This document shows, piece after piece, positions 1-64,000 of a stretch of DNA of 64,000 nt (positions are counted from its first letter, which is position 1; each line of letters opens with the position of its first letter). The DNA is taken from the IMG/VR virus record IMGVR_UViG_3300047557_002530. One strand, given 5' to 3'. Source of the stretch: a virus (lineage: Duplodnaviria > Caudoviricetes). Under the pieces are notes generated by a model, which saw nothing but the letters and a program-made list of their open reading frames with translations, was not told where the DNA came from and did not search any database. Both the position numbers and the translations under genes were made by a program.

Positions 1-2
1 AA

Positions 3-185
3 GAGTTTCAAGAAAATTTTGATAATCTAATACAAAGAGTAGAAAATGGTGAATCATTTATTATTACTGATGGGGAAAGAAACGCAGTGATAGTTCCATA
101 CAACGAAACTATAAAGTTTGCAGTAGAATCTAATGTGGATGACGATGTGATACGAATACACACCGACCACGAAGAAGGTTCTTGA
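3..185 (+). CDS. 3' part of a small protein, Phd/YefM-antitoxin-like ('plasmid stability'-type) cyanophage protein; 5' end is outside the window
   Basis: Open frame EFQENFDNLIQRVENGESFIITDGERNAVIVPY...HEEGS*, stop TGA 183-185; the F..L.+.V..GE...IT pattern resembles Phd/YefM. Confidence 0.55.
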   Translation, partial: EFQENFDNLIQRVENGESFIITDGERNAVIVPYNETIKFAVESNVDDDVIRIHTDHEEGS

Positions 186-210
186 CATAGAGTTCCAGGT
201 CCTCTACAAT
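182..210 (+). promoter_or_regulatory. sigma70-type promoter for the tRNA pair
   Basis: TTGACA-17 nt-TACAAT just upstream of the tRNA at 224. Confidence 0.7.
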
Positions 211-223
211 AGATCTGGTTCAA

Positions 224-311
224 GCGAGTGAGACTTGGTAGTCAGAGGAGTCTTATAAACTCTTTCCGCCAGATTAGCGGCTTTGAGGTGGTTCGAATCC
301 ACCCACTCGTA
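224..311 (+). tRNA. tRNA with TAT anticodon (nominally Ile-UAU), atypical long variable arm
   Basis: Acceptor GCGAGTG/CACTCGT, anticodon stem GGAGT/ACTCT with loop CTTATAA (TAT at 254-256), variable hairpin CCGC/GCGG, T arm GGTGG-TTCGAAT-CCACC. Confidence 0.75.
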
Positions 312-315
312 CCTT

Positions 316-388
316 GCTCCTTTAGCAATCTGGTGAATGCAGCGAACTCATAATTCGCCTGAGGCGTGTTCGATCCACGCAAGGAGCA
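316..388 (+). tRNA. tRNA-CAT (elongator Met or Ile2)
   Basis: Acceptor GCTCCTT/AAGGAGC, anticodon stem GCGAA/TTCGC with loop CTCATAA, T arm GCGTG-TTCGATC-CACGC. Confidence 0.9.
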
Positions 389-389
389 C

Positions 390-419
390 TTGACAGAACC
401 CCTGTCAAACCCTTATAAT
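390..419 (+). promoter_or_regulatory. sigma70-type promoter with an internal inverted repeat
   Basis: TTGACA(390)-18 nt-TATAAT(414); inverted repeat TTGACAG-N5-CTGTCAA overlaps the -35. Confidence 0.6.
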
Positions 420-441
420 ACTAAGGTCAACATTCAAAACA

Positions 442-657
442 ATGACTCTCACAGCAAAATTCAAGAAAGACGTTCAAACCCTCCGTGGTGCAGCAAACGG
501 TGATTTTTACCTTGATGTAAAGAATCCGAAACTTTATAAAAAGGTTCGTCGTTTTTATGAGAATGAAGGTGTAGTATTCTCTGGTGATCCTTTGGATGAT
601 TATGAAATGCTTATGGAATATGTTCTTGCCGATCTTGAATCTGTTGAAGTTGCTTGA
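442..657 (+). CDS. hypothetical cyanophage protein
   Basis: 71-aa ORF downstream of a promoter, phage-like codon usage. Confidence 0.75.
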   Translation: MTLTAKFKKDVQTLRGAANGDFYLDVKNPKLYKKVRRFYENEGVVFSGDPLDDYEMLMEYVLADLESVEVA

Positions 658-664
658 TTAAATA

Positions 665-708
665 GTCTCGGGATGACTATAAAAGCGTACTGGTCGGGAG
701 CAAACCCC
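665..708 (+). ncRNA. putative 5' segment of a manA/wcaG-like cyanophage structured RNA
   Basis: GC-rich non-coding stretch GTCTCGGGATGAC...CTGGTCGGGAG starting right after late-promoter core TAAATA (659-664); family assignment from memory, needs cmsearch. Confidence 0.4.
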
Positions 709-710
709 TT

Positions 711-944
711 ATGTCTAGATCTGATCTACTTCGTTGGATTGGAAACATTCTCCTCATAATTGGTTATCAAACTATGCTATGGGGAGAATTTAAATATGGT
801 TTAATGATAAAGGTTGTTGGGGGATTACTCACAGTACCCTTTGCAATTAAACTTAAACTTTGGGATGTATTATTTTTATGTGCCTTCTTTGGTATTACCG
901 AGATATCAAAGTTAACCCAACTTTTCTTAGTTTCTCAAAACTAA
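711..944 (+). CDS. small membrane protein (about 3 hydrophobic segments)
   Basis: 77-aa hydrophobic ORF; its stop lies inside the hairpin CTTAGTT-TCTCAA-AACTAAG. Confidence 0.7.
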   Translation: MSRSDLLRWIGNILLIIGYQTMLWGEFKYGLMIKVVGGLLTVPFAIKLKLWDVLFLCAFFGITEISKLTQLFLVSQN

Positions 945-992
945 GTGGTGGAGCCATTCATATAAATAATATTATGTAATAGTAAAATTTAT

Positions 993-1541
993 ATGAAGAC
1001 CTATTACACATATGCATACCTTCGTGAAAATGGAACACCATATTACATAGGAAAGGGAACTGGTCGTAGAGCATTTCATAAAAATCATAATGTTCCAAGA
1101 CCCACTAAAGATAAAATATTATTTTTGAAGAAAAACCTTTCTGAAGAGGATGCATTAAAACACGAAAAATATCTAATATCAATATTAGATAATCTTTTAA
1201 ACAGAAAAAGTGGTGGAAGTAAAGGAAGAACTCCATTAAGTGAAGAACATAAACTAAAAATTAGCAAAAAACTAAAAAAAGTTAGACCTTTACAAGTCAT
1301 TACTGAAGAACATAAAGATAATATCAAACACTCTGTAAAAAAGCATTGGGATTCTCTTTCTGAAGAAGAAAGAAATAAAAGAATTTCAAATTTTGTTAAA
1401 CCTTCAAAAAAAATTTTTATAGTTGATGGTAAAGAGTACATTGGTATTCAATCTATTATGGAACACTATAATATGACTAAAATGGAAGTTGCTAATAGAA
1501 TTTATAGTAAATCTAAAAAATGGTCTTCTTGGTGCCCGTAA
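993..1541 (+). CDS. GIY-YIG homing endonuclease with NUMOD3-like motif
   Basis: YYTYAYLRENGTPYYIGKG N-terminus, E and N catalytic-type residues, PLSEEHKLKIS motif; late promoter TATAAATA at 961-968. Confidence 0.9.
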   Translation: MKTYYTYAYLRENGTPYYIGKGTGRRAFHKNHNVPRPTKDKILFLKKNLSEEDALKHEKYLISILDNLLNRKSGGSKGRTPLSEEHKLKISKKLKKVRPLQVITEEHKDNIKHSVKKHWDSLSEEERNKRISNFVKPSKKIFIVDGKEYIGIQSIMEHYNMTKMEVANRIYSKSKKWSSWCP

Positions 1542-1566
1542 GATAAGGCACGTTAAATATTCTTGC

Positions 1567-1635
1567 TGGTGCGGATGGGACTCTCTCCCGCCTGGTTTCT
1601 TGCCTCCAGTCAAAGGGCAAGTGGCGAGCCTGAGT
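1567..1635 (+). ncRNA. wcaG-like RNA motif (pseudoknotted)
   Basis: GGGA/TCCC hairpin; CGCC/GGCG stem enclosing CTTGCC/GGCAAG hairpin whose loop CCAG (1606-1609) is complementary to CTGG (1592-1595); lies upstream of an NAD-dependent epimerase, the context known for wcaG RNA. Confidence 0.7.
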
Positions 1636-1640
1636 TACGT

Positions 1641-1676
1641 AGGTGGGTTGCATAAACCCACCTTTTTTTGTATAAT
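1641..1676 (+). terminator. intrinsic terminator overlapping a sigma70-type promoter
   Basis: AGGTGGGTT-GCATA-AACCCACCT-T tract; TTGCAT(1648)-17-TATAAT(1671). Confidence 0.8.
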
Positions 1677-1702
1677 ATATACTAAGAGAAATTTATCAAT
1701 CT

Positions 1703-2770
1703 ATGAGTGATTATAAAAAAACAGCACTTGTTCTTGGTGCTGGTGGCTTTATTGGAAGTCATATGGTAAAACGACTACGTGCTGAAGGTTATTGGGTACG
1801 TGGTGTCGATCTTAAACTTCCAGAGTATTCTGAGAGTGAAGCACACGAATTTGTTATTGGAGATCTTAGAGATCTTAATTTTGTAGAGAGAACTCTCCAA
1901 TACAAAGGACCTTATCGCAATTTTTATAACTTTGTTCCTAGTAGGTACATTGAAACCTTTGATGAGATTTATCAGTTTGCTGCTGATATGGGTGGTGCGG
2001 GATTCGTTTTCACTGGCGAGAACGATGCAGATATTATGCATAACTCCGCAACCATCAATCTCAATGTCCTTGAGGCACAACGCCAACTAAATGATTTTAA
2101 AGGCGTAAATAAAACCAAGATCTTCTATTCTGGGTCTGCGTGCATGTATCCAGAACACAATCAGTTAGATCCTGACAATCCAGATTGTCGTGAAGAATCA
2201 GCATATCCTGCCAACCCAGACTCTGAGTATGGTTGGGAAAAACTTTTCTCTGAGCGACTATTTTTCGCTTATCATCGTAACTATGGGATCCCTGTTCGGG
2301 TTGCTAGGTATCATAATATCTTTGGACCTGAAGGAACCTGGGAAGGTGGAAGAGAAAAAGCACCTGCAGCGATCTGTCGTAAAGTCGCATATCTTCCAGA
2401 GAAAGGTGGAACCATTGATGTGTGGGGAGATGGTTTACAGACTCGTTCCTTCTTGTATATTGATGAATGCATCGAAGCAACCCGCAGAATGATGGATAGT
2501 AATTTTATTGGACCCGTTAACATTGGTTCTGAAGAAATGGTTACTATCAATCAACTCGTAGACACTGCTGCTAAAGTTGCTAGTAAGGTTGTAGAGAAGA
2601 ATCATATTGATGGACCTCTTGGAGTTCGTGGACGTAACTCAAATAATGATCTCATTCGCGAAAAACTTGGGTGGGACTATTCACAAAGTCTTGAAGAAGG
2701 TATTCGTAAGACTTATAATTGGATTAAAAAACAGATTGATAAAAAAACAGTAGCACATCACCCTGTATAG
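1703..2770 (+). CDS. NAD-dependent epimerase/dehydratase, GDP-mannose 3,5-epimerase-like
   Basis: GAGGFIG Rossmann motif, FAADMGGAGF, SSAC-like SGSACMY, YGWEK (YxxxK). Confidence 0.92.
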   Translation: MSDYKKTALVLGAGGFIGSHMVKRLRAEGYWVRGVDLKLPEYSESEAHEFVIGDLRDLNFVERTLQYKGPYRNFYNFVPSRYIETFDEIYQFAADMGGAGFVFTGENDADIMHNSATINLNVLEAQRQLNDFKGVNKTKIFYSGSACMYPEHNQLDPDNPDCREESAYPANPDSEYGWEKLFSERLFFAYHRNYGIPVRVARYHNIFGPEGTWEGGREKAPAAICRKVAYLPEKGGTIDVWGDGLQTRSFLYIDECIEATRRMMDSNFIGPVNIGSEEMVTINQLVDTAAKVASKVVEKNHIDGPLGVRGRNSNNDLIREKLGWDYSQSLEEGIRKTYNWIKKQIDKKTVAHHPV

Positions 2771-2773
2771 AAA

Positions 2774-3433
2774 ATGGCAAAATTACAAAACGCAATTCAT
2801 CTTCGTCCAACATTCGAAGATTTTAATATTCAGCATTATATTGAAACTGGAACTGGTGGAATCCTAGATTCATATGGTCAGAATTCATTACTGCAAGTAT
2901 CCCAACTTCAAAAATCTGACCTGAAAATGCATTCTATTGAAATTCTTGATAGAATTTATAATGAAGCAGTGGATTATTTTAAAGATAATTCTAATGTTTG
3001 TATGCATCTTGGAAATAGTCACGATGAACTGCCAAAAGTTCTTGATGAATTGGATGAAAATCCCGCATTGTTTTTTCTAGATGCACATTTTCCCGATTCA
3101 TATCGCGACGAGCATAATCGTGAAGTAATTCGTGATGACCCAGATTATATTAAAATTCCTCTTGAAGGAGAACTACGTATTCTTTGTCAGAAGCGTGATG
3201 TGAGTAAGGATATTATTGTCATTGATGATATTCGTATTTACAAAGAAGGTCCATATGAGAATGGAAACTTTGAAAACAAAGCACTGCACGGAGGGGAGAG
3301 TCTCGATTTTGTTTATGAACTTCTAGATGAAACTCATATTGTTGTAGAGTCTTATCTTCAGGAAGGATATTTGATTTGCTTCCCTGTCAATACAGATGAG
3401 CAATCTCTTCGCAAATATGTTGTTGGTGCCTGA
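2774..3433 (+). CDS. putative class I SAM-dependent methyltransferase-like protein
   Basis: IETGT motif I-like, FFLDAH and IVIDD motifs. Confidence 0.55.
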   Translation: MAKLQNAIHLRPTFEDFNIQHYIETGTGGILDSYGQNSLLQVSQLQKSDLKMHSIEILDRIYNEAVDYFKDNSNVCMHLGNSHDELPKVLDELDENPALFFLDAHFPDSYRDEHNREVIRDDPDYIKIPLEGELRILCQKRDVSKDIIVIDDIRIYKEGPYENGNFENKALHGGESLDFVYELLDETHIVVESYLQEGYLICFPVNTDEQSLRKYVVGA

Positions 3434-4293
3434 TGAAACTTTACAACTGTAAATATGTTGTAGCAAAAGGAACAACCGGTAGATATGCCGGTTGTGATTT
3501 ACTTGCTCATCCAGAGATTAATGAATTGTATTGTCTCTGGAATTGTGGTTTTTATTCAAATGAATTTCAAGTTTTTAATTCTCTTCTTGTCCTTTTGAAA
3601 CATGGAATTATTCCAGAAAGAATAGATTATTCCTTGGGATATCGTCATTTTAAGAAAGATCCAAATCAAGACATTTACTCTGATTTTCATAAAATTGATG
3701 ATAAAATAGATCTAGATTTATTTGTCGATATTCCCCTTCCTGATTCCAATAAATGTCAATTTGATCTTTATCGTTTTGATGTTTATAATAAAATTAAAGA
3801 TAGATTTTTTGGACCAAGTGATCTTATTTTAGAGAGAAAAAATATCTTGATTGATAAGTATAAATTTGATCCACAGAAAACTATTTCAGTTTTATACAGA
3901 GGAACTGATAAATCTACTGAGTTACAATTAGGATCTCCAACAGAATATTTGAAAGTTGTAAAGAATATTTTAAAAGACAACCCAAATTTTAAAGTTCTTT
4001 TGCAAACAGATCAGACTCAAGTTATTCAATATTTTTATGATCAACTTGGTGATATACTAATTACCTTTGAAGAAACTCCATCAACAGCATCAAATAAAGT
4101 TATTTGGAGTTTGATGGAACAGTCAGGCAAAGATTCTATTGATTGGTCTCAGTGGTTTGATGCAGCATTAAGATGTGTATCTGAATGTAAATATCTTGTA
4201 AACCATACAGGTAATGTCGCATTTTTTGCTAATTTATATCGAGGAAATGTAGATAAAGTCTATCAATTTAATGAAAATGGAGTTCTAATATGA
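3433..4293 (+). CDS. putative glycosyltransferase (NodZ/O-fucosyltransferase-like fold)
   Basis: SVLYRGTDK motif, LLQTDQ, C-terminal 'ECKYLVNHTGN' pattern. Confidence 0.55.
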   Translation: MKLYNCKYVVAKGTTGRYAGCDLLAHPEINELYCLWNCGFYSNEFQVFNSLLVLLKHGIIPERIDYSLGYRHFKKDPNQDIYSDFHKIDDKIDLDLFVDIPLPDSNKCQFDLYRFDVYNKIKDRFFGPSDLILERKNILIDKYKFDPQKTISVLYRGTDKSTELQLGSPTEYLKVVKNILKDNPNFKVLLQTDQTQVIQYFYDQLGDILITFEETPSTASNKVIWSLMEQSGKDSIDWSQWFDAALRCVSECKYLVNHTGNVAFFANLYRGNVDKVYQFNENGVLI

Positions 4294-4868
4294 TTAGTAT
4301 AAAAGGTGAATTGAAAAAAATCTTGTCTCTTGAAACTATATCTTGGGACAATACATACTTTAAAAACGTCACTTCTCATGTTCAAAATGAAGGACTCTGG
4401 TTGGAGTTTGGAGTTTGTTCTGGAAGAACCATTAATTTAATATCAGAGTGTACTAATAATACGGTATATGGATTTGATAGTTTTTATGGTCTTCCAGAAG
4501 ATTGGGGGAATCACCAAGAAAAAGGAACTTATTCTAGAGAAGGAAATTTGCCTAGCGTGAATCATAATGTTGAGTTAGTTGTTGGGTTGTTTGAAGATAC
4601 TTTGGATTCTTTCTTGGAAGAGCACAAAGGTCCAATTGCATATCTTCATTTGGATGCCGATTTATATTCTTCAACAAAATTTGTTTTGGATAAACTTTAT
4701 GATAGAATAGTTGAAGGAACAGTCATATCTTTTGACGAAATCTATAACTATCCGGAGTATATGGATCACGAAATCAAAGCCTGGGTAGAATTTTGCAATG
4801 AACACAAAATTTCTTCAAAATGGATTTTGAAAACTCCTCATGAACAAGCAACTTGCATAGTAAAATGA
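4290..4868 (+). CDS. TylF/MycF-like O-methyltransferase
   Basis: LEFGVCSG, YGFDSFYGLPEDW, LHLDADLYSST, FDE motifs. Confidence 0.8.
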   Translation: MISIKGELKKILSLETISWDNTYFKNVTSHVQNEGLWLEFGVCSGRTINLISECTNNTVYGFDSFYGLPEDWGNHQEKGTYSREGNLPSVNHNVELVVGLFEDTLDSFLEEHKGPIAYLHLDADLYSSTKFVLDKLYDRIVEGTVISFDEIYNYPEYMDHEIKAWVEFCNEHKISSKWILKTPHEQATCIVK

Positions 4869-5659
4869 ATAAAATACCTGACCTAGTTTTTCATCACCAT
4901 ACTTCATTGGGTGATAATTTTATTTGCAATGGAATCGTACATACTTATGCTAAACAGTTATGTGAAAGACTTCACATTCCATGCCATCGTAGATACTATG
5001 AAACTGTAAATTGCTTGTATCAAGATTTTCAAAATATTATTGTTCATCCGTTTAATGATGATTGGGCAACTCTAGAGCAAGAAATGTTTCCTTGGGCACA
5101 AGAAAAAGGATGGCCAGTAACTAGAATTGGATTTGAAAAAGTTTATTATCGTCGTCTTCAGAGACTAAATTCTCCTCCAGAATTCTTTGCGGTTAACTTT
5201 GATAGGCAGTTTTATGAGCAAGCAGGAATACTGTTTAAAGAACGATATGATAAATTTACCTTGCCAAAGCAAATACCAGGAGTTGATGAAGTTTATAATA
5301 ACTTAGTTGGAGAAGAAAAAGAATATATTATAGTTCATAAGAACTCCAGCGCAGAAGGCGATTATCCAATTGACTTGTGGAATTGGAGAAGAAATCAAAT
5401 CGGATCTGTTCCTGATACAAAGATTGTTGAGATACAAATTGGGCAGACAACAAATATGTTGTCTTATATGAAACTTATTGAAAATGCAAAAGAGATTCAT
5501 TGTATTAATAGTAGTTTCTTTTGTTTAGTTGATAGTGTCGCTAAAAAAATTAAACCAAAACTTTTTTATCATGATATTCGCATGAACAATATAACTCAAA
5601 CAAATTGTGATGCTAATGGTAACCGTTGGACTGTTGTTGACTATCCATTCAAAAAATGA
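4865..5659 (+). CDS. hypothetical protein in the sugar cluster (possible glycosyltransferase)
   Basis: HHTSLGDNFICNG N-terminus and IHCINSSF motif; start placed at ATG 4865. Confidence 0.6.
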   Translation: MNKIPDLVFHHHTSLGDNFICNGIVHTYAKQLCERLHIPCHRRYYETVNCLYQDFQNIIVHPFNDDWATLEQEMFPWAQEKGWPVTRIGFEKVYYRRLQRLNSPPEFFAVNFDRQFYEQAGILFKERYDKFTLPKQIPGVDEVYNNLVGEEKEYIIVHKNSSAEGDYPIDLWNWRRNQIGSVPDTKIVEIQIGQTTNMLSYMKLIENAKEIHCINSSFFCLVDSVAKKIKPKLFYHDIRMNNITQTNCDANGNRWTVVDYPFKK

Positions 5660-6534
5660 AAAAAATAGCAGTTTCTACTTGGTGTACTGATGATTATGCA
5701 GTCCATCTAAGACCAGATAGGTTGCAAAAACTAATTAATCACTTTCATCCAGAAATAGATTTTCATATTTTTGGAACAGAGGATACGAAAAATATAACAA
5801 AAGAATATTCTTGGCTTGGTGCCGAAAATGTTAGATTTTCTGATTGGATGATGGTAGCGACTTGTCTTCCTCTTGTTGAAGACTATGATATGGTTATTCA
5901 TATTGATGCGGACTCTTTTTGTATTGGCAGTCTTGATAAAGTTATTAATTCAAATGCAGAATTAATAGGAGTCAGAAACAATAACTTCTTTGGTAAAGCT
6001 GGGTCCGCACAACCATGTATAAGTCCTTTCTACGAACCCTATGGTGATGGTGGAATTATAGGAGTGAATGAATTTCTTAATGCGGGATTTATTGCTTCAA
6101 ATGATAAGCAGTTTTGGTATGAGTGGAGAGACTTTAATAAGTTTGTTGCTGAACAAAGTGATGGTAGAACCTTTACATATAAACCATGGCCTTTGATTCG
6201 CAATGAACAAGATACTTGGAATCATATATTTCACGCAAAAGATAAGTATACAAGTGAGATAGTTGATAGAGAGGGGAGTGGTGTGACTTATGGTATAGTT
6301 AATCAGTGGGGAGAAAAAGAACATTGTGAGAGTTGGAAAAATCTTTATATAAAAGATAATTCAGTTTACATTGATCATCCAATTACTGGAGAACCACTTA
6401 GAACAAGTATACTTCATGCTGCTGGTGTTGGAACAATGGAAACCATTAAACAATATGGTGATCATTATAACTGGTTATATGGTATAATTAAACCAGAAGT
6501 ACGCGACTACATTCAAACAATTTTAGGAGAATAA
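5656..6534 (+). CDS. putative nucleotide-diphospho-sugar transferase (GT-A, GT8-like)
   Basis: HIDAD (DxD), LNAGF, NEQD, LHAAG motifs. Confidence 0.65.
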   Translation: MKKIAVSTWCTDDYAVHLRPDRLQKLINHFHPEIDFHIFGTEDTKNITKEYSWLGAENVRFSDWMMVATCLPLVEDYDMVIHIDADSFCIGSLDKVINSNAELIGVRNNNFFGKAGSAQPCISPFYEPYGDGGIIGVNEFLNAGFIASNDKQFWYEWRDFNKFVAEQSDGRTFTYKPWPLIRNEQDTWNHIFHAKDKYTSEIVDREGSGVTYGIVNQWGEKEHCESWKNLYIKDNSVYIDHPITGEPLRTSILHAAGVGTMETIKQYGDHYNWLYGIIKPEVRDYIQTILGE

Positions 6535-6535
6535 A

Positions 6536-7246
6536 ATGACAGTTATTTTAAAAACAATTAAAGATCTTGAGACATATGATCTTTCCAAATCTGAAAAGTT
6601 TTTGGAGCATCATAATACTCCTCATTCAAAAACAACTGCAATTCTTGAGCAGTTTCAAAACGGATTCTACTCATTTCTAGAGGATAACGAAGAGGTAGTC
6701 TTGGTAGACCTTGGGGCAAATATTGGATTGTTTTCTCTTTATATGAGTTCTATCTGTAAAGAAGTGTATGCAGTAGAGCCAACTCCATCTCATATTGAGA
6801 TTATGAAAGATCTTCTAAAAAAACTTAAAGTAAAAAATATCTTTCCACATCAAGTTGCGATTCATACGAAAAATGGCGAAGAACAATTTCAGTTGAACAG
6901 CAGCAATTCAACCATGAATTCTTTTCTTCGTCATGGTATTGATCCTGGTGGCACTGATAGTGTGATGGTTCCTACTACGACTCTTGCAGACTTCATTAAA
7001 AACACTGTGAAGAAGAGGGTCAATTTTGTTAAGATGGATATTGAAGGATTTGAGAATGTAGTAGTTCATGATCCATCATTTGAAGATGCTATCAAAGAAA
7101 TCGATGCCATTTATGTTGAGGTTCATGATTTTGAAGGTGTTGGTAAGATGGAAGAGAATGTGAATAAAGTTATTGAAAGACTTGAATCGCTTGGTAAAAA
7201 GACAATGAAACTCACTTATGATGGAGTTCTTGGTTATGATGGATGA
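6536..7246 (+). CDS. FkbM-family methyltransferase
   Basis: VDLGANIGLFS, AVEPT, VKMDIEGFE. Confidence 0.9.
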   Translation: MTVILKTIKDLETYDLSKSEKFLEHHNTPHSKTTAILEQFQNGFYSFLEDNEEVVLVDLGANIGLFSLYMSSICKEVYAVEPTPSHIEIMKDLLKKLKVKNIFPHQVAIHTKNGEEQFQLNSSNSTMNSFLRHGIDPGGTDSVMVPTTTLADFIKNTVKKRVNFVKMDIEGFENVVVHDPSFEDAIKEIDAIYVEVHDFEGVGKMEENVNKVIERLESLGKKTMKLTYDGVLGYDG

Positions 7247-7859
7247 AAAATTATCTCAAAGACTTCTTGATATTTGTTATCGCAAACAACTTCATCACTT
7301 AGGAAGTTACTTTTCTTGTCTTGATTTGATTGACAAAATTTATAGTGAGATGAGTGAAAATGATATTTTCATTCTTTCAAATGGACACGCAGTAGTTTCT
7401 CTGTATGTTGTTCTTGAAAAATACTTTGGATTTAATGCCGAAGAACTTTTAGAAAAATATGGAGAACATCCAAAAAGAGATGAAAGTGTAAAACTTCATT
7501 GCTCAACTGGAAGTCTTGGTATGGGTATTACAGTTGCTGTAGGAAGAGCACTTGCAAATCCTAATCGTAATGTTTACTGTATGATTTCTGATGGTGAAGC
7601 AGCAGAAGGTTCTGTGTGGGAAGCATTGAGATTTGCTTATGAGAATAATCTGCACAATCTCAAAATCTATGTAAATGCAAATGGATGGGCTGCTTATGAT
7701 GCCGTTGACTTAGACTATCTTGAAAATAGGATTAAAGCATTCAATCCTCGGGTAAACTTTATCAGAACAACTGTAAATCATTATGGTCTAGAAGGTCTTC
7801 ATGCACATTATACAAACTTCAGTGAAGAACAATATAAATCTGCTTTGGAGGTGTTATGA
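7236..7859 (+). CDS. transketolase-like N-terminal (TPP-binding) subunit
   Basis: HHLGSYFS, LSNGHA, TGSLGMG, SDGEAAEGSVWEA TPP motif. Confidence 0.9.
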   Translation: MMDEKLSQRLLDICYRKQLHHLGSYFSCLDLIDKIYSEMSENDIFILSNGHAVVSLYVVLEKYFGFNAEELLEKYGEHPKRDESVKLHCSTGSLGMGITVAVGRALANPNRNVYCMISDGEAAEGSVWEALRFAYENNLHNLKIYVNANGWAAYDAVDLDYLENRIKAFNPRVNFIRTTVNHYGLEGLHAHYTNFSEEQYKSALEVL

Positions 7860-8326
7860 GAAGAACTTTTAGAGATTTATTGACTGCTGAAATGCGAGAG
7901 AATAATAATATTTCTCTCTTAGTTGGTGATGTGGGATATGGATTATTTGATGACTTAAGGAAAGAGTTTCCAAACAGAGTAATTAATCCAGGTGCTTCTG
8001 AACAACTTATGATTGGTATGGCAGTTGGTATGGCAATGGAAGGTATTATTCCTGTCGTATATTCTATTACTCCATTTGTTCTCTATCGTCCGTTTGAGTT
8101 TATCCGTAACTATGTAAATCACGAAAACATCCCTGTTAAACTTGTGGGTAGTGGTAGAGATGATGATTATGGAGTTTGTGGATTTTCTCATTATGCATGT
8201 GAAGATCAGCAAGTTCTTTCTCTATTTCCAAATATAAAAACCTTTAGACCTGAAAATAAAGAGGATATTGATATTAAAGAGTTTTTGTATAATTATTTTC
8301 CTTCTTATATTAACTTAAGTAGATGA
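7856..8326 (+). CDS. transketolase-like pyrimidine-binding subunit (short)
   Basis: GDVGYG, NPGASEQLMIGMAVGMA, FSHYACED. Confidence 0.88.
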   Translation: MRRTFRDLLTAEMRENNNISLLVGDVGYGLFDDLRKEFPNRVINPGASEQLMIGMAVGMAMEGIIPVVYSITPFVLYRPFEFIRNYVNHENIPVKLVGSGRDDDYGVCGFSHYACEDQQVLSLFPNIKTFRPENKEDIDIKEFLYNYFPSYINLSR

Positions 8327-9144
8327 ATATTCTTTTTACTGGACATCGTGGATTTTTGGGGAGAGAAGTTATACCACATCTCCTAAAAACTCACGATGTT
8401 TTTTATCCTGATATCGATTATACAAATAAAGAATCTGTTCAAATTTTCGTAAAAAAGAATAATATAGATTTTATTCTTCATGCTGCAATCAAAGGTGGTC
8501 GCAGAGTTCGTCAGGACATTCCTGACGATTTTTATGTAAATATGAAAATGTTTGAAAATCTTGCCGCACAAAAAGTTCCAATGATTAACTTTTGTAGTGG
8601 TGCTGCATTTGGCAGGCAAAAAGATATTTACCTCGCAGAAGAAAATCAAGTTGGTGAAATAATCCCAGAAGATTACTATGGATTTGCAAAGTCTCTTATA
8701 ACTCAGAGATGTCGTCAATTGGATAATGTTTATAACCTAAGATTTTTTAATGTCTTTGGTCCAGAAACTCCAGACAACATGTTTACTTCTGTCAATATAA
8801 AAAATTATATTGCCAAAAAAGAGATTGTTATTTTTAAAGATAAGTTTATGGATTTTTTCGGCATAAAAGACACTAAAAAAGTTATTGACTTATATCTAGA
8901 ATCAAAAGAAAATTTGCCAAAAGATGTTAACTTAGTTTATGAAACAAAAACAAAACTATCTGATGTTGCTAGGATCATAAACAATCTATCAGAATATGAA
9001 GTTCCTGTGAGTGTTCTAGAAGAAGGAATGGATAGGTCTTATTGTGGATCAGGTGAATTGTTAAAAACTTTTGAGATAGAGTTTGCTGGATTAGAAAACG
9101 AAATTGAGAACTGTTATGAACATTTTTGTAAACGGAACTTTTGA
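8323..9144 (+). CDS. NAD-dependent epimerase/dehydratase
   Basis: TGHRGFLG, YGFAK (YxxxK), LRFFNVFGP. Confidence 0.85.
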   Translation: MNILFTGHRGFLGREVIPHLLKTHDVFYPDIDYTNKESVQIFVKKNNIDFILHAAIKGGRRVRQDIPDDFYVNMKMFENLAAQKVPMINFCSGAAFGRQKDIYLAEENQVGEIIPEDYYGFAKSLITQRCRQLDNVYNLRFFNVFGPETPDNMFTSVNIKNYIAKKEIVIFKDKFMDFFGIKDTKKVIDLYLESKENLPKDVNLVYETKTKLSDVARIINNLSEYEVPVSVLEEGMDRSYCGSGELLKTFEIEFAGLENEIENCYEHFCKRNF

Positions 9145-9514
9145 TATTTTACATAGAGGTCACCTTGAACTTTTGAACTATGCAAAAAGTCTTGGTGACT
9201 ATTTGTGTGTTGGTATTGATACTGATGAAAGAGTAAAAGAAAAGAAGGGTCCTACGAGACCTATACATAATCAAGATGAAAGAAAATTTTTCCTAGAAAA
9301 TTTAAAGGCAGTAGATGAGGTAAGACTTTTTTCTAGTGATGAAGAACTTGAGGGTTTGGTAAAATCCTTTAAACCTGATATAATGGTTGTTGGTTCTGAC
9401 TGGAAAGATAAGTCTGTAATAGGTTCTTATTATGCTGCTGAATTAATATTCTTTGATAGGATAGGAGATTATGCCACTACAAAAACCATACAAGATATTA
9501 TTGATAGGCGATAG
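9116..9514 (+). CDS. RfaE/HldE domain II-like nucleotidyltransferase (cytidylyltransferase family)
   Basis: NGTFDILHRGH (HxGH), VGIDTD, KPDIMVVGSDW. Confidence 0.9.
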   Translation: MNIFVNGTFDILHRGHLELLNYAKSLGDYLCVGIDTDERVKEKKGPTRPIHNQDERKFFLENLKAVDEVRLFSSDEELEGLVKSFKPDIMVVGSDWKDKSVIGSYYAAELIFFDRIGDYATTKTIQDIIDRR

Positions 9515-10220
9515 TTGTATTGATGAATATGTTTATGGAACCTGCGAAAGATTAAATCCAGAAGCACCTGTTCCAATCCTTAAGTTTTATAGGAAGGAAA
9601 GTAAGAATGGAATGGCTTGGAATGTAAAAAATAATCTCCAAGCATTTGGTATAGAAGTCTATATGCTTACTAACAAGGAAAGAATAGTAAAAACCAGATA
9701 CATTGATGAAAAATATAATCAACAGATTTTACGAGTTGATGTAGAAAATATTCTTTCTCCTATGGAGTATGAAATACCGAATGAAACATATGATGCATTA
9801 GTTATTTCTGATTATGATAAGGGATTTATCACTCAACAAAAGTTGTTTGAATTAGTTTCTAATTCTAAAATTCCCGTATTTGTTGATAGTAAAAAAACCA
9901 TCCTTCCAGAGTCAAATTGTTTTATTAAAATTAACGATAATGAATCAAAACTATTAAAAAGTAAACATAATAATCTTATCGTTACTAGAGGTTCTAAAGG
10001 AGCGGAATATGATGGCGTAACTTATCCTGGAGAAAAAGTAAGTGTATTTGATGTTTGTGGAGCAGGTGATACATTTTTGTCTGCTTTAGTTTACTTTTAT
10101 CTAGAATATGGTACAATAGAAAAAGCAATACCTTATGCTAATAAAGCAGCTGCAATAGCAGTTCAAAACTTTGGAACTTATGTTTTAAGTGGAGATGACA
10201 TTAATGAAATACGTCGTTGA
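9471..10220 (+). CDS. RfaE/HldE domain I-like PfkB sugar kinase
   Basis: IGDSCIDEYVYG..RLNPEAPVP, ISDYDKG, DVCGAGDTF. Confidence 0.9.
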   Translation: MPLQKPYKILLIGDSCIDEYVYGTCERLNPEAPVPILKFYRKESKNGMAWNVKNNLQAFGIEVYMLTNKERIVKTRYIDEKYNQQILRVDVENILSPMEYEIPNETYDALVISDYDKGFITQQKLFELVSNSKIPVFVDSKKTILPESNCFIKINDNESKLLKSKHNNLIVTRGSKGAEYDGVTYPGEKVSVFDVCGAGDTFLSALVYFYLEYGTIEKAIPYANKAAAIAVQNFGTYVLSGDDINEIRR

Positions 10221-10527
10221 TATAGATGGAACTATTTGTGATAAAGATGAAGGTAAAGATTATGCATCTTCTGTACCAAAAAGAGATAGAATAAAAGTAA
10301 TTAATCAACTTTATGATGAAGGACATTATATCGTTTATCTTACTGCAAGAGGTATGGGTAGGTATGATAATAATGCAAAACTTGCAGAAGCAGATTTGAG
10401 ATATATAACAGAACTACAACTTAAAGAGTGGGGTTGTAAATATCATAAACTGTTTATGGGTAAACCTGCGGGTGATGTCTACATAGATGACAAAGGAATT
10501 AATGCAAATGACTTCTTCGGAAATTAA
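10204..10527 (+). CDS. HAD-superfamily phosphatase (capsule-biosynthesis type)
   Basis: VVDIDGTIC (DxDGT), TARG, GKP, YIDDK. Confidence 0.85.
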   Translation: MKYVVDIDGTICDKDEGKDYASSVPKRDRIKVINQLYDEGHYIVYLTARGMGRYDNNAKLAEADLRYITELQLKEWGCKYHKLFMGKPAGDVYIDDKGINANDFFGN

Positions 10528-10864
10528 ATTTGTCCCTAAAGGATGGGGATTCGAAAAATGGATTGTTAATTGTGAAGAGTACTGTGGAAAACTTCTTTAT
10601 TTTGTAAAGGGGAAAAGATGTTCTTGGCATTTTCATAAACTGAAAGATGAAGTTTTCTATTTACAATCTGGAAAAATTTTGTTAAAATATCATCATGAAG
10701 ATGATATTGCTTTGGCGCATGAACTAATCTTGGAAAAAGGTGATAGGTTTCATGTTTATCGTGGATTAAGACATCAAATGTTTGCTCTTGAGGATACTGA
10801 ACTTTTCGAATTCTCAACACAGCATTTCGATGAAGATAGTTATCGTGTAATTAAAGGAGATTGA
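10508..10864 (+). CDS. cupin-fold sugar isomerase (mannose-6-P isomerase / lyxose isomerase-like)
   Basis: VPKGWGFE, SWHFHKLKDEVF, H-x-M..E cupin motifs. Confidence 0.75.
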   Translation: MTSSEIKFVPKGWGFEKWIVNCEEYCGKLLYFVKGKRCSWHFHKLKDEVFYLQSGKILLKYHHEDDIALAHELILEKGDRFHVYRGLRHQMFALEDTELFEFSTQHFDEDSYRVIKGD

Positions 10865-10865
10865 A

Positions 10866-12413
10866 ATGAGTTTTGAGATTAAGCTAGTTGAGGGAATGCA
10901 TCGTGGATTTCTCTCAAACTATCTTACTATTTTGACAAGTTTTAGAACACTTGAAAATAAAGGAATTGATTTAAATCAAGTCTGTGTTTCTCCATCAATG
11001 TTCATGTTGTATGGAACTGCAGATCATTGGTTTGATTCTTCTCGCGTATCTGATGATGCTAGTAAGGCATTTAATGCTCAAGATGGATGGGATTGTGATT
11101 ATCCTTGGGCATCTTTTAGAGACTTTGATTTGAATAAGTATCGTAAGTACTTACCTTATAATGAAAGAATGCAAACGAAGATTGATAGTATTCCTAAAGA
11201 AAAATATAAAAATGCTTTGGGTGTTCACTATCGAGGAACTGATGGTGTAGGGCATACTGAATTTGTCGCTATTGAAAAATACTTAAAGGCGACAGAAGAA
11301 GAGTTTAATACTGGTGAATATGATTGTATATTTCTTACAACAGACCAAAGTAATGTGATTGGTGAGTTTAAAAACTATTTTCCTGAGGTTACAATTCACT
11401 ATCATGATCACCAACGTACCATGAGTACTGCTGGTTTGCATTACTCTATTCAAGCAGAACCCAATAGTTCTGAAAGAATTCTTGCAGGTGATGAAGTTTT
11501 AATTGATGCAACTACGCTATCAATGTGTAAAACTATCATTGGTAAGTCTTCAAATATTACTAACTATGCACGTATTCTAAATCCTTATGTTGAAATTCTT
11601 TATCAAGATTTGAATACTAGTAATGACCACGGAGACCACGCAGACCTTAATAGTAGAGGCTACCTAGAAAGGTTTCCTCAAATCAGAGTAAAAGATATTC
11701 AACCCTTTATTTTTAACTGGAATCGTCAGTTTGAAAAAACTTGTGCAATTGAAGACGCATTAAAAGAAGTATTTGGTGAGGTTACAGTCATCAATAGTGA
11801 CGATAACAATACTAGAGAGGGGTGGATTAACCTTGGAGATTCTGCTTACTTCACATCTCAATTTACTAAGGCACTAGAACTTTTTAAGGATGATAAGAAG
11901 GTTTTACTTCATATTCAGGGAGATACTGAATATAATGATTGGAAACAACTTGTTGAAGATGCAAGAAAGTATTACAATCTTTATGAGTGGGGAGTCTATG
12001 CTCCAGATGTGACTAACGTTTGGTATACTCCAGATCAAACTGATATTGAAGGATTAGAATCTGAAGATCCTAATATTAAAATGGTTGCTTGTACTGATGA
12101 AACAGTATGGTTTATTCATAGAGATGTAATTGCTGATTTTCGTAAGAGAGATCTTTCGAAAATTATGACCCCAGAAACAATGAAAATGGGATGGGGATGG
12201 GATCTTGTAATGAATGCAATCTCTTTTATTATGAAGAGACCTGTAATTAGAGATTATAATCATCAAATCCAACACGCACAGGGAACAAACTATAATAAAG
12301 AGACTGCAGGACAAGAAATGGCAAATCTATGGAATGGTCTCCCTAGTGATCTAAAAGAATGTATCGCCTATATCAAAGGTGACAGAGAAAAAATCGTTAA
12401 GTATTTTGAGTGA
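10866..12413 (+). CDS. two-domain glycosyltransferase-like fusion (NodZ-like N-terminus plus second GT-like domain)
   Basis: GVHYRGTD and FLTTD motifs in the N-half; distinct domain from about residue 275 (FIFNWNRQF...GWGWDL). Confidence 0.6.
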   Translation: MSFEIKLVEGMHRGFLSNYLTILTSFRTLENKGIDLNQVCVSPSMFMLYGTADHWFDSSRVSDDASKAFNAQDGWDCDYPWASFRDFDLNKYRKYLPYNERMQTKIDSIPKEKYKNALGVHYRGTDGVGHTEFVAIEKYLKATEEEFNTGEYDCIFLTTDQSNVIGEFKNYFPEVTIHYHDHQRTMSTAGLHYSIQAEPNSSERILAGDEVLIDATTLSMCKTIIGKSSNITNYARILNPYVEILYQDLNTSNDHGDHADLNSRGYLERFPQIRVKDIQPFIFNWNRQFEKTCAIEDALKEVFGEVTVINSDDNNTREGWINLGDSAYFTSQFTKALELFKDDKKVLLHIQGDTEYNDWKQLVEDARKYYNLYEWGVYAPDVTNVWYTPDQTDIEGLESEDPNIKMVACTDETVWFIHRDVIADFRKRDLSKIMTPETMKMGWGWDLVMNAISFIMKRPVIRDYNHQIQHAQGTNYNKETAGQEMANLWNGLPSDLKECIAYIKGDREKIVKYFE

Positions 12414-13213
12414 TGGATAAAAACAAATCAGTATTTAAACTTAAAGGTCTTCCTCAGATCTATTGGTTAAATTTAGACGCAGATACTCATCGTCGTGAGT
12501 ATATGGAATCTCAATTTAAATATTGGGAGATTGAAAATCATACACGTATTTCTGGTTATGACGGTAGAGTTGATGATGTATCCTCTCATTTGAAAGGGAG
12601 GATCCCTGATAATGTGTCGCAAAATGAGTTGGGATGTTGTATGTCTCACCTTAAAGCAATACGTCATTTTTATGAGAATACAAATGATGACTATTGTTTG
12701 ATTTTGGAAGACGATGTAAACCTTGACATTGCCAAATACTGGAACTTTACCTGGTCGGAGTTTTTCTCACTTCTCCCATATGATTGGGATTGCGTACAAC
12801 TCACCACTATTTGTACGGGAGATATTCACGTAAAACTACACTTAAAGTTTATTAATGATTTTTCTGCAGCAATCTACTTGATCAGTAGACATCATGCTGC
12901 TAAACTTATGAAACACCATATTCGGGGTGAAAAATATAAACTTGACAATGGGGTAAAACCAAGAGCAGTTTCTGAAGACACTATTTTGGAAACGGGAAAA
13001 ACGTATACGATTCCATTGTTCTTGTATAACTTGGATATGGGATCTGCTATTCATACTGACCACCTTAATATTTTCCATAAAGGTCCTCATGATGCTTTAT
13101 TAAACTGGTGGCAACAGTCTGGAGCAGATGTTGATATTAGAGAATATATGAATTATGATCCATATCTGGGTAGGATAACTGAAAATTCTGCCGCCCAATC
13201 CCAAAATGCTTGA
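12410..13213 (+). CDS. glycosyltransferase family 25
   Basis: YWLNLD..THRR, ELGCCMSH, ILEDD. Confidence 0.88.
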   Translation: MMDKNKSVFKLKGLPQIYWLNLDADTHRREYMESQFKYWEIENHTRISGYDGRVDDVSSHLKGRIPDNVSQNELGCCMSHLKAIRHFYENTNDDYCLILEDDVNLDIAKYWNFTWSEFFSLLPYDWDCVQLTTICTGDIHVKLHLKFINDFSAAIYLISRHHAAKLMKHHIRGEKYKLDNGVKPRAVSEDTILETGKTYTIPLFLYNLDMGSAIHTDHLNIFHKGPHDALLNWWQQSGADVDIREYMNYDPYLGRITENSAAQSQNA

Positions 13214-13243
13214 CACTCTTTTGGTTTCTCATTATACTAAATA
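13210..13243 (+). promoter_or_regulatory. stacked sigma70-type and T4-late promoter for the porin
   Basis: TTGACA(13210)-17-TATACT(13233) immediately followed by TAAATA (13238-13243). Confidence 0.65.
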
Positions 13244-13306
13244 AGTACTTAAGAATTCTGTTGTAATTCTTAACCTTTGTCCTATAGTACAAACAAAAAC
13301 AAATCT

Positions 13307-14773
13307 ATGAAATTCTTTCAACAACTGATGCTTGCACCTGTTGCTCTGGGAATGGTTGCTCCTGCTGCGATGGCGGCAGATCTTAATATGAGTGGAGTTA
13401 ACCAATATTCTTCAGATCAAGTTACAAGCGTCACTCAATTTTCTGATGTTCGTCCTACTGATTGGGCATATCAAGCACTCAGCAATCTTGTAGAGCGTTA
13501 TGGTTGCGTTGCTGGTTATCCTAATGGCACCTTCCGTGGTGAGCGTGCAATGACTCGTTATGAGGCAGCAGCACTTCTTAATGCTTGCCTAGATCGTGTA
13601 ACTGAAGTTACCGATGAACTTAAGCGTCTCCAAGCAGAGTTTGCACAAGAACTTGCTGTTCTTCGTGGTCGTGTAGACAAACTGGAAGCACAAGTTACAA
13701 CTCTTGAGGCACAACAATTCTCCACCACTACCAAACTTCGTGGTGAAGCAAACTTTGTTCTTGGTGGTGTTGATAACTACCAAACTAAAGGTGGTGATGT
13801 AACTCATACCGCATTCAACTATGATCTGCGTCTAAACCTGGATACTTCGTTCACTGGCGCTGATCTTCTCCGCACTCGTCTGCGTTCTTCTAACTTCAGC
13901 AGCAATCCTTTCGGTTCCAGTTCTTCAATCTTTAAGCTGGATAAAGCAGACAACACTGTTAGTGAAGTTGGCAACAACGTAGTTATTGACCGTCTGTATT
14001 ATCAGTTCCCTGTGTTCAACGGTAGCACTACCTTGACTGCTGGTGCTCTGGTTCGTAACACTGAAATGTCCTGGATTCCTACTGCTTATAAGTCAAACAT
14101 TCTTGACTTCTTTGCTGTTGCTGGTGCTCCTGGCGTTTATAACAAGGCAACTGGTTCTGGTTTCGGTATCCAGTATGGCAAGAAAGGTCTTGTTGCTGGT
14201 GTAAACTATGTGGCACAGAATGGTGCTGATAGTTCTACTGGTGAGTTTGACAAGTCTGGTGCTCTTAACACCTTGGCGCAGATTGGTTATCGTGGTACTA
14301 ATTGGGGTGCTGCATTTGGTTATCGTTATGGTACTGAAGGCACTCGTGTTCGCACCTACAATGGTCTGAATGGTGCATCTGGTGCCCTGGTTCCAGGACA
14401 AACCTCTAATGGTTATGCTATCAACGCATACTGGCAACCTACTCAATCTGGTTGGGTTCCCTCTATCTCTGGCGGTTATGGCTGGAACACTGTAAGTGGT
14501 ACTCAAAGTGCTGCTACCAACAGTCAGTCCTGGTTTGCTGGTCTGACTTGGGATGATGTGTTTGTTGATGGTAACTCTGCTGGCGTTGCTATCGGTCAGG
14601 CACCCACTGGTTCCGACCTAGAAAAGGCAACTATGCTTGAGATCTTCTACAAGTATCAAGTATCTGATAACATCAGCGTCACTCCTGCTATCATCTATGG
14701 TAGCGATAATCAACGTCTGGTTGGTAACTCTTCCAATTGGGGAGGAGTTGTGCAAACAACCTTCAAGTTCTGA
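13307..14773 (+). CDS. cyanobacterial Som-type outer-membrane porin (SLH domain plus OprB-like barrel)
   Basis: Signal peptide, FSDVRPTDWAYQAL...YGCVAGYPNGTF...TRYEAAALL SLH motif, QFSTTTKLRGE, C-terminal aromatic ...TTFKF. Confidence 0.93.
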   Translation: MKFFQQLMLAPVALGMVAPAAMAADLNMSGVNQYSSDQVTSVTQFSDVRPTDWAYQALSNLVERYGCVAGYPNGTFRGERAMTRYEAAALLNACLDRVTEVTDELKRLQAEFAQELAVLRGRVDKLEAQVTTLEAQQFSTTTKLRGEANFVLGGVDNYQTKGGDVTHTAFNYDLRLNLDTSFTGADLLRTRLRSSNFSSNPFGSSSSIFKLDKADNTVSEVGNNVVIDRLYYQFPVFNGSTTLTAGALVRNTEMSWIPTAYKSNILDFFAVAGAPGVYNKATGSGFGIQYGKKGLVAGVNYVAQNGADSSTGEFDKSGALNTLAQIGYRGTNWGAAFGYRYGTEGTRVRTYNGLNGASGALVPGQTSNGYAINAYWQPTQSGWVPSISGGYGWNTVSGTQSAATNSQSWFAGLTWDDVFVDGNSAGVAIGQAPTGSDLEKATMLEIFYKYQVSDNISVTPAIIYGSDNQRLVGNSSNWGGVVQTTFKF

Positions 14774-14823
14774 TAATCTACTTATAAGTGAATTGGACCA
14801 CCTCAAAGGGGTGGTCTTTTTTT
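14774..14823 (+). repeat. palindrome-plus-terminator module, copy 1
   Basis: TAATCTACTTATAAGTGAATTGGACCAC...GTGGTC-T tract; near-identical copy at 15619. Confidence 0.8.
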
Positions 14824-14853
14824 ATATATAAATACCTAAAAAGTATTAGTAAG

Positions 14854-15621
14854 ATGGACGCACAAGATTTTCGTAGTCTTCAAGAAGCATACTTGGATGT
14901 TTATGAAAGTTCTATTGGGAATAGAGCAAGAAATGCTGTTGCTGATGATAGACTTTCTGCAGACCAACAAAGTACAGATGCTTCAATGAATAAACTTAGA
15001 GCACAAGACAGGAGACATAAAAAGAGCACTGCTTTAGCAAGAGCACAAGCAACAATTGCTGCAGGGAAATCAGAAAATACGGCAAGAGCAATGCATCCAA
15101 ACCCAGGAGTTGGTGGTTATCGCATGGAACAAGCAGACTCCTACGACATCATCCTTTCACATTTACTTGATGAAAGATATGCAGAAACTATTGAAAGTGC
15201 AGAAGCAATTATGGTAAATATGAGTGAAGAGTGGAGACAAGATATTATGGAAAAAGAAAATAGTGAATATGAAAGAGCATCTGATGCAGCATTAGATTCA
15301 AGATATGGATATGGTAGAGCATCTGGTGATAAGCGTTCTTTCGGTAGAGCAGCAAATCGTTCGTCTGCTGCCGCAGCTCTTCGTGCTTTAAGAAGAGGTA
15401 AAAGAAGTGGTAGTGGAACTTCTACAGAAGCAGGCGCTGATGCAGTTCATCAAGGTTGGGCAAGAACTGCTAAAACAAGCACAGACCAAACACCAGAAAA
15501 GAAAGAAAGAAGAGCAAAACTTGCAAATACTCCATATTCACAACTTCCAGACGATGAAAAAGAAAAAGACAGAGTTTCTTTTAATGCTGTGAAGGCAGTT
15601 TATAAGAATAGAAATAGATAA
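14854..15621 (+). CDS. late-expressed hypothetical protein with C-terminal RyR-domain-like motif
   Basis: TATAAATA at 14827-14834; MDAQDFRSLQEAY start; C-terminal HQGW...PYSQLPDDEKEKDR. Confidence 0.7.
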   Translation: MDAQDFRSLQEAYLDVYESSIGNRARNAVADDRLSADQQSTDASMNKLRAQDRRHKKSTALARAQATIAAGKSENTARAMHPNPGVGGYRMEQADSYDIILSHLLDERYAETIESAEAIMVNMSEEWRQDIMEKENSEYERASDAALDSRYGYGRASGDKRSFGRAANRSSAAAALRALRRGKRSGSGTSTEAGADAVHQGWARTAKTSTDQTPEKKERRAKLANTPYSQLPDDEKEKDRVSFNAVKAVYKNRNR

Positions 15622-15670
15622 TCCACTTATAAGTGAATTAGATCACTTCTTTTTTGAAGTGATCTTTTTT
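15619..15670 (+). repeat. palindrome-plus-terminator module, copy 2
   Basis: TAATCCACTTATAAGTGAATTAGATCAC...GTGATC-T tract. Confidence 0.8.
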
Positions 15671-15686
15671 ATTGTTTAATGAAAAC

Positions 15687-15731
15687 CTTAACCAAATCTT
15701 AGTTGACCTTAAGATTGTCTTCTAGTATTAT
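15687..15731 (+). promoter_or_regulatory. pstS promoter with putative Pho box
   Basis: CTTAACCA(15687) and CTTAGTT(15698) 11 bp apart, abutting TTGACC(15703)-17-TATTAT(15726). Confidence 0.55.
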
Positions 15732-15755
15732 TACTTACGAAGTTATTCACTTTTT

Positions 15756-16718
15756 ATGAAACTCAAAAACTTTATTGCTGTTGGTCTGATTGCTGCTCCT
15801 GTTGCTGCAGTTGCTGGACCTGCTCTGAATGGTGCAGGTGCCACCTTCCCAGCACCCATTTATCAACGATGGTTTCAAGACTATGCACGAACTACTGGGA
15901 ATAGGGTTAATTATCAGTCCGTTGGTTCTGGTGCTGGTGTTCGTCAATTCCTTGCGGGAACGGTTGACTTCGGAGCAAGTGACGAATCAATCTCCGCAGC
16001 AGATGCCGCCAAAGTAAAGCGTGGTGTCGTTCAAATTCCTATGGTGGGTGGAACGATTGCTGTTGCTTATAACAAACCTGGATGTTCTCTGAAACTCACT
16101 CAGAAGCAAACTGTTGATATTTTTGCTGGTCGCATCAAGGATTGGAAAGCACTTGGATGTGCTGCTGGTCCTATCACCACTGTGTACCGCTCTGATGGTT
16201 CTGGAACCACCTATGCATTCACTAACTCTCTTGATGCTTTTGGTGGATGGGGTCCAGGTGTAGGTAAGGCAGTTAAATGGCCTACTGGTGTTGGTGCAAA
16301 AGGAAATGAAGGTGTTTCTGGTCGCATCCGTCAAACCCCTGGTTCTATCGGTTATGTGAATACTGGATTTGTAAAAGCAAATCGTATTCAAGCAGCAGCA
16401 ATTCAAAACAAGGCAGGTAAGTTTGTTCTTCCCACTGCCGCAACTGGTGCCGCTGCTCTGAATAACATCAAACTGGACGCAAACCTTGCTGGGGAAAATC
16501 CAAATCCTGCTGGTGCAAATGCATATCCTATTTCTACTCTGACTTGGGTTCTTGCATATCGCACTGGTAATGGTGCTAAGACTGCCGATATTCGCGCTGC
16601 ATTGAACTATGCTCTGAGTTCTAAGGCACAATCTATTGCTGATGACTTGGGTTACGTTCCTCTTAGTGGTTCTATTTTGAATCGTTCAAGGATTGCTGTT
16701 GGTCGTATTAGTCAGTAA
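15756..16718 (+). CDS. pstS: phosphate ABC transporter substrate-binding protein PstS
   Basis: GAGATFPAPIY, VGSGAG, DFGASD, RSDGSGTT, GAKGNEGV, YPISTLTW. Confidence 0.96.
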   Translation: MKLKNFIAVGLIAAPVAAVAGPALNGAGATFPAPIYQRWFQDYARTTGNRVNYQSVGSGAGVRQFLAGTVDFGASDESISAADAAKVKRGVVQIPMVGGTIAVAYNKPGCSLKLTQKQTVDIFAGRIKDWKALGCAAGPITTVYRSDGSGTTYAFTNSLDAFGGWGPGVGKAVKWPTGVGAKGNEGVSGRIRQTPGSIGYVNTGFVKANRIQAAAIQNKAGKFVLPTAATGAAALNNIKLDANLAGENPNPAGANAYPISTLTWVLAYRTGNGAKTADIRAALNYALSSKAQSIADDLGYVPLSGSILNRSRIAVGRISQ

Positions 16719-16749
16719 TTCCTAACAAAAATAAGTATAAATGACTACT

Positions 16750-16803
16750 GGGGTGCTTGACACCCCTTTCTTTTTCCTATATAATTGTGTAACAATTCGT
16801 AAT
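16750..16803 (+). promoter_or_regulatory. terminator-embedded sigma70 promoter plus HLR1-like box upstream of hli
   Basis: GGGGTG-CTTGA-CACCCC-T tract; TTGACA(16757)-17-TATAAT(16780); TGTGTAAC-AA-TTCGTAAT (16786-16803). Confidence 0.65.
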
Positions 16804-16812
16804 AAAACGAAA

Positions 16813-17022
16813 ATGACTGTAACTAAAAATGAGTTCGGGCAAATGAATATGTTTGCCAAAGAACCCGCGATGTATATGACCAAGGAAGACCTTGAGCGTT
16901 ATGGCATTGAACCCTATGCAGAAAAAGCGGAGAAAATGAATGGACGCACTGCCATGATTGGATTTGTGTGTGCTATTCTTTCTTATGCTCTTACTGGCAA
17001 ATTGTTCTTTGGTATTGTCTGA
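16813..17022 (+). CDS. hli: high-light inducible protein (Hli)
   Basis: AEKMNGRTAMIGF chlorophyll-binding motif and TGKLFFGI tail; start placed at ATG 16813. Confidence 0.9.
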   Translation: MTVTKNEFGQMNMFAKEPAMYMTKEDLERYGIEPYAEKAEKMNGRTAMIGFVCAILSYALTGKLFFGIV

Positions 17023-17109
17023 TGGGATATTTTGCTCTTTCTTCTATCGTATTGTTCATTATTATTTCAGTAATATATTAATACCTATCATTATAAATAC
17101 AAATAGAAA

Positions 17110-17634
17110 ATGGTAGGTATAAAAATGAGAAATAAAACTTTTAATATTGGCGATAAAGTATGGATGCTGACTATTGTTGGGCATTCTTTATTAGAACAAA
17201 ATAATGGAAGAAAAAGAAATTACTATCAATGTAAATGTGATTGTGGAAGTGAAAAAATAGTTTACGTTGAATCTTACAAACTAAAAAGTGGGAGATTTAA
17301 ATCTTGTGGATGTAAAAGAGCATCCACTGGTGGCATATCTAACACTAAAAAGTATAGAATGTGGAAATCTGCACAAGAGCGTGCTATTAAAAAAGGATTA
17401 GAATTTTCTATACGAGTGGAAGATATTGAAATACCAAAAACTTGCCCTTTATTGAACATAACACTCATCGAAGGTGATAGAGAATGTACTCCTTCACTTG
17501 ATAGAATTGATAGTAAAAAAGGATATACTCCAGACAATGTGTGGGTTATATCTCATAGAGCAAATCAAATAAAAAATGATGCTACACTTGAAGAATTAAA
17601 ACTCATAACAGAAAACCTATCAAAAATAACTTGA
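17110..17634 (+). CDS. free-standing HNH/His-Me-type homing endonuclease
   Basis: CKCDCG...SCGC, CPLL, SLDRIDSKKGYTPDNVWVISHRANQIK; TATAAATA at 17092-17099. Confidence 0.8.
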   Translation: MVGIKMRNKTFNIGDKVWMLTIVGHSLLEQNNGRKRNYYQCKCDCGSEKIVYVESYKLKSGRFKSCGCKRASTGGISNTKKYRMWKSAQERAIKKGLEFSIRVEDIEIPKTCPLLNITLIEGDRECTPSLDRIDSKKGYTPDNVWVISHRANQIKNDATLEELKLITENLSKIT

Positions 17635-17636
17635 CA

Positions 17637-17723
17637 ATGACTTCACTCTTGTTTACAATGACATCCGTTGCCTTCTTCGTTCTGTTGGCAGCATCCGTTG
17701 AAAAACTTTGCGAGACTTACTAA
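17637..17723 (+). CDS. 28-aa hydrophobic peptide upstream of petF
   Basis: [33 protein letters not shown] overlap with the petF start. Confidence 0.5.
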
Positions 17724-18016
17724 TGGCTACTTTTAACGTCACTCTCCAATCTCCCGATGGCACTGAAACCACTATCGAATGTGCTGATGACCAGTACATC
17801 CTTGAAGCAGCAGAAGAGGCAGGTGTTGACCTCCCTTCATCGTGTAAAGCAGGCGCTTGCTCCGCTTGTGCAGGAAAACTCATCTCTGGTACAGTTGACA
17901 ATGAAGAACAGTCGTTCCTTGATGATGACCAACAAGCAGAAGGTTGGGTTCTCACTTGCGTTGCTTATCCCACAAGTGATTGTGTAATTCTCACCGAACA
18001 GGAAGAGAATCTGTGA
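17723..18016 (+). CDS. petF: plant-type [2Fe-2S] ferredoxin
   Basis: [15 protein letters not shown] (CxxxxCxxC) and [12 protein letters not shown]. Confidence 0.96.
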
Positions 18017-18324
18017 TTGGAAACCTTGAACCAGAAGAAACTGTTATGGGGACTGGTGGTATGTTAGGGCAGTTTGCAATTGCCCTTGAAAAACTTGGAT
18101 GGGATGCTAATGATGAAATCTCTGTAGAAATTGGAGGAGTAGCAGTAACAGGAACTGCTACTAGTCCAAATGCAAATCCAAAATGGGCAAAACCTTTTGG
18201 AACTGTATCCTACCAAAACGATGCTTTCATCGTAATTAAAAACAAGTCAAGGAACCCAGTTGTTCCTTCACAACCAAATCCTGAACTTAAACAAAAACAC
18301 CCTTATCAAGGAGAACAAAAATGA
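18013..18324 (+). CDS. hypothetical cyanophage protein
   Basis: ORF coupled to petF through a GTGA overlap. Confidence 0.7.
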
Positions 18325-18428
18325 ACGAACGCGCAGAACGTATTAATGGTTGGTTTGCAATGATCGGTATTGTTGCGGCAATTGGGTCTTATGCCTTTAC
18401 TGGGCAGATCATTCCCGGAATTTGGTGA
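18321..18428 (+). CDS. hli: short high-light inducible protein (35 aa), missing from the ORF track
   Basis: [35 protein letters not shown]; RBS GGAG upstream. Confidence 0.92.
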   Translation: MNERAERINGWFAMIGIVAAIGSYAFTGQIIPGIW

Positions 18429-18432
18429 ATTA

Positions 18433-19005
18433 ATGTTTAATATTTTTAAAAAGAAAGAAAGTACTATGGAGGTTAAAATGCGTAAAGAACAATATCAAGT
18501 TCCGCAAGTACAATTTGTATTTCGCGAGAATGGTGAATTTGTAACTCGTACTTCTTCAGAATTGTTTGATGAGAAGCGTGTGGTCCTGTTTAGTTTGCCT
18601 GGTGCTTTCACTCCTACTTGCAGTTCCTATCAGTTACCTGGATTCGAAGAGAAATATGACGACTTTCTTGGTCTCGGCATTGACGATATTTACTGCATCT
18701 CTGTTAATGATGGGTTTGTCATGAATGCCTGGGCTCAAGATCAGAACATCAAGAATGTAAAACTCATTCCAGACGGCAATGCATATTTTACACGTTCTAT
18801 GGGTATGCTCGTCAATAAGTCTAACCTTGGTTTCGGTGATCGCTCTTGGCGTTATGCTATGGTCGTGGATAACGGAGTCATCGAAAAACTATTCGTTGAG
18901 GCAGGTCAGCGAGACAATGCAGACACCGACCCTTACGAGACGACTACTCCAGAAGTGGTTTTTGATTATGTGAAATCTACAGTTCGAGAAACTGCAACTG
19001 TTTGA
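18433..19005 (+). CDS. peroxiredoxin (Prx5/type II)
   Basis: LPGAFTPTCSSYQLPG, SVNDGFVM, RSWRYAMVVDNG; exact start uncertain. Confidence 0.92.
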   Translation: MFNIFKKKESTMEVKMRKEQYQVPQVQFVFRENGEFVTRTSSELFDEKRVVLFSLPGAFTPTCSSYQLPGFEEKYDDFLGLGIDDIYCISVNDGFVMNAWAQDQNIKNVKLIPDGNAYFTRSMGMLVNKSNLGFGDRSWRYAMVVDNGVIEKLFVEAGQRDNADTDPYETTTPEVVFDYVKSTVRETATV

Positions 19006-19014
19006 AGAATACTC

Positions 19015-19039
19015 AAAGCGTCCGAAAGGGCGCTTTTTT
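19015..19039 (+). terminator. intrinsic terminator
   Basis: AAAGCGTCC-GAAA-GGGCGCTTT-TTT. Confidence 0.85.
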
Positions 19040-19069
19040 AATAAATAAAATATCGAATGAGTAGGAAAG

Positions 19070-19759
19070 ATGAGAGTAGATCTTCATAACTTTTTTCAAT
19101 ATTATGATCCAAAGAATCCTAAGCACGTTGCAGCAGTTGAGCAACTAGAAGTAGATCTTAAGGATTCTCCACTTCTTGACGATAGTTCTAATTGGGTCAA
19201 AATTTACAGGACAAAACCAACTGTTCCTGGTGTTCTATCTGTTCCTTTTTATCCACAGACAGATAATTACAGAGATGCGCAAAGAACTTGCAATTCATCT
19301 GCTTGTGCTATGTGCTTAGAGTATTTCAAACCAGGCACTCTCCAAGGAGCAAAGGGCGATGATGCCTACGTTCGAAAAGTTTTTGCGATTGGTGATTCAA
19401 CTGATCACACCGTCCAGACAAAAGTTTTGGAAGGTTATGGAATTAAGTCACGCTTTAGTTACAATTTATCTTTTTCTGATCTTGATCGTGAGTTATCTGC
19501 TGGGAGACCTGTCGTTATTGGTATCTTGCACCGCGGCTCTTTATCTAATCCTACTGGTGGGCACATGGTTGTAGTGATTGGTAAGAGAGGTGAGGATTAT
19601 GTTGTGAATGATCCCTATGGTTCTCTCAATGATGGTTACACTGGACCTGTAACAAATGGTAAGGGTGCAGTCTATAAGAAGTCTGATCTTACTTATCGTT
19701 GGTTAGAAAGAGGTAAAGATAAGACTGGTTGGGGTCGTATCTTTGACGCAAAAAAGTAG
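19070..19759 (+). CDS. peptidase C39-like protein with extra N-terminal domain
   Basis: QTDN...RTCNSSACAM (Q, C), GGHMVVVIG (H), VNDPYG (D). Confidence 0.85.
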   Translation: MRVDLHNFFQYYDPKNPKHVAAVEQLEVDLKDSPLLDDSSNWVKIYRTKPTVPGVLSVPFYPQTDNYRDAQRTCNSSACAMCLEYFKPGTLQGAKGDDAYVRKVFAIGDSTDHTVQTKVLEGYGIKSRFSYNLSFSDLDRELSAGRPVVIGILHRGSLSNPTGGHMVVVIGKRGEDYVVNDPYGSLNDGYTGPVTNGKGAVYKKSDLTYRWLERGKDKTGWGRIFDAKK

Positions 19760-19806
19760 AAACGCCAACTAACATTAATAATGCCAATGAAGTGCCGTTG
19801 GTTGGC
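19750..19806 (+). promoter_or_regulatory. putative -1 programmed ribosomal frameshift signal
   Basis: A_AAA_AAG (19750-19756), 7-nt spacer, stem GCCAACTAAC/GTTGGTTGGC (19764-19773/19797-19806). Confidence 0.7.
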
Positions 19807-20250
19807 ATTAATTTAATTAAAGAGTTTGAAGGATGTCATTTGAATGCTTATCCAGATCCTTTAACAAAAGGACCACCTATTACAATAGGTTGGGGAAGCA
19901 CTAAAGACTTTGACGGAACACCATTTAAAATAGGTAGAGTGATTACTCAAAAGTATGCAGACACTCTACTTGAGTTTGATTTAAAGAATAGATTTTTACC
20001 AGCACTTCAAAGAATACCTTATTGGAGCGAAATGAATGAAAATCAACAAGGCACAATTCTTAGCTTTGCTTATAATCTTGGTGCTAATTTTTATGGAAGC
20101 TCTAATTTTAATACGATAACTAGAGTTCTTAAAAACAAAGAATGGACTAAAGTACCTGATGCCTTATATCTTTATCATAACCCAGGAACAAGTGTAGAAG
20201 CAGGATTGAAGAGGAGGAGAGTTGCAGAAGGTAAACTTTGGAGTTCTTAA
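19759..20250 (+). CDS. GH24 phage lysozyme domain (frame open from 19747; GTG at 19792 has no clear RBS)
   Basis: LIKEFEGCHLNAYPDP...ITIGWG, SFAYNLG, GLKRRRVAEG. Confidence 0.9.
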   Translation, partial: ETPTNINNANEVPLVGINLIKEFEGCHLNAYPDPLTKGPPITIGWGSTKDFDGTPFKIGRVITQKYADTLLEFDLKNRFLPALQRIPYWSEMNENQQGTILSFAYNLGANFYGSSNFNTITRVLKNKEWTKVPDALYLYHNPGTSVEAGLKRRRVAEGKLWSS

Positions 20251-20492
20251 TCGTCCATCTTTGCTTTTAATCCAAGCAATGCCGTAAACAAAGTAAACAA
20301 AGCATCATATCCTCTTCTTTCAGATTCTTTGCAATCTAAGGGAGGGGAATTTTTTAATCCACCTAGTGCATCTGCTCTTTCCATAGAACCTGGAACCATA
20401 AAGTTACAGTTGGCAAAAGTAACACCAACGTATCCAAGTGTTCCTACTACAATAACGACGATTAACTTATCAATTAGTTTTAAGTTTTTCAT
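20247..20492 (-). CDS. small two-TM membrane protein convergent with the lysozyme
   Basis: 81 aa with hydrophobic N- and C-terminal segments. Confidence 0.65.
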   Translation of the reverse strand: MKNLKLIDKLIVVIVVGTLGYVGVTFANCNFMVPGSMERADALGGLKNSPPLDCKESERRGYDALFTLFTALLGLKAKMDD

Positions 20493-20680
20493 CTTCCTTC
20501 TTGTTTATGAATCCAAGTTTTCAATTCGTGCAAATATTGCCTAAGTTCATCTGCTTTACGAAGATGCCACGAATCACCACTCTTGAAATACTCTTGAGTG
20601 TGATTATCAATTGCTTTTAGAATATTATGTATTGGTGCGTTCCATCGCTCACGCTTCGGAGTATTCCATTCGCGTGGCAT
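20489..20680 (-). CDS. hypothetical protein
   Basis: 63-aa ORF with RBS (GAGG), coupled to its neighbour. Confidence 0.7.
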   Translation of the reverse strand: MPREWNTPKRERWNAPIHNILKAIDNHTQEYFKSGDSWHLRKADELRQYLHELKTWIHKQEGR

Positions 20681-20686
20681 AATTCC

Positions 20687-20800
20687 TCACTTCTTCTTGC
20701 CACCATTCTTTGCTTTTTTCGCAGTCGCATTACCTTGATTTTGTTTGGATTGCTTGCCCCCAGCAGAACCCTTCTTACCTTTGTTTGCAGACTTTGACAC
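20687..20800 (-). CDS. 37-aa Lys/Gly-rich basic peptide
   Basis: GTG-start frame SKSANKGKKGSAGGKQSKQNQGNATAKKAKNGGKKK*; fits better than the track ORF 20617..20805. Confidence 0.55.
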   Translation of the reverse strand: MSKSANKGKKGSAGGKQSKQNQGNATAKKAKNGGKKK

Positions 20801-20879
20801 TGCACCGCCCCATATGATACAATGATATTTAGGAAAAACTGTTCCTATTTATACTGTGCCACCTAGGCAATTCGACCTA

Positions 20880-20929
20880 TTGACACCGCTTTCTGGTCGT
20901 GCTATCATAAATAGGTAAACAAATGTTAC
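20880..20929 (+). promoter_or_regulatory. psbA promoter (sigma70-type plus late core plus HLR1-like box)
   Basis: TTGACA(20880)-17-TATCAT(20903) overlapping TAAATA; TAGGTAAA-CA-AATGTTAC (20912-20929). Confidence 0.65.
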
Positions 20930-20968
20930 GAAACGCTAACGATTCTTAACATTGTTAAACACCCGCTA

Positions 20969-21062
20969 ACCGAGACCTATGGGTGTATAAAAACGTCTCT
21001 CATACCCACAGTGGAGGGTGCTGTGGGGAATAATCGTATCAGTTCGTCCCCCCGAACTTTTA
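20969..21062 (+). ncRNA. PhotoRC-II-like psbA leader RNA
   Basis: GAGAC...GTCTC stem, CCCACAG/CTGTGGG hairpin around GAGGGTG, AGTTCG/CGAACT hairpin, directly 5' of psbA. Confidence 0.7.
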
Positions 21063-21080
21063 ACTAACTCTCTTAAACAA

Positions 21081-22160
21081 ATGACTGCTACAATTTCACG
21101 TCAACAACAATCGAATACTTGGGAACAATTCTGCAACTGGGTTACTAGCACTGATAACCGTCTCTATGTAGGTTGGTTCGGAGTCCTGATGATTCCAACA
21201 TTGCTCGCCGCAACAATCTGCTTCATCATCGCATTTGTCGGTGCTCCCCCTGTAGACATTGATGGAATCCGTGAACCAGTCGCTGGTTCTCTAATGTATG
21301 GAAACAACATCATCTCTGGTGCTGTTATTCCTTCGTCCAACGCGATTGGACTGCACTTCTACCCCATCTGGGAAGCTGCTTCACTTGATGAGTGGCTTTA
21401 CAACGGCGGACCTTTCCAACTGGTAGTGTTCCACTTCCTCATCGGCATCTATGCTTATATGGGTCGTGAATGGGAACTCTCATACCGCCTAGGTATGCGT
21501 CCTTGGATCTGTGTTGCTTACTCTGCACCTGTTGCTGCTGCCAGCGCAGTGTTCCTAGTCTATCCTTTCGGTCAAGGTTCTTTCTCTGATGCAATGCCTC
21601 TGGGTATCTCTGGTACCTTCAACTACATGCTTGTTTTCCAGGCAGAACATAACATCCTGATGCACCCCTTCCACATGCTTGGAGTTGCTGGTGTCTTCGG
21701 TGGTTCACTGTTCTCTGCAATGCACGGTTCTCTAGTTACTTCCTCACTGGTTCGTGAAACCACCGAGCAAGAGTCGCAGAACTATGGTTACAAGTTCGGT
21801 CAAGAAGAAGAGACTTATAACATCGTTGCAGCACACGGTTATTTCGGTCGCCTGATCTTCCAATATGCTTCCTTCAATAACTCTCGTTCGCTACACTTCT
21901 TCCTTGCTGCTTGGCCTGTTGTCGGTATCTGGTTCACTGCTCTTGGTGTTAGCACCATGGCCTTTAACTTAAATGGCTTTAATTTCAACCAGTCTCTGCT
22001 TGATAGTCAGGGTCGTGTAGTTAACACCTGGGCTGATGTTCTTAACCGTGCTGGACTGGGAATGGAAGTGATGCACGAGAGAAATGCACATAACTTTCCT
22101 TTGGACCTGGCTGCTGCCGAAGCAACTCCTGTTGCTCTAACTGCACCTTCTATCGGTTGA
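21081..22160 (+). CDS. psbA: photosystem II D1 protein (intronless, 359 aa)
   Basis: [35 protein letters not shown]; start at ATG 21081. Confidence 0.99.
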
Positions 22161-22185
22161 GTTTCGTAAAAACTGAATAATCTAA

Positions 22186-22224
22186 AAGGAGGGACTTGCA
22201 AAAGTCCCTTTTTTGCTATATAAT
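22186..22224 (+). terminator. psbA terminator overlapping a sigma70-type promoter for the HEG
   Basis: AGGGACTT-GCA-AAAGTCCCT-T tract; TTGCAA(22196)-17-TATAAT(22219). Confidence 0.75.
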
Positions 22225-22254
22225 AATTGAAGTTAAGAAATCAAAGATTGAATT

Positions 22255-22683
22255 ATGAAAACTTGCAACATTTGTGGAGAAACGAAATCACTTGATGAGT
22301 ATTATATCAATAATTTTGGATACCCTCACGGTAAATGTAAAAAGTGCTATGTTAAAAAACAGCAAGAAAAATATGACCCAATGAAAAAAAGAAACGAAAA
22401 CTTAAAAAGATGTTATGGAATAACACTCCAAGAATATAATGAAATGTTAGATAATCAAAATGGTAAATGTGCCACTTGTGGAACTACTGAACCAGGAGGT
22501 AGAAAATCTGGTAGGGGCGGTGGTGCTGATGTATTTGTAGTAGATCACTGCCACGATACTGGTAAAGTTAGAGGTCTTCTTTGTCATAGTTGTAATAGGG
22601 CTATGGGACTATTAGGAGATAATGTAAGCGTTATTGAAAGTATGATTAAATACCTTGAGCAGCACGAAATTAATGTCTCATAA
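22255..22683 (+). CDS. Endonuclease VII-family homing endonuclease (F-CphI-like)
   Basis: CNIC...CKKC, YGIT..EY, CATC, VDHCHDTGKVRGLLCHSCN; position just 3' of psbA. Confidence 0.88.
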   Translation: MKTCNICGETKSLDEYYINNFGYPHGKCKKCYVKKQQEKYDPMKKRNENLKRCYGITLQEYNEMLDNQNGKCATCGTTEPGGRKSGRGGGADVFVVDHCHDTGKVRGLLCHSCNRAMGLLGDNVSVIESMIKYLEQHEINVS

Positions 22684-22795
22684 TACTCAACACGAACCTA
22701 TGCCTAACTGGGTAATCTGGGTAGGCGTAGGTATGATGGTATTTACGGTTCTTGTTTTTGTCTTATTCACTCTTGGGCAAATTTACTGGGGATAA
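22673..22795 (+). CDS. 40-aa single-TM peptide
   Basis: MSHNTQHEPMPNWVIWVGVGMMVFTVLVFVLFTLGQIYWG*. Confidence 0.55.
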   Translation: MSHNTQHEPMPNWVIWVGVGMMVFTVLVFVLFTLGQIYWG

Positions 22796-22863
22796 GTGCT
22801 AATACTCATTGACTCTTATTATGAAGTATTGTAAACTAAATATGAGAAATCACATAGGAGGCT

Positions 22864-23010
22864 ATGACTTCTTCAACACTTTCACAACCAATTCAACAAA
22901 GGGGGTGGTTTGATGTCCTGGATGACTGGCTTAAACGAGATCGCTTTGTATTTGTGGGTTGGTCTGGACTATTACTTTTTCCCACTGCTTATTTGGCCCT
23001 TGACTGGTAG
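22864..23010 (+). pseudogene. psbD: truncated 5' copy of psbD (46 homologous codons, then stop)
   Basis: [48 protein letters not shown]; RBS AGGAGG. Confidence 0.93.
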
Positions 23011-23144
23011 GACTGCTGAATGACTTTTCTGGGATTGTATCTAATCTTTATTGGTGTGAAGGGATTGTTTAGAGATTTACAGAGATACAGAGAACAAACT
23101 GATAATAGGTAAAAATATAAAAGACACTTTCTAAACTGGAACAG

Positions 23145-23179
23145 GGGCACTTCGCAGGTGCCCTTTTTGATGGTATAAT
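23145..23179 (+). promoter_or_regulatory. hairpin/T-tract overlapping an early-type promoter
   Basis: GGGCAC-TTCGCAG-GTGCCC-TTTTT; TTCGCA(23151)-17-TATAAT(23174). Confidence 0.55.
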
Positions 23180-23203
23180 ACTCTCATATACAAAGAGTTT
23201 CAA

Positions 23204-23599
23204 ATGCTAAAAACTAAAACTGTAAAGATAGTAAGTGTGAGTGATTGGGATGACTTTGTAATCCTTATCTATGGAAAGCATTACAGTTTTCAACAACAAG
23301 ATGGGTGTAAATCAAGAGGAACTGCTTATTTTACTGTTCCAAATCAATATGATGCGGAAGAGTTTGATAGTGAGGCAACTACAATCCCATTTGAAGTTAA
23401 TGGTGAAGAAATGGGTGTGAGTTTTGAAACTTGGTTGAATACAAATTTGGAGGATACTGCTTCACACTTTGAATCTGATTGGGAGAATAAGTTGTTCTGG
23501 GAAAGGAATTTTTATCCAGATGTAAACACAATTGTTTGGGACTTATACAAACGAGGATTGCTTGAAGAAGGTGAATATATGATTGATATTGATTGGTGA
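23204..23599 (+). CDS. hypothetical phage protein (cargo inside the psbD insertion)
   Basis: 131-aa acidic ORF with its own promoter. Confidence 0.75.
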   Translation: MLKTKTVKIVSVSDWDDFVILIYGKHYSFQQQDGCKSRGTAYFTVPNQYDAEEFDSEATTIPFEVNGEEMGVSFETWLNTNLEDTASHFESDWENKLFWERNFYPDVNTIVWDLYKRGLLEEGEYMIDIDW

Positions 23600-23660
23600 C
23601 TAAAAAGTAAAAATATTCATTTGTATAAATAATAATGTAGTTAACACAGTAGTAGTAAGA

Positions 23661-24242
23661 ATGAAACATAAGCACCATATTATTCCAAGACATATGGGTG
23701 GTAGTGATGACCCATCAAATCTTATTGAACTGACTGTGGAAGAACACGCAGAGGCACACAGAAAGTTGTGGGAGCAATATGGTAATATCAAAGATTATTG
23801 TGCTTGGAAAGGTTTAGAAGGAACTATTGGTAAAGAAGAGATTGTAAGGTTGCTGATGGACCCAACTGGAAGAGTTCATACAGAAGAAACCAAGAAGAAA
23901 ATGAGTGAGGCACATAAAGGCAAACCAAAGCATACACCTGAAAGTAAAGAAAAAATAAGTGAAGCAAGAAAAGGAAAGCCTTTGAGTGAGGAGCATAAAA
24001 GAAAAATAGGTGAGGCAGGTTTAGGTAATAAAAGATGTCTTGGAAATAAACTAACAGAAGAGCACAAAGAAAAACTTTCTAAAAGTATGAAAGGAAATAA
24101 AAATGCTTGTGGTCCTCAAAAAGTTAGTGAAGAAGCAAAGAAAAATAGAAGTGAAGCAACCAAAGAAAGATGGAGAAAATATAGAGAACAAAAAGGATTT
24201 GACCCTAACAAACCTATTGATGGTAGATACTCTAAAATATAG
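23661..24242 (+). CDS. HNH-type homing endonuclease with multiple NUMOD3 repeats
   Basis: [31 protein letters not shown]; repeats [48 protein letters not shown]; TATAAATA at 23624. Confidence 0.88.
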
Positions 24243-24342
24243 TGCCCGCAAGGGCACCTGCCGAAGGCAGTAAGTATAAATACACTTCCCTTTTTATCCA
24301 GTTTCCATTACAATAAATATGTAAAGTAATGTAAAGGAGGCT

Positions 24343-25407
24343 ATGACTTCTTCTGTTTTACAGACACCCTCCCAATCACAGCGTGGATGGTTTGATGTCC
24401 TTGATGATTGGTTGAAAAGGGACAGATTTGTGTTCGTAGGTTGGTCTGGCCTACTTTTATTTCCAACAGCATACCTCGCACTTGGTGGGTGGCTTACTGG
24501 TATTACATTTATCACTAGTTGGTATACACACGGTATTGCTTCAAGTTTTTTAGAAGGTTGTAATTTCTTAACAGCTGCGTTGAGTACCCCAGCAGATGCT
24601 CTCGGACATTCCCTTCTACTTCTCTGGGGTCCTGAGTCTCAAGGGGATTTCATCAGGTGGTGCCAACTTGGGGGACTCTGGACTTTTGTGGCGCTCCACG
24701 GATCTTTCTCTCTGATTGGATTCATGCTTCGTCAGTTTGAGATTGCTCGTCTTGTAGGCATTCGTCCTTATAATGCTATTGCATTCTCTGGACCCATTGC
24801 GGTCTTTGTGAGTGTCTTCCTGATGTATCCTCTGGGTCAATCCAGTTGGTTCTTTGCACCATCGTTTGGTGTTGCTGCTATCTTCAGGTTCCTTCTGTTC
24901 CTTCAGGGTTTCCACAACTGGACCCTCAACCCCTTCCATATGATGGGAGTTGCTGGTATACTGGGTGGAGCACTGCTCTGTGCTATTCACGGAGCAACCG
25001 TAGAAAACACACTATTTGAAGATGGTGACCAAGCAAATACCTTCAAAGCATTTGAACCGACACAGGAAGAAGAGACCTACTCTATGGTTACTGCTAACAG
25101 ATTCTGGTCTCAAATCTTCGGTATTGCGTTTAGTAATAAGCGTTGGCTTCACTTTTTTATGCTATTTGTTCCTGTTATGGGTTTGTGGACTTCCAGCATC
25201 GGTATCATTGGTCTTGCCCTTAATCTTCGTGCTTATGATTTTGTAAGTCAGGAGATTCGTGCTGCAGAAGATCCGGAATTTGAGACCTTCGTAACAAAGA
25301 ACATATTATTGAATGAGGGAATTCGTGCTTGGATGGCACCTGTAGACCAACCTGGAGCAAACTTTGTATTTCCAGAGGAAGTTTTGCCTCGTGGAAATGC
25401 TTTATGA
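24343..25407 (+). CDS. psbD: photosystem II D2 protein with divergent 5' and 3' ends
   Basis: [23 protein letters not shown] ... [11 protein letters not shown] ... [10 protein letters not shown]. Confidence 0.99.
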
Positions 25408-25436
25408 TATAAATAATTCTATCGTGCGGTAGAATT

Positions 25437-25883
25437 ATGGAAAAGATGGGAATGCTTACCATTCTTGATGAATGGTCTGATAAGGTTCACAGATACTGTA
25501 AAGTTCAGTGTGAATGTGGAACTATAAAAACAGTTCGCAGATCATCTATGAAACCTGGACAAACAGTATCTTGTGGATGTTATAGACGAGAACTTGATAG
25601 AAAGAAGGGGAGAGATCTTCGTTCACCTATGTGGTCTCGGGCAAAATATAGAGCAAAACAAAAGGGTCTGGATTTTAATATCACAAAAGAAGATATTGTT
25701 ATTCCAGACACCTGCCCTTTGTTAGGCACTCCTATGGAATCGCCATCATTAGATCGTATTGATTCTTCCAAAGGATATATCAAAGGTAATGTGTGGGTCA
25801 TCAGTAATAGAGCAAATACTTTAAAAAATGATGCTACATTACAAGAACTCAAAACATTAGTTGAAAATCTGGAGAAACTATGA
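25437..25883 (+). CDS. free-standing HNH/His-Me-type homing endonuclease (paralog of 17110..17634)
   Basis: CECG...SCGC, TCPLL, SLDRIDSSKGYIKGNVWVISNRAN; TATAAATA at 25408 directly after the psbD stop. Confidence 0.82.
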   Translation: MEKMGMLTILDEWSDKVHRYCKVQCECGTIKTVRRSSMKPGQTVSCGCYRRELDRKKGRDLRSPMWSRAKYRAKQKGLDFNITKEDIVIPDTCPLLGTPMESPSLDRIDSSKGYIKGNVWVISNRANTLKNDATLQELKTLVENLEKL

Positions 25884-26026
25884 AAGATACTTCTACAAAT
25901 CAACTTCCACCAAATCAAAAATACATTGGGTGGAAAGAAGTAAATGAAAAAGAATTTGATGAGTTGTTTCCTCCCATCCAAAAGAAAAATCGTGAGGAAG
26001 TTCTACCGCGAGGTAATGCACTCTAA
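25880..26026 (+). pseudogene. 48-aa ORF ending in the D2 C-terminal decapeptide (psbD 3' remnant at 25994-26026)
   Basis: ...[15 protein letters not shown], encoded GAG GAA GTT CTA CCG CGA GGT AAT GCA CTC TAA. Confidence 0.88.
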
Positions 26027-26034
26027 AAATAAAT

Positions 26035-26062
26035 AAAAGGAGTTCTCTGAACTCCTTTTTTT
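26035..26062 (+). terminator. intrinsic terminator following the psbD 3' remnant
   Basis: AAAAGGAGTTC-TCT-GAACTCCTTTT-TTT. Confidence 0.85.
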
Positions 26063-26137
26063 ATGCTCCTTATTCTTATTCTTTTTCAACTCTTTGGAAT
26101 CCTAATGTTTATATTATCTGTTATGCAAGACCTATGA
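26063..26137 (+). CDS. 24-aa hydrophobic peptide
   Basis: MLLILILFQLFGILMFILSVMQDL*, ATGA-coupled to the next ORF. Confidence 0.4.
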   Translation: MLLILILFQLFGILMFILSVMQDL

Positions 26138-26253
26138 TAACTTCTACAACACCATATAAATTGGCAGAGATCATTAGAGATACTTGGCCAAACCTTTACA
26201 GACCGCCAATAAAGACTTATAATCAATCAAAAGCACAAGAAAAGAATGTATGA
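26134..26253 (+). CDS. 39-aa hypothetical peptide
   Basis: MITSTTPYKLAEIIRDTWPNLYRPP...*, overlapping neighbours on both sides. Confidence 0.5.
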   Translation: MITSTTPYKLAEIIRDTWPNLYRPPIKTYNQSKAQEKNV

Positions 26254-26530
26254 CTATTGGGTGGTGACAGACAAAACCACAGGTAGAGTAATCGCTCATT
26301 GCGGGGAAGAGAATGATGCATTGATGTTAGTTGGATTTGATAAAGATAAAAGAAATTATCGTAAACAAAAGTTTATTCTGGATCAGGTCATTACAGTAAC
26401 ATCAACAACAGATAAACAACTTCCTGGTCAATTGGGTTTACCTGCAGCAAAAGAAGAACTTCCTCCTATGGATCTTCAACAACAAGTATGGTTGCCTGAG
26501 GGACAGGGAATTCCAGTTAACGCTAAATAA
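26246..26530 (+). CDS. hypothetical cyanophage protein
   Basis: 94-aa ORF in operon context. Confidence 0.7.
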   Translation: MYDYWVVTDKTTGRVIAHCGEENDALMLVGFDKDKRNYRKQKFILDQVITVTSTTDKQLPGQLGLPAAKEELPPMDLQQQVWLPEGQGIPVNAK

Positions 26531-26550
26531 CTTTCAGTTTTATAACAATT

Positions 26551-26787
26551 ATGAAATTTACAGTTTATTCAAAAGACGGTTGCCCATATTGCACAAAGGT
26601 TCAACAAGTGCTAGAGTTGGCACAACTACAATACGTAGTCTACAAATTGAATACTGATTTTACTCGTGATGAGTTTTATGCTGAGTTTGGAGAAGGTTCT
26701 ACCTTTCCTCAAGTAATTATTAATGACAAACACATTGGTGGGTGTTCGGATACCGTTCAATATCTACAGGAGCAAAAATTAGTTTAA
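26551..26787 (+). CDS. glutaredoxin
   Basis: GCPYC active site, TFPQV, IGG. Confidence 0.93.
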   Translation: MKFTVYSKDGCPYCTKVQQVLELAQLQYVVYKLNTDFTRDEFYAEFGEGSTFPQVIINDKHIGGCSDTVQYLQEQKLV

Positions 26788-27146
26788 TGAATACGAACAT
26801 TCACGAAGTTTACAACGATGTAGAAAAAGCAATTGATTATGCATTCAATGGTCAGTTTGTTTTAAAATTTTATGACTATCTAAAAGTTCGTGGAACAAAA
26901 AAAGTAGAAGTCGAACAATTTATTGAAAGTTCTACTGCTACTGAAATTAGTAATCTTGTAATGGATTTGGATGATTATCTTGAAGGTGGATCAGATGAGA
27001 TTCATAAACAACTTCGCGAAGGATACGGGCACATTCCAAAACCACAGGCAAGAAAAATAAGAAATTATCTATATGGTATTCTTGAAGATGCCTGGAGATA
27101 TAATCATGATAAACGACCAGGAAGAAGAAAGAAGCAAACTAAATAA
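26787..27146 (+). CDS. hypothetical protein
   Basis: ORF from ATG 26787 (TAATG overlap with glutaredoxin). Confidence 0.75.
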   Translation: MNTNIHEVYNDVEKAIDYAFNGQFVLKFYDYLKVRGTKKVEVEQFIESSTATEISNLVMDLDDYLEGGSDEIHKQLREGYGHIPKPQARKIRNYLYGILEDAWRYNHDKRPGRRKKQTK

Positions 27147-27309
27147 GTCAGAACCCCAAATCAATAGGGGCGTTGAATTATTACTACGCAATAGGAGGAG
27201 ATCATCTGCACCAAAGACTTTTCAAGTGAAGTTTGGTAAAATGATCTCTCTTTTTCGTAGGGAGTTTCATTTCTTTATAGAATTTAACTTTGATGTAAGA
27301 AAAAAATAA
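27073..27309 (+). CDS. hypothetical protein (true start uncertain)
   Basis: PQINRGVELLLR...REFHFFIEF ORF. Confidence 0.55.
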   Translation: MVFLKMPGDIIMINDQEEERSKLNKSEPQINRGVELLLRNRRRSSAPKTFQVKFGKMISLFRREFHFFIEFNFDVRKK

Positions 27310-27327
27310 ACTCTCTGGAGAAAACAA

Positions 27328-27564
27328 ATGGAAACAGCATATGTAGTAACATTCATTACAATGTTTACCTTGCTCTTTTTTATGGTAGGAGGTATAATAG
27401 GCTGGTTAACTTACCGACATTTGCTGGAATCAAGACCTCCATATTTGCATCCAGAGTTCTTTGACGAAAATGGGCAGGTTATTCCTGACGAAATAGTATC
27501 TGTACGATTTGAAAACAATTACGACTATGACTACGACGACGAAAACGAAGAGAGCGACGACTGA
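27328..27564 (+). CDS. small membrane protein with acidic tail
   Basis: N-terminal TM segment, LHPEFFDENGQVIPDE. Confidence 0.7.
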   Translation: METAYVVTFITMFTLLFFMVGGIIGWLTYRHLLESRPPYLHPEFFDENGQVIPDEIVSVRFENNYDYDYDDENEESDD

Positions 27565-28099
27565 AAAACCGATTGAAACTCTTCCGACAAACCCCTTTGT
27601 TTTTGAGATTCTAGAACTTGCATCAAAGCAAAGAAGCGATGCAAAGAAGGTTGAAGTTCTTAAAACTTATGAACATGATTCTCTAAAGACTATTTTTATT
27701 TGGAACTTTGACGAATCTGTTATTTCTCTTTTACCTGAAGGAGAAGTTCCCTATGGCGATGTGAAAGATCAAAATGTATATTCTGGATCACTTTCAACAA
27801 ATCTCTCCATGGAAGCAAGGGGAGGAGAGTCTGCTACCGGTCAAGATCTAGATGGTAGAGGAAGAACTTCTTTGAGGAGAGAATATCAAAACCTATATCA
27901 CTATGTAAAAGGTGGTAACAATACTCTATCTACGATCCGTAGAGAGATGATGTTTATTAATCTTCTCCAGGGACTTCATCCTAGGGAAGCGGAAGTTTTG
28001 ATTCTTACAAAAGATAAAAAACTCCAAACTAAATACAAGATAACTCTTGAGAATGTAAAAGAAGCATACCCCGATGTTCAGTGGGGTGGTCGTTCATGA
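27527..28099 (+). CDS. hypothetical T4-like cyanophage protein
   Basis: Long ORF in the core region, ...RREMMFINLLQGLHPREAE... Confidence 0.75.
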   Translation: MTTTTKTKRATTEKPIETLPTNPFVFEILELASKQRSDAKKVEVLKTYEHDSLKTIFIWNFDESVISLLPEGEVPYGDVKDQNVYSGSLSTNLSMEARGGESATGQDLDGRGRTSLRREYQNLYHYVKGGNNTLSTIRREMMFINLLQGLHPREAEVLILTKDKKLQTKYKITLENVKEAYPDVQWGGRS

Positions 28100-28434
28100 G
28101 TGTAGCAGTAGGAGAAAAGAAAAAAATGGCAGAAAATAAAACTAAGATTAATAAAGTTCTGCCTCATGAATATGGATGTGAAATTCTTTTAGAAAAAACT
28201 ACTGTAGAAAAAGCAAAAGATTCTTCACTTCCTAATGATGCATACTTGATTTGGTATGTTGTGGGGGGTGAAGAGCACATTGATCTAACTCGTTGCCCCA
28301 AGCGAGTGAATCTTTTTGATATGTATTATGATAAGTATGGTCCAGGTGCAGTTAAAAAGATTGATTTTGGATATGGTAGAACTAATCCAAAACTTTGGGG
28401 ATACAAACAACCAGAGAAGAAAAAAAGAAAATGA
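28096..28434 (+). CDS. hypothetical protein
   Basis: ATGA-coupled ORF. Confidence 0.7.
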   Translation: MSVAVGEKKKMAENKTKINKVLPHEYGCEILLEKTTVEKAKDSSLPNDAYLIWYVVGGEEHIDLTRCPKRVNLFDMYYDKYGPGAVKKIDFGYGRTNPKLWGYKQPEKKKRK

Positions 28435-28610
28435 GTCAAGGATTTGATGTAGAAATTGAAATGCCGAAGTCTGACATTGACAGACTTCTTAAGCAATATA
28501 AAAAAGTAAAAAAATATCAAAAATCATCTCTGTACGCTATCAAAACAATGGACGGAACAGAAGAGATTGTTAGTTCATTGGTGAAGGAAGCGGAGGAGAA
28601 TCCACTGTAA
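28431..28610 (+). CDS. hypothetical protein
   Basis: ATGA-coupled ORF. Confidence 0.65.
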   Translation: MSQGFDVEIEMPKSDIDRLLKQYKKVKKYQKSSLYAIKTMDGTEEIVSSLVKEAEENPL

Positions 28611-28937
28611 ATGGGAAAGCATTATCTACTTAACTTGTATGGATGCTCGTTTGTTCTTTTGGACGACGAGCGTTGTCTTATAGACTTATTGGAAAACGCA
28701 GCAGTTGCAAGCGGTGCTACTGTGGTTCAAACTATCTCAAAGAAGTTTGAACCACAGGGAGTCACTGTGATTTGCCTGTTATCTGAAAGTCATATTAGCA
28801 TTCATACTTGGCCTGAGGAAGGTAAGGCAGCAGTGGACGTTTATACTTGTGGTGATTGTAATCCAAAGATTGGGTGTGATATTATCATTCAACAACTTTA
28901 TGCAACTAATCACACGTTAAGTTACATAGAACGGTAA
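28611..28937 (+). CDS. speD: S-adenosylmethionine decarboxylase proenzyme
   Basis: MGKHYLLNLYGC, FEPQGVT..LLSESHISIHTWPE (E-S cleavage site), DVYTCG. Confidence 0.95.
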   Translation: MGKHYLLNLYGCSFVLLDDERCLIDLLENAAVASGATVVQTISKKFEPQGVTVICLLSESHISIHTWPEEGKAAVDVYTCGDCNPKIGCDIIIQQLYATNHTLSYIER

Positions 28938-28990
28938 CAAAAGTTACAGAACTTTTTGCATAACTATACTAACAGGTCTATAATGACCTT

Positions 28991-29088
28991 ACGTTCATCC
29001 CTATGGGACGGAAGTAAGCCGACGCGGAACGGAACGTTCATTCGCTATTCGCAAATAGCGAACGCAAACGCCGACTGAAGGAACGCTC
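28991..29088 (+). ncRNA. tandem glnA-type glutamine riboswitch
   Basis: Two CGTTCA-hairpin-ACG(G/C)AA...GCCGAC...GGAACG units, 5' of a DUF4278-like gene. Confidence 0.8.
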
Positions 29089-29117
29089 TTTAACCTAAAC
29101 CATTAAGGAGAGCCCTA

Positions 29118-29255
29118 ATGTCTAAAGTAGTATATCGCGGTGTTGAGTATGACACCCAAAAGCGTCTTGAGTATCAACAACAAATGATGCAGCAACCCCA
29201 ACAATACAATGAAACCTATCGTGGTGTTAAGTTTGTAAAGGAGGGGCACAAATGA
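29118..29255 (+). CDS. DUF4278-like small protein (45 aa)
   Basis: Two YRGV motifs (VVYRGVEYD, TYRGVKF); RBS AAGGAG. Confidence 0.8.
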   Translation: MSKVVYRGVEYDTQKRLEYQQQMMQQPQQYNETYRGVKFVKEGHK

Positions 29256-29350
29256 AAAAACTCAATGTACTTCAACTCATTAAAGAGCAGAAGCAAAAAG
29301 AAGAGAGGCGTCGTAAGGCATCTCTTGCTATTCTGGTAGCAGCAAAATAA
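29252..29350 (+). CDS. 32-aa basic peptide
   Basis: MKKLNVLQLIKEQKQKEERRRKASLAILVAAK*, RBS GGAGG and ATGA overlap. Confidence 0.65.
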   Translation: MKKLNVLQLIKEQKQKEERRRKASLAILVAAK

Positions 29351-29353
29351 TTT

Positions 29354-29392
29354 AGAGGAGTGCTTGACACTCCTCTTTTTTTTGTCTATAAT
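29354..29392 (+). terminator. terminator with embedded sigma70 promoter
   Basis: AGAGGAGTG-CTTGA-CACTCCTCT-T tract; TTGACA(29364)-17-TATAAT(29387). Confidence 0.85.
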
Positions 29393-29414
29393 ACCTTTGT
29401 CGAGGTTGATAAAA

Positions 29415-29597
29415 ATGGATAGAGAAAAGATTAAGCTAATTGTCAGAAACCTTGAGTCTCTGGTAGAATGCTTGAAGGCAGAGATTGAACCTGAGATTGA
29501 AAATGAGGTAAAGGATCCTGTCTATGATGAGATTAAAACTTTTTTAACTGACTACGACGAAGTATTTTATGACGAGGAAGATGAATACGATGTATGA
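29415..29597 (+). CDS. hypothetical protein
   Basis: MDREKIKLIVRNLESLV..., acidic tail. Confidence 0.7.
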   Translation: MDREKIKLIVRNLESLVECLKAEIEPEIENEVKDPVYDEIKTFLTDYDEVFYDEEDEYDV

Positions 29598-30300
29598 TGA
29601 CTTTGAGTTTATGAAACCAGAAGTAAAACTCATTAGTGTTACTCCTGACGCAGAAAAGCACATGGCATATTGTGCTCGGGTAAGTAATCCTGCTAATCAG
29701 GATAATGAAAAGTTTTCTGGTCTACTTAAGTATTGTATTCAACATCAACACTGGAGTATCTTCGAACAAGCTTCAATGACTGTTGAGATCAATACTACTC
29801 GTGGACTGGCAGCTCAAATTCTTCGACATCGTTCATTTACATATCAAGAATTTTCACAACGTTATGCTGACACGAATCTTCTGAATAATATTATTCCTCT
29901 TCCTGAACTACGTCGTCAGGATACTAAGAATCGTCAGAACAGTATTGATGACATTCCTGACTATTTGAAACTGACTCTGACAGAAGACATTCGCGTTCAT
30001 TTTGAGCAGGGTCTACGCCTCTACAACCGCCTTCTAGAGAAGGGTGTAGCAAAGGAGTGCGCGAGGTTCGTATTGCCCCTAGCGACGCCCACAAGACTCT
30101 ATATGACCGGTTCTGTAAGGTCGTGGATACATTACATTGATCTTCGCTCTGCACATGGTACGCAGAAGGAACATATGGAGATTGCAGAACTTGTCCGCTG
30201 TATCTTTACTTGCCAGTTCCCTGCTGTATCTGAAGCACTTGGTTGGACTCGTGATGGGTGTATTGAATGCAATGATGCACCTTCCATTACTATTGAATAA
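29590..30300 (+). CDS. thyX: flavin-dependent thymidylate synthase
   Basis: HWSIFEQA, QILRHRSFTYQEFSQRY (RHRx7S), ARFVLP. Confidence 0.96.
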   Translation: MYDDFEFMKPEVKLISVTPDAEKHMAYCARVSNPANQDNEKFSGLLKYCIQHQHWSIFEQASMTVEINTTRGLAAQILRHRSFTYQEFSQRYADTNLLNNIIPLPELRRQDTKNRQNSIDDIPDYLKLTLTEDIRVHFEQGLRLYNRLLEKGVAKECARFVLPLATPTRLYMTGSVRSWIHYIDLRSAHGTQKEHMEIAELVRCIFTCQFPAVSEALGWTRDGCIECNDAPSITIE

Positions 30301-30329
30301 ATATCCTTACATACGATGGAGGTGTAACA

Positions 30330-30578
30330 TTGGCAACATATCCAGTTTATAATAAAGTTACTGGTGAACAAAAAGAAGTCTCTATGAGTGTTCACGATTG
30401 GGATCAGTGGAAACAAGATAATCCTGATTGGGATAGAGATTGGTCTGACCCATCAACTTGCCCTAACTCTGGGGAAGTTGGTGAGGTTTATGATAGACTT
30501 AAGAAGTCTCACCCAGGATGGAATGATGTTCTTAAGCGAGCATCACAAGCACCAGGTTCAAAAGTAAAACCAGTTTAA
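30330..30578 (+). CDS. hypothetical cyanophage protein
   Basis: TTG start with RBS GGAGG; ATYPV..., HPGWNDVL. Confidence 0.75.
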   Translation: MATYPVYNKVTGEQKEVSMSVHDWDQWKQDNPDWDRDWSDPSTCPNSGEVGEVYDRLKKSHPGWNDVLKRASQAPGSKVKPV

Positions 30579-30584
30579 TTCTAT

Positions 30585-31340
30585 ATGGCAAGAAAAAGAA
30601 GAGTAGAAGATCAACCAATTGGTGTTGGAATGACTGCCAAACAAATGAAACGCAAGAAACCAATTGGTCTTGACTTAATGAGAGATATTGAACCTCTCAC
30701 AGATAATCAGAAACTTCTATATGAAGCATATGAAAAGGGACAAAACCTTGTTGCTTATGGATGTGCGGGAACAGGTAAAACATTTATCACTTTATATAAT
30801 GCCCTTCAAGATGTACTAGATGAAAGAAGTCCTTACGAAAAAATCTATATTGTAAGATCTCTTGTTGCTACTCGTGAGATTGGTTTCCTACCTGGAGACC
30901 ATGAGGACAAGTCATCGCTTTATCAGATTCCTTATAAGAATATGGTGAAGTATATGTTCCAAATGCCAGATGACGCATCGTTTGAAATGCTCTATGGAAA
31001 CCTCAAAACTCAAGGTACGATTAGTTTTTGGAGCACTTCTTTTATTCGCGGAACTACTCTGGACAATGCAATCATTATCGTAGACGAGTTCCAAAACTTG
31101 AACTTTCATGAACTTGATAGTATCATTACTCGTGTTGGTGAGAACTCAAGGATTATGTTCTGTGGTGATGCTACTCAATCTGATCTTATCAAAACAAATG
31201 AGAAGAATGGAATTGTTGATTTTATGAAAGTTCTTCGTATTATGCCCTCCATTGATACTATTGAATTTGGCGTAGATGACATTGTTCGTTCTGGTCTAGT
31301 TAAGGAATATATTCTCGCAAAAATGGAAGTTGGTGTATGA
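30585..31340 (+). CDS. phoH: PhoH-family ATPase
   Basis: GCAGTGKT Walker A, REIGFLPG, RGTTLD, DEFQN, GDATQSD. Confidence 0.95.
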   Translation: MARKRRVEDQPIGVGMTAKQMKRKKPIGLDLMRDIEPLTDNQKLLYEAYEKGQNLVAYGCAGTGKTFITLYNALQDVLDERSPYEKIYIVRSLVATREIGFLPGDHEDKSSLYQIPYKNMVKYMFQMPDDASFEMLYGNLKTQGTISFWSTSFIRGTTLDNAIIIVDEFQNLNFHELDSIITRVGENSRIMFCGDATQSDLIKTNEKNGIVDFMKVLRIMPSIDTIEFGVDDIVRSGLVKEYILAKMEVGV

Positions 31341-32017
31341 CCTTTAATCATTGTAATTTTTTGGGTGATCTTGAACTAGAAAAGAAAGAAACAAATGGCA
31401 TCCGCTTGTATAATCTTCCCGATGGTCAGTGGGTGCCTTCTATCACATCTATAACCTCTTTCTACAATCGACAGATCTTTGTTGAATGGAGAAAGAGGAT
31501 TGGTGAAGAAAAAGCAAATGCAATTACAAGAAAAGCAACTGCAAGAGGAACTGACTTTCACCAAGTCTGTCAGGACTACTTGGAAAATAAAGAACTTGTT
31601 TGGGATGATTATCAACCCATGACAAAGTTCATGTATATTCATGCAAAGCCTTATCTGGATAAGATAAATAATATTCACGCCATTGAAAGGACTCTCTATT
31701 CTGAATACCTTGGACTTGCTGGACGAGTTGATTGTATCGCAGAATATGAAGGAGAATTGGCAGTTATTGACTTCAAAACTTCAGACAAGATCAAACCAGA
31801 AGAATGGATTGAAAATTACTTCGTTCAAGAGACATTCTACGCCGCTGCATATTACGAACTCACTGGTCAAGTTGTTAAAAAACTCATCACACTAATGGTA
31901 ACTCCTGGCGGCGAAGTTAAAGTATTTGACAAAAGGAACAAGGGGGACTATATTAAACTATTAGTTCGTTATATCAAAGAATTTGTACATCACAATACTA
32001 GGTCAGATGGAGAATGA
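31337..32017 (+). CDS. PD-(D/E)XK exonuclease
   Basis: RGTDFH, AGRVDCI, IDFKTS, Q...Y motifs. Confidence 0.88.
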   Translation: MTFNHCNFLGDLELEKKETNGIRLYNLPDGQWVPSITSITSFYNRQIFVEWRKRIGEEKANAITRKATARGTDFHQVCQDYLENKELVWDDYQPMTKFMYIHAKPYLDKINNIHAIERTLYSEYLGLAGRVDCIAEYEGELAVIDFKTSDKIKPEEWIENYFVQETFYAAAYYELTGQVVKKLITLMVTPGGEVKVFDKRNKGDYIKLLVRYIKEFVHHNTRSDGE

Positions 32018-32264
32018 ATTAGAGAAAGCATTAGAGAGTAAGTTCTTTTGTCCATCACGTTTTGCTCAAGAGATTGAGAATCTCGTTCAAGTAAACGTTG
32101 AGATGAATTATATTGATGCGATTATCTATTTCTGTGAACAAAACAACATTGATTTGGAATCAGTTCCAAAACTCATCTCAAAACCTTTGAAAGAAAAGAT
32201 TAAGTATGAGGCGATGGAACTGAATTTTCTAAAGAAAACTTCCCGTGCTAAATTAATTTTTTAA
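32007..32264 (+). CDS. gp33: late-promoter transcription coactivator gp33
   Basis: NYIDAIIYFCEQNNID.E, LKEKIKYEA; position before gp59. Confidence 0.85.
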   Translation: MENELEKALESKFFCPSRFAQEIENLVQVNVEMNYIDAIIYFCEQNNIDLESVPKLISKPLKEKIKYEAMELNFLKKTSRAKLIF

Positions 32265-32860
32265 TGATGCCATACGATGCGTACCGTGAATACCTTGCTC
32301 TAAAAAATCATTTTACAAAAGATAACTACGATTATTTTAAGTATAATAAAAAAGTAAGAGCAACAGTTCAATCCTTCTATAAGAGGAAGGATAGAATGTG
32401 GTTTGAAAAGATTTCTAGGCAAAAATCAGATAAAGAAGTCGTTGATTTTTTTGTTGCTAACTTTGCATCTTGTCCTGACCCAGAAACACTTTGGATTGGT
32501 GAGATGATTAAAGAAGGTGAAGAAAGATATCAGAACTGGCAAAAGAAAGTTCAATCTCTTTCTTATATCTTTAAAGAAGAAAGTCAATCTTTGTTTGGAG
32601 AAAATAAGTTTGAAGAGGTTTTTAAGTGTTCGAAGGGACATCCGCCTCTTCTAAAGAAGTTCCTGAGCGGGAATATTAGCCTAGAAACTATGGTGATATA
32701 CGATAGAATATTCCTGTTCGGGAACAAGTTTGATAGTAAACTTCAAGACCCGGTGTGGCAAACCGTCAGTCGTCGGATTAAAAAATATAATCCATTTCTA
32801 AATATTGATGTATTTCGTTTTCGCAAAATCTTGAAAGAAATTATTCTGGAGGGTCAATGA
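32264..32860 (+). CDS. gp59: helicase loader gp59
   Basis: YLALKNHFTKDNYDYFKY, FYKRKD; T4 synteny 33-59-32. Confidence 0.88.
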   Translation: MMPYDAYREYLALKNHFTKDNYDYFKYNKKVRATVQSFYKRKDRMWFEKISRQKSDKEVVDFFVANFASCPDPETLWIGEMIKEGEERYQNWQKKVQSLSYIFKEESQSLFGENKFEEVFKCSKGHPPLLKKFLSGNISLETMVIYDRIFLFGNKFDSKLQDPVWQTVSRRIKKYNPFLNIDVFRFRKILKEIILEGQ

Positions 32861-33201
32861 GTTTCTTTAACTCCGAAGTCGTTCGTGCAGAGATGACTGA
32901 AATTGCAGAACTTCAGGAACAAATCTACGGAAACATTTTTAAGTTTCCTACAATGTCTAAAGAAGAAAAACTTGAGCATGTTGGATTTCTTGAAACTCTC
33001 TTAGATAAACAAAAAGTTCTTTACACAAGAATGAGTTTGTCTGATGATCCTGAAGCAAAAGAGATGAAGGAACGTGTTATCAATTCTGCTATTATGATGG
33101 GTATGCCTCCTGGCACTGATATGAACATCATCCTTAATAATATGTCTCAGATGCTTGATGTCATGAGGAAACAGATTGACAAAACAGGTTCAGACCTGTA
33201 G
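32857..33201 (+). CDS. hypothetical protein (DUF1825-like)
   Basis: MSFFNSEVVR..., RMSLSDDPEA. Confidence 0.7.
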   Translation: MSFFNSEVVRAEMTEIAELQEQIYGNIFKFPTMSKEEKLEHVGFLETLLDKQKVLYTRMSLSDDPEAKEMKERVINSAIMMGMPPGTDMNIILNNMSQMLDVMRKQIDKTGSDL

Positions 33202-33249
33202 AATAACGAAGTACACAAAAGCCAAATCCTACTAATACGGAGAAATCTA

Positions 33250-34194
33250 ATGTCATTCGAAAATCTCAAAAAACAATCCAAACTGGGTTCTCTCACTTCT
33301 AAACTGGTGAAGGAAGTTGAGAAGATGAGTACAACTTCTGGTGGTGCTGATGAGCGTCTCTGGAAACCTGAAATGGATAAAACTGGTAACGGTTTCGCAG
33401 TTATCCGTTTCCTCCCTGCCCCTGAAGGTGAAGAACTTCCTTGGGCAAAGATGTATTCCCACGCTTTCCAAGGTCCTGGTGGTTGGTACATTGAAAACTC
33501 TCTGACTACCATCGGACAAAAAGATCCTCTTGGTGAACATAACCGCGAACTGTGGAACAGTGGTATTGAATCTAACAAAGAAACTGTTCGTAAACAAAAG
33601 CGTAAACTGTCTTATTACAGCAACATCTACGTTGTAAAGGATCCCGTTAATCCTCAGAACGAAGGTAAGGTCTTCCTCTTTAAATATGGCAAGAAGATCT
33701 TTGATAAGATTATGGAAGCAATGCAACCTGAGTTTGAGGATGAAACTCCTATCAATCCTTTTGACTTCTGGCAAGGTGCTAATTTCAAACTCAAAATCGT
33801 AAAGAAAGATGGGTATTGGAACTACGACAAATCTGAATTTGGTTCTGTTGAACCACTACTGGATGATGACGATGCTCTGGAAGCCCTCTGGAAGAAAGAG
33901 TATTCTCTGACTGCAATCACTGCTCCAGATCAGTTCAAGTCCTATGAAGATCTTGAGCGTCGTATGAATATGGTTCTGGGTCTTAAGAACTCTTCTCCTG
34001 CTCGTTCCCGTGCAGTAGTCGAACAAGAAGATGATCTCGAAGAGTTTACACAAACTCCTACAGTCCAAGATCGTGTTGTGGAAGAACTGGAACAGTCTTA
34101 TGCTCGTTCTAAGTCCCCTTCACTTCCCCAAATCTCTCAAGACGATGATGAGGATGATGCACTTTCTTACTTCCAGCGTCTTGCTGAAGATTGA
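33250..34194 (+). CDS. gp32: single-stranded DNA-binding protein gp32
   Basis: DKTGNGFAVIRFLPAP, GPGGWYIEN, GANFKLKI, acidic C-terminus. Confidence 0.96.
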   Translation: MSFENLKKQSKLGSLTSKLVKEVEKMSTTSGGADERLWKPEMDKTGNGFAVIRFLPAPEGEELPWAKMYSHAFQGPGGWYIENSLTTIGQKDPLGEHNRELWNSGIESNKETVRKQKRKLSYYSNIYVVKDPVNPQNEGKVFLFKYGKKIFDKIMEAMQPEFEDETPINPFDFWQGANFKLKIVKKDGYWNYDKSEFGSVEPLLDDDDALEALWKKEYSLTAITAPDQFKSYEDLERRMNMVLGLKNSSPARSRAVVEQEDDLEEFTQTPTVQDRVVEELEQSYARSKSPSLPQISQDDDEDDALSYFQRLAED

Positions 34195-34863
34195 TTAAGA
34201 ATAGAGTCTAATATTATCTCCTTTCTTTAAGGTGTCGCTTACATATTGAGCGGCACCTTTTTTATATGTCATCAATTCGTTCATATCATTAAAGATTAGA
34301 TTTAAGTATCTTGCTTTAAGAATAAAGATGTTTCTTTTATCATCTTCAATTTTTTGTTCGTATTGATAGTTTGTGATTGGTACTGTAAAGTTTCTTATTG
34401 TTACTTTTCTTCCTAAACCATCATCATAGTAACTTGTTGAAAAGTTTGATGGAACTACTAACCCAGCAGGAATAATAGTAATGCCATTTGAGTTTACTAC
34501 TTCTGTTGTTTCATAGTGACGAACTGCATTCATATTTTGATATGATCCATACTTTTCTAATAAGAAATTATCAAAACCAGATTGGGGTAAGGGCCATTCT
34601 GTCTGAACGTTCAAAATATTATTAGCAAGTAAAACAACCCAGTCCAAGCTTTCATCTTCATACACATTATATGCAACATTATCTGGTCTTTCATCTCCAA
34701 CGATCTTATACTTTGTGAAGAAATTTAAGTTGCCAAAAATGTCTTCTCTTAACTTCCCTCTCTTAAAAAGATTTTTGACAGTCTGATAGTCAGAGATACT
34801 TTGTGCATCTGGAGTTCTATTGACATATTGGAAGTCTGGAACTTGTCGAAAATAGCTTGGCAT
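34195..34863 (-). CDS. gp53: baseplate wedge protein gp53
   Basis: ERPDNVAYNVY...WVVLLANNI LysM-like motif. Confidence 0.85.
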   Translation of the reverse strand: MPSYFRQVPDFQYVNRTPDAQSISDYQTVKNLFKRGKLREDIFGNLNFFTKYKIVGDERPDNVAYNVYEDESLDWVVLLANNILNVQTEWPLPQSGFDNFLLEKYGSYQNMNAVRHYETTEVVNSNGITIIPAGLVVPSNFSTSYYDDGLGRKVTIRNFTVPITNYQYEQKIEDDKRNIFILKARYLNLIFNDMNELMTYKKGAAQYVSDTLKKGDNIRLYS

Positions 34864-34864
34864 A

Positions 34865-36253
34865 TTAGTAACCTATTGGATGACTATCAACGTAATCTGT
34901 ATTATAAACAGGATCAAGTTCACTAAATCTTAAGGTTAATTGATATGATGTTATAGTTTTTTCTTCATCATTAAAAGTCATATAAGTTCCATCTGGAGTG
35001 TAATCAACATCACAACTAAGAAGGGCACACTCTTTTATTCTATTTAATGATTTGTGTGGTTCCAATCCTTTGTCTGAAGTTCCAGTTTGATATTGAATGG
35101 AAAATACATAAGGAGCTTTTAAGAATACCGCAGTATTTGCTCTTCTTGTTGCCATCCCAGCTTTAAAAAAGTATATAATTTCTTTTACTTTTTTTGCTTC
35201 ACTTTCACTTCTTGGAGATAATCTGAATGTGAAGTTAAATGGTCTTAGTGATGGTCCAGTAAATAGTAGTTCTAAGTTTGGGTTTAAAACCGCTCCGGTT
35301 CCTCTTGAAAATAATCCTTGTGCTCCAATTGCTTCTTGTGCCAAAAACAGATGTAATGCGCTGGCATATGCTCCATAATTGGTTTTAAATTCCTTAGCAG
35401 CAATTTTGGCTTGATTTCCAACTTCTTGTATAATCTGATCACTTGTTTGCATTGCTAGAGATGCTCTTCCCGCAAAAGCTGAAAGAGGATCTAAAGTAGG
35501 ATTTCCCCAATCAACACTATTACTATCAGTTATTGAGGGTTGTATTGGTAATACCACTGATCCAAAAGGTTGTGAAAGAGATTTTGTTCCAAAAGTAAAA
35601 TTTGCATCTTTTGGTTGAGTTCCTGTAAAATCTCTTCCAATTATTTCTTTTAATCTGAATAAAATAGTATCTTGTTTAGTGCTTATATCTTCTGGATATC
35701 TTGCATTTATCGCAGATAATCTCGCCTTTACTGTTGATTCTCTTGGATCGCTTATAATTTTATTTGTTAGTTTATTTATATCTTCATTGGTAGTTGTTAA
35801 TGGTTCTGTTGCTGGTTGTTGATTTAGATCTGGTTCATCTGGAGATGCTGTATTTCCGGCACCTGGAATTCCTAAAGTTTTTGCTTTTTGCGGAGCTCCA
35901 TGATTATTAAACTGTCCCAATCTCCCATCATTTAATTGTCCTGTTGGAGATCCAACTCCGGTTCCAGCACTATAAAATGCCGTTGCTAATGCTTCTTTTG
36001 TAGAATATGCGGCCGCTAACGAGGTGTTTCTATATCTTAATTCATTGAATACATTGCCAGAACCTATCCATCCGCTCCAGGTTCCGTCTGCATTTTGTTT
36101 TGATTCTAAGTAAATATTACTACTTAAATCATAATTTGGACCATCATATGGATACCAGCGCGACTTTCCACTATCTAAGTCGGTCAATACTCTTCCCTTT
36201 ACTTGAATTCCTTTTATTCTAATAGTTAAATCATCATCTCTATTATTTGCCAT
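34865..36253 (-). CDS. gp48: baseplate tail-tube cap gp48
   Basis: NPNLELLFTGPSLRPFNFTF, LRFSELDP; synteny. Confidence 0.82.
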   Translation of the reverse strand: MANNRDDDLTIRIKGIQVKGRVLTDLDSGKSRWYPYDGPNYDLSSNIYLESKQNADGTWSGWIGSGNVFNELRYRNTSLAAAYSTKEALATAFYSAGTGVGSPTGQLNDGRLGQFNNHGAPQKAKTLGIPGAGNTASPDEPDLNQQPATEPLTTTNEDINKLTNKIISDPRESTVKARLSAINARYPEDISTKQDTILFRLKEIIGRDFTGTQPKDANFTFGTKSLSQPFGSVVLPIQPSITDSNSVDWGNPTLDPLSAFAGRASLAMQTSDQIIQEVGNQAKIAAKEFKTNYGAYASALHLFLAQEAIGAQGLFSRGTGAVLNPNLELLFTGPSLRPFNFTFRLSPRSESEAKKVKEIIYFFKAGMATRRANTAVFLKAPYVFSIQYQTGTSDKGLEPHKSLNRIKECALLSCDVDYTPDGTYMTFNDEEKTITSYQLTLRFSELDPVYNTDYVDSHPIGY

Positions 36254-36315
36254 CAGAAATCCTCCCCAACTACAAGAGGATTAGTCATCTCAATTTTTTG
36301 TAGAGTATGAGACAT
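36253..36315 (-). CDS. putative 20-aa leader ORF coupled to gp48
   Basis: MSHTLQKIEMTNPLVVGEDF*, TGATG overlap with the gp48 start. Confidence 0.4.
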   Translation of the reverse strand: MSHTLQKIEMTNPLVVGEDF

Positions 36316-36332
36316 TTATAGATGTTTTTTAT

Positions 36333-36719
36333 TTATTTAGTTCTAAATTTTCCATATCGAAGAGAACGAAGATAATCAATCTCATTCTTTTTAACTTCTA
36401 GTAGTAAACTATTAACTTCAAACCAGGTATAATTTCTCACTGTTCCCCAATGAAAATTAAGTCCAGTAAACCCCCATTTTTCTATTGAAAGTGCTGCGAT
36501 TAAAGGGAACTCATCATATCTTAACCCTTTTGTTTTTGCTGAGTATATAAAAGTATAATATTTTCCAACATCAGGAACAAAATCTCCTTCACGGAAAACT
36601 TCCATAATAGTCATCATAATATCATCAGGTTTTGTATATTTGTATTTCTTTAGTTTCTCTTTTAGTTCATTAACTCTTTTAGAACCTGAACCGACATATT
36701 GACCGAATCCTTGTGCCAT
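36333..36719 (-). CDS. gp2: DNA end-protector gp2-like protein
   Basis: YDEFPLI, GLNFHWG; synteny with gp4. Confidence 0.7.
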   Translation of the reverse strand: MAQGFGQYVGSGSKRVNELKEKLKKYKYTKPDDIMMTIMEVFREGDFVPDVGKYYTFIYSAKTKGLRYDEFPLIAALSIEKWGFTGLNFHWGTVRNYTWFEVNSLLLEVKKNEIDYLRSLRYGKFRTK

Positions 36720-37171
36720 TATTTTATGCCTAGGTTGTCTTCTGTTATAATCTTGAATTCAATCATACGATCATCACACCATTCTTTAATAGATCTCCAT
36801 TTTGATTGATTAACTGCATAAGTATTTACTTCATTAATATAGGTTTTATTTTTCTTTTTTCCTTGAACTGGAGGAACTGTTTGTTTTTTTGGTTTTATTT
36901 CTATCACATATTTTTGGGTTTTTCCATTATTTTCAAGAACTTCAATAATAAAATCCGGAAAGTATCTACATACTTTTTGTTTTACTGGATTATAATATGG
37001 AATACAAAATTCTTCTGATCCATACTTTAACACATTAGGTGTGCGATCACACCACTGCATAAATTTTAGTTCCCAACTACTTCTATACACTATATTTTCG
37101 GAGTTTCCAATATATTTTTCTGGATTTTTTGGATGAAAATATCCCTGATGATACTTAGAGTCACGAGGCAT
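36719..37171 (-). CDS. gp4: head completion nuclease gp4 (TnsA-like)
   Basis: PKNPEKYIG, YRSSWE, YFPDF, IEIKP, N..KW. Confidence 0.9.
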   Translation of the reverse strand: MPRDSKYHQGYFHPKNPEKYIGNSENIVYRSSWELKFMQWCDRTPNVLKYGSEEFCIPYYNPVKQKVCRYFPDFIIEVLENNGKTQKYVIEIKPKKQTVPPVQGKKKNKTYINEVNTYAVNQSKWRSIKEWCDDRMIEFKIITEDNLGIK

Positions 37172-37598
37172 TTTTCCAACCCCTGTGAAATTTTCTTTTT
37201 CCAGATAAGACCTGACCTAGATGTGTGGGATTTAAATTCAATTTTTTGCATATGTGGGATATACAATCAAATTCAATTATTTCACCTTCTTTTGAAATTA
37301 TTTTTCCTCCCTTTTGGAATTGTGGATATTCGCATCCTTTATTAAGTGCTGGTTTTCCTTTTCTTTTTTTAGAAGATGTTTCTATTGCTTTACTCATATC
37401 CCTTCCCTTTGCAATTTCACTCATTTTCTTTTTTGTTTCTTCGGAGTGTTTTTGTCCTTTCATTCCTGGAAAATGAACTCCAGTTATTATACATTCATAA
37501 GTTTCTGATACAATCGTTGCTCCATCAACATTGAATGTTTCGCACAATTTAGTTGTATCCCAAATATACGAATGTATTTTTATTTTTTTCATATACAT
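37161..37598 (-). CDS. NUMOD3/HTH-type DNA-binding protein without a recognisable nuclease domain (degenerate HEG?)
   Basis: [16 protein letters not shown]-terminal LGQVLSGKRKFHRGW; late promoter on the minus strand at 37615-37622. Confidence 0.65.
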   Translation of the reverse strand: MYMKKIKIHSYIWDTTKLCETFNVDGATIVSETYECIITGVHFPGMKGQKHSEETKKKMSEIAKGRDMSKAIETSSKKRKGKPALNKGCEYPQFQKGGKIISKEGEIIEFDCISHICKKLNLNPTHLGQVLSGKRKFHRGWKNAS

Positions 37599-37627
37599 AA
37601 TATATCAATAAGAGTATTTATAGATAG

Positions 37628-38470
37628 ATGGCATCTCCTAGTTCATCTAATAAGTCGCCTAGATTCAATCCAACTTCCGAACTTGTATCAAAGATAATGC
37701 GTCCAGCATTAACTTCTCATTATAATGTTTATTTAAATCCTGACCAACTTTTAAGTGAAAATGAAAAAAGTAAGGAAGGTATAAGAAACTTTTTTAACAA
37801 TAGACAGGCAAATATTGAAGAAGAAATTTTGGCTCTTTCTTGTTCTGAAGCATCTCTACCTGGATCTTCATTGGCTACACATGAAATCAATAATGACTTT
37901 ACTGGCGTAACAGAAAGGCATGTATATAGAAGACAATATGATGATAGAATAGATTTTACTTTTTATGTAGATCACGATCATAAAGTTATAAAGTTTTTTG
38001 AAACTTGGATGTCTTGGGCTGTTGGAGAAACCCAACTCACCGAGCAATCAAATTTAAATTATTCATATAGAGTTAGGTTTCCAAAAGGTTATAGATGCAA
38101 TATTTTCGTTCAAAAGTTTGAAAAAGATTATACTAACTATTCTGAATATACTTTTATAGGAGCATATCCAATATCAATTGCTTCAATGCCTATTTCATAT
38201 GACTCTTCTCAACTTCTAAAGTGTACTGTATCTTTTAGTTACATTAGATATTTTATGAATAACTTAAAATCTAATGTTAATTCATTAGTCGATATTCAAC
38301 TAAGATCAGAAGAAGAACTTCGCAATAATTTACCTCAGGGAACAACTTTTCTTCAGGGTGGAGTTGATGATATTATAAATTCATTACCGCCCGCATTAAG
38401 AGCGTCCTCTGCAGTATTTACTCCGGATCAATTGCAGCAAAGATTTCCTGGTCTTTTCTCACGTCAATAA
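37628..38470 (+). CDS. gp54: baseplate/tail-tube initiator gp54
   Basis: CSEASLPG, FTFYVD, AYPISI, VSFSY; tube-like fold motifs and synteny. Confidence 0.75.
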   Translation: MASPSSSNKSPRFNPTSELVSKIMRPALTSHYNVYLNPDQLLSENEKSKEGIRNFFNNRQANIEEEILALSCSEASLPGSSLATHEINNDFTGVTERHVYRRQYDDRIDFTFYVDHDHKVIKFFETWMSWAVGETQLTEQSNLNYSYRVRFPKGYRCNIFVQKFEKDYTNYSEYTFIGAYPISIASMPISYDSSQLLKCTVSFSYIRYFMNNLKSNVNSLVDIQLRSEEELRNNLPQGTTFLQGGVDDIINSLPPALRASSAVFTPDQLQQRFPGLFSRQ

Positions 38471-38500
38471 ATAATTATACTGAAATTTCTATAGGTCATT

Positions 38501-39220
38501 ATGCCTTTACCAAAAATCTCTACGCCAACATATGAGTTGGAACTTCCTTCTACAGGACAAGAAATTCAATATAGACCATTTCTTGTCAAAGAAGAAAAAC
38601 TTCTTGTTCTTGCATTAGAAAGTGAGAATATAAAAGAAATCACAACAGCAATTAAGAATGTAATCAAGAGTTGCATTCAGACAAAAAACATCAAAGTTGA
38701 ATCTCTTCCTACTTTTGATATTGAATATCTCTTTTTGAATATTCGCGGTAAGTCTGTTGGGGAAGAGATTGAAGTTAATGTCATCTGCCCTGATGATGGG
38801 GAGACTTATGTTCCCGTGAAAATTAATATTGACGAAATTCAAGTTCAAAAGAATGAAGAGCATACGAATAAAATTCAAGTAGATGATAATATCGTTATGC
38901 AAATGAAGTATCCTTCATTGGATCAATTCATTAAAAACAACTTTGATTTTTCTGGTGATACAAATATGGACCAGTCCTTTGATCTGGTCGCTAGTTGTAT
39001 TGATAAAATCTTTAATGAAGAAGAAGTTTGGACTTCAGGTGATGTAACTAAAAAGGAACTCATTGATTTCTTGGAGCAAATGAACTCTGCTCAATTCAAG
39101 CAAATTGAAAAGTTCTTTGAAACAATGCCTAAACTTTCTCATTCGGTAAAGGTTAAGAATCCAAAAACTGAAGTTGAAAGTGAAGTTGTATTGGAAGGGT
39201 TATCCAGTTTTTTCGCATAG
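38501..39220 (+). CDS. gp26: gp26-like baseplate hub / tail assembly protein
   Basis: YRPFLVKEEKLL, FDIEYLFLNIRGKSVGE, CPDD, FFETMPKL. Confidence 0.9.
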   Translation: MPLPKISTPTYELELPSTGQEIQYRPFLVKEEKLLVLALESENIKEITTAIKNVIKSCIQTKNIKVESLPTFDIEYLFLNIRGKSVGEEIEVNVICPDDGETYVPVKINIDEIQVQKNEEHTNKIQVDDNIVMQMKYPSLDQFIKNNFDFSGDTNMDQSFDLVASCIDKIFNEEEVWTSGDVTKKELIDFLEQMNSAQFKQIEKFFETMPKLSHSVKVKNPKTEVESEVVLEGLSSFFA

Positions 39221-39222
39221 GT

Positions 39223-39399
39223 ATGGTCCATATGGACCTAGAAAATTTCTATAAGTTGAACTTTGCTTTGATGCAGTACCATAAATATTCACTATGGGAG
39301 ATTGAAAATATGATGCCCTGGGAAAGGGATGTGTATGTTGCAATGTTGAAGAATTATTTGGAAGAAGAAAAATCAAAGCAGCAACAAAATGGAAACTAA
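39223..39399 (+). CDS. gp51: gp51-like baseplate hub assembly protein (58 aa), missing from the ORF track
   Basis: FYKLNFALMQYHKYSLWEIENMMPWERDVY. Confidence 0.88.
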   Translation: MVHMDLENFYKLNFALMQYHKYSLWEIENMMPWERDVYVAMLKNYLEEEKSKQQQNGN

Positions 39400-41791
39400 T
39401 GCCCCATCTAAATTACCAATAACGTGGTTTACCGTAGACCAAATTGGTGTGTCAACATGGGGCAAATTAAAGGCGAAACTTACTGGGATAAAAAGTCAGT
39501 TTGGAAATTATTTTTCTCACGTAAACATATCAGAAAGTGACGCTGATAAATTAATAGAAAATATTAAGAAGTCTGGTCGTTATCCTGTATTGACCGATGA
39601 ATCTGGAGATAATTTAGAGACATATGAGAACTGGTTAGTCGATACTTATTTAAAATCTGCGTCAACAGAATACAAATCAAATGGTGATAGTGATAATGAA
39701 AAAAAGAACGAAATCGTAAAGGTAGAGTCTAAAAAAGAGTCTGCCCCTCCTTTGTATGAAGGTGTCAGAGAGACCGACTTAGTTGACGAAGAGATTGATG
39801 AGAGAATATTAGAAATACTTGGATTAGAAGAAGTTTATGACTTCACCTATGGTGAATATAAACAACTTCTTTTTACTGAACTTCAAAAAATAGATAGGGG
39901 AGAAGAAAAATCTACTGATAGAGCAATGCTCCTTCAGGATGAATTTAAAAGAATAAAAGGTAAAGTAGGAAAATTTAAACTAAAGAAGAAAAAAATAACT
40001 GCAGAAAGTATTGGTACAACTGGTCCTATACAGATTTCAAAAGATAAGTTTTTTGTCACAAGTAGAGCAATCGTTCCAACGACTCCTACTTCAATACAAG
40101 AGTCCTCTAAAGATATAACTGATATTGAAAAAGCACTTGATGATATTCTAAAAAGTTTAACATTACAAAATAAAGAAAAGAAAAAAAGAGCAGACGAAGA
40201 AAGAAAAAAATCAGAAGACCGTAAAAGAAGACAGAGAGAAGGTGATTTAGAAAAACCACTGTCGCAATTAAAAGCACTAGCAAAAAAAATCATTGCGCCC
40301 GCACAGGGAATACTTAATCGCATCTTTAGGTTTATCAAGTTTACTTTATTGGGATATGCGTTCAATCAACTTGTAAAATGGTTTAGTGATCCTAAGAATG
40401 CAGATAAGGTAAAGGTTCTTGGAAGATTCTTGTCAGATTGGTGGCCTGCATTACTATCTGCATATGTTCTATTTGCTACTCCATTTGGTAAGTTTATTCG
40501 AGTTACTTTAAAACTGTTGAGGGGACTTATTCCCCAGATGGTTAAGTTTATTGCCAAACATCCATTTGCATTTGCTGGAGTTACTGCTGCTCTTGCTGTT
40601 GGTGGCGCTGAAATGTGGAGACAGCAAAAAGAAAAAGGACAAATAGAAAAGGAATCGCAAAAACGTAACGTAAAACCAGAAGTTGTTCAGAGAGAAGTTA
40701 CTGAAGCAAAGAGTTCTCCCCTCGGAATGATTGGGGAGACTTTTTCAAAGATTGGACCTTTAGGTATGTTTAATACCGGTGGTTTAGTCAGAAGAAAGTC
40801 ATTCTTTGGTGGTGGAGAAATACAGAAAGAACTTGATATAAATCAAATCGCATTTGCTGAGGGCGGTGGTGTTGATGATAGTAGTGGAGTAAGAATTAAA
40901 GGTGCTGGACCTGATACTCAGTTGATTGCTGCCGCTCCTGGTGAAGTAGTAATGTCTAAGAAAGCAGTTGATAAGTATGGCGCAAACTTCTTTCTAGACT
41001 TAAACAAAAAAGCAGGTGGAACTAATATTCCAAAGATAGCAAATAATATTCAACTCGCTGCTGGTGGTGGATTAATTAAGAGAACTATAAAGTCATTCCA
41101 AGGTGGTGGAATGGTTGGTGGCAATAGAAGTTCTATTCCATCTACATCGGGTGGTGGAAGTGGATTTAATCCTATGCGTGGGTTTATGAATTGGTGGAAT
41201 CGCGGAAGAAATGTTAGAGTTCCAAATGAAAATACTGCAAAGTTTGGTGGACTTAAACAATACATTAAGAAAAATCCAAATCCAAAAACTTTATTTGGAG
41301 ATGATGCATTACAGATAACTAGAGGTAATAAAGCATTTCAATCTGGTGCAACTGGATATAGTGGGTGGAATCCATTCAAAGCATTTACTCCCAATATGGT
41401 AAAGACGGGACCAACTCCAGCAATTCGCCAAGCAGTTGAAAGACCATTAAGATCTTTCTCTTCTGCTCCTAAAGTTTTAAAAGGTATTGGTGGTGGAGTT
41501 GGTAGTATTCTTATGGACATGGCTTTCCCAGAACCTGCATTTAATCCAACGTTAGATGATGCAAGAAGAATGGGATTCCCTATGGGACCACAATCCAAAG
41601 CAATGCCTCCAGGACCACCAACCATTATATCAAAAACAACTTTTACTGTCCTTCCTCCAATTAAAGTGCCAAGTAAATCTCAATCTGTTCCTAAAACATC
41701 TGAACTTCCTTCTTTTAATATATCTGCTAATAGTGATTCTCGTTCTAATATTGCAATTAGCCTTGGTATTAGAGATTTAGTAGGAGTATAA
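39389..41791 (+). CDS. tape-measure-like tail protein 1
   Basis: 800 aa, coiled-coil and amphipathic stretches, GGG..G.GPDT..A..PGEVV motif; follows gp26/51. Confidence 0.55.
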   Translation: METNAPSKLPITWFTVDQIGVSTWGKLKAKLTGIKSQFGNYFSHVNISESDADKLIENIKKSGRYPVLTDESGDNLETYENWLVDTYLKSASTEYKSNGDSDNEKKNEIVKVESKKESAPPLYEGVRETDLVDEEIDERILEILGLEEVYDFTYGEYKQLLFTELQKIDRGEEKSTDRAMLLQDEFKRIKGKVGKFKLKKKKITAESIGTTGPIQISKDKFFVTSRAIVPTTPTSIQESSKDITDIEKALDDILKSLTLQNKEKKKRADEERKKSEDRKRRQREGDLEKPLSQLKALAKKIIAPAQGILNRIFRFIKFTLLGYAFNQLVKWFSDPKNADKVKVLGRFLSDWWPALLSAYVLFATPFGKFIRVTLKLLRGLIPQMVKFIAKHPFAFAGVTAALAVGGAEMWRQQKEKGQIEKESQKRNVKPEVVQREVTEAKSSPLGMIGETFSKIGPLGMFNTGGLVRRKSFFGGGEIQKELDINQIAFAEGGGVDDSSGVRIKGAGPDTQLIAAAPGEVVMSKKAVDKYGANFFLDLNKKAGGTNIPKIANNIQLAAGGGLIKRTIKSFQGGGMVGGNRSSIPSTSGGGSGFNPMRGFMNWWNRGRNVRVPNENTAKFGGLKQYIKKNPNPKTLFGDDALQITRGNKAFQSGATGYSGWNPFKAFTPNMVKTGPTPAIRQAVERPLRSFSSAPKVLKGIGGGVGSILMDMAFPEPAFNPTLDDARRMGFPMGPQSKAMPPGPPTIISKTTFTVLPPIKVPSKSQSVPKTSELPSFNISANSDSRSNIAISLGIRDLVGV

Positions 41792-41792
41792 A

Positions 41793-44700
41793 ATGGCAAC
41801 TATAGATTCCAGAAAACTTTTACCTCCAAGTAAAGAAAGCAGTGCAATAGAGAAACCAATGTTTCTTGTGCCTGCTAAAAGTATTTCCGCAAAAGAAATA
41901 ACAGGTCCTGATCTAAAACCTGTAGATAAAACAGGAACTGATGAACCCGGAAGTTTAGTTGTAGTTAAAAAGAAGGTTGTAAGTTTAAGTAAGATAATAA
42001 ACAACAATCTTTTACTTGATCAAAGGGAAGCATCTACAAAAAGAAAAGAAGAAGAAAAATCTAAAAGAGAAAGGAAAGAAAAGGATTTAGAGAAAAAAGT
42101 TAAGAAAAATAATATTAAACCAGACCTGATAGGATCAATTCCAGGGCAGAGTATTTTAGATAAGATTAATCGTTTCATTGGATTTACTCTACTTGGTTAT
42201 TTGTTTAATCAATATGGAGAACTACTTCCCAAACTTATGGAGTTTGGAAAAGTTCTCGAACCAGTTGGAAAATTTGTTGAAGGATTTGCTAAAAATATAT
42301 TAAAAGGTGTAGTTGATTTTGTTGAGTTTGGTTATAAAGCATACGATCAAACAAGAGACTTTGTTAAACAGATTGGTGGAGAAGGCGCAGAAAAAACATT
42401 TGATGAGTTCTCAAAGAACTTAAACCTTTTATTGAATGGTGCTATTGGCGCCGCAATGTTGATTGCAAGTACTGAACCTAAAAAATCTAATAATCTTTCT
42501 GGTAAAGGTGGTGGATATGGTGTTGGGTATGCGGCTGGATATGCTGCAGGTCTTGCTTCAGGCAAAGGTATTAGACCTGGCGCTGGATTTAGAGACCCTG
42601 GTAGATATAGAGCACAAGGTCAAGCTAGAGCAGGTGGATTTGATCTAGAACAGTCAAGGAAAGCAAATACCAGACAAAATATGCTTTCCCCTACTGGACC
42701 AAGAGGACCCTTAGATGGAATTGGGAGAAGATTTAGGGGAGCATCAGCGCAACTTGAGACTGGAACTTTATTTAAAAGAGGTGCTGGAATTCAAAAAGCA
42801 TTATATAATGCTCCAGGAAAAATAAAGGGCGTAATGCCAAAAGGTGTTGGAAAAGTATTTGGTAGAGTTCCTATTGTTGGTGGACTGATTGATTTTGCAT
42901 TCTCTCTTGCTATGGGGGAAAATCCAGGTAGAGCAGCAGCAAAAGCAGTAGGTGCTACTGTTGGTTCTGCACTTGGAACTTTTATCCCAGTTCCATTTGC
43001 AGGTACTATTCTTGGTGGTATTCTTGGTGACATTGTTGGTGGGGCAATGTATGATACTTTGGTTGGAAGTAGACCAGAACCTGTTAAAGCAAAAGCAGGA
43101 GGGGGAACTGTTACTAGAGGTGGACAATCTACTGCTGCGCCATCAAGAAAACTTAAAACTGGACCAAAGAAGACTGCGCCAAAGATTCAACTACAAAAAA
43201 CGCAACCAGGAAAAGATGTTGGTGGTAAGTTAAAACTAGAGGAACTTTATGGCAAAGAAGAACCTGGAAAAAGAAGTGCATTAAGAGCACTAAGAAAAAG
43301 TGCCGAAGATGTTAAAAAAATGACATCTTTAAATGGTCTTGCCGGTTCAATGTTTGGGGCTGGTATTGATATGGCACTCGGACAAAAACCAGATAAGAAA
43401 CTTGCAAAATCAATTGGCGATGTATTTGGTTCAGTCGTTCAGAATGCAGTAAACGCAGAACTTAGTAGTTCTTTTGGTGATATTTCTAAAACAATTGCGA
43501 TGGCAAATGGTGGAGTAGTTCCTACAAGAGAGATTGGAAGCGGGCTGAGTATTGGTGAAAGAATAGGGAAGTTTATTTCCAATGCTCTTGCGATTTCTAT
43601 TGAGAATTCTGCATCAAAGATACTTCAGAACTTGAATAGAGAGATGAATTTGGAAGGTGGTCCTCCTGGATCTATGCCAGATACTGGACCTGGTGGAGGA
43701 CCTTTAACACAAAGTCAACAAGAAGCATTTGAGAAAATTAGAAAGATTGCTGAAAAAGTTGGGTCTCCAAAACCAGAGGTTACTGCAGCAATTGCTATGA
43801 TTGAGACTGGATGGTTATCAAATCCAAATAGTGTTTATTTCGCAAGTGGAAAAACAAATCCATTTGGGCAAACTGGGAGGGGACCAAAGGGGTCTGTTAT
43901 TGGTAAGGATGGTCAAGAACACGCTGTTTATAATAGTCTTGAAGAGGGAGTTAAATCTCATGTTGATAGGTGGAAGAGTTCTTATATTGGAAAAACTCCA
44001 CAAGAAATTATAGAAAGTATTAGGACGGGTAGAGGTGCTGGTGCTCCTGGAATGTATAATACAAGTCCAAGTTGGACTTCTAAAGTTTTAAGTGCGCTTC
44101 AAAGTGGTACTCAACCACAACCAAGTGGAAAACCAACAAAAGGCGCATTTGCTTCTGTTCTTCCTAGAGGGAATCCTCAATTTGCAAGTGGATTTGGATC
44201 AAGATGGGGAAGACAACATAAGGGAATTGATATTGGTGTAGATGCAAATTCTCCGGTTACTGCGTTACAAAATGGTGAAGTTACTGACATTTATAAAGAT
44301 TTTGGTGGACATGGTGATGGAGTTGTTGTTACTCATTCTGATGGAACTAAAATTGTATATGGTCACGTAAACTCAAAAGTTAGAAAGGGCGAAAAAATTA
44401 AAAAGGGACAGATTGTTGCAACAGTAAAAGGTTGGTATAATGCATATGGTAACAAAGATAATACGCATTTACACTTGGAAAGATATGTTGGTGGAGCAGC
44501 TACAGACCCAACAGGATACTTAAATTCTTTAGTACCGCAATCACCACCACAACAACCTCCATCAAGGGTTTCGGCATCTCCAGGAACTACATTTTCATCT
44601 AATGGAGTTAATTTTTTTAAAGGAACTGATGGAAAATATTATAAAATGGGAAGAGGAAAACCTGTTGAAATTGATAAGTCCACATATGATTCAAATAAGC

Positions 44701-44834
44701 GAAGCACCCAAGTATCATTAGCACCATCCCAATCCTCAACTGTTGCCACTTTAAATTCTGGTATTTTAAATGAAAATACGGGTATGGTTATTCTTGAAAT
44801 CAAAGAAACTCAATATCAAGCAATCATAGCTTAA
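41793..44834 (+). CDS. tape-measure-like tail protein 2 with glucosaminidase-like and M23 peptidase domains
   Basis: AIAMIETGW...NPFG...YNSLEEGV; HKGIDIG and HLHLE M23 motifs. Confidence 0.7.
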   Translation: MATIDSRKLLPPSKESSAIEKPMFLVPAKSISAKEITGPDLKPVDKTGTDEPGSLVVVKKKVVSLSKIINNNLLLDQREASTKRKEEEKSKRERKEKDLEKKVKKNNIKPDLIGSIPGQSILDKINRFIGFTLLGYLFNQYGELLPKLMEFGKVLEPVGKFVEGFAKNILKGVVDFVEFGYKAYDQTRDFVKQIGGEGAEKTFDEFSKNLNLLLNGAIGAAMLIASTEPKKSNNLSGKGGGYGVGYAAGYAAGLASGKGIRPGAGFRDPGRYRAQGQARAGGFDLEQSRKANTRQNMLSPTGPRGPLDGIGRRFRGASAQLETGTLFKRGAGIQKALYNAPGKIKGVMPKGVGKVFGRVPIVGGLIDFAFSLAMGENPGRAAAKAVGATVGSALGTFIPVPFAGTILGGILGDIVGGAMYDTLVGSRPEPVKAKAGGGTVTRGGQSTAAPSRKLKTGPKKTAPKIQLQKTQPGKDVGGKLKLEELYGKEEPGKRSALRALRKSAEDVKKMTSLNGLAGSMFGAGIDMALGQKPDKKLAKSIGDVFGSVVQNAVNAELSSSFGDISKTIAMANGGVVPTREIGSGLSIGERIGKFISNALAISIENSASKILQNLNREMNLEGGPPGSMPDTGPGGGPLTQSQQEAFEKIRKIAEKVGSPKPEVTAAIAMIETGWLSNPNSVYFASGKTNPFGQTGRGPKGSVIGKDGQEHAVYNSLEEGVKSHVDRWKSSYIGKTPQEIIESIRTGRGAGAPGMYNTSPSWTSKVLSALQSGTQPQPSGKPTKGAFASVLPRGNPQFASGFGSRWGRQHKGIDIGVDANSPVTALQNGEVTDIYKDFGGHGDGVVVTHSDGTKIVYGHVNSKVRKGEKIKKGQIVATVKGWYNAYGNKDNTHLHLERYVGGAATDPTGYLNSLVPQSPPQQPPSRVSASPGTTFSSNGVNFFKGTDGKYYKMGRGKPVEIDKSTYDSNKRSTQVSLAPSQSSTVATLNSGILNENTGMVILEIKETQYQAIIA

Positions 44835-44858
44835 ATAGTATCATAGTAAGAAGTAAAA

Positions 44859-46172
44859 ATGTCAGTAAATACTCAAACATCAACAATACAAAAATTTGAA
44901 ATTTATTCACACACTCCTGGAAAATCTGTTAGTGTAGATGCAGGTAGTCCAAGGATTGAATATCGTGAGAGTATGATAGATAATACTATTCGTTTGACTT
45001 CATATTTTATTGAAGGTGGAGATAGTGCTAATGATGGATCTAAAACAATCAGTGCGTTAGAATCACTTAACATACAAGGTGCAGAAAAAGTACTATTTAA
45101 ATGCAGTGATAAAAGGGGAAATATTTTGGATCTTAGTAAGGATACTTCTTTAAGAGTATCAAACAGAGTTCATGAATATAAAACACTGAAGAGTACATCT
45201 TATATTCTACAGATGGTTTCAAAAGAATTTTTTGATAATAAAGAACTAGAGAGAGCAGTTCTTAGAAAATATACTGGTAAAATATCTGACTCTGTGAATA
45301 AGATTTTAAAAGAAGATCTTAAAACCGATAAGGATCTTTTTATTAGTCCAACATTAAAAGATTGTAATGATTTTGGATTAAGAAAACCACCATTTGAAGT
45401 CATTCTTGAGTTACAACAATTGGCAATTCCTGCTTTTAAAAAATCTGAAAATAAAACTGCTGGATTTTTCTTTTGGCAAACTTCAAAGGGATTTTATTTT
45501 AAGTCTCCTGATGAGATTTTTAATTCAAAACCAATAAAGAAATACATTTATAATTTTGCTGTTGATAGAGAAGTGCCTGATGGATATACTGATAAAATTA
45601 AACAACTCTATGTGAATAGGAGCGTTGATGTTGAAAGACAAATGGACCATGGTGCTTATGGTACAGTAACTGAAACATTTGATTTTTATTCTCTAGAGGT
45701 CAATAAAAACGCTCCATTATTAGCACAGGAGGCAGGAAAAGTTTTATCTGGAAAAGAACTTCCAAAATATGGTGATTATTTTAAAAAACCAACTAAGTAT
45801 TTGGCAATACCTGAATCTATTGGTATGGCATATATGACTGGTGATTCTATTGATTTGCAACTTGATAAATCAAAAAAAGAAAACTTTAGTGTTGAGACAA
45901 TCGCGCAAGCAGTCCAGAACTATCGTCAAAGGTTAAACTATATGATTGAGGTTGTAATAGATGCAGACTTTAGTTTACAGGCGGGTGATTTGATTCGTTG
46001 TGATTTACCACCTTTGTCTAGTGCAAAAACTCCGGAACCAAATGCTATTGATAGTGGTATATATATGATATTGGAGTTATGTCATTTCATTTCACCTAGG
46101 AGTGCCGGAACAGATTCCTCTTTTTATACTGGATTAGTTCTGGTTAGAGACTCTTACGGCATAAAAAATTAA
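44859..46172 (+). CDS. baseplate hub protein (gp27-like)
   Basis: FFFWQTSKGFYFKS, LQAGDLI, Y.ILELCH; synteny before gp5-like genes. Confidence 0.6.
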   Translation: MSVNTQTSTIQKFEIYSHTPGKSVSVDAGSPRIEYRESMIDNTIRLTSYFIEGGDSANDGSKTISALESLNIQGAEKVLFKCSDKRGNILDLSKDTSLRVSNRVHEYKTLKSTSYILQMVSKEFFDNKELERAVLRKYTGKISDSVNKILKEDLKTDKDLFISPTLKDCNDFGLRKPPFEVILELQQLAIPAFKKSENKTAGFFFWQTSKGFYFKSPDEIFNSKPIKKYIYNFAVDREVPDGYTDKIKQLYVNRSVDVERQMDHGAYGTVTETFDFYSLEVNKNAPLLAQEAGKVLSGKELPKYGDYFKKPTKYLAIPESIGMAYMTGDSIDLQLDKSKKENFSVETIAQAVQNYRQRLNYMIEVVIDADFSLQAGDLIRCDLPPLSSAKTPEPNAIDSGIYMILELCHFISPRSAGTDSSFYTGLVLVRDSYGIKN

Positions 46173-46184
46173 TTTAAGAAACTT

Positions 46185-46400
46185 ATGGAAAAGTCACTTC
46201 AGCAACACATTAACGATGATCGTGATGAGATAGATAATCCAAATACAAGCAGTCAACGCCGCCGTCATTTAGAAGATGAACTTGATTCTCTTGAAAAATA
46301 TCAGGCAAATCATCCAGATGACGATCACGATCCAACATCATTAGAACTTTACTGTGACGGACACCCAGATGCTCTTGAATGTAGAATTTACGAAGATTAA
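46185..46400 (+). CDS. cp12: CP12 Calvin-cycle inhibitor
   Basis: C-terminal PTSLELYCDGHPDALECRIYED (C-x8-C). Confidence 0.85.
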   Translation: MEKSLQQHINDDRDEIDNPNTSSQRRRHLEDELDSLEKYQANHPDDDHDPTSLELYCDGHPDALECRIYED

Positions 46401-46402
46401 AA

Positions 46403-48712
46403 ATGACCTCAAACTTGTATCAACCCTATGTTTATGATCCCGATAAAGAATATGAATTTATAGGTATAGGTCAAATTGTCGATCCAAAAACCTATAAACT
46501 TTTTTGTGTTCCTAATAAAGGAGACACAAAAGGTGAAGATGCAAAAGGTTGGGGAGAAAGATATAAAGTAAGACTTTGTTTTAGGAATTCAAATGAAACA
46601 AAGGATGAAGATTTGATTGATGCAACTCGTCATATGTCCTTTCCATCAGGACATGCTGGATTGCAGATTTATGTTCCACTAGCACCAAATACTTTTGTTA
46701 ATATTCATAAAAACAGACTGAATAGGCAATACGTTATATCAAGTGTAATTGGTAGTTCATTATGTTCTTTTAGTGATAACAAAGATCCGAAGCAAGGTTG
46801 TGCTCCAAGGTCTGGTTTTGGTGCAGGGATTGGTGGATTTACTGTACCAGATACAAATACTGACGGCGGAAAAGTAGTCAATGAAAATGGTGCTGGTGCC
46901 GATTGTACTATTTCCGCAGCAGATAAGCAACAGCAAGATTTAAACAAATATATTTTTGCACCATCTGCTTGTACTCCCGTAGATTCTAATGCGATTAATC
47001 GCGATTTAATCAATCTCAAAAAAGATATTGAAGGTTTAAGAAATAAAATTAATGGTCCAAATAGTGCTCTCTCTAATGCAGAAAAGTTTTTAAGTGAGGC
47101 ACAACAAAAAGTAAGTTCATATGCAGATAAGATTACTGGTTGGATTAAATGGTTAATTGATGAAATAAAACTTAGAGTAGAAAGAGGTGTTAACTGGACT
47201 GTCAATAAAGCAAAGGCAGCATTATATTTAAATCAAAGAGTTCCTTTGCAAGAAAAGAAAACAACCGCCTTGGACTTGATTGCTTGTTTATTCAATAAGA
47301 TATTAGATAACTTGAGCTCTTTGATAGAGCAGTTTTTGAATCAAATTATTGGTCGTTATGTTAATATGGCAGTTTGTGCCATTGAAAAATTTTTAAATGA
47401 ATTAGTAGGTCAAATTCTAGGGCAAATTTTAGCAGCAGTTAATGGAATACTTGGCGCAGTACTGGGAACTATTGCTGGTATCAAAGGTCTTGTTGATTCT
47501 GTTTTAAACGCTATTGTTTCTTTACTGGACTTTTTATCTTGCGATGTAAAGGCACAGTGTCCGGATGTAAAGGAATGGAATTTCCTTGAAGGTGGTAAAC
47601 CATCTAGCGTGGCTTTAGATGTAAATGCTATTTTTAATTCTGCCAAGTCAATTATATCTTCAGCAAAATCTATTGTTGATCCAAATAACTTTAAGTTTAA
47701 TCTTGATATCAACTCAATGATTGTTGGTGTTGGTGATGCTTGTAATGTTGGACCTATTCTGTGTGGTCCTCCTAAAATTTCTTTCTGGGGTGGTGGCGGA
47801 CAAGGCGCTACAGGCAATGCAATTGTTAGTGCTGCAGGTGACATTCTGGGTATTGATATTATTTCTCCTGGATTTGGTTACACCAAAGCACCATTTGTAA
47901 GCATTGAAGACTCTTGTGGAAGAGGAAAAGGTGCCACTGCTGTTGCTGTGATTGGTGACGTTCCGTATGTTCCACCTGTTACTGGAATTGGAAGCACAGT
48001 AACTGTCGGAACAACTGGAATAGGAACAACAGGAACAACTGGAATAGGAACAACAGGAACCACACCAAACCTAGGAGACATTGTAAAGGGAATAACGAAA
48101 ATTGTTATGATTGATAATGGAACCGAGTATCTACCAAGACCTGATGGCAGTAAAGGTGGTGATGAAAGAACGTGGGCTACAAGGTGCCAATCAACAATAA
48201 GAAGAGCAGATGGCAACTGGGAATATCCTTATAATCCTGGGGAGATTATGAATATTAAAGTTGGAGATTACGTTCAACTTGCAGGAGAATCTCCATTCGT
48301 TTCTATTAATGAGGAAAGTGTCACTGCTCCGCAGTGTCCGCCAGAAGACATTCCAATTACTGGACCAACAATTCCTAATGGATCTTATCCAGTAATCATT
48401 GAAATAGTTGATACCGAAATCACTAATCCTGGATTTGGTTATACTTCTGGTGATACTATAGTGATTAATCCAAGTAATGGAACCCAGATGACCCCGCAGT
48501 TTGGATACAACGGACAACTCACTGGCATTACTATGGTAAAAACTGGAATAGGATTTACTGAACTCCCTGAAATAGGTATAGATAGTAGTACAGGTCATAA
48601 TGCGGTTATCAAACCAGTCTTTAAAGTTCTAAAGGGCGATGGATTGATTACAAGACTTGGTGCAGTAGATACAATTATAAACGTTGTAGATTGTGTAGGT
48701 AAACCTGGATGA
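46403..48712 (+). CDS. gp5-like baseplate hub protein (N-terminal part)
   Basis: GQIVD...RYKVR OB-fold-like start, helical middle, I...G.GYT repeats. Confidence 0.55.
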   Translation: MTSNLYQPYVYDPDKEYEFIGIGQIVDPKTYKLFCVPNKGDTKGEDAKGWGERYKVRLCFRNSNETKDEDLIDATRHMSFPSGHAGLQIYVPLAPNTFVNIHKNRLNRQYVISSVIGSSLCSFSDNKDPKQGCAPRSGFGAGIGGFTVPDTNTDGGKVVNENGAGADCTISAADKQQQDLNKYIFAPSACTPVDSNAINRDLINLKKDIEGLRNKINGPNSALSNAEKFLSEAQQKVSSYADKITGWIKWLIDEIKLRVERGVNWTVNKAKAALYLNQRVPLQEKKTTALDLIACLFNKILDNLSSLIEQFLNQIIGRYVNMAVCAIEKFLNELVGQILGQILAAVNGILGAVLGTIAGIKGLVDSVLNAIVSLLDFLSCDVKAQCPDVKEWNFLEGGKPSSVALDVNAIFNSAKSIISSAKSIVDPNNFKFNLDINSMIVGVGDACNVGPILCGPPKISFWGGGGQGATGNAIVSAAGDILGIDIISPGFGYTKAPFVSIEDSCGRGKGATAVAVIGDVPYVPPVTGIGSTVTVGTTGIGTTGTTGIGTTGTTPNLGDIVKGITKIVMIDNGTEYLPRPDGSKGGDERTWATRCQSTIRRADGNWEYPYNPGEIMNIKVGDYVQLAGESPFVSINEESVTAPQCPPEDIPITGPTIPNGSYPVIIEIVDTEITNPGFGYTSGDTIVINPSNGTQMTPQFGYNGQLTGITMVKTGIGFTELPEIGIDSSTGHNAVIKPVFKVLKGDGLITRLGAVDTIINVVDCVGKPG
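48008..48060 (+). repeat. 24-bp coding tandem repeat (GTTGIGTT x2+)
   Basis: GGAACAACTGGAATAGGAACAACA twice, then GGAAC. Confidence 0.9.
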
Positions 48713-49323
48713 GTAAAAGATTAGAAACGAGTTGGGACTATTCCCGCATTGGTACAACTCAAGGTGAATTGAGATTTGGTGATGTAATGCTTAATGGCAC
48801 TAAGCTTGCCGCATTAATTCGTAATTCAAATCCAGCAAAGCCATCAGACCATTTTATGGCATATGGTAGTTCTGGTAAATTTGCTGGTTCAACTTGGAAT
48901 CAATGTCCTGGAGTTTATCAGATTATCTGTGGAACTACTCCCGTTGATGGTGTTGCTTTTGTTACTTATGCAGAGAACGGAGATGTAATCATCGGTGCTC
49001 CTGGGGGCAGATTGAGACTTTATGCTAAGGACATAGATCTTATTGCAACTGGAACTGATACTAAAACTGGGTATGTAAATATTATAACCAACCAAGGAAT
49101 AGAACTTCAGGCTGGTTCGTCAATCAATATACAATCAAAGACAAATCTTACTATTGCTGCAGAGAGACAAGTTCAAATTGCTTCTCCTGGGAATATTAAA
49201 ATTACAGGTCCAGGTGAATGGTTTGAAGATTGTGACTTTACCTTTGGTCCTACAGTAGGAACAATTACGGCATTGAAATTTTTAGATGGTCTTAAAAAAA
49301 TGATAGGTAGTATCGGAGGTTAA
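48709..49323 (+). CDS. putative spike/beta-helix baseplate protein
   Basis: Beta-repeat-like composition, coupled to the gp5-like gene. Confidence 0.5.
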   Translation: MSKRLETSWDYSRIGTTQGELRFGDVMLNGTKLAALIRNSNPAKPSDHFMAYGSSGKFAGSTWNQCPGVYQIICGTTPVDGVAFVTYAENGDVIIGAPGGRLRLYAKDIDLIATGTDTKTGYVNIITNQGIELQAGSSINIQSKTNLTIAAERQVQIASPGNIKITGPGEWFEDCDFTFGPTVGTITALKFLDGLKKMIGSIGG

Positions 49324-49324
49324 T

Positions 49325-50284
49325 ATGGCTGGTTTTGGAAATCTCTTAGTCGGAGGTCAGTTTCAAGTTACCGCAGGTCTTCCTAAAGGAGTTCCTGGAC
49401 CACCTGCAACAGCACTTGGTGGTAGTGCTGCTGGTCCTCCAGTAAATGGTAGTGCTTGGATTGAAGGTCCTGCGTTAATTGGTTCACCTCTTACATATCC
49501 TTCTCCAAGACCTCTTGCTACTATGATGTTAGGTAGAACTAAAAACTACCTGGCACCAGAGGCAAATGGATTGCCTATTTTGATGATAAGTAGTAGAGCA
49601 TCTGCACCCACTCCAACAGATCTTTTGATTGGAGATCCATCAGGACCAGTTGGACTTACTGCTACTCTTGCGCCAAAAGTTACTGTTACTGTTCTGGGGA
49701 AAACAACTTATACTTGCCCCAAAACAACTGCGTTAGGTATACTAGAATGGTCTGGGAAAATAGATGTTAAAGGAAATACTATTTTTAAAGGTCGTAGTGT
49801 TACGACTGGCACGAAAGTTATTAATGGACCAACAACAATTAATGGACCTTTGACAGTTAAAGGTTTATGCAATATTAAAGGTTTTCTTAAGTTTGAACGT
49901 TCAATCGTCGGTACTACCAAAAAGTTTGATATTCCACACCCAACCAAAGAAAATCATCGATTAGCGCATTCTTGTATTGAAGGTCCAGAGAATGGAGTTT
50001 ACTACAGAGGAAGACTTACAAACTCAAATGTAATCAATCTGCCTGATTATTGGAGAGGACTGGTAGATCCGGAAACAATCACAGTTACATTGACTCCACA
50101 TAGTTCATATCAAGAGTTATATGTAAAAAATATTGAATGGGGCACTAAAATTAATGTGTTAAATAATTCTGGTGGACTTATTGACTGTAGTTATACAGTA
50201 TTTGCAAAGAGAAAAGACGTTGCAGATTTAGTTGTTGAATATGAAGGAAATGAATCAAAAGAATGGGGCACAGTAGGAAAGTAA
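49325..50284 (+). CDS. spike/tail protein with C-terminal chaperone/peptidase-S74-like domain
   Basis: KKFDIPHPTKENHRLAHSCIEGPENGVYYRGRL ... LPDYWRGLV. Confidence 0.6.
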   Translation: MAGFGNLLVGGQFQVTAGLPKGVPGPPATALGGSAAGPPVNGSAWIEGPALIGSPLTYPSPRPLATMMLGRTKNYLAPEANGLPILMISSRASAPTPTDLLIGDPSGPVGLTATLAPKVTVTVLGKTTYTCPKTTALGILEWSGKIDVKGNTIFKGRSVTTGTKVINGPTTINGPLTVKGLCNIKGFLKFERSIVGTTKKFDIPHPTKENHRLAHSCIEGPENGVYYRGRLTNSNVINLPDYWRGLVDPETITVTLTPHSSYQELYVKNIEWGTKINVLNNSGGLIDCSYTVFAKRKDVADLVVEYEGNESKEWGTVGK

Positions 50285-50287
50285 ATT

Positions 50288-51646
50288 ATGGATCCTAGAT
50301 ATTATTCAGTTGTTAATGACGATTTAAAGGCAAAGTTAGATGGTTCTTATTCTGCTATTGAGGATTCTACAGAGGCAATCATTGAAACTGATGCAACAAA
50401 AGGTGCATATGACGATATTATAACTTCGTTGGACGTAGATATTTTTAATGAGATTCAAAGCGTAAACTCAAATATTGTTGATGTTGCTAGTGCATATCAA
50501 GATAGAATCAATGTTGGTTGTAGGACTGATGTATTTTGGAGACTGACTGGGACTGCAGGAACAACTTATACTTTAGTAGCAACTCAACTTTCTCTTGCTG
50601 GTTATGCAGGAACTCTTCCTAGTGTTGAATATTTTAATGGCGTTGGGTTTGTAACTTATGGCAACTACAGTACTTTTGGTTTTAGTACAGAAAGTGCATA
50701 TGGAGTTAAGTATTATAATGAACCAGTAACAGAAGATTTTGAAGATACTTTTGTCACTAGTTTTATTGGAACAATTTCTACAGGTTCCAATAAACTCATT
50801 GCTTTATCTGTTGTAGGTTCTTCTTCAACTCTTGGTATCACCACAGGACAGTTAGTTACCTCATCAAAATCTGGTGTTCTTCCCTCTTCAAGTAATATTG
50901 TGGGTATTGGGACAACTACATTGTCTCAATCTATTCTGGGAATATCTACAGAATCTCCAGTCACTATTTTGACATTAGATACTACAGCAACTGGAACTGC
51001 ATCAGCACCAGAATCTGATGGATCTTATGTGTCCTTTACTATTTCAAAATCAACAACACAATTTACGTATGATGATTATGAGATATTTGCAGAAAGTGAT
51101 CCATTTATTCCACAAACCATTGGTATTATGACGACTGGTGATATTGGTATTGGTGTATCAATCAAATATGATAACTCTGGATATCTTTCCAATCCAATTT
51201 CCTGGAATCCATACCTTGTTGATCCAGAAGATCCAAATACTTTTGAACCTAATGTTGGTGCAGGTACGTATTATCTAAAAGTTGGATTTTCTTCTTACCC
51301 AGTTACTTTAAGTGGACAAAGGGTTGCTGTTGGTTTTGTTACTACTGTTGATGCAACTCAATTTAGTGGTATTCTTTCAGCAACTTCTGCTTGTCCTACT
51401 CAAGAGACAAACTTGACTAATGCAATTAATGCCCTAAATACTGCGAAGTCTGATATAACCTCTGGTATTAGCACACTTAATTATAAAATAGACGTTGCAA
51501 ATACCTTTAGAGAGCAAAGAAAAGAGTTCCAATCCGAAATTTGGGGATTGAGACAACAAATCGCATCATATCGCGCTGATATTATTAACTACGAAAAAGC
51601 ACTCAACTATCTTGGTGTATCTACAGTAACAAATGTAATCTTATGA
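50288..51646 (+). CDS. virion structural protein (putative)
   Basis: 452 aa, S/T/G-rich with terminal coiled coils, in the tail module. Confidence 0.6.
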   Translation: MDPRYYSVVNDDLKAKLDGSYSAIEDSTEAIIETDATKGAYDDIITSLDVDIFNEIQSVNSNIVDVASAYQDRINVGCRTDVFWRLTGTAGTTYTLVATQLSLAGYAGTLPSVEYFNGVGFVTYGNYSTFGFSTESAYGVKYYNEPVTEDFEDTFVTSFIGTISTGSNKLIALSVVGSSSTLGITTGQLVTSSKSGVLPSSSNIVGIGTTTLSQSILGISTESPVTILTLDTTATGTASAPESDGSYVSFTISKSTTQFTYDDYEIFAESDPFIPQTIGIMTTGDIGIGVSIKYDNSGYLSNPISWNPYLVDPEDPNTFEPNVGAGTYYLKVGFSSYPVTLSGQRVAVGFVTTVDATQFSGILSATSACPTQETNLTNAINALNTAKSDITSGISTLNYKIDVANTFREQRKEFQSEIWGLRQQIASYRADIINYEKALNYLGVSTVTNVIL

Positions 51647-51966
51647 AATTTCAACATCCAATAGACAAGTCCAAAACTCTTCATTACGAACACCCATTAA
51701 CTAATAAACACCTTGTATTCACTCAAGGTCGTATTTCTAGTGGAAAATATATTCAACTTCCCCCAGAATGGGAAGGTTTAATCAATCCATCAACGATTAC
51801 CGTCCACCTAACGCAAGTTGGTGCAGATCAAGCACTCGTTGTAAAGAGGATTGAAGACCTTAAGGTATATCTAAGCACTAATGGTATGCCAGCAAATTGT
51901 TACTATTTGGTGTTTGCCGAAAGACGTGACCTGCCTCGCCCTGAAACGCTTGACACTGACCTCTGA
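51643..51966 (+). CDS. stand-alone paralog of the C-terminal domain of 49325..50284
   Basis: QLPPEWEGLINPSTITVHLT vs NLPDYWRGLVDPETITVTLT; YYLVFAERRD vs YTVFAKRKD. Confidence 0.7.
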   Translation: MKFQHPIDKSKTLHYEHPLTNKHLVFTQGRISSGKYIQLPPEWEGLINPSTITVHLTQVGADQALVVKRIEDLKVYLSTNGMPANCYYLVFAERRDLPRPETLDTDL

Positions 51967-52003
51967 TCGTGTTATGATAATTGGGTAATCAAAGGACGAC
52001 CGA

Positions 52004-52186
52004 ATGCAAGACGAGTACCTCTCACGCTGCGTTGTGGACCCCATCAAGCGTACAGTGTATCTGTATTCTAATGAAGGTTCAGAAAAGCAAGTGACCTGTG
52101 ATACAGTAGATGAGTTTATGAATGTGCTAAAGTTCGTTCGTGCTACAGTGGATGAAGAGACACTTTCTTATGCAAGTCCTCTCTGA
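52004..52186 (+). CDS. hypothetical protein
   Basis: 60-aa ORF after TTGACA...GATAAT promoter, RBS GGA. Confidence 0.7.
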   Translation: MQDEYLSRCVVDPIKRTVYLYSNEGSEKQVTCDTVDEFMNVLKFVRATVDEETLSYASPL

Positions 52187-52266
52187 AACCAAAATGGACT
52201 TTTAATTCCATTTTAGGTCCAAAAAAATTCCCGGTAAAAATTGCCTCTATTACTTTTTTGAAAACT

Positions 52267-52470
52267 ATGGTTTACAAAATCTCATACAAAGACCTTAAAG
52301 AAGAGACTGTTAAAACCACTCCTGAAAATGTAAAAGAGGCAAATGAGGCACTCTTTTCTGCAAAGTGGAATCTTCCTAAAGCCGCAAAGCACTGTGGAAT
52401 GAGTATTAAAGAGATGCGCTTGACATTCTTTGAGTATCTGAAGTATAATGATGTAACTTACAAAGCGTAA
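52267..52470 (+). CDS. hypothetical protein (possible HTH)
   Basis: WNLPKAAKHCGMS HTH-like motif. Confidence 0.6.
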   Translation: MVYKISYKDLKEETVKTTPENVKEANEALFSAKWNLPKAAKHCGMSIKEMRLTFFEYLKYNDVTYKA

Positions 52471-52477
52471 GTTTTTT

Positions 52478-52915
52478 ATGAAAATATATGGTCCTTACAC
52501 AGCAAAAGACGGAAGACAAAGAATTGTTCTCTATGAAAATGGTAAAAGAACAACAGTTTCTTATCCAAAATATCTTTTAGAACAAAAACTTGGTAGACCA
52601 CTTTTACCTGATGAAACCTGCGACCATATAGATGGTGATTTTACCAACAACTCACTTGACAACTTACAAGTTTTGAGTAGAGTAGATAACATAAGGAAAC
52701 ACGCAGCAGTACATAACAGAGCAGAAATGATTTGTTGTGTATGTCCTGAATGTGATAAATCTTTCTATAAACCAGCAAGAGACATTAGACATAACAATCT
52801 AAAACAACAAAAAGTTGGTCCATTTTGTTCTAAATCTTGTGCTGGAAAATATAGTCAAAGGTTAAATAAAACTTTTAGAGGAGGAAAACCAAATCTAAAC
52901 TACAAGCCCGTGTGA
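52478..52915 (+). CDS. HNH endonuclease with C-terminal Zn finger, overlapping a tRNA
   Basis: CDHIDGDFTNNSLDNLQVL..DN; CPECDKSF...FCSKSC; stop TGA at 52913-52915 inside the tRNA. Confidence 0.88.
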   Translation: MKIYGPYTAKDGRQRIVLYENGKRTTVSYPKYLLEQKLGRPLLPDETCDHIDGDFTNNSLDNLQVLSRVDNIRKHAAVHNRAEMICCVCPECDKSFYKPARDIRHNNLKQQKVGPFCSKSCAGKYSQRLNKTFRGGKPNLNYKPV

Positions 52916-52979
52916 CCCAGCGGAATGAGGTTCTCGACTTAAAATCGAGCAGTCGGCGGTTCGAATCCGCCCACGGGTA
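52906..52979 (+). tRNA. tRNA with TAA anticodon (nominally Leu), short variable loop
   Basis: GCCCGTG/CACGGGT acceptor, CTCGA-CTTAAAA-TCGAG anticodon arm, GGCGG-TTCGAAT-CCGCC T arm. Confidence 0.85.
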
Positions 52980-53021
52980 TGAGGTTCTTCCTCTAAATAA
53001 ACAAAAGTAAAGGACTATTCT

Positions 53022-53291
53022 ATGAAATACAGAATAGATGCCAGATACGTTTGGTATAATCGCGGAACTCAAATAGTTCTATTGTACTTTATAAATCAGA
53101 TTCCTTTTACTTTTGACGATCTTCCAAAAGACTCTTTGTTCGATTTGGAACTGATCAAATTGGCAGATAACGAAAGAAGGTTTGAACCAGAAGACCTTTA
53201 TCAAGCATCATACTATTTGATGCTTGAAGAATGTCATCCACTCTTATATGAGTTGGAACTGGAAAATCCAGAAATGTTACCTGCTGATTAA
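53022..53291 (+). CDS. hypothetical cyanophage protein
   Basis: 89-aa ORF with TAAATA and RBS AAGGA upstream. Confidence 0.75.
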   Translation: MKYRIDARYVWYNRGTQIVLLYFINQIPFTFDDLPKDSLFDLELIKLADNERRFEPEDLYQASYYLMLEECHPLLYELELENPEMLPAD

Positions 53292-53292
53292 T

Positions 53293-53364
53293 GCCCTTGT
53301 AGCTCAGTGGTAGAGCAACGGTTTTGTAAACCGTTGGTCGCTGGTTCAAATCCAGTCGGGGGCT
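53293..53364 (+). tRNA. tRNA-Thr(TGT)
   Basis: GCCCTTG/CGGGGGC acceptor, AGCTCAGTGGTAGAGC D arm, ACGGT-TTTGTAA-ACCGT anticodon arm. Confidence 0.95.
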
Positions 53365-53382
53365 CTGAGTTCTATAACTCCA

Positions 53383-53541
53383 ATGTCACTTATTTCACAA
53401 ACCGACCGTCAAATGGTCATTGAAGCACTTGAATATTATGTTCAAAAACTTAAGGAAGATAACTGCACTCCTGCCTCTATCGGTGCATTCCAAACCCTCC
53501 TTAACTGGATCGAACTTGAGCATTTCAAACATGCGGATTAA
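53383..53541 (+). CDS. 52-aa hypothetical protein
   Basis: MSLISQTDRQMVIEALEYYVQKLK...*, not in the track. Confidence 0.65.
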   Translation: MSLISQTDRQMVIEALEYYVQKLKEDNCTPASIGAFQTLLNWIELEHFKHAD

Positions 53542-53710
53542 TTTATGGTTCTGTCCGGAAATGAAACAATGGCGCTGGACACTTATAAAGAATGATGTTC
53601 CCATTTGTAAACAAGAATCTGGACAAAGACCAGATTTACATACTGCTATGGAAGATATAGCAAACACTGTAAAATACTTAATGAGTCAAAATATAAATAA
53701 TGATGCCTGA
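53531..53710 (+). CDS. 59-aa hypothetical protein
   Basis: MRINLWFCPEMKQWRWTL...ESGQRPDL; start placed at 53531. Confidence 0.65.
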   Translation: MRINLWFCPEMKQWRWTLIKNDVPICKQESGQRPDLHTAMEDIANTVKYLMSQNINNDA

Positions 53711-53784
53711 AGTTGACTGCAATCTCTACAGGTTGGAGAGGAGAAATCCTCTCCTTTGTATTATAAATATTAATGCAGTCAACT
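53711..53784 (+). promoter_or_regulatory. HEG control region: long inverted repeat enclosing a terminator and a late promoter
   Basis: AGTTGACTGCA / TGCAGTCAACT; GGAGAGGA-GAAA-TCCTCTCC-TTT; TATAAATA at 53762. Confidence 0.75.
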
Positions 53785-53797
53785 AAAGAGCAGAGTT

Positions 53798-54592
53798 ATG
53801 TATTCTCCAAGAATATACACATATAAGATTACCTTTGAAGAAGTTCCTTATTACTATTATGGTAGTAAGAAAGAAAAGTATTTTGATGAAGAGTATTGGG
53901 GTTCTCCTATAACAAACAAATGGTGTTGGGAACTTTATACTCCAAAGAAGCAGATACTAGAAATATTTGATTATACTGATGAAGGATATATAAAAGCACA
54001 AGAAGTTGAAAAAAGATTAATTAGACCAGTTCTCAATGACTTTTGGTGTTTGAATGAAAATGTTGGTGGAATAATTTCAATAAGACTATGTAAGGAAGGT
54101 GGTAAAAAGGGTTATGAGCAAGGTATTTTAAAGTCAAAACATTTGTTAAGTGATTATGGGAAAAAAGGTGGAAAAATCGCAGGAGAAAAGAACAAACAAA
54201 ATAAAATAGGAATATGTGGATTAAGTTATGAGGAAAGGTCTTCTTACGGAAAAAAGTTAAAAGAAAATAAGATAGGAATTCATAATTTATCTTCAAAAGA
54301 ATTATCAAGTGCAGGAAAAAAAGGATATAAAAACGGTTTAAGTAAATTGAGTAAAGAAGAGAGAATAGAGAAAATAAAAAAAGCACATTTGAAAAATCAT
54401 AAGTTTATATTTACTTTAATATCTCCTACTAGTGAAGTCATTGAAACAATATATTTGTCGGATATTTGTAAAAAATTTAATTTAGACAGAGATTGTATGT
54501 GCAGAGTTTCTAGAGGAGAAAGACCTCAACATAAAGGATGGAAAGTAACCAGAAAATTAAAAGATGCCAACAAATATGCACAAACCCCATAA
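53798..54592 (+). CDS. GIY-YIG-like (Seg-type) homing endonuclease
   Basis: IYTYKITF...YYYYGSK, Y.GS, E and N-E-N motifs; GKKGG repeats; C-terminal VSRGERPQHKGW. Confidence 0.8.
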   Translation: MYSPRIYTYKITFEEVPYYYYGSKKEKYFDEEYWGSPITNKWCWELYTPKKQILEIFDYTDEGYIKAQEVEKRLIRPVLNDFWCLNENVGGIISIRLCKEGGKKGYEQGILKSKHLLSDYGKKGGKIAGEKNKQNKIGICGLSYEERSSYGKKLKENKIGIHNLSSKELSSAGKKGYKNGLSKLSKEERIEKIKKAHLKNHKFIFTLISPTSEVIETIYLSDICKKFNLDRDCMCRVSRGERPQHKGWKVTRKLKDANKYAQTP

Positions 54593-54614
54593 ATACTCAA
54601 AATCATTGAAAATT

Positions 54615-54818
54615 ATGACTGAACAACAACAACATTTATCTCAAGCACTTGAACAACAAAAAGACGTTGTTAATGACATCAACAATCTTACAAATCAACT
54701 AACAGTTAAAAAAGAACTTGCTCTTAAACTTCAAGGTATTATTGAATATCTAGATCAGATTGGAGTGACACTTCCTGATGGGGAAGAAGAAGAGGAAACA
54801 GAAGAACAAAGTGCTTGA
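54615..54818 (+). CDS. coiled-coil hypothetical protein
   Basis: MTEQQQHLSQAL...LKLQGIIEYL. Confidence 0.7.
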   Translation: MTEQQQHLSQALEQQKDVVNDINNLTNQLTVKKELALKLQGIIEYLDQIGVTLPDGEEEEETEEQSA

Positions 54819-54847
54819 CATTCGACTAAATTATGTTATAATATAAG

Positions 54848-54912
54848 AGCGATACAATTCGCAGTGACCCAAAAAGTGTGACTTCAGAACCCTCTTTTAG
54901 AGGGTTTTGTTG
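54848..54912 (+). ncRNA. candidate ~65-nt small RNA
   Basis: TTGACA(54815) and extended -10 TGnTATAAT(54837) followed by an ORF-free stretch ending in AACCCTC-TTTT-AGAGGGTT-T tract. Confidence 0.5.
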
Positions 54913-54974
54913 TATGTAAATACCAATAATAGATGGTGATAAATAATCTATAACGGAACTTATAAAAAAATAAA

Positions 54975-57900
54975 ATGGGATTAAGTCGTCTTGATAATTT
55001 TCTCAAAAACACCCGAGGGGAAATTTTATATGTAGATCCTTCAAATGCTGACTCTACAGATTCTGTAGAAAATCGTGGAAATAGTTTAACAAGGCCATTT
55101 TCCACAATTCAGCGTGCTTTAATTGAAGCATCAAGGTTCTCCTACCAGCGTGGTTTGGATAATGATAGATTTGGTAAGACTACCATTATGCTCTATCCAG
55201 GAGAGCACATCGTTGATAACCGTCCTGGATGGATTCCACTAAGTCCAAATGGTGGAACATTCCAGACAAGATCTGGGGAGATCGCAACAGACTTCCAACC
55301 ATTTGACTTAACAACAAACTTTGATATCAACTCAGATAGCAATATCCTTTATAAGTTCAATAGCATTAGTGGGGGTGTTATTCTTCCTCGCGGTACTTCT
55401 CTTGTTGGTCTTGATCTAAGAAAGACAAAGATTCGTCCTAAGTATATTCCAGATCCACAGAATACGAATATTGAAAGAGCAGCAATCTTTAGACTGACTG
55501 GTATTTGCTATCTCTGGCAGTTTAGTGTTCTTGATGCAGATCCAAATGGTTCTTGCTATAAAGATTATACCTCAAACTCATACGTTCCCAACTTCTCCCA
55601 CCATAAACTCACTGCATTTGAATATGCAGATGGTGTGAATAATATCAATATTAATGATGCCTTCCTAACATACTCTTCAAATAAAACTGATCTTGATGCA
55701 TACTATGAGAAGATTGGTATTGCATATGGTCCTTCGAGTGGCAGAGAGATTCCACCTGAAACCACTGGTTCACCACTTGATATTCAACCAAAGATTGATG
55801 AATTTCGTATCGTTGGTTCAAAGGGAGGTAATGTTGGAATCACAAGTATCAAGGCAGGTGATGGTGTAGTATCAACCAATGTTATTACAGTTACACTAGA
55901 ACCAAATGAACTTGGATTAGATGTAGATACACCAATTCGTATTGAAGGTATTAACTCTACAGGTTATGATGGACAGTTTGTTGTCAGTGAAGTTTTAAGT
56001 TCTACTCAAATTAAGTATCAAGTATCAAACCCACCAGTTACTGCACTTCCTGCGGTAACTGGATCAACTCTGAATATTACTGTTGATACTGTTACATCAG
56101 CATCTCCATATGTCTTTAATATTTCATTGCGTTCTGTTTATGGAATGTGTGGTCTTCATGCTGATGGAAATAAGGCAGATGGATTTAAGTCAATGGTCGT
56201 GGCACAGTTCACGGGTATTGGACTTCAAAAGGACGATAATGCATTTGTAAAGTATAATACAACATCTGGTCTTTATGAAGATAATACTGTAAGTGGTAAT
56301 GAGAATATTCATACAGACTCTAGAGCAAGATTTAAACCAGAGTATGAAAACTATCACATTAAGTGTTCAAATGACTCATTTATCCAGGTAGTTTCTGTTT
56401 TTGCGATTGGTTTTGCACTTCACTTTGTTACCGAAAGTGGCGGTGACCTATCAATCACAAACTCCAACTCAAACTTTGGCGCAAAGTCTCTAGCATCTTC
56501 TGGATTTAGAATCGATTCCTATCCAAGAGATGATGTTGGTTACATTACACATATCATCCCACCAAAAGAGTTTGAACCCACAGAAACTGCTCTTGAATTT
56601 TCTTCAATTGATGTAGCAAAAACAGTTGGTATTGCGTCTACTAATAGACTTTATCTTTATAATGAAATCAACCCATCTATTCCTCCTGATAATGTCATTG
56701 AGGGATATCGTATTGGTGCAAAAACAAATGACCAACTGAATGTTCTTCTGTCGCAAGCAGGAGTTACAACACAGTACTCGGCAAGAATCATTATGCCAAG
56801 TACTCAATATAGTGGAAATGAAATATCTTCTGAGAAATCGTATCGCGTTAATATTAGCGGCAGTTCTAATGATATTTCAAGCAATATTATTACTCTAACG
56901 ACAACTCATTCACTCATCAATGGTGAGACTGTAAGAGTAATTAGTAGCAACGGACAACTCCCAGATGGTCTATCTGCAAATCAAGTGTATTATGCAATTA
57001 CTAGTGGACTATCTGCAAACCAGTTGAAGTTAGCACAAACATTAAATGATGCTTTGGATGCTTCTGCAATTACAATTAATAATAAGGGTGGTATTCTCAC
57101 AGTCATAAGTAGAGTATCTGACAAGAATTCTGGTGATATTGGACATCCTATTCAATATGACACCACCCAAAATCAATGGTATGTTAATGTTGGAACAGCA
57201 GCAACAGATAATAGCATTTATTCCACATTAGTTGGTCTGGGTACTGCAGGTCTTGGTGCTGCAACCCCAAGAACATTTATTGTTCGTAAATCAGATACGA
57301 GACCACTAAACGATTCTATTTACAGAGTTCGTTATGTAATTCCAAAGGATGCTGCAACAACTGCAAGACCACCATCAGATGGATTTATTCTTCAGGAGTC
57401 TAGTTCTACTTTAGGATCTACAAATACTGAAATCGCATATCAATTTAATCCATCACCCGTTACAATTGCAAATGTAACAAATCTAAGAAATCAAAGAATC
57501 ATTGCAAATGCAACTTGGGATGGTAGCAATGTTAATGTTATTACTGAACTTCCTCATGATTTGAGTGTTGGTTCTCAGGTTAAGATTGTGAACGTAACCA
57601 GCACAGCAAATCTTGCTGGTGTTGCTAATTCTGCATATAATGGAACGTTTACAGTTGCTGGAATCAGTAGTTCTAAGCACTTTAGTTATGCTCTTACTTC
57701 TAATCCTGGATCATTTACTAATAATATTTCTGATCGTACCACATCTCTTCCATACTTCCAGAGAAAGAGATACAATAATACGTATTTGATTTACAGAACA
57801 CAAGAAGTCAAGAAGTATATTAAGAACGAGCAAGATGGAATTTATCATCTAACACTAGTTAACTCTTCCAACTCACCTAATGTATCCCCATTTACTAATT

Positions 57901-60431
57901 TAAAATTTATTCAGCCAGTTGTAAATCTATATCCACAATTAAATAGGGATAATCTTGTTTCTGATCCAGATCAATCTGCAAGTTATGCTCTTCCAGAACC
58001 AATCGGTCAAGTTGTTATTGATGAACCACAGAATAGTCTCACGAAAGAAACTATTCAAAAAGCGATTGGAGACTTTAACGTTGGGTTTGGTATTACAAAC
58101 GTAGTATCAAATGCTACAGGAACCGCTCACACAATTTTCTCCGAAATCGATCACGGTCTGAATAGAGCAACTGGTCTGAGTATTGTTACTGGTGGTTCCG
58201 GTTATGGGGTTGGAGTTGGTACAGAATACTATTATAATGTAAAACTTGTGGGCGAACCTGGAACAGGTCAGAATGCAACTGCAAGAATTAAAGTTGACTC
58301 TGGTGTTATCACTGGCGTCAAGATTATGGATGGTGGTAGTGCATTTGGTATAGGAAATACACTTGCTGTTGTTGGTGTTGCAACCACTACAGGATATTCT
58401 GTTGGTGTTGTGAGTGTAACATCAATTTATAGTAACACCGATGAGATTATCAAGATTAGTGGAATTTCTTCTCTTGGATATAGGAGTTACAATACTCTTT
58501 ATCGTATTACTGGTGTTACCGCAGGAAACACAAAACAAGTCGAAGTTGCTCCTATTTCTACAGTAAGTCCAGAAGCACAATCTGGTTTGGGGGCATTAAT
58601 TACTTCAGACGCTACTGGTTCTCTGATTGGTAAAGCAATTGGTGTTTCTTCGCTTACTTATAATGCAACAACTGGAATTGGAATTGTTACTACATCTAAT
58701 AATCACGGATTCCAAGTCAATAATGTTATTTCTTTAGGTGGTGCTACAAATTCACTTTACAATGGATCATTCATTGTAAAGCAAGTTAATAGTCTTACTT
58801 CATTCTCTATTAATGTTGGAGTTGGTACAACAGCACCAGTTGGATCTGGTGCAATCTATGCTTATAGAAGAGGAGTTGCTGCGAATGCAGGAACAATATC
58901 AGTCGAGAATGAAAATATTGGTGGACGTTTAGTTACTAAGTATGATAATGTAACAACTAATCTTTCCGCTGCTGTTACTGGTCCTACTGTAGGAACCATT
59001 ACAATTCCAGTATCTGGTCTAGATCTGAATGTTGGAGATTATCTTGAGATTGATGATGAGATTGTAAGAATTAAAACAACTGTCAGTAGTGATGTAGTCT
59101 CTGTTTATAGGGGTGTTCTTGGAACTCCAAGTGCCTCACATCTATCTGGCGCAACAGTTAGAAGAATTAAACCACTTCCTGTTGAACTAAGAAGACACTC
59201 AATCATTCGTGCTTCAGGACACACATTTGAGTATGTCGGTTATGGACCTGGTAACTACTCAACTGCATTCCCAGATCGTCAGGATCGTCAGATTTCTGCA
59301 CAAGAAGAACTGATTTCTCAATCATTTAAGTCTGATGGTGGTATCAACTTCTTCACTGGAATGAATGATAAAGGTATCTCATATTCTGGTAATAAGAAGT
59401 TAAGTACGATTACCGGACAAGAAGAAATCTTTGACACTCCAATTCAAACAGTAACTGGAGAAGACATTACAAGTCAGGCTTCTATCAACGTTATTAATCC
59501 AGTAGAGGGTAACTTCAGCAACTCAATCCGTGTTGAAGGTGGTCCAAACAATAAGGTTGTTTCTAAGTTTGATGGTCCAGTAGTCTTTACAAATAAGGTT
59601 ACTTCAACCTCATCAAAAGGAATGGAGGCAACTTCGCTCTTCTTACAGGGCGATGCAACTATTTCCAGAAAGTACACTGTTGGTATTTCAACTCCAACAA
59701 ATGCGGGTAACCCAGGAGATGTTGTTTATCAAGCAACACCAGAAAGTGGGGGAACTGCTGGATGGATTTATACTGCAGATAATAACTGGAGAAGATTTGG
59801 TCCAGTAAGCACTTCAACTACTAGTGTCAATCTAACAGTAAATCAAGTCACATCCAACTCATTTATTGGAACATTTAGCGGTGATGGTTCTGGTCTGACT
59901 AATGTTTCTGACATTTGGAGAACTGATCCTGTTGGCGTCCACACGTCAACTCCGATTGGTATTGGCACTACTGGCGCAAAAGCAGGATTTGGTCTATACG
60001 TTGAAGGAAGCACTTCAATTAATGGTACACTGAGAGTTTATGAAATTATTGAAACTGCTACGATTAGTGCTGGTATTTTAACCGCAACCACAGTTCAGAA
60101 TATTGATCTGGGTGATAATAATGTTTATTACTTTACTTCAGCGGCACAAGGTAACTGGACTCTGAACTTTAGAAGTAATGCATCACAAACCCTAAATGAC
60201 TTTTTGAATGTTGGCGAATCAATGACCGTTGCAGTAATGACAACTCAAGGTGCAACTCCATATTACAATAACATTGTTCAAATTGATGGGGCAACTCAGA
60301 CAGTTAAATATTATGGTGGTGTCCCAATTACTTCGGGCAATGCAAACGGAATTGACTTGTATACCTACGTAATTATTAAGACTGCGGCAAATACATACAC
60401 CGTTCTTTATTCACAATCTCAATACAGTTGA
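54975..60431 (+). CDS. large virion structural protein (1818 aa)
   Basis: MGLSRLDNFLKN start, beta-rich repeats, fibre-like C-terminal domain. Confidence 0.8.
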   Translation: MGLSRLDNFLKNTRGEILYVDPSNADSTDSVENRGNSLTRPFSTIQRALIEASRFSYQRGLDNDRFGKTTIMLYPGEHIVDNRPGWIPLSPNGGTFQTRSGEIATDFQPFDLTTNFDINSDSNILYKFNSISGGVILPRGTSLVGLDLRKTKIRPKYIPDPQNTNIERAAIFRLTGICYLWQFSVLDADPNGSCYKDYTSNSYVPNFSHHKLTAFEYADGVNNININDAFLTYSSNKTDLDAYYEKIGIAYGPSSGREIPPETTGSPLDIQPKIDEFRIVGSKGGNVGITSIKAGDGVVSTNVITVTLEPNELGLDVDTPIRIEGINSTGYDGQFVVSEVLSSTQIKYQVSNPPVTALPAVTGSTLNITVDTVTSASPYVFNISLRSVYGMCGLHADGNKADGFKSMVVAQFTGIGLQKDDNAFVKYNTTSGLYEDNTVSGNENIHTDSRARFKPEYENYHIKCSNDSFIQVVSVFAIGFALHFVTESGGDLSITNSNSNFGAKSLASSGFRIDSYPRDDVGYITHIIPPKEFEPTETALEFSSIDVAKTVGIASTNRLYLYNEINPSIPPDNVIEGYRIGAKTNDQLNVLLSQAGVTTQYSARIIMPSTQYSGNEISSEKSYRVNISGSSNDISSNIITLTTTHSLINGETVRVISSNGQLPDGLSANQVYYAITSGLSANQLKLAQTLNDALDASAITINNKGGILTVISRVSDKNSGDIGHPIQYDTTQNQWYVNVGTAATDNSIYSTLVGLGTAGLGAATPRTFIVRKSDTRPLNDSIYRVRYVIPKDAATTARPPSDGFILQESSSTLGSTNTEIAYQFNPSPVTIANVTNLRNQRIIANATWDGSNVNVITELPHDLSVGSQVKIVNVTSTANLAGVANSAYNGTFTVAGISSSKHFSYALTSNPGSFTNNISDRTTSLPYFQRKRYNNTYLIYRTQEVKKYIKNEQDGIYHLTLVNSSNSPNVSPFTNLKFIQPVVNLYPQLNRDNLVSDPDQSASYALPEPIGQVVIDEPQNSLTKETIQKAIGDFNVGFGITNVVSNATGTAHTIFSEIDHGLNRATGLSIVTGGSGYGVGVGTEYYYNVKLVGEPGTGQNATARIKVDSGVITGVKIMDGGSAFGIGNTLAVVGVATTTGYSVGVVSVTSIYSNTDEIIKISGISSLGYRSYNTLYRITGVTAGNTKQVEVAPISTVSPEAQSGLGALITSDATGSLIGKAIGVSSLTYNATTGIGIVTTSNNHGFQVNNVISLGGATNSLYNGSFIVKQVNSLTSFSINVGVGTTAPVGSGAIYAYRRGVAANAGTISVENENIGGRLVTKYDNVTTNLSAAVTGPTVGTITIPVSGLDLNVGDYLEIDDEIVRIKTTVSSDVVSVYRGVLGTPSASHLSGATVRRIKPLPVELRRHSIIRASGHTFEYVGYGPGNYSTAFPDRQDRQISAQEELISQSFKSDGGINFFTGMNDKGISYSGNKKLSTITGQEEIFDTPIQTVTGEDITSQASINVINPVEGNFSNSIRVEGGPNNKVVSKFDGPVVFTNKVTSTSSKGMEATSLFLQGDATISRKYTVGISTPTNAGNPGDVVYQATPESGGTAGWIYTADNNWRRFGPVSTSTTSVNLTVNQVTSNSFIGTFSGDGSGLTNVSDIWRTDPVGVHTSTPIGIGTTGAKAGFGLYVEGSTSINGTLRVYEIIETATISAGILTATTVQNIDLGDNNVYYFTSAAQGNWTLNFRSNASQTLNDFLNVGESMTVAVMTTQGATPYYNNIVQIDGATQTVKYYGGVPITSGNANGIDLYTYVIIKTAANTYTVLYSQSQYS

Positions 60432-60442
60432 GGAGAAAATAA

Positions 60443-63400
60443 ATGAGTCCACTTCTAGGTGCTTTAGGCGATTCATCGGAATATGCCTATAGAGGAACAC
60501 TTGATGATGTACCTGCTGATTTTAACTTTACGGATGTAACTAATGCAGAACCTGGAACTGCACACACAACAGGACCAGTTACAATCACTGGTCTTAATAA
60601 TAAGGTCAGAGTTTCAGTGAGTGCAGGTGCATCAATTGCTGTTAATAGTGGCATCTTTACAAGTGGACCTTCATTTGTAAGAAGTGGAGAAACAATTGCA
60701 CTTTACATTCCAACAACATCTGGAAATGATGTTGATTTTGGTAAAACATACTCAGTAACTGCAACTGTAGGAAAAACTTCAAAAGTTTGGACAGTAAAGA
60801 CAAGAGATAAGGATTCTTTACCTGATGCATTTTCTTTTACAAATTCTACAAATCAAGAACTTGGTATTACTTCAACAAGTAACGCCATTACAGTTTCTGG
60901 TTTAGATTCCACAGTTTTTTCAAACGCATCAATTACTTCTGGTATTGGTTCATTTAGAAAAAATGGCGGTGTTCCAGGAACAGCAACAACTATTGGAAAT
61001 GGTGATACCATCGCAATTGTATTGCAAGGACCTACTGATTATTCAAAAACAAATACAACTGCAATTACTGTTGGTACTTATACAACAACATATTCTGTTT
61101 CTACAAGACCAGCAGATACAACCGTAAATCAATTTGTGTTTAATAACTATACAAATGTTGCCATATCATCAGCATTCGATAGCAACTCGATTACATTGAG
61201 TGGAGCAGACCCTGATACTTTCCTTGCACCTGTTCCTTTAACTGCGACAGTCTCTGGTGGATTTTTAAGAGTTGTAAGAGGTTCTAGCACTGTAAGAGAC
61301 TTTAGTGCCGACTCTACAACAGTCTATAATGGAGATATTCTCACTTTAAAGGTTAATTCTTCTGCAAGTTATAGCACAACAACAAGTGCAACATTAAGAG
61401 TCACTGGAGCAAATGATGCTGTCGGTATTTCGAGTACCTTTAGTGTCACCACAAGACCTATTGTAAGTGATACTATTGTTAATCAATTTCAGTTAGTTGA
61501 TAAATCCGGACAAGGAAGAAACATTGCAGTAATCAGTGATCCAATTACTATTTCTGGTATTACAACTCACGCTGATGATTCTGCATTTGTTTTTCTTACA
61601 AATAATAATGATGGTGCTCAGTTTAGAATCAGAAGAAATGGTGTAGTAGTTAGAGATTTTAGTTCAAGTGATGGTAGTGTTCGTAATGGTGATGTTGTCG
61701 ATGTAAGAATTACAACATCACCTGCATCAGAAGGCACTGTTCTTACTAATGTTAATATTGCAGGTACAGATAATAGTGATATTAATAATATTATACAGCA
61801 AACAAGAAGTGATACTTGGGTTGTCCAAAGTGCTAGAAGAAATTGTCCCCTAGTTGCTCCAACTTTAAATAGTATCACTGGTATCGAACCATCATCATTG
61901 CAATCAGTTACCTTTATTCCAACAAGTTATGATAGTGATTGTAATGTAGTTGTTAATACATCAAATGCGAACTCATATCTTAGTGTCAATGGAACGACCG
62001 GTAATAATCTTGTAGTTCTCCCTGGTGTTGCTTGTACTGTTTTTATGACAGCAGGTACGTTTTCTGAAACAAGAACAACTACTGTCACATTAACTGCAAA
62101 TAATAATGTCCCAACTCCAACATCAACATCAACAACTTGGTCAATTACTCCCAGAAGTATTACCAATCCAACAGTAACACTTACCGCAAGTCCGGCAAGT
62201 GTTACTTGTAATCAAAATACTACACTTATTTGGTCTTCTACTGGCGCAACTAAAATTACAACAAATGGATTCGTTGGAGTTACTACTTCCGGTTCATTAT
62301 CTGTTGGGCCACTAAAAGTAAATACAACATACTCTATTACTGCAACTGGAACTGATAACACGACGACAACAGCATCTGCAACAGTTTTAGTAAATACAAC
62401 AGCTACTGCAACATTACAAGCAAGTTCAACTAACATTTCATATAATGGTAGTGTGACATTAACTTGGTCAACTTCAAATGCAAGTAGTGTAGTTTCTAAT
62501 TTTGGTGCAACCGCATCTTCAGGTTCTATTACAATAAACAATTTAAAATCATCTCAAACTTATACACTTCGCGCAATATCTAATGGTGGTTGTGCGGATT
62601 CTCCAACTCAAAGTGTAACGATTAATGTTGCTGCTTGCGCTGAAGACATACAAAATGATACGGATTATCCTGGTATTAATTTGAGATATACTTATGCAGA
62701 TCCTGGAAATGGATTTAATTATTATTTTTCTGGATTGAGTGGTAGTGGAACTGGCAATGCTTCTAGAACTGCAAGAAGTGATACTGGCGATTTTTATGCT
62801 AGTGGAAATACTCCTGGATATGCTTATCAATGCTATTCCCAAAATCCATATAATGATAACTCTCCGGATTACGGTGAATGGACGGTCCCCCAAGGCGTAA
62901 GTTCAGTTTTGATTTATGCATCTGCCGGAGGAGGAGGTGGTGGTGGAGGAGGACCTGTTTTACCTGGGGGTAGAGGTGGAAATGGATCATTAGCAATCTT
63001 TACATATCCTTGCAGTCCTGGGCAAAAGTTTTATTGGAATTTTGGTGCAGGTGGTGTTGGCGGTAATGCAATGTCATCCGGCAATACTCCAAATAATGGT
63101 GGTAGCGGATGTTATGCAGGACCTGGTTGGAACTGTTATGTTCGTAATAATGATGGACAACAACTTGCTGGATGTCAAGGAGGAGGCGGTGGAGGAAGAA
63201 ATATTAATGGTCCTACTTTTGGGGGCAGTGTAATATCAGGTGGTTCTTTTTATCCTGGCGGTGGATCAAACGGCGGTAACGGAGGTGAATTAAATTCTCC
63301 AGGAAGTCCCGGAAGTCCTGCTTATGTCTACTTCCAATACACTGTCAACATTGAAGGTGCTTCTTGGAGCACACTAATAAATGCAATTAATAATCAATAC

Positions 63401-63568
63401 AGAAGTTCTTTTGGTCGTCCACCATCAATAAGTGAAATGGACTATTGGATAGGACAATATATTTCTTATAATATAGATAGTGTTTCTCAAGTTCAATCCC
63501 TAATATCTACATCAGGCGCATACAGATCATCGACAGGTGCAGTAAGTGAATGCGGTAGAACGTTGTAA
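60443..63568 (+). CDS. tail-fibre/adhesin-like protein with Ig-like repeats and Gly-rich C-terminal module
   Basis: Repeated (F/V)TTR..D..V..F.F units, PKD-like TLTASP repeats, poly-G segments. Confidence 0.75.
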   Translation: MSPLLGALGDSSEYAYRGTLDDVPADFNFTDVTNAEPGTAHTTGPVTITGLNNKVRVSVSAGASIAVNSGIFTSGPSFVRSGETIALYIPTTSGNDVDFGKTYSVTATVGKTSKVWTVKTRDKDSLPDAFSFTNSTNQELGITSTSNAITVSGLDSTVFSNASITSGIGSFRKNGGVPGTATTIGNGDTIAIVLQGPTDYSKTNTTAITVGTYTTTYSVSTRPADTTVNQFVFNNYTNVAISSAFDSNSITLSGADPDTFLAPVPLTATVSGGFLRVVRGSSTVRDFSADSTTVYNGDILTLKVNSSASYSTTTSATLRVTGANDAVGISSTFSVTTRPIVSDTIVNQFQLVDKSGQGRNIAVISDPITISGITTHADDSAFVFLTNNNDGAQFRIRRNGVVVRDFSSSDGSVRNGDVVDVRITTSPASEGTVLTNVNIAGTDNSDINNIIQQTRSDTWVVQSARRNCPLVAPTLNSITGIEPSSLQSVTFIPTSYDSDCNVVVNTSNANSYLSVNGTTGNNLVVLPGVACTVFMTAGTFSETRTTTVTLTANNNVPTPTSTSTTWSITPRSITNPTVTLTASPASVTCNQNTTLIWSSTGATKITTNGFVGVTTSGSLSVGPLKVNTTYSITATGTDNTTTTASATVLVNTTATATLQASSTNISYNGSVTLTWSTSNASSVVSNFGATASSGSITINNLKSSQTYTLRAISNGGCADSPTQSVTINVAACAEDIQNDTDYPGINLRYTYADPGNGFNYYFSGLSGSGTGNASRTARSDTGDFYASGNTPGYAYQCYSQNPYNDNSPDYGEWTVPQGVSSVLIYASAGGGGGGGGGPVLPGGRGGNGSLAIFTYPCSPGQKFYWNFGAGGVGGNAMSSGNTPNNGGSGCYAGPGWNCYVRNNDGQQLAGCQGGGGGGRNINGPTFGGSVISGGSFYPGGGSNGGNGGELNSPGSPGSPAYVYFQYTVNIEGASWSTLINAINNQYRSSFGRPPSISEMDYWIGQYISYNIDSVSQVQSLISTSGAYRSSTGAVSECGRTL

Positions 63569-63605
63569 GAACCATAAATAAAGAAAAGGTAGGCGTTCTC
63601 CTCCA

Positions 63606-64000
63606 ATGGCAGTTCAAAAGAATTTCGTCATTCGCAATGGTCTGGAAGTAAATAACAATTTACTCGTCGCTGATAGTGCAACAGATTACGTTGGTATTGG
63701 TACATCAAGTCCGAAATACACCCTTGAAGTCATTGGTGGAATTGGTGTTACGTATGCGAATATTCTTGGTATCGCTACAGTAGGTCAAGAGTTTAATGTA
63801 GGAACTGGTGGTACTGTAATCACCTCATTAGACTCTGGACTTACCGGTTTTGGTACAGCAACGCCAGCATATATTGTTGACATACGATCTCCAGTCTCAA
63901 CAGGGCAAACTGCACTTTACGTTCAAGGTGATGTAAGAGTTACTGGAGACGTATACGCAGATGATATTTCACTGGACCAGGCAACTTTTAATAACATAGA
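63606..64000 (+). CDS. tail-fibre-like protein, 5' part (runs off the window)
   Basis: MAVQKNFVIRNGLEV...VGIGTSSPKYTLEVIGG; TAAATA at 63575. Confidence 0.8.
   Translation, partial: MAVQKNFVIRNGLEVNNNLLVADSATDYVGIGTSSPKYTLEVIGGIGVTYANILGIATVGQEFNVGTGGTVITSLDSGLTGFGTATPAYIVDIRSPVSTGQTALYVQGDVRVTGDVYADDISLDQATFNNI

Follow-up and report, generated by a model that had tools for sequence, protein, structure and literature searches.

A candidate four-module RNA array ending in wcaG, with genes at its junctions, in a T4-like cyanophage

The DNA analysed here (the window, 64,000 nucleotides in full) is that of a T4-like cyanophage, and the features that concern us are collected in Table 1. A promoter-like site lies immediately 3' of a tRNA-Met gene and is followed by a small ORF whose synteny extends to Bellamy, SynMITS9220M01, Sf-CH5, S-SRM01 and S-CAM7; then come two short structured modules flanking a membrane-protein gene, a cassette with an endonuclease gene, a complete wcaG RNA, a composite terminator/promoter, and an epimerase/dehydratase gene, the cyanophage homologues of which bear the same annotation. 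Genes of this last kind are the usual 3' neighbours of wcaG. An earlier note on this DNA had described three structured pieces separated by an ORF and an endonuclease gene, and all of these are present; pieces 1 and 2 are our modules 1 and 2, and piece 3 (1567-1635) holds the core, P2, P3 and tail of wcaG, although that RNA starts at 1530 rather than at 1567.

Table 1. Positions of the genes and RNA features at the locus, counted from the first nucleotide of the window.
Feature	Position	Strand	Details
tRNA-Met	316-389		
Promoter-like site, sigma-70-type	390-419	+	hexamers match consensus 12/12, 18-nt spacer (promoter scan)
71-codon ORF, conserved in cyanophages	442-657	+	phrog_552, E 5e-26
Module 1 (piece 1)	662-708	+	A-type hairpin, A-rich linker, box, short closing hairpin
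Module 1, A-type hairpin	663-667/675-679		7-nt loop; followed by the A-rich linker
Module 1, box	690-697		CUGGUCGG
Module 1, closing hairpin	697-699/705-707		GGG/CCC
Membrane-protein gene, 77 codons	711-944	+	phrog_2318, E 5e-20; two predicted hydrophobic stretches
Module 2 (piece 2)	926-955	+	H-type hairpin 926-932/939-945, then tail GUGGUGGAGCC 945-955
Homing-endonuclease cassette, free-standing	956-1566	+	611 bases; ORF, late-promoter-like box, substitute P1
T4-late-promoter-like box, in cassette	961-968		TATAAATA
Endonuclease ORF, 182 codons	993-1541	+	predicted GIY-YIG/NUMOD-type; between pieces 2 and 3
wcaG RNA (RF01761), complete	1530-1635	+	80 bits, cut-off 42; model positions 1-98 of 98
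wcaG substitute P1	1538-1545/1560-1566		
wcaG junction	1567-1575		UGGUGCGGA
wcaG P2	1576-1580/1586-1590		
wcaG P3	1599-1604/1616-1621		
wcaG tail	1622-1635		
Composite terminator/promoter, PeSL-like	1641-1676	+	9-bp stem 1641-1649/1655-1663, T-run 1663-1669
Promoter-like part of the composite	1648-1653; 1669-1676		-35-like TTGCAT in terminator loop, 17-nt spacer, extended -10 TGTATAAT
Epimerase/dehydratase gene, NAD-dependent, nucleotide-sugar	1703-2770	+	Pfam PF01370, E 5e-36

An orphan riboswitch candidate, the wcaG motif (Rfam RF01761; Weinberg et al. 2010, PMC2864571) has no ligand or mechanism reported in the literature examined. We took the Rfam gathering cut-off of 42 bits, across the whole covariance model, as the threshold for membership, and the copy in the window scored well above it. 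P1, P2 and P3 and the conserved junctions (UGGUGCGGA..., ...GUUUC and GUGGCGAGCC...) are all present in the alignment, with no non-standard pair. The motif is contiguous and full-length, contrary to the earlier proposal that wcaG itself is split by the inserts. A manA-like identity had also been suggested; the manA model (RF01745) matched nothing, either across the window at its gathering score or within 400-1800 at E up to 10, and this search works, since the same model does match another contig (L124). The wcaG score varies with the allele, being 92-103 bits where the endonuclease gene is absent and 78-82 bits where it is present, and in relatives without that gene the complete wcaG lies downstream of module 2 and does not include it. 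A peptide ORF running through wcaG, as annotated in S-SRM01, was rejected because its frame varies among relatives through 1-nt indels.

Every close relative has module 1 directly 5' of the membrane ORF, and in the window the ATG at 711 follows it almost at once. A pattern scan with a variable gap found module 1 in at least 118 viral contigs (a fixed 3-nt gap gave none), and among 185,579 species genomes it was found in two MAG contigs only. Its stem shows compensatory changes among relatives, and in one contig (L133) the Rfam wcaG model spans module 1 and the next hairpin at 43 bits. We equate module 1 with the 5' half of a unit of the wcaG type. In several phages it is found inside tRNA gene clusters or abutting tRNA genes; neither ARAGORN nor the Rfam tRNA model calls it, and its identity as a tRNA or tRNA fragment was rejected. 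Single-sequence folding gave z-scores of +0.25 and -1.6 for pieces 1 and 2, values that are uninformative alone.

Module 2 resembles the other half of the motif, P3 plus tail, to which the Rfam wcaG model aligns 921-955 at sub-threshold scores (18 bits here and 25-32 bits in relatives). Its seven stem pairs are 100% paired in relatives, two of them having changed on both sides, and in four contigs (L115, L118, L148 and L151) the module is contiguous and ORF-free, with other compensatory stems. The common UUUCUU-hairpin-AAGUGG module that had been noticed in pieces 2 and 3 is thus beyond chance, given the sub-threshold alignment and the compensatory changes. The small hairpin usual 3' of module 2 showed no covariation in the relatives' alignment; it is absent here, and the cassette stands in its place.

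The membrane-protein gene has homologues in 160 cyanophage records (tblastn). The variable sites fall 25/9/49 at the three codon positions, and 332 synonymous codon differences were counted against 85 non-synonymous ones. The ORF is under selection, and from this coding pattern of substitutions we regard it as a genuine gene. The hairpin of module 2 encodes its final codons and its stop, the TAA (942-944) falling in the 3' arm; the earlier note had placed the stop of a 77-aa ORF in this hairpin. In this lineage the gene fills the junction between modules 1 and 2 and ends within the hairpin of the latter.

Both structured pieces are conserved and phage-restricted, and they travel with wcaG. A wcaG core lies downstream in 82 of 95 module-1 contexts, and in 11 of those the two modules and wcaG follow one another without interruption; contiguous arrays in other cyanophage contigs keep this same order. 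Among 75 independent wcaG cores, module 1 or 2 was found within 110 nt upstream of 46 and within 450 nt upstream of 64. The earlier note had asked whether endonuclease-free relatives lack the segments 665-708 and 921-953; both upstream pieces are kept in all 80 close relatives, which were fetched via the membrane-protein gene and are nearly all endonuclease-free, and this check does not refute the earlier idea. The module hairpins show covariation and frequent G.U pairs, arguing for RNA-level structure on the + strand. RNAalifold yielded no supported long-range pairing that would link the modules into one fold, and 'one RNA' may therefore mean merely 'one transcript'. One long-range helix that it did propose, between module 1 and the wcaG tail, was rejected, as it shows no covariation and clashes with a covarying local hairpin.

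The cassette is missing from 78 of the 80 loci with close relatives of the membrane-protein gene, and the flanks of cassette-free loci align with the window up to 956 and from 1567. At the cassette position, alleles without the endonuclease gene have module 2, the small hairpin, about 8 nt and a canonical P1; by this comparison the cassette replaced some 44 bases, including the native wcaG P1, and the endonuclease gene does sit inside the RNA array, as had been claimed. The 3' end of the cassette overlaps the endonuclease stop codon (1539-1541, in the 5' arm) and is predicted to pair as a substitute P1. This stem pairs in each of the five gene-bearing alleles, perfectly over 6 bp in L014-L017; the window and L013 have a C-to-U change in it, from which an earlier stop codon and a G.U pair arise. 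The gene-bearing alleles have one P2 type in common, but two P3 alleles between them. The cassette block is 98-100% identical to L013 and L014, an identity limited to about 900-1600, and its flanks are 66-94% identical. Both a presence/absence polymorphism at one site and a mosaic block of high identity are therefore observed, and the endonuclease dN/dS of 0.03-0.18 places this ORF, too, under selection.

Motif and fold are the grounds for assigning the endonuclease to the GIY-YIG class. The window protein had no match to the Pfam GIY-YIG model (PF01541); weak matches to the LEM-3-like GIY-YIG family were seen in 7 of 31 homologues, profile searching of the PDB gave E 0.08 to a GIY-YIG protein across the YIGKGxGxR stretch, and the invariant residues Y, Y, G, R and E can be recognised. 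An AlphaFold2 model (pLDDT 86) had UvrC GIY-YIG domains as its best Foldseek matches (probability 0.99, TM 0.5-0.57, E 0.03, with no E-value below 0.03). A DNA-binding module is indicated by NUMOD3 (PF07460) in 18 of the 31 homologues and by the match of the C-terminal part of the model to the I-TevI DNA-binding domain 1i3j (Foldseek probability 0.90); the window protein itself gave no Pfam NUMOD3 match.

Between wcaG and the epimerase gene, the earlier note had seen a strong terminator with the epimerase promoter inside it, and the predicted elements were found and are conserved. The layout of a -35 in the loop, a 17-nt spacer and TATAAT is the same in 38 of 41 relatives, several relatives have a perfect TTGACA in the loop, and the terminator stem covaries. 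The promoter scan missed the embedded promoter because the -35 of the window matches at just 3 of 6 positions. The epimerase gene could thus be transcribed without wcaG in its leader, and wcaG, with the epimerase gene downstream, has the position of a cis-regulator but for the terminator and promoter in between. An anti-terminator between wcaG and the terminator was not supported: no conserved partner was detected, and the terminator stem types assort independently of the wcaG P2 types among relatives. These observations weaken a classical riboswitch-terminator mechanism.

The reading that we prefer, at a probability of roughly 0.7, is that 390-1676 is one unit with a four-module array, genes inserted at its junctions, and a cassette that brings a substitute P1. 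The promoter-like site at 390-419 is the likely start of a single transcription unit that would run from this consensus promoter to the intrinsic terminator at 1641-1669. Modules 1 and 2 and wcaG (modules 3 and 4) would form a four-module chain of which the Rfam wcaG motif is the 3' end. A module would begin with one hairpin and close with another, with a UGG(U/C)G-type box between them; wcaG, complete and folded as in Rfam, would be made up of modules 3 and 4, and modules 1 and 2 would be upstream relatives of the wcaG halves. The joined array was judged from natural contiguous alleles. The modules would fold locally, and for this reason the junctions between them could accept inserted genes. 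The earlier idea of a modular RNA that tolerates insertions thus stands in so far as three linked, related modules are concerned, but the unit is the four-module array and not the Rfam motif.

In this four-module reading, the endonuclease cassette occupies the junction of modules 2 and 3 here and in a few other genomes. It would have taken out the hairpin after module 2 together with the native wcaG P1, and the wcaG fold would have been kept because the 3' end of the cassette supplies a substitute. Horizontal spread probably carried the cassette along with short stretches of co-converted flank, namely the module-2 hairpin to its left and P1-P2 to its right, and we infer that the endonuclease would cut alleles without the gene at or near the module 2/3 junction. 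The array itself would be a cis-acting sensor in the RNA, either riboswitch-like or protein-binding. It would affect how much transcription reads through the end of the unit, or how stable the RNA is there, and with this the expression of the downstream sugar-nucleotide genes, beside their own embedded promoter.

It is conceivable, and we offer this tentatively, that wcaG is just the 3' half of a cyanophage-restricted four-module array of about 200 nt, whose units are autonomous repeated sites for a ligand or, more likely, a protein, whose junctions are colonised by mobile genes, and in which the endonuclease persists by rebuilding a stem. The mobile genes named in that reading are the membrane-protein gene, small ORFs and the homing endonuclease.

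Somewhat unlikely is the alternative that wcaG and its terminator are a separate small RNA, either a trans-acting one processed from a 3' UTR or one that sequesters a protein, instead of regulating the epimerase gene in cis. A strong terminator comes after wcaG in 40 of 75 contexts, with a promoter for the next gene behind it, an order typical of 3'-end-derived small RNAs, and several GGA-containing loops recur along the array. A CsrA-type partner for these loops would be speculation, and no such protein was found in the 92-kb record. Against a separate RNA, wcaG lies 12-40 nt before a start codon with no terminator in Sf-FS3, S-SCSM2R and L279, and there is no promoter directly 5' of wcaG in alleles without the endonuclease gene. 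The earlier suggestion that the RNA may be an independent transcript is not supported: wcaG has no promoter immediately 5' of it and lies at the 3' end of the unit starting at 390-419.

More doubtful still is the view that modules 1 and 2 work at the DNA level, as recombination or regulatory cassettes of a PeSL-like kind that mark the borders of shuffled genes, are not functional RNA and resemble wcaG through shared recombination history. Directly repeated boxes of similar sequence (CUGGUSGG...CCCC) do lie on either side of the membrane ORF, gene content varies at both junctions among relatives, and PeSL-mediated gene shuffling has been documented in T4-type phages (PMC2839356, PMC4122927). 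Yet the compensatory changes keep the hairpins paired, and a G.U pair would be an A.C mismatch on the other strand; the modules always have the orientation of wcaG, contain no promoter or terminator consensus, and (module 1) also occur within tRNA gene clusters, which are transcribed as RNA.

Very improbable is the proposal that a single wcaG/manA-like RNA is assembled in the Rfam fold from the three separated pieces, the motif itself being interrupted. The pieces have sequence modules in common and piece 2 aligns weakly to P3 and tail, but 1530-1635 alone fills the entire model, no manA match was obtained, and endonuclease-free relatives have a complete wcaG that excludes piece 2; for the Rfam motif this proposal is already refuted. 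Endonuclease genes within structured RNA genes are often intron-borne, but that the 611-base insert is a self-splicing intron whose removal restores the array is hardly credible, as no group I or group II model matched in 400-1800 at E up to 10, the ORF takes 549 of the 611 bases and leaves 62 non-coding ones with no space for a ribozyme core, and joining the flanks would not recreate P1.

Homologous modules usually stand before wcaG, and some phages have the whole array without interruption; this changes the choice of constructs for ligand- and protein-binding screens and for structure work. The frequent separation of wcaG from its 'regulated' gene by a terminator and promoter calls the simple leader model into question. 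The exchange of P1 amounts to a natural stem-swap experiment, indicating selection on P1 pairing and not on P1 sequence, and the cassette exemplifies a selfish gene that limits its own damage to a structured RNA without being an intron.

Multi-module regulatory RNAs include tandem riboswitch aptamers and CsrB/RsmZ-type multi-hairpin RNAs. Like these, the array repeats hairpin-plus-box units on one proposed transcript; unlike them, its modules are split here by protein-coding genes, and the record holds no CsrA gene. For the cassette, we take the comparison class to be the free-standing GIY-YIG homing endonucleases of T4-type phages (Seg proteins), with I-TevI-like architecture. The cassette resembles them in its small ORF, with a predicted GIY-YIG-like domain at the N-terminus and a DNA-binding module at the C-terminus, in its place between conserved sequences with a late-type promoter box of its own, and in its polymorphic presence among close relatives with co-converted flanks. 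It differs in lying within a structured, candidate-regulatory RNA array instead of between protein genes or in a tRNA cluster, in that the 3' coding end of the putative endonuclease doubles as an RNA stem, and in lacking a match to the Pfam GIY-YIG model.

PeSLs have been described in enterobacterial and vibrio phages, with no mention of cyanophages (PMC2839356, PMC4122927). Like the PeSLs of T4-type phages, 1641-1676 joins an intrinsic terminator to a sigma-70-type promoter-like site at a border where relatives differ in gene content; unlike them, it has its -35 in the terminator loop and comes after an RNA motif. The wcaG RNA itself agrees with the published motif (RF01761; PMC2864571) in being full-length with P1-P3 and the conserved junctions, in its cyanophage origin and in the nucleotide-sugar epimerase gene downstream. 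It departs from the motif in that its P1 is non-native, longer-looped, cassette-borne and overlaps the endonuclease stop codon, in that two related modules outside the Rfam model precede it, and in the terminator and promoter that separate it from the epimerase gene, because of which wcaG would here not be a simple 5' leader.

The nearest database relatives of the window are Synechococcus myoviruses of the Kyanoviridae (about 75% DNA identity), and its source is a T4-like cyanophage. The promoter-like site and the terminator listed in the table likely bracket the whole region as one early transcription unit. ARAGORN placed a tRNA-Ile (anticodon UAU, 90 nt, 224-313) and a tRNA-Met (316-389) upstream, neither of which was reported by the Rfam tRNA model in a whole-window scan at the gathering score. 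A full-length PhotoRC-II RNA (RF01717, 81 bits) lies at 20947-21041.

Layout of the region, in window coordinates
Feature	Position	Remarks
Sigma-70-type promoter-like site	390-419	perfect consensus (TTGACA, 18 nt, TATAAT); directly 3' of tRNA-Met
Conserved 71-codon ORF	442-657	phrog_552
Module 1 (piece 1)	662-708	
77-codon membrane ORF	711-944	phrog_2318
Module 2 (piece 2)	926-955	
182-codon putative endonuclease ORF	993-1541	
wcaG RNA (RF01761; modules 3 and 4)	1530-1635	cmscan; takes in piece 3
Strong terminator	1641-1669	TGTATAAT at 1669-1676
Epimerase/dehydratase gene	1703-2770	Pfam PF01370

The earlier note, whose listed sequence details are all present in the window, had read three GC-rich pieces as a single wcaG/manA-like RNA split by the membrane ORF and the endonuclease gene. 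The wcaG match scored 80 bits (cut-off 42), covered model positions 1-98 of 98 with zero non-standard pairs, and is the sole wcaG of the 92-kb record; manA had no match in the window at any threshold used. Piece 2 yielded a second wcaG alignment, but a weak one (18 bits, E 1.5), with its hairpin placed on P3 and its GUGGUGGAGCC on the 3' tail. The literal idea of a split fold is therefore wrong.

Sequence comparison relates both piece 1 and piece 2 to wcaG as modules. In module 1, a hairpin of 4-5 bp that closes a 7-nt loop is followed by an A-rich linker, a CUGGUCGG box and, last, a variable closing hairpin. All close relatives have it immediately 5' of the membrane ORF, regardless of what lies further upstream. 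Pattern searching recovered it from at least 118 viral contigs and, in 185,579 prokaryotic species genomes, from only 2 MAG contigs. In copies pre-selected for pairing, the stem changed on both sides from AGUC/GACU to AGAC/GUCU, ACGUC/GACGU and ACGCC/GGCGU; as an unselected check, a search with no pairing requirement found at least 4 of 5 pairs formed in 152 of 181 distinct copies. In one viral contig (L133), the Rfam model took module 1, the next hairpin and the tail for a full-length wcaG (43 bits), aligning the CUGGUCGGGAUGG... stretch of module 1 on the wcaG junction and P2, and in several contigs a hairpin of the module-1 kind replaces P1 directly 5' of the wcaG core. Module 2 is a hairpin followed by GUGGUGGAG, resembling P3 and tail. 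Its 7 pairs were 100% paired in 41 distinct relatives, 2 of them having changed on both sides, and versions free of the ORF carry further compensatory stems.

Module 1 also occurs away from wcaG, directly after tRNA-Leu or between tRNA genes (contigs L005 1201-1253, L006 1201-1247 and L007 1201-1248; also L136, L138, L214, L220 and L227); in S-IOM18 and S-RS29, the module-1 match falls on a feature annotated as tRNA-Leu. In contig L124, a unit of module 1 plus hairpin has a manA RNA about 3.8 kb upstream of it (1-167; 87 bits; truncated by the contig end); a genome region can thus hold both manA and wcaG-type elements, as has been reported for S-CREM1 (PMC9964418).

The contexts of these elements indicate, at the sequence level, that the modules belong together as a linked array that has two points of insertion. 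The counts come from patterns written for this analysis, concern the matches listed, and are drawn from a locus set dominated by one lineage. Upstream of 75 independent wcaG cores, module 2 stood directly adjacent in 24 and module 1 in 14, either module lay at 60-110 nt in 8 and at 110-450 nt with an intervening ORF in 18, and 11 had no module by the patterns used, several of these being pattern misses. Among 95 distinct module-1 contexts, 40 had module 1, membrane ORF, module 2 and then wcaG directly; module 1 was fused to the wcaG core in 12, all modules were contiguous in 11, short module-1-plus-hairpin units made up 8, the double-interrupted layout of the window occurred in 6, modules 1 and 2 were contiguous with an insert before wcaG in 5, no wcaG core lay downstream in 8, and 5 were other arrangements, several adjoining tRNA genes. 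Between module 2 and wcaG, the inserts are not limited to the endonuclease gene but include a variety of small ORFs. The earlier proposal of a modular RNA that tolerates insertions thus holds at the inter-module junctions but not within the Rfam wcaG motif, where no insert was seen among the contexts examined. RNAalifold on eleven uninterrupted arrays gave supported helices that were all local; the lone long-range helix that it proposed had zero covariation, clashed with a covarying local hairpin, and was rejected. In contigs L105 and L109, wcaG is absent and the terminator/promoter comes straight after module 2, and in ACG-2014f (L011 1981-2100) the tail of the module looks like a cross between the junction and tail sequences of wcaG. 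At the syntenic place in Sf-CH5 (L001 1989-2125), the terminator/promoter is preceded by a remnant, a short hairpin and a CUGGCGAGCC-type tail; wcaG gave no match there at E up to 1, suggesting a unit that has decayed or is minimal.

Conservation and substitution pattern show the 77-codon ORF to be a genuine gene: homologues occur in 160 cyanophage records, variable sites at codon positions 1, 2 and 3 number 25/9/49, and 332 codon differences are synonymous against 85 non-synonymous. Its final seven codons and stop are the module-2 hairpin. Because arrays lacking the ORF still hold this hairpin in nearly the same sequence, the gene was apparently inserted at the junction in such a way that it reads into the hairpin. 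In S-SRM01 the homologue (L010 1801-2025) is unannotated, and there and in contig L114 no ATG stands at the usual start position; S-SRM01 annotates instead a 68-codon ORF through its wcaG RNA, in a frame not conserved in relatives.

When viral contigs were scanned with the 77-codon protein, 80 loci were obtained (proteins 90-100% identical), of which 2 carry the endonuclease gene; 3 further carriers were found with the endonuclease protein. Loci lacking the gene keep module 1 before the membrane ORF and align through piece 2, as the earlier note had expected, until the alignment breaks at 956 and restarts at 1567 with about 40 bases between. In L079, the closest allele of this kind (right side 99% identical to the window), a short spacer in these bases separates the small hairpin that follows module 2 from a canonical wcaG P1. 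The 611-base cassette (956-1566) of the window therefore stands in place of about 44 bases that included the native P1. Near its start is TATAAATA (961-968; 11 occurrences in the window vs 5.7 expected), the T4 late-promoter consensus. At its 3' end, a hairpin (1538-1545/1560-1566) is taken as P1 by the Rfam model. In carriers L014-L017 this substitute P1 is a perfect 6-bp helix, through which the endonuclease ORF (187 codons) reads to a stop codon in the loop; in the window and carrier L013, the stop comes earlier owing to a C-to-U change, which also turns one P1 pair into G.U. wcaG scores were 78-82 bits with the gene vs 92-103 bits without it. The substitute resembles, with compensatory differences, a natural P1 type found before other wcaG copies (Sf-FS3, L279, L287, L309, L320), which suggests that the cassette first settled beside a copy of this type.

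The 182-codon product had no Pfam match. Many NUMOD3 domains appeared among the 120 matches listed of 1,172 homologues; in the aligned homologues, NUMOD3 was found in 18 of 31 and a weak GIY-YIG family match in 7 of 31, and the invariant residues fit the pattern Y...Y...YIGKG..R...E. An AlphaFold2 model (pLDDT 86) best matched UvrC GIY-YIG domains (probability 0.99, TM 0.5-0.57) and also the I-TevI DNA-binding domain, all with E-values of at least 0.03. The gene is under purifying selection (dN/dS 0.03-0.18). Identity of 98-100% between the window and L013 or L014 is confined to about 900-1600; left of this block it drops to 80-94%, and right of it to 66-84%. Alleles with the gene share a single P2 version with two differing compensatory P3 versions. 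In L016 and L017 the endonuclease-wcaG block precedes a gene other than the epimerase (downstream of 2690 and 1135, respectively), and identity to the window past the terminator is at background level, an arrangement that would fit shuffling at the terminator/promoter cassette. Taken together, the domain and fold matches, selection, mosaic identity, P2 and P3 versions and the differing neighbor in L016 are the marks of a mobile, putative endonuclease gene that probably spread horizontally with short co-converted flanks.

The predicted terminator, and promoter-like elements within it ahead of the epimerase, were both borne out. A covarying stem follows the wcaG tail in 38 of 41 aligned relatives, and in as many the loop holds a -35-like hexamer (TTGACA, TTGCAT or TTTACA) with TATAAT 17 nt later; by a cruder pattern, a T-run and -10 box follow 40 of 75 wcaG cores among the matches listed. 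In the window the -35 matches at 3 of 6 positions and the -10 is extended. Because the type of terminator varies independently of the type of P2, the aligned relatives give no sign of a conserved anti-terminator. In other phages, wcaG lies a few bases 5' of a start codon with no terminator.

From this anatomy, our best reading, held with moderate confidence, is that the array is a cis-acting sensor at the end of the early transcription unit, its modules folding independently. It may bind a ligand or protein and thereby change how stable the unit is or how much transcription reads through into the sugar-nucleotide genes, which would have their own promoter besides. Competing seriously with this reading is a separate small RNA derived from the 3' end. 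We consider a recombination cassette acting purely at the DNA level less probable, because the hairpins covary and contain strand-specific G.U pairs. Functional claims on the array and the endonuclease alike are based on sequence analysis and predicted models.

We did not find, in Rfam or the literature searched, the two upstream wcaG-homologous modules and four-module array, the regular use of inter-module junctions by genes, or an endonuclease cassette that swaps a candidate-riboswitch stem for its own coding 3' end. The wcaG RNA, free-standing GIY-YIG endonuclease genes and PeSLs are already known kinds. The published account of wcaG makes it a probable riboswitch that lies 5' of exopolysaccharide or high-light genes (PMC2864571), and PeSLs are the composite terminator/promoter cassettes of T4-type phages, which the layout after wcaG matches (PMC2839356, PMC4122927).

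Follow-up and report, generated by a model that had tools for sequence, protein, structure and literature searches.

A conserved slippery heptamer and a predicted -1 frameshift between a C39-like peptidase and a GH24 lysozyme in T4-like cyanophages

In the window, the whole stretch of 64,000 nucleotides of phage DNA analyzed here, a gene for a C39-like peptidase is followed by a GH24 lysozyme in the -1 frame, which raises the question of how this lysozyme comes to be translated. By its relatives, the phage is a freshwater T4-like cyanophage of the family Kyanoviridae. The initial annotation had proposed that one locus makes both the peptidase alone and a peptidase-lysozyme fusion, and our comparison with related phages supports this proposal through the heptamer, the frame relation, a downstream stem, relatives fused in frame and missing start codons. 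Judging from these sequences, the locus is very probably a recoded gene for a two-domain cell-wall hydrolase, in which a -1 frameshift would make the peptidase-lysozyme fusion.

Architecture of the peptidase-lysozyme locus

The features of the locus are as follows.

19070-19759, + strand: peptidase ORF in the 0 frame, 229 aa, ending ...RIFDAKK-TAG, read directly
19750-19756, + strand: slippery heptamer A_AAA_AAG, formed by the last base of GCA and the 0-frame codons AAA AAG
19757-19759, + strand: 0-frame stop TAG, adjoining the heptamer, which ends the peptidase-only product
19764-19806, + strand: hairpin 1, arms 19764-19773 and 19797-19806, 10 bp, 23-nt loop
19779-19810, + strand: competing hairpin 2, arms 19779-19787 and 19802-19810
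19756-19818, + strand: linker read in the -1 frame only, VETPTNINNANEVPLVGINLI, holding the first canonical starts of that frame
19819-20250, + strand: lysozyme domain of GH24 (T4/P22-type), encoded in the -1 frame between the KEFEG motif and TAA 20248-20250

Direct reading bore out that the peptidase ends GAC GCA AAA AAG TAG, with A_AAA_AAG directly before the stop, and that from 19747 onward the -1 frame runs without a stop into the lysozyme, both as previously annotated. Upstream, the -1 frame contains a TGA at 19744-19746, is then open as far as the TAA at 20248-20250, and its translation runs ...KKVETPTNINNANEVPLVGINLIKEFEG.... Read in the 0 frame, the heptamer has the X_XXY_YYZ register, and it lies where both frames overlap; the 0-frame TAG falls within GTA GAA (Val-Glu) of the -1 frame, and the catalytic Glu codon of the lysozyme is at 19828-19830.

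In the proposed mechanism, ribosomes would translate the N-terminal domain and the papain-like C39_2 domain and arrive at A_AAA_AAG, where the majority would stop at the adjacent TAG and release the 229-aa peptidase. A fraction would slip, two tRNA-Lys(UUU) re-pairing one base back from AAA AAG to AAA AAA, with the assistance of an RNA hairpin at the mRNA entrance. Slipped ribosomes would read on from GTA GAA, cross a linker of 21 codons and enter the GH24 lysozyme, which yields a fusion of ~393 aa with the junction ...FDAKKVETPTN.... With such a slip, this fusion, of which the lysozyme forms the C-terminal part, would be the main source of lysozyme, and in most relatives the only one. We infer the slip itself, as well as the slip efficiency and the role in lysis.

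In Pfam profile searches, the peptidase matched Peptidase_C39_2 (PF13529) at 47 bits against a cut-off of 24, and the lysozyme matched Phage_lysozyme (PF00959) at 73.4 bits against a cut-off of 22.3. The papain-like domain of the peptidase is preceded by an N-terminal domain of ~55 aa without a family match, and the match region of the peptidase ORF in PHROG 3617 is positions 1-235. The peptidase Cys (TCNSS), His (GGHM) and Asp (NDPYG) are invariant in an alignment of 16 relatives, and in the lysozyme motif EFEGCHLNAYPD the Glu and Asp are nine residues apart, the spacing seen in T4 lysozyme. The whole 92-kb record, which is roughly 43% complete, contains one PF00959 match only, and no holin was identified. 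Phage endolysins break down host peptidoglycan late in infection, usually together with a holin. The domain content, the 'endolysin' labels in relatives and this sole PF00959 match suggest that the product may act as an endolysin, although some other action on the wall is conceivable.

Five contigs with seven A's encode the predicted fusion exactly; these could be homopolymer assembly errors instead of real in-frame variants. The AlphaFold model of a natural in-frame fusion, L150, was of moderate quality (pLDDT 69, pTM 0.43); neither the arrangement of its domains nor the fold of the N-terminal domain could be read from it reliably. Its lysozyme fold matched the GH24 endolysins 9kbq, 8app and 2anv, and its peptidase fold only weakly matched 3erv and 2bu3. 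A sequence search of the PDB with the peptidase found no significant relative, the sole match having an E value of 0.76.

Conservation of the slippery heptamer and the reading frame

The comparison covered phage genomes and viral contigs, which supplied 117 distinct junctions, and a further metagenome scan agreed with it. In a class of 73 junctions, the -1-frame lysozyme lies close behind the peptidase stop and no start codon overlaps that stop. Every member of this class carries a slippery heptamer, which is A_AAA_AAG in 71 junctions and T_TTT_TTT in the remaining 2, both from the S-CAM7 clade. In that clade, T_TTT_TTT lies two codons upstream, in a run of eight T's, and is accompanied by its own 8-bp hairpin; this clade would represent a second origin of the frameshift.

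The conservation of A_AAA_AAG was then compared with that expected from the protein. The heptamer codons are AAA in 71/71 and AAG in 71/71 without variation, while AAA and AAG are mixed at other conserved Lys columns. The codon before AAA AAG is always NNA (GCA 35, GTA 31, ACA 3, GAA 1, ATA 1), so that five different residues, A, V, T, E or I, are encoded there with the third base always A; at GCN, GTN and ACN codons elsewhere the third base is A in 34%. Codons for the neighboring Gly, Arg, Ile and Asp residues change freely across the same 71 junctions. The heptamer is thus kept beyond the need of the protein. The codon that follows it is TAG in 59 junctions, TAA in 6, and a sense codon and then a stop in another 6. 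A run of six A's is present in 103 of the 104 A_AAA_AAG loci retrieved; in the exception, L197, a seventh A comes from the preceding GAA codon.

The frame relation is likewise invariant. The linkers of the 73 junctions have 11 different lengths, every one of which preserves the -1 relation. All 73 are open when read in the lysozyme frame, compared with 1/73 and 13/73 for the other two frames. Recurrence across 71 distinct junction sequences indicates that the heptamer, this frame relation and the stem described below are more than chance.

Hairpins downstream of the heptamer

In hairpin 1, GCCAACTAAC (19764-19773) pairs with GTTGGTTGGC (19797-19806), forming the previously noted 10-bp stem with one G.U, separated from the heptamer by a 7-nt spacer and having a computed energy of -13.7 kcal/mol with the 23-nt loop. 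In canonical bacterial -1 frameshift cassettes, such a structure lies ~5-9 nt past the heptamer. The alternative pairing noted within its loop is also present as 19779-19787 with 19802-19810. Among relatives, 89-91% have a stem of 9 bp or more that begins 3-8 nt past the heptamer, compared with 6% at 9,342 control positions. The stems are built from 55 different arm pairs, and at least 9 bp were reached by 92% of cognate arms but by 19% of chimeric arm combinations.

RNAalifold over all subfamilies together returned no consensus structure, because the 3' arm occupies three registers one codon apart. Stems were then analyzed split by register; grouping them by linker length mixed the registers and inflated the mismatch count, and that grouping was not relied on. 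The three registers are 90-92% paired compared with 13-50% when the partner is slid, and each register contains 4-5 compensatory pairs; the stem covaries. In the subclade of our phage, the homologue of hairpin 1 is 89.7% paired, with 4 pairs changed on both sides.

While the annotated stem is conserved in relatives, it is not the minimum-energy fold of this phage's own sequence, in which hairpin 2 and its extension dominate at equilibrium. The MFE is -15.4, the pair probability of stem 1 is ~0.04, and that of hairpin 2, which belongs to the MFE fold and shares part of the 3' arm of hairpin 1, is ~0.95. The support for the stem is weaker for this phage's sequence because the competing fold is predicted to dominate. 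Hairpin 2 starts 22 nt past the heptamer and its extended minimum-energy helix 17 nt past it, which is too far downstream for a classical stimulator. As read by eye, the complementarity of hairpin 2 is kept in the relatives L013 and L014. No convincing Shine-Dalgarno-like stimulator was seen upstream of the heptamer at this locus; the only candidate, GGGG located 15 nt upstream, lies in conserved Gly-Trp-Gly codons and is inseparable from coding constraint.

Lysine tRNAs of the phage and a host relative

A_AAA_AAG is most prone to shifting where a single tRNA-Lys(UUU) decodes it (PMC5009743). One tRNA-Lys(UUU) is encoded by the phage itself. In Cyanobium sp. N.Huapi 1H5, which with a psbA identity of 92% is a likely relative of the host, tRNA-Lys(UUU) was the only Lys tRNA among 39 tRNAs found in an incomplete assembly. 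Decoding by tRNA-Lys(UUU) without tRNA-Lys(CUU) was found in this host relative only.

Relatives with other gene arrangements

In-frame fusions with the same domain order do exist, in ACG-2014f and its marine clade. Stems of at least 9 bp occur in 0/15 of these fusions, and A_AAA_AAG is present in only four closely related ACG-2014f-type sequences. The predicted junction ...AKKVE... corresponds to ...AKVEE... of this clade. A dnaX-like inverse was considered for ACG-2014f, in which the 0 frame would give the fusion and a -1 shift at GCA AAA AAG would lead immediately to TGA and the peptidase alone; it was dropped, as the other members of the in-frame clade do not conserve the heptamer.

Among relatives with an N-terminally extended lysozyme that begins at its own ATG, stems of at least 9 bp occur in 0/16 and the heptamer in none. 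The only similarity between that extension and the N-terminal peptidase domain was a 21-residue BLASTP match (E 0.028). S-SRM01-like relatives, in which a start codon overlaps the stop, have no stem of at least 9 bp, and one of the five (L166) has lost the heptamer. In some related phages, the two are separate genes coupled through ATGA overlaps. As the same two enzymes exist as a frameshift pair, an in-frame fusion or separate coupled genes, the close relatives represent an unusually clean natural experiment, in which heptamer and hairpin appear to be confined to the relatives that would need them.

Alternative explanations for lysozyme expression

If the two were separate genes, the lysozyme would start at GTG 19792 or TTG 19798, perhaps by reinitiation after TAG, and the heptamer would simply encode a conserved Lys-Lys tail. 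Both codons are in the lysozyme frame, 35 and 41 nt past the stop, and the coupled pairs of related phages offer a precedent. The GTG had been described as the only canonical start; it is present, but the TTG comes after it. The absence of a Shine-Dalgarno sequence before GTG 19792 is, taken alone, weak evidence for a frameshift. However, the position of GTG 19792 is occupied by GTG, ATT, GTT or TTG in its own subclade and is not conserved, and in 42 of the 71 junctions the lysozyme frame has no ATG, GTG or TTG upstream of the catalytic motif. S-CAM7 and the cultured S-PM2 are among the phages with a startless lysozyme. Separate genes would also leave unexplained the invariant wobble A, AAA and AAG, as well as the always-open linker and the covarying hairpin; moreover, the hairpin is missing from relatives in which the lysozyme has a start of its own, and among these the heptamer is missing too where the N-terminal extension is present. 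We therefore regard separate genes as unlikely. Dependence of the downstream lysozyme ORF on the shift is found across relatives and is not absolute in this phage, because GTG 19792 and TTG 19798 lie in its lysozyme frame, and some independent initiation from either codon may occur here.

A fusion could instead arise at the RNA level, if RNA polymerase stuttered on the six-A run and added one A to give an in-frame mRNA. The seven-A contigs that encode the fusion in frame and the eight-T run of the S-CAM7 clade are in keeping with this; however, six A's are fewer than the run lengths known to give efficient transcriptional slippage in bacteria, and both the strict final G of AAG and the hairpin conserved 3-8 nt downstream are features of ribosomal shifting rather than of polymerase slippage. 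In one metatranscriptome contig that crosses the run, six A's are present without an indel, which is weak evidence since contigs hide minor variants. Polymerase stutter thus seems very unlikely. The lysozyme might also be frameshifted, decaying and unexpressed, or the six-A run an assembly error, considering that homopolymer runs are hotspots of mutation and sequencing error and that near-identical six-A and seven-A versions both occur (L188 and L150). Against this, the six-A state is shared by nearly all A_AAA_AAG loci and by 71 distinct junctions, and the lysozyme is intact, with 64-100% amino-acid identity and no stops. Logan contigs assembled from the DNA runs of several studies also contain the stretch, and in the one DNA run examined a contig crosses the A-run unchanged. 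Decay or assembly error is hardly credible.

Comparison with known systems

The predicted frameshift resembles that of E. coli dnaX (tau/gamma), which uses the same A_AAA_AAG, a single tRNA-Lys(UUU) and a 3' stem-loop a few nt downstream, and where one gene likewise gives two products with a common N-terminal part. In dnaX, however, it is the shorter product that depends on the shift, the longer one being read in the 0 frame, whereas here the shift would give the longer. dnaX also has an upstream Shine-Dalgarno-like stimulator, as does IS911; such an element is not obligatory, and no convincing one was seen here. The cargo of dnaX is a replication protein rather than a cell-wall hydrolase. In OrfA/OrfAB of the IS3 family (IS911) and in the phage tail chaperone G/GT, the 0 frame ends soon past the slippery site, as here, and a minority -1 shift adds a second functional domain in OrfAB and GT, as proposed for this locus. 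Such shifts are common and conserved among mobile elements and phages, while the proteins and their roles differ.

The nearest counterpart in domain content, ACG-2014f gp211 (405 aa; PHROG 3617), shares all three modules and their order, with a peptidase that is 60% identical and a linker homologous to the trans-frame junction here (AKVEE and AKKVE). Unlike the present locus, gp211 is one continuous ORF that gives the fusion only, in a clade without a conserved heptamer and without the hairpin. Enterococcal Lys170, clostridial CTP1L and mycobacteriophage Ms6 LysA obtain two products by in-frame internal initiation, so that one lysis gene gives a full-length enzyme and a shorter product, partly common with it, at a set ratio. 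The extra product is their C-terminal part, whereas here it would be the N-terminal part and the switch a predicted frameshift. In the literature searched, we found neither a description of this arrangement nor a lysis or wall-hydrolase gene that uses such a frameshift.

Implications for cyanophage lysis

Whether selection acts on making two products at the domain boundary, and not just on rescuing an indel, is a more tentative matter, and we consider such selection possible but somewhat doubtful. The frameshift would have arisen at least twice at the same boundary, on A_AAA_AAG and on T_TTT_TTT. In nature, the length of the A-run can switch the state of the gene, four A's being in frame, six needing the shift and seven being in frame again. 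Under such selection, the shift would set the stoichiometry of the endolysin between peptidase-only and peptidase-lysozyme chains that share the N-terminal domain, and in phages that split the gene this domain may be on each enzyme separately. The tRNA-Lys(UUU) of the phage may help tune the ratio.

As an immediate consequence for annotation, the 'lysin' entries in GenBank are truncated in S-PM2 (73 aa) and S-CAM7 (90 aa), and the lysozyme ORF is startless in most relatives. The prediction is directly testable, since S-PM2 and Synechococcus WH7803 are a cultured system. If true, the locus would provide the first case of an endolysin-type enzyme in which a ribosomal frameshift determines the composition. 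It comes from T4-like cyanophages, whose lysis is poorly understood yet controls the release of carbon from highly abundant phototrophs.

Anatomy of the peptidase-lysozyme junction

The peptidase, in which Peptidase_C39_2 matches residues 56-183 (47 bits, cut-off 24) and the first ~55 residues have no family match, ends GAC GCA AAA AAG TAG. As the initial annotation had proposed, A_AAA_AAG lies in the correct register at 19750-19756 with the stop immediately after it, and the -1 frame, closed by TGA at 19744-19746 and then open to 20250, runs into a GH24 lysozyme (Phage_lysozyme, 73 bits against a cut-off of 22, from KEFEG at 19819 onward). The 10-bp stem described there, 19764-19773 with 19797-19806, is present after a 7-nt spacer, as is the alternative pairing of 19779-19787 with 19802-19810; the equilibrium fold predicted for the window's own sequence is the alternative hairpin, not the first stem. 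A GTG had been considered the only start available to the lysozyme. This GTG is found at 19792, but TTG at 19798 is a second possible start. Within the window's subclade the GTG position reads GTG, ATT, GTT or TTG, and behaves as an ordinary Val/Ile/Leu codon.

Features of the window and of related loci (L numbers denote loci of relatives; L246 is the stretch just upstream of the window)
19070-19759: peptidase ORF, 229 aa
19070-19234; L004:2174-2845 and 2947-3615; L017:2184-2798: N-terminal domain
19764-19806; L073:2193-2291; L016:2187-2276: CCAAC-type linker units
20247-20492 and 20489-20680: minus strand, convergent, small ORFs directly 3' of the lysozyme
21018-22160: psbA
224-389 and 52906-53365; L246:3681-9411: tRNA array
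L002:2175-2672 (S-PM2); L088:1880-2417 (S-CAM7): full lysozyme ORFs

Neither ORF after the lysozyme (20247-20492, 20489-20680) has a Pfam or PHROG match. The 81-aa ORF of the two has a hydrophobic segment at its N-terminus, S-SRM01 and S-PM2 have ORFs in matching position and orientation, and an S-PM2 ORF at this position has the motif ...PPLDCKESERRGY... in common with them; it is possible that both are lysis accessory proteins.

Classes of junction among relatives

Viral contigs were scanned three times and metagenome contigs once, which yielded more than 200 loci; both domains were located by tblastn, and the junctions were sorted into classes by script; class counts refer to 117 distinct junctions from phage and viral-contig loci. 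In 71 junctions the lysozyme is in the -1 frame and A_AAA_AAG either adjoins the peptidase stop or is separated from it by one codon; two others, from the S-CAM7 clade, have T_TTT_TTT. Nine combine the heptamer with a start codon that overlaps the stop: four are S-SRM01-like, and five have hairpins, their GTG or TTG being apparently incidental. One further S-SRM01-like junction (L166) keeps the overlapping start and has lost the heptamer. The remainder show an ATGA overlap, where the lysozyme has its own ATG and is extended N-terminally by 60 aa (16), an in-frame arrangement (17) or an intervening gene (1). Among the 117 junctions, no nearby -1-frame lysozyme lacked both a heptamer and a stop-overlapping start.

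The pair occurs in several layouts among named relatives. In S-PM2, the peptidase ends GAT GCA AAA AAG TAA and the lysozyme follows in the -1 frame, with no ATG, GTG or TTG in that frame before the catalytic motif. In S-CAM7, the end is GTT TTT TTT CCA CAG TAG, the lysozyme, here too in the -1 frame, has no start, and an 8-bp hairpin follows the candidate slippery site T_TTT_TTT after 5 nt. The GenBank lysin annotations of these phages are cut short ('putative lysin' of 73 aa and 'lysin' of 90 aa, respectively), with starts 3' of the catalytic Glu; the full lysozyme ORFs have no start and are -1 relative to the peptidase gene upstream. S-SRM01 has the heptamer and an own ATG overlapping the stop (ATGA), with no hairpin. 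ACG-2014f encodes a single in-frame 405-aa protein with unchanged domain order, and PHROG 3617 is a 405-position profile spanning both halves. ACG-2014f (L087:1900-1960) retains GCA AAA AAG and a stem of 6 bp (GGAGGG/CCCTCC); ribosomes shifting to -1 at this site would hit TGA immediately and release the peptidase alone.

In S-CREM1, PSS2 and S-CBS2, each with one annotated gene, the C-terminal half contains the peptidase match, and the S-CREM1 translation places the lysozyme first and the peptidase second. In MA10 (L091:1183-2451), the peptidase is in frame with a different C-terminal domain, GH19-like by motif recognition only, which suggests module swapping at the peptidase C-terminal boundary. 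DSL-LC02 and DSL-LC03 have separate genes, where peptidase and lysozyme each carry their own copy of a ~50-aa N-terminal domain (DLHNFF.YYD..NP.H..AV..LE...W..IYR). The 60-aa extension of own-ATG lysozymes is different and, with a BLASTP E of 0.028 over 21 residues, may be related to this domain.

Conservation of the slippery heptamer and hairpin

The initial annotation had called for conservation of the heptamer, covariation of the stem and in-frame homologs to be checked, and all three were found. AAA and AAG are invariant in 71/71 junctions, and the codon before them (GCA 35, GTA 31, ACA 3, GAA 1, ATA 1) encodes five different amino acids with third base always A, compared with 34% at GCN/GTN/ACN codons elsewhere in these genes. 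Neighbouring Gly, Arg, Ile and Asp codons vary freely at synonymous sites, and both AAA and AAG occur in most of the other conserved Lys columns. Judged by this codon usage, the constraint on the heptamer is on nucleotides, not on protein. No canonical start precedes KEFEG in the lysozyme frame in 42 of the 71 junctions. The stop-to-KEFEG linker has 11 lengths (38-83 nt), all keeping the -1 relation. In the lysozyme frame it contains no stop in 73/73 cases, compared with 1/73 and 13/73 for the other two frames.

An uninterrupted stem of 9 bp or more starting 3-8 nt after the heptamer is found in 89-91% of junctions and at 6% of 9,342 control positions within these genes, with a median predicted energy of -14.5 kcal/mol and a median z-score of -3.4. 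There are 55 different arm pairs, and chimeric pairs, whose 5' and 3' arms come from different sequences, reach 9 bp in 19% of cases, compared with 92% for cognate arms. Because the 3' arm sits in three registers one codon apart, each register was aligned separately. Pairing in the three stems was 91.3%, 92.0% and 89.7%, falling to 13-50% when the partner was slid by 1-3 columns; compensatory pairs, changed on both sides, occur in every register (4-5 each). Of 500 shuffles, none reached the covariation score in two of the sets, and 11 did so in the third. In the window's subclade, the number of CCAAC-type units (Thr/Asn-rich) in the linker varies; each unit can pair with the common GTTGGTTGG 3' arm, giving alternative hairpins and length steps of whole codons.

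Natural controls and a proposed origin of the frame change

A stem of at least 9 bp is present in 0/15 of the in-frame marine clade (...AKVEEKKS...), where Lys codons vary and A_AAA_AAG occurs only in the four closely related ACG-2014f-type sequences. It is likewise present in 0/16 of the own-ATG clade with the N-terminal extension, none of which has the heptamer, and in none of the S-SRM01-like clade, where the heptamer is gone in 1/5 (L166, GCA GCA AAG). Heptamer and hairpin thus follow the need for a shift.

The in-frame clade reads GCN AAR GTA GAA (Ala-Lys-Val-Glu), and the frameshift clade GCA AAA AAG TAG AA. From this we infer that two extra A's would create the frame change, the heptamer and TAG in one step, which would explain Val-Glu after the junction in the -1 frame. 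Five contigs from two lineages have a run of seven A's and an in-frame lysozyme, with the junction ...KKVE... exactly as predicted and the hairpin kept; L188 is the six-A version of a sequence nearly identical to one of them, L150. The seventh A may be genuine in these contigs or an assembly error in the homopolymer. The frame change of the S-CAM7 clade lies two codons earlier, on a T-run, which points to a second origin at this domain boundary.

Alternative explanations

Heptamer, open linker, hairpin and natural controls together support the proposed fusion, and it is very likely, on comparative evidence, that a conserved -1 programmed frameshift joins the peptidase to the lysozyme. In this phage, independent initiation at the GTG or TTG may contribute to expression, but it leaves the family-wide pattern unexplained. 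Transcriptional slippage could act on the A-run, but is unlikely, as the run has only six A's and slippage needs neither a hairpin nor a fixed final G; one RNA-library contig, weak evidence, spans the run unchanged. The lysozyme is intact and conserved and the independent sequences are many, which excludes both a pseudogene and a sequencing error. The mechanism of -1 frameshifting is well established in dnaX, the IS3 family and phage G/GT. In full-text literature, with most subscription journals outside coverage, and in the 2016 frameshifting compendium, we found no description of frameshifting in cyanophages or in endolysin genes.

Decoding context and putative enzyme function

The window derives from a T4-like cyanophage and contains psbA, PstS-like phosphate-binding protein and peroxiredoxin genes; among named phages, its closest relatives are Kyanoviridae that infect Synechococcus. 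The source record is a 92-kb viral contig (~43% of the genome), and the stretch was recovered in Logan contigs of DNA runs from several studies, labeled mostly freshwater metagenome. A_AAA_AAG is most shift-prone where a single tRNA-Lys(UUU) reads both Lys codons (PMC5009743). In Cyanobium sp. N.Huapi 1H5, a likely host relative that may not match the true host and whose psbA is 92% identical to that of the phage, Lys(UUU) is the only Lys tRNA among 39 found; the phage tRNA cluster upstream of the window has tRNA-Lys(UUU) and no Lys(CUU). The phage array is large: the 9.6 kb preceding the window contain 22 tRNAs, tRNA-Lys(UUU) among them, and the window itself has four more. Within the cluster, ARAGORN called a permuted tmRNA-like gene (L246:5402-5702, tag ANNIVAFSRSNTTALV), possibly a false positive, which overlaps a tRNA-Leu call.

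The structural model of L150, an in-frame relative, has a confident lysozyme domain matching the GH24 endolysins PHAb10 (9kbq) and AbLys1 (8app) and the P22 and T4 lysozymes, while its peptidase part weakly matches the C39-like peptidase 3erv and the papain-like cyanobacterial enzyme 2bu3. The papain-type triad of Cys, His and Asp is invariant in 16 relatives, and the 92-kb record has no PF00959 match besides the lysozyme. From the domain content and the labels of relatives, the peptidase-lysozyme pair can reasonably be regarded as a putative endolysin.

Follow-up and report, generated by a model that had tools for sequence, protein, structure and literature searches.

The closest precedent for the locus described below is, by analogy, provided by the mobile-ORF (mORF) "gene hybrids" of fungal mitochondria, reported for atp6 of Allomyces macrogynus and for atp6, atp9, cox2 and nad3 of Glomus, in which a foreign gene end arrives with an endonuclease ORF, and the native one remains on the far side of that ORF (PMC3630166). 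Among phages, free-standing homing endonuclease genes of T4-like viruses, such as those for SegF, SegG and MobE or for F-CphI beside psbA of cyanophage S-PM2, are separate genes located between conserved genes, vary in presence among related phages, are associated with co-conversion of flanking DNA, and encode an HNH catalytic domain joined to a DNA-binding module (PMC2988022). No duplication of the end of a neighbouring gene is mentioned in that review for the examples described. One-sided homing with illegitimate junctions at microhomology is also on record for phage T4 (Parker et al. 1999, as far as summarised in PMC2988022): with good homology at one flank of the break and little or none at the other, junctions are formed outside homology. 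Lastly, psbA and psbD of cyanophages are known to recombine (Zeidner 2005; Sullivan 2006, PMC1484495), and the passages of the latter paper concerned with this process name no nuclease as its agent.

The stretch of DNA analysed here (64,000 nucleotides of IMG/VR record IMGVR_UViG_3300047557_002530, hereafter the window) probably derives from a freshwater T4-like cyanophage whose psbD gene was invaded from both sides by cassettes of free-standing homing endonucleases. It is likewise probable that each of the two nuclease genes came with a foreign copy of one psbD end, and that the original end was stranded as a stump. The working psbD (24343–25407; this and all features below lie on the + strand) is complete (Pfam Photo_RC, E 5.7e-72) and, judged from its sequence, is a three-part hybrid consisting of a foreign 5′ end, a resident core and a foreign 3′ end.

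The resident leader of psbD (22809–22862), with a promoter-like site (TTGACT-17-TAAACT, 22809–22837) and a ribosome binding site (RBS; AGGAGG, 22856–22861), now serves the 5′ stump, and is colinear with the orf46-psbD leaders of contigs that are nuclease-free (a term used here for the psbD end under discussion). The stump itself (22864–23010) had been described in the initial annotation as 46 psbD codons with an RBS of their own. This is confirmed: the ORF has 48 codons with a TAG stop at 23008, and its codons 1–46 encode the commonest D2 N-terminus of nuclease-free members of our panel. Homology to psbD (nt 1–139) ends sharply after 23002 in all alignments. The stump shares 97.8% identity with nuclease-free L198 and 93% with S-PM2, clusters in trees with nuclease-free L190, L168, L198 and L187, and lies colinear with the orf46-psbD gene order seen in about 20 contigs. 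Its near-identity to a nuclease-free psbD and its conserved synteny thus support its assignment as the resident psbD allele in native position. The stump and the working gene are 74% identical over 107 nt of their 5′ copies. The sequence common to both starts (at 22856 and 24335) that had been pointed out previously is real and amounts to a 19-nt exact repeat; it was considered as an insertion scar or att site and rejected, because the same letters or one-letter variants also precede psbD in nuclease-free contigs, and it thus represents the conserved RBS and psbD start region. No microhomology is clearly visible at the 23002/23003 junction.

The cassette between the stump and the intact psbD measures 1.33 kb and contains a 30-aa mini-ORF, a 131-aa cargo gene and an HNH-NUMOD3 homing endonuclease gene; every element previously described for this insert of about 1.3 kb, and the complete psbD following it, was found in place. 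The left end of the cassette (23003–23112) comprises the junction, an RBS and the hydrophobic mini-ORF (23020–23112), and is conserved in L004, L209 and L036. The mini-ORF is an extra element, absent from the initial annotation. In a colinear global test, its similarity to psbD nt ~84–148 had p values of 0.01–0.04 in relatives and 0.17 in the window, and in a local-alignment test it was not significant; it is possible that the mini-ORF derives from an earlier psbD stump, an idea kept only as a lead. A hairpin with a T-run (23145–23168), read from the sequence, overlaps a promoter-like site for the cargo gene (TTCGCA-17-TATAAT, 23151–23179), the two together spanning 23145–23179.

The cargo gene (23204–23599, 131 aa) belongs to phrog_27943, a family without assigned function. 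In searches for a function, its product gave only a sub-threshold match in Pfam, this family in PHROG, and only unnamed viral clusters in the protein atlas. Folding from the single sequence was poor (pLDDT 40); an AF2 model built from a 45-sequence alignment reached pLDDT 94, and a fold search with this model matched no solved structure (best E 3.4), and its hits in AlphaFold DB were all uncharacterised clusters. The cargo slot holds different genes in related contigs (L004 and L036 carry others there), and a 95% identical copy of the window's cargo gene, in L084, adjoins a nuclease gene read by motif as GIY-YIG-type. At the right end of the cassette (24242–24342), two hairpins (24242–24270), the sequence TATAAATA (24275–24282), and the leader and RBS of the working psbD were read from the sequence; the leader (24313–24342) is 97% identical to that of nuclease-free L163.

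The homing endonuclease gene of the 5′ cassette (23661–24242, 193 aa) was assigned by Pfam, PHROG and motif alignment, and is free-standing: the ORF is separate from the cargo gene before it and from psbD after it, and is followed by hairpins of its own. The product matches Pfam NUMOD3 in three stretches (E 1.1e-18) and phrog_655 "homing endonuclease" (E 7.8e-23), and scores 21.2 bits against Pfam HNH, just below the cut-off of 21.4. The motif HHIxPxxxGGSDDxxNL is intact and aligns to a solved HNH domain; among solved structures, only a marginal match of the HNH motif to a group II intron maturase was obtained, and no closer relative. In 21 other loci, a homologue (72–85% identity) directly precedes psbD, and the nuclease is absent from 73 of the 80 closest psbD loci. 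Isolated phage genomes yielded none with the 5′ cassette and only short matches (74%) to other nuclease genes. Cleavage has been demonstrated for the T4-like enzymes, and is predicted for both nucleases of the window.

The first 255 nt of the working psbD (24343–24597) form a foreign block, identified by comparison with L003, by phylogeny and by third-position G+C (GC3). The proposal that the working 5′ end was delivered with the nuclease cassette is borne out by a near-identical block in this second phage background, where cargo and nuclease genes are joined to the same 5′ end. From 23145, where the L003 contig ends and from which the shared block was measured rightward only, the two sequences differ at 7 of 1453 nt (cargo gene, nuclease gene and psbD nt 1–255), with no mismatch at all within psbD nt 1–255. 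Beyond nt 255 they differ at 125 of 810 nt (15%), which places a sharp breakpoint at nt 255/256, and the downstream genes are only 83% identical. Identity of psbD nt 1–255 to 418 phage psbD records does not exceed 75%, and the median to our panel is 72%. In the corresponding tree, the working 5′ end groups with L003, L009, L011, L163, L004 and L164 (support 1.0) in a clade that is mostly nuclease-bearing. The core (nt 256–979, 24598–25321), resident backbone by tree and GC3, groups with nuclease-free L217, L232, L187, L182, L191 and L178 (0.95), and L187 occurs in both the stump clade and the core clade. Separate phylogenies hence assign stump and core to the same nuclease-free phages, but not the new 5′ end, which groups elsewhere, as the initial annotation would have it.

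Its suggestion that the new 5′ region is recoded holds in weaker form than stated. TTA accounts for 4 of 85 codons there as compared to 1 of 238 in the core, and GC3 is lower (0.31 versus 0.42); the part of the claim relating to AGA and AGG codons was rejected, the counts being too small. The unusual residues that had been noted (GITFIT, SSFLEG, AALS) are all real: in a 93-sequence panel, GITF, SSFLEG and AALS are otherwise found only in nuclease-linked contigs, and the Ile of FIT is confined to the window and L003. Rather than a recoding made for the purpose, the new end would seem to be a donor allele acquired by co-conversion, since the same N-terminal allele is present without the nuclease in L163, the cassette occurs without a stump in L036, and stump and cassette are joined differently in L004-6 and L209.

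A second gene end was exchanged downstream. The last part of psbD (nt 980–1065, 25322–25407) is a foreign 3′ block by comparison with L168 and by GC3, which is 0.23 in nt 970–1062 (25312–25404). Region 25322–25804 differs from L168 at only 10 of 483 nt (98% identity), compared to 18–32% mismatch upstream. The block is followed (25408–25883) by another copy of TATAAATA (25408–25415) and by a second free-standing HNH endonuclease gene (25437–25883, 148 aa; phrog_3322 "endonuclease", E 2.9e-32), absent in L003 and present in L168, L230, L185 and L180. The next ORF (48 aa, 25880–26026) ends in 33 nt (25994–26026) that encode ten residues and a stop and, from their similarity to the working end, represent the stranded original 3′ end of psbD: 26 of them align to the working end at 81% identity, and six of the seven last sense codons, as well as the stop codon, differ, all synonymously. 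This 3′ stump is colinear with the psbD end and downstream genes of L003, and the hairpin behind it (26035–26059) is the original psbD terminator, found directly after psbD in nuclease-free L003, L163 and L167. The second HNH gene thus appears to have brought the last ~86 nt of psbD and to have left the 33-nt stump. Co-conversion of flanking DNA is therefore evident on both sides of the gene, as near-identical blocks (23145–24597 with L003, 25322–25804 with L168) in backgrounds of ~83–85% identity.

Both kinds of stump recur in other contigs. In L004-6 and L209 (70–78% identical to the window), a 5′ stump likewise precedes the mini-ORF region, but the join is made elsewhere in psbD. Among contigs, the end of the stump (nt 139 or about nt 83) and that of the converted tract (nt ~158 or 255) both vary. 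Stumps at the 3′ end are found in L185, in the same arrangement, and in L180, where nuclease and stump form one continuous reading frame. As L004-6 and L209 also carry a stump with the same mini-ORF region, the stump of the window may not stem from the recent transfer seen in the L003 comparison, but from inheritance or a partial renewal by recombination.

Most likely, these structures arose by repair of nuclease-induced breaks, with homologous joining on one side and illegitimate joining on the other. When nuclease-bearing and nuclease-free phages infect the same cell, each nuclease would cut or nick the nuclease-free psbD allele near the corresponding gene end, and the nuclease-bearing phage would serve as the template for repair. 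Towards the inside of the gene, repair would start where donor and recipient are similar enough, thereby placing donor sequence over psbD nt 1–255 at the 5′ end and nt ~980–1065 at the 3′ end. On the outer side, homology would go unused and the copied cassette would be joined illegitimately to the broken end; because this side would be joined without homology, the recipient's own ends would stay behind as stumps (nt 1–139 upstream, the last 33 nt downstream). One-sided homology as in phage T4 matches both the sharp end at 23002 and the homologous breakpoint inside psbD. The T4 experiments, as far as summarised in PMC2988022, relied on an engineered plasmid-phage system with an intron, whereas the present case concerns a natural cassette, with no intron or ribozyme found by Rfam in 20800–26400, and a process deduced from its footprint.

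In this mechanism both nucleases presumably cut psbD, the upstream one between nt 139 and 255, and the foreign psbD ends would resist cutting. The candidate cut site would fall within 117 nt, delimited by nt 139, where the stump stops, and nt 255, where the converted tract does. Nuclease-bearing and nuclease-free alleles differ most in their similarity to the window at nt 140–255 (p 3e-7), less so at nt 1–139 (p 0.04–0.002), and not in the core; this association of nuclease presence with allele type is confounded by shared ancestry, and the same allele type is found in several nuclease-free contigs (L163, L200, L174, L241). The target could also lie outside psbD, e.g. in the intergenic leader. 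It is possible, albeit rather doubtful, that the mobile unit consists of a nuclease together with a recoded, cut-resistant piece of its own target gene, and would parallel in nature the synthetic "home-and-rescue" gene drives. In that case, selection for escape from cutting would drive the mosaicism and patchy G+C of cyanophage photosystem genes, and could force amino-acid changes in D2, at the 5′ end (I54, I57, F69, L80) as well as near the lumenal C-terminus (V315, G336, A337).

An unlikely but not negligible alternative is ordinary illegitimate recombination between co-infecting phages, with the psbA-psbD spacer as a hot spot of module exchange and the nuclease genes as passengers. Identity to relatives is mosaic along the whole of psbD and not at its ends alone, the cargo slot is shuffled independently, and mosaicism and patchy G+C have been described for psbD of Synechococcus myoviruses in the relevant passages of PMC1484495. 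Mere passengers, however, would leave unexplained that both stumps directly adjoin a nuclease gene, that both near-identical transferred blocks consist of a nuclease gene and the adjoining gene end, and that stumps recur only in contigs with these nuclease genes or their remains, all of which argue for the nucleases as agents.

Much less probable is that the 5′ stump was kept as useful, either for a short D2 N-terminal peptide or for the psbD promoter and RBS lent to the mini-ORF and cassette. Its promoter-like site, RBS and reading frame are intact in the window, all 46 of 46 residues are canonical, and the mini-ORF behind it is conserved in four lineages. The stump is nevertheless broken in L004-6 (frameshift and internal stop), shorter in L209, and missing in L036 and most nuclease-bearing contigs, and, with 97.8% identity to a living allele, a recent origin accounts equally well for its good state in the window.

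That reads from a nuclease-free and a nuclease-bearing strain were joined through shared psbD sequence during assembly is highly improbable. The source contig does come from a metagenome assembly (linear, 43% complete), both strain types occur in the same lakes, one lake sample also holding the nuclease-free join of 23002 to 24592, and the L003 contig breaks at 23145. Yet contigs from three other studies bridge the stump-to-cassette junction from 22963 onward (802, 1024 and 1698 nt, with 1–11 mismatches), no sequence is shared at 23002/23003 for an assembler crossover, and the same kind of stump is seen in related contigs; the misassembly contemplated in the initial annotation is thereby excluded for this junction. 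Least probable of all is a site-specific integrative element in psbD with a replacement end, like tRNA-targeting islands: the likeness drawn earlier to elements that reconstitute their target stands for the outcome, a restored gene with its old end displaced, and could call upon the 19-nt repeat at both starts, but does not extend to the machinery, as Pfam and PHROG detected only nuclease families and unknowns among the cassette ORFs and no integrase or recombinase, the repeat belongs to the conserved psbD start also of nuclease-free contigs, and junctions vary among carriers (stump end at nt 139 or about nt 83, tract end at nt ~158 or 255), which indicates recombination tracts and not a fixed att site.

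With break repair at nuclease cut sites as the preferred explanation, the resemblance to mORF hybrids can be specified. In both cases an endonuclease ORF is accompanied by a foreign end read in frame with the core, with the native end behind the ORF, and this layout, with the ORF between the inserted and the displaced native end, is found at both ends of psbD. Relatives resemble the native end closely (91–98% identity in mORF hybrids, 97.8% here) and the inserted end far less (64–81% there, 70–75% here), and in the case of psbD trees also separate the two. Replacement of a C-terminal end, as in mORF hybrids, is seen in the second cassette (25322–26026). The 5′ event is a variant rather than a plain member of this class, because an N-terminal end and its leader were replaced, and not a C-terminal end. 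The mORF hybrids are organellar, involve LAGLIDADG or GIY-YIG enzymes and are all C-terminal, whereas the psbD case concerns HNH enzymes and a viral photosystem gene in a phage, both ends of one gene are affected, and one event replaced the gene start, with promoter, RBS and start codon supplied by the cassette. Full-text literature searches returned no report of psbD fragments or of gene-end duplication beside phage nuclease genes, an absence there and not a proof of novelty. Gene-end replacement with a stranded old end is thus known from fungal mitochondria and, in the literature searched, neither from phages nor for the start of a gene.

These observations widen the range of gene-end replacement to phages, and suggest that it can also act on the start of a gene, in which case the cassette must bring expression signals. 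Like the cyanophage genes studied by Zeidner (2005) and Sullivan (2006), in the passages on recombination, the psbD of the window is a patchwork in its nearest relatives and in third-position G+C; here, however, two breakpoints within one gene are physically tied to nuclease cassettes, which offers a mechanism for the known mosaicism and patchy G+C of psbA and psbD. The hypothesis that homing drives photosystem-gene mosaicism is now testable on existing lake and ocean metagenomes. Cyanophage diversity is assessed with psbD as a marker; trees and gene calls can be distorted by stray fragments and foreign ends of this gene. The window also holds a gene for an Endo VII-family nuclease, located after psbA.

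The window spans positions 9474-73473 of a linear 92-kb contig of viral origin, whose completeness is estimated at 43%. Judged by gene content and database matches, it belongs among the T4-like cyanophages of Synechococcus-type hosts, and it is contained in lake and freshwater metagenome runs from about ten studies. On the plus strand, psbA (21018-22160) is followed by an Endo VII-family nuclease gene (22255-22683), by orf46, a small membrane-type ORF (phrog_7358, 22655-22795), and by a 5' stump of psbD (22864-23010). Next comes a cassette of about 1.33 kb: a mini-ORF of 30 aa (23020-23112), then a promoter-like site together with a T-run hairpin, a cargo gene of 131 aa (phrog_27943, 23204-23599), a gene for an HNH-NUMOD3 nuclease (23661-24242), a pair of hairpins and a TATAAATA box. 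Complete psbD, encoding D2 (24343-25407), follows, with a further TATAAATA box directly after its stop. Beyond this lie a second gene for an HNH nuclease (25437-25883), an ORF of 48 aa whose final ten codons repeat the psbD end (25880-26026), and a terminator (26035-26059). The items listed at psbD in the initial annotation are thus all present; no intron was found within 20800-26400.

That annotation also proposed that an element had entered psbD, bringing a new 5' end and leaving the old start as a stump. The latter point is well borne out. Orf46, leader and stump are colinear with the orf46-psbD layout of about 20 nuclease-free contigs, and alignments of the stump region to these all end at 23002 (psbD nt 139). 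The stump shares 97.8% identity with L198, a contig without the nuclease, and 93% with phage S-PM2, and its 46 canonical residues are the commonest N-terminus among nuclease-free sequences. Against 418 phage psbD records, the best identity is 75% for the 5' region of the working gene and 83% for the core. A tree of nt 1-139 places the working copy in one clade with contigs L003, L009, L011, L163, L004 and L164 (support 1.0), and the stump clusters with nuclease-free L190, L168, L198 and L187 (0.88); in a tree of nt 256-969 the window clusters with L217, L232, L187, L182, L191, L178 and L013 (0.95). Stump and core therefore have relatives in common and the working 5' end has others, the opposite of the outcome that the initial annotation had set as its refutation, a foreign stump beside a 5' end that groups with the core.

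The claim that the new 5' end was delivered with the nuclease cassette is supported by contig L003, in which cargo gene, nuclease gene and psbD nt 1-255 differ from the window by 7 mismatches in 1453 nt, none of them in psbD. From nt 256 onward mismatches jump to 125 in 810 nt, downstream genes are 83% identical, and the second HNH nuclease gene is absent. Two phages of different background thus share this block through a recent event, and it is a footprint such as homing co-conversion leaves (PMC2988022). At 21 other loci a homologue of the nuclease (72-85% identity) lies immediately 5' of psbD; of the 80 closest psbD loci, 73 lack one. Similarity to the window parts nuclease-bearing from nuclease-free alleles best at nt 140-255 (p 3e-7). 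The separation is weaker at nt 1-139 (p 0.04-0.002) and absent from the core (p 0.2-0.5); as the sequences are related, these p-values overstate independence.

The view of the working 5' end as a special recoded start holds only in that this end is foreign and linked to the cassette. Contig L163 has the same N-terminal allele and leader without any cassette. In L004, L005, L006 and L209 a stump is followed by the same mini-ORF, with psbD homology ending at about nt 83 and the rest decayed; the L004 stump region has a frameshift and a stop, and L209 (165-1750), with a 5' stump, the mini-ORF and an HNH-NUMOD3 gene of which only fragments are left, seems to show this cassette in the course of decay. 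In L036 orf46 is joined straight to the mini-ORF without a stump, and the cargo slot holds other genes in L004 and L036. These variants suggest that stumps arise repeatedly, or persist and decay, that the cassette also occurs in a clean intergenic form, and that the new 5' end is probably an ordinary donor allele and no special construct.

The mini-ORF is conserved and hydrophobic and marks the left end of the cassette (window 23003-23112; L004 1770-1884; L209; L036 3250-3343). Its start can be aligned colinearly with psbD nt ~84-148, at p 0.01-0.04 for the relatives and without significance for the window (0.17); as a lead only, its ribosome-binding site and first codons may be an older, decayed psbD fragment. 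A 95%-identical copy of the cargo gene adjoins a GIY-YIG-type nuclease gene (assigned by motif) in L084 (3207-4393), in an unrelated context. The cargo protein has a confident predicted fold (pLDDT 94) with no informative structural match, and relatives in many viral contigs, one bearing a GVMAG (giant-virus bin) name.

A mirror-image event is apparent at the 3' end (25275-26062). The psbD end and terminator of L003 align to window 25994 onward and not to the working end, which identifies the 33 nt ahead of the terminator (25994-26026) as the original end of psbD. Working and original ends differ in 6 of the 7 last sense codons and in the stop, all synonymously. L168 matches the window at 98% identity over 25322-25804, a stretch that takes in the last 86 nt of psbD, the TATAAATA box and the greater part of the second nuclease gene; the DNA to the left of it is 18-32% different. 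The second HNH gene came with the last ~86 nt of psbD, and the original 33 nt and terminator were stranded behind it. The stranded end forms the tail of the 48-aa ORF; L185 (4560-4720) has this ORF and stump as in the window, in L180 (2440-2600) a second-type HNH ORF continues in frame into the stranded end, and L168 and L230 have the second-type nuclease without a stump.

With the foreign 5' end and this 3' event, working psbD is a three-part hybrid of 5' block (nt 1-255), core (256-979) and 3' block (980-1065). Third-position G+C tracks the parts (0.31, 0.42 and 0.23; nuclease genes 0.22-0.25). Non-canonical D2 residues lie within both foreign blocks (24502-24582, 25291-25359) of an otherwise intact gene: within the panel, I54, F69 and L80 occur in nuclease-linked contigs only, I57 in the window and L003 only, and V315 in the window only; G336 and A337 are common to the window, L167 and L168.

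Anatomy, blocks and breakpoints are observed directly. They are best explained by homing in which a double-strand break was repaired through homology on only one of its sides; here we infer the cut, where it lies and that the new ends resist cutting. Identity between donor and recipient psbD is ~64-74% over nt 1-255 and ~85-90% beyond. If the break fell between nt 139 and 255, its right end would find usable homology only past nt 255, the observed breakpoint. Its left end would be poorly matching 5' sequence, to which the copied cassette would be attached by a non-homologous junction, at the stump end. For phage T4, experiments have demonstrated one-sided events with illegitimate junctions (Parker et al. 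1999, summarised in PMC2988022). The initial interpretation was thus largely right in outcome and partly so in mechanism; its analogy with integrative elements that reconstitute their target fails, as the cassette has no integrase and there is no att site. An assembly artefact is ruled out by independent contigs from three other studies that run from 22963 past the stump end into the cassette. They cover 802, 1024 and 1698 nt with 2, 1 and 11 mismatches, respectively, and the longest extends to 24662. In one of these samples a further contig joins 23002 to 24592; it carries nuclease-free psbD with ends matching stump and core.

Both nuclease genes resemble the free-standing homing endonucleases of T4-like phages in every feature testable from sequence, and cleavage is predicted. 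In fungal mitochondria, mobile endonuclease ORFs introduce a foreign C-terminal piece of a gene and strand the native one (PMC3630166; see also PMC6279837), the same outcome with very similar identity figures (PMC3630166). Gene-end replacement with a stranded native end is thus known from fungal mitochondria, where C-terminal pieces are concerned, whereas here it is found in phage and also at a gene start. A full-text literature search returned no report of such replacement in phage or at a gene start. The portions of Sullivan et al. (2006) consulted describe psbD as mosaic and G+C-patchy, and name no nuclease as the agent.

Upstream, the psbA leader contains a PhotoRC-II RNA motif (20947-21041; Rfam RF01717, 81 bits, E 1.3e-13). 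The Endo VII-family gene lies directly 3' of psbA, comparable to F-CphI of phage S-PM2. It is apparently missing from one lake contig, in which 22079 is joined to 22673, so that nuclease presence on the psbA side may also vary.

Follow-up and report, generated by a model that had tools for sequence, protein, structure and literature searches.

A nuclease cassette with a substitute psbD tail in a T4-like freshwater cyanophage: a probable homing element in a photosystem gene

Described systems that resemble the psbD locus

In fungal mitochondria, mORF elements form gene hybrids, which have been described for atp6 of Allomyces macrogynus and for atp6, atp9, cox2 and nad3 of Glomus sp. (PMC3630166). 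In these hybrids an endonuclease ORF lies in the 3' part of the gene, the gene receives an in-frame substitute C-terminus and the native C-terminus is stranded downstream. The native C-terminus is also closer to element-free relatives than the inserted one, and the differences are largely synonymous (PMC3630166). The psbD cassette described here shares these features. It differs from the mitochondrial hybrids, which carry LAGLIDADG or GIY-YIG ORFs, in having a predicted HNH-superfamily nuclease and a late-promoter motif, and in being found in a host-derived photosynthesis gene of a T4-like cyanophage. The duplicated piece is only ten codons long, and sister elements use the stranded tail as the C-terminus and stop of the nuclease. 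With an in-frame substitute and a native tail nearer to element-free relatives, but no LAGLIDADG or GIY-YIG organelle ORF, the psbD cassette works like a mORF hybrid and is not a member of that class.

T4-type phages are known for intronless homing with co-conversion, which involves the seg and mob genes (PMC2988022). As in that group, the psbD nuclease gene is outside any intron or intein, lies between conserved genes, is variably present, is inherited together with flanking polymorphisms and is associated with phage-type promoter motifs. The free-standing enzymes of T4 are encoded by intergenic genes and cut hundreds to thousands of bp away (PMC2988022), whereas the gene at psbD is inside a coding sequence and its linkage is lost within about 8-27 nt on both sides. 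Tight linkage of this kind has been described for intron-encoded enzymes. The linkage at psbD is similar, but the intron is absent and the frame is rescued by the gene end that the cassette carries.

Two further phage systems are relevant. F-CphI is a nuclease with an Endo VII motif that is encoded beside psbA in cyanophage S-PM2 (PMC6083498). The two loci have in common a selfish nuclease gene adjoining a cyanophage photosystem gene and differ in nuclease family and in target, which is psbA for F-CphI. The window, which is the whole 64,000-nt stretch of DNA analysed here, also has an Endo VII-family ORF after psbA. We know of no duplicated gene end described for F-CphI. The other system is mobE, a free-standing HNH gene whose insertion divides nrdA of phage Aeh1 into two functional parts (Friedrich et al. 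2007, cited in PMC2988022). Both mobE and the psbD nuclease gene are free-standing HNH-type genes within a phage coding sequence, and the function of the host gene is kept in both cases. However, nrdA is expressed as two pieces, while psbD is a whole gene with a supplied replacement end and a redundant native end. A search of full-text literature outside subscription journals, with PMC10448857 included, found no description of a substitute-tail layout in phages. Since the same logic is found in fungal mitochondria, the layout seems to be a case of convergence.

The window belongs to a 92-kb IMG/VR viral contig, and its source is a T4-like freshwater cyanophage. The stretch is also present in freshwater metagenomes of several studies. 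It was compared with about 170 related viral contigs (loci numbered with L) and with metagenome runs (X4 and X11). The features of the locus are given in Table 1.

Table 1. Features of the psbD region, with positions in the window
Feature	Position	Strand	Basis or remark
psbA	ends 22160
Endo VII-family ORF	22255-22683		directly 3' of psbA
48-codon psbD 5' stump	22864-23010
ORF of unassigned function	23204-23599
HNH + NUMOD3 nuclease gene	23661-24242
psbD, working copy (D2, 354 aa)	24343-25407	+	Pfam Photo_RC, E 5.7e-72
Cassette-linked psbD tail, last 14 codons + TGA	25364-25407	+	identity to carriers vs non-carriers
Inserted copy of the ten duplicated codons	25375-25404	+
Whole inserted segment, 619 nt	25375-25993	+	its removal gives the nuclease-free layout
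TATAAATA motif (T4-type late-promoter consensus)	25408-25415	+
Free-standing nuclease gene, 148 aa	25437-25883	+	PHROG and fold matches
48-aa chimeric ORF	25880-26026	+	blastp of the N-terminal part; relic at the end
Stranded native psbD tail (relic), ten codons + TAA	25994-26026	+	match to nuclease-free relatives
Terminator hairpin with T-run, native to psbD	26035-26059	+
Small ORF	26134-26253
Small ORF, 94 aa	26246-26530
nrdC	26551-26787

The duplicated psbD tail and its native copy

The last ten residues and the stop of psbD are encoded a second time 619 nt downstream, with TGA at 25375-25407 and TAA at 25994-26026. An earlier note on this DNA had pointed out the repeat, and its description is accurate in all parts. 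The first three codons are the same; of the other seven sense codons six differ, as does the stop. The two copies differ at 9 of 33 bases, and all of the differences are synonymous. The late-promoter motif lies between the copies and adjoins the psbD stop. A 48-aa ORF, whose ATG overlaps the TGA of the nuclease ORF (ATGA), ends in frame with the second copy, and behind this copy is a terminator-like hairpin with 11 pairs and a T-run. By our own arithmetic, the chance of an exact repeat of ten residues plus stop is about 20^-10 per position, with about 1.3e5 six-frame positions available. An assembly artefact or chimera is ruled out, as independent metagenome contigs cross the junction (run X4, 1345 nt, covering 25242-26586; run X11, 743 nt, covering 25324-26066). 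The same junction is also found in three other IMG/VR contigs.

The TATAAATA motif behind psbD ends 21 nt 5' of the nuclease start codon. There are 11 matches to the motif in the window compared with 5.7 expected. Eight are on the + strand, and four of these (17092, 23624, 24275 and 25408) are located just 5' of three nuclease genes or of the rebuilt psbD. The copy at 25408-25415 may act as a late promoter, and the native psbD hairpin would now terminate the transcript of the nuclease gene and the 48-aa ORF. Contigs from RNA libraries cover 25219-25766 and 25802-25952, which include the end of psbD, the nuclease gene and 73 nt at the start of the 48-aa ORF. These contigs are compatible with expression, although contigs alone are no proof of transcription.

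The earlier note took the downstream copy to be the original gene end. It predicted that nuclease-free relatives would carry the 25994-26062 version right after ...FVFP, with the same terminator. This is what was found, and the opposite outcome, i.e. relatives with the 25375-25407 codons and without the downstream terminator context, was not seen. A search with the 94-aa downstream protein gave 80 related loci, and in many of them psbD is followed directly by the same small ORFs. Nuclease-free loci have 107-109 nt between the psbD stop and the next ORF, and the window has 107 nt between the relic stop and that ORF. The ends of nuclease-free psbD genes are of the relic type (in most cases ...GCA-CTC-TAA), and behind them lie the same A/T-rich spacer and hairpin. 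The relic is identical to the real psbD end of the nuclease-free loci L004 and L035 (33/33, or 68/69 with the next 36 nt), while the substitute tail matches L004 at only 24 of 33 positions. The near-isogenic locus L055 has the upstream cassette at 100% amino acid identity and no downstream nuclease. Both copies in the window can be aligned with its only psbD end, and the alignment resumes at 25994 and continues to 26998. Since removing 25375-25993 restores the nuclease-free layout, including the 107-nt gap, this stretch is the inserted piece.

The sampled loci comprise 68 distinct psbD 3' contexts. A member of the nuclease family is found right after psbD in 37 of them and 16 are nuclease-free (gap of 29-143 nt), in a sample that is biased towards carriers. 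The nuclease gene is therefore present or absent at one fixed locus among syntenic relatives, as is typical of a free-standing homing endonuclease gene. In GenBank phage records, psbD reaches at most 81% identity and no copy of the cassette was found; the best relative of the nuclease in these records is from S-SKS1 (51%).

Several relatives show other changes at this locus. The same downstream genes are found with psbA but without psbD at the locus in L006, L011, L036 and L070-L072. In the nuclease-free L045 (about 3740-3830) the psbD tail is divergent, and a native stump of four codons (N-A-L-stop) lies 24 nt behind it, ahead of the usual terminator. This stump is either the footprint of a lost cassette or the result of gene replacement by illegitimate recombination. 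In L007, L008, L037, L044, L047, L056, L057, L061, L076 and others, other inserts of 230-1440 nt, among them NUMOD3-type nuclease genes, occupy the spacer between psbD and the next ORF. The 3' flank of psbD is a general insertion hotspot. The D2 protein of the window also has an unusual Gly-Ala pair (25348-25362, DQPGANF). Since the pair is also found in the nuclease-free L013-L018 (DQPGANFQFP), it is a natural allele and not a by-product of the cassette.

Edges of the cassette, its joins and its products

The carriers are relatives from the nuclease search with 87-97% identity, and all of them have the gene right behind psbD with the same 29-nt spacer. The last 45 nt of psbD in the window match carriers at 39-44 positions and nuclease-free alleles at 28-34 positions. 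The spacer is the same at 28 of 29 positions among carriers. The 129 nt further upstream in psbD are 70-79% identical to carriers, which is no closer than to nuclease-free alleles (70-80% for both groups). Over the last ~44 nt of psbD and the spacer, identity is 87-98% among carriers compared with 62-76% for non-carriers, which is the pattern of co-conversion. In the alignment, the left start of the shared tract varies from 25348 to 25364 by lineage. The X4 contig is identical to the window over 25348-26586, and its 19 differing sites are all in 25272-25347. This contig and the window have at least 590 nt of right flank in common, so the recipient's right side was not retained in all transfers.

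The same layout could arise in one genome if a short stretch of psbD was duplicated in place, an intergenic nuclease gene landed later between the copies, and the copies then drifted synonymously. However, the upstream tail is nearly identical among carriers whose psbD bodies are quite different, and it is tied to the nuclease gene. The complete agreement of the downstream tail with a nuclease-free relative (33/33) also speaks against duplication in place, and drift limited to synonymous sites is unexpected in an untranslated or non-functional copy. This is the least probable of the explanations considered here.

The right edge is exact. There are no mismatches over the 172 nt up to 25993 when the window is compared with L096/L098, which are alike, and with L097. 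Both diverge from the window from the ninth base of the relic onwards (23/33 and 28/33, respectively) and then continue with downstream sequence of their own. Two native contexts are found behind relics. One has TAA, an A/T-rich run and the hairpin of the window; the other has TGA, TATACT and a different hairpin. Both contexts are also found directly behind nuclease-free psbD (L004 and others; L062 and L079). Since the relics continue into the native contexts of the recipients, the relic and the DNA that follows it belong to each recipient genome. Around the insertion point, linkage is lost over about 8 nt on the right side and over 11-27 nt on the left side. The mobile segment runs from about 25364 or 25375 to 25993, and the alignments show the cassette as a unit that is found in different genomes at one exact position.

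Four types of right-hand join are seen among the relatives. In the first (L086, L088-L092), the stop of the nuclease ORF lies within the native A/T-rich run that comes just past the old psbD stop, and the ten-codon relic is missing. In the second (L093, L094, L099, L100/L102 and L180), the nuclease ORF lacks its last residues and runs in frame into the relic, with five distinct relic alleles. The third is that of the window, L096/L098 and L097, in which the nuclease stop is kept and is followed by a 111-nt piece and then by the relic. In the fourth, a nuclease relative with 58% identity is followed about 470 nt later by a 28-codon psbD relic (L115, 2939-3022). The second and third joins differ, yet the relic begins at the same codon in both, and the fused join of the five sister elements is probably a second, independent join. 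A scan of metagenomes for the junction word gave only one contig that was already in the set and one chance match, and the pattern of the fused junction gave nine matches, of which three are due to chance. The relic of the window is the only one that is exactly the same as a sampled native tail; the others are 1-5 nt from the nearest one.

Another possibility is ordinary illegitimate recombination, with the nuclease gene as a mere passenger. The replaced tail and native stump of L045 suggest that stumps can form without a nuclease, unless the gene was lost from this locus. Against this, several backgrounds have the same junction, and the crossovers lie no more than 8 nt to the right and 11-27 nt to the left of the insertion point, a pattern that points to breaks at this position. 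The nuclease family is also present here in 37 of the 68 psbD 3' contexts, although the sampling is biased, and the same family adjoins other host-derived genes in this genome. Recombination with a passenger gene is thus very improbable, although it is placed ahead of duplication in place.

The nuclease genes of L096 and L097, with 77% overall identity to that of the window, are mosaic. The last ~250 nt at the 3' end are nearly identical to those of the window, while the 5' part, which encodes the Cys-rich N-terminal domain, is from another lineage together with the linked psbD tail and spacer. This mosaic suggests that domains may be swapped between cassettes.

The working psbD is a three-part mosaic, as the earlier note had proposed, and the 5' stump, the identity to L055 and the cassette-linked tail agree on this. 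Native psbD starts in relatives that lack the 5' cassette share 88-94% identity with the 5' stump (22864-23004). In the working gene, the 5' end is identical (141/141) to that of L055, which carries the same HNH/NUMOD3 cassette. Judged by these sequence comparisons, the upstream HNH/NUMOD3 cassette brought in the 5' part of psbD and the downstream cassette the last ~44 nt, with native sequence in the middle. The 5' end (22864-24342) mirrors the 3' end, in that a stranded 48-codon native start is followed by an ORF, the HNH and NUMOD3 gene and the working start with TATAAATA at 24275. In L030 the psbD start is of the cassette type and the nuclease gene is absent.

The 148-aa nuclease matches PHROG 3322 (annotated as endonuclease, E 2.9e-32) and also PHROG 1035 and 374. 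The matching families are annotated as endonuclease, endonuclease VII and HNH, with E values from 2.9e-32 to 8e-13. Sequence searches of Pfam (including the HNH models), NCBIfam and PDB with the nuclease gave no significant match. The predicted model has a pLDDT of 90.6. The top fold matches of residues 58-148 include PacI (Z 6.6), Hpy99I (Z 5.2), Gme HNH (Z 4.7) and McrA (Z 4.1), all of which are middling scores, and Foldseek against PDB returned only PacI (E 0.02). The PHROG and fold matches place the protein in a known homing-endonuclease superfamily. It is predicted to consist of a small Cys-rich barrel at the N-terminus and a beta-beta-alpha-Me domain of the HNH superfamily at the C-terminus. 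When aligned, 22 relatives share a cluster of Cys residues at the N-terminus and the invariant block CPLL...LDRID...GNVWV...N..K. A strict check for the H-N-H motif finds the invariant residues D106, N118 and N127 (LDRID...GN...N), with Asp where the first His is usual, in a compatible fold. This Asp, the middling fold scores and the lack of Pfam, NCBIfam and PDB sequence matches count against a homing enzyme of the HNH superfamily. Nuclease activity, a cut site and self-immunity are presumed for this protein.

An intron-borne nuclease was considered and rejected. No model of a group I or group II intron or of another RNA family matches in 22700-26300, even at E values up to 1. In addition, the psbD ORF is uninterrupted and has a stop of its own 5' of the nuclease gene, and no self-splicing intron or intein surrounds the nuclease ORF.

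The window also has a paralogue of the nuclease (174 aa, 46% identity, 17110-17634). It is located between a high-light-inducible-type gene (16741-17022) and a ferredoxin gene (17708-18016), and a TATAAATA motif at 17092 lies 18 nt 5' of its start.

The 48-aa ORF had been suggested to be either a scar or a mimic of the D2 tail. The scar is favoured over the mimic because the N-terminal part comes from a piece of another gene. Residues 7-44 match residues 60-99 of a 111-aa relative (blastp E 1e-13) in a family of 103-112-aa proteins that are encoded upstream of nrdC in other phages. The 111-aa relative is in turn homologous to the 94-aa gene of the window (E 9e-5). The ORF is thus made up of a start codon created by the nuclease stop, 37 codons of a foreign fragment and the ten-codon psbD relic. 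Residues 7-30 come from a divergent homologue of the gene at 26246-26530, a fragment of which is fused to the relic, and the ORF is most likely a chimeric scar. By our own estimate, its open frame needed two 1-in-3 coincidences. It has no Pfam or PHROG match. The four copies do not differ by a single letter in the 111 nt derived from the element; therefore, selection (dN/dS) on the ORF is not measurable.

The stranded D2 tail could nevertheless be selected as a peptide, as a mimic or tag that interacts, for example, with proteins for the assembly or turnover of photosystem II during infection. Although the nine distinct relic alleles differ at many synonymous sites, eight of them still encode the decapeptide unchanged and a stop, and the tail is the C-terminus of the nuclease itself in five lineages. 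The 48-aa ORF is also translationally coupled (ATGA), and an RNA-library contig covers 25802-25952, although such contigs do not prove transcription. However, the first 37 codons of the ORF are a fragment of an unrelated gene, and any selection on the uniform 111 nt is beyond measurement. The diversity of the relics follows the native contexts of the recipients, as if the tails had recently been captured from working genes. The ninth allele (L097) already has a Gly to Arg change, and close relatives of the nuclease (L086, L088-L092) have no relic at all. A useful peptide is therefore very unlikely, although it ranks first among the alternatives.

Proposed mechanism and its meaning

The locus is very probably explained by a homing cassette of the HNH superfamily in the 3' end of psbD, which brings a substitute tail that keeps psbD intact, displaces the tail of the gene and spreads by cutting and repair. 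The cassette lies in frame between a Pro and a Glu codon, ten codons before the ancestral stop. From left to right it consists of the substitute ten codons and stop, the late-promoter motif, the nuclease gene and the 111-nt foreign fragment of a downstream gene. The substitute tail, which appears to be an allele from another lineage, leaves psbD intact, and the native last ten codons, stop and terminator have been pushed 619 nt downstream. The nuclease may cut nuclease-free psbD at the Pro|Glu boundary or within about 10 nt of it, and repair would then copy the cassette from a co-infecting carrier. The recipient DNA to the right of the cut would be kept, so that the stranded tail would be that of the recipient and the relics would mirror native alleles and be mostly intact. 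A carrier may be protected from its own enzyme by the split site, by the foreign tail or by both. The 48-aa ORF would be a by-product of two joins and not a designed gene.

The earlier note had proposed a second, independent insertion that supplied a recoded 3' end. The insertion and an upstream tail co-inherited with the nuclease are borne out by the relatives; directed recoding is not. Native tails differ among themselves by a mean of 7.2 positions of 33 (range 3-13), and the two copies in the window differ by 9. Since this is only slightly above the native spread, the substitute tail looks like an allele of another lineage, and directed synonymous recoding for immunity is unsupported as stated. 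Nuclease-free alleles almost always have GCA-CTC-TAA, and carriers favour other Leu codons and TGA. The target could include the region of the stop codon, which is still intact in the relic, and this counts against the homing cassette as explained above. The long right flank shared with X4 and the 1-5 nt by which the other relics differ from sampled native tails count against it as well.

Several points follow for cyanophage genomes. psbD is a common marker and a model of host-derived phage genes, and both of its ends can be foreign pieces of mobile elements, which should be masked in cyanophage psbD trees and recombination analyses. Short ORFs beside such cassettes, such as the 48-aa ORF, can be chimeric debris and not genes. 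The natural series of junction types places the probable break point within a few bases. A selfish nuclease gene can inhabit a coding sequence with neither intron nor intein if it brings a spare gene end.
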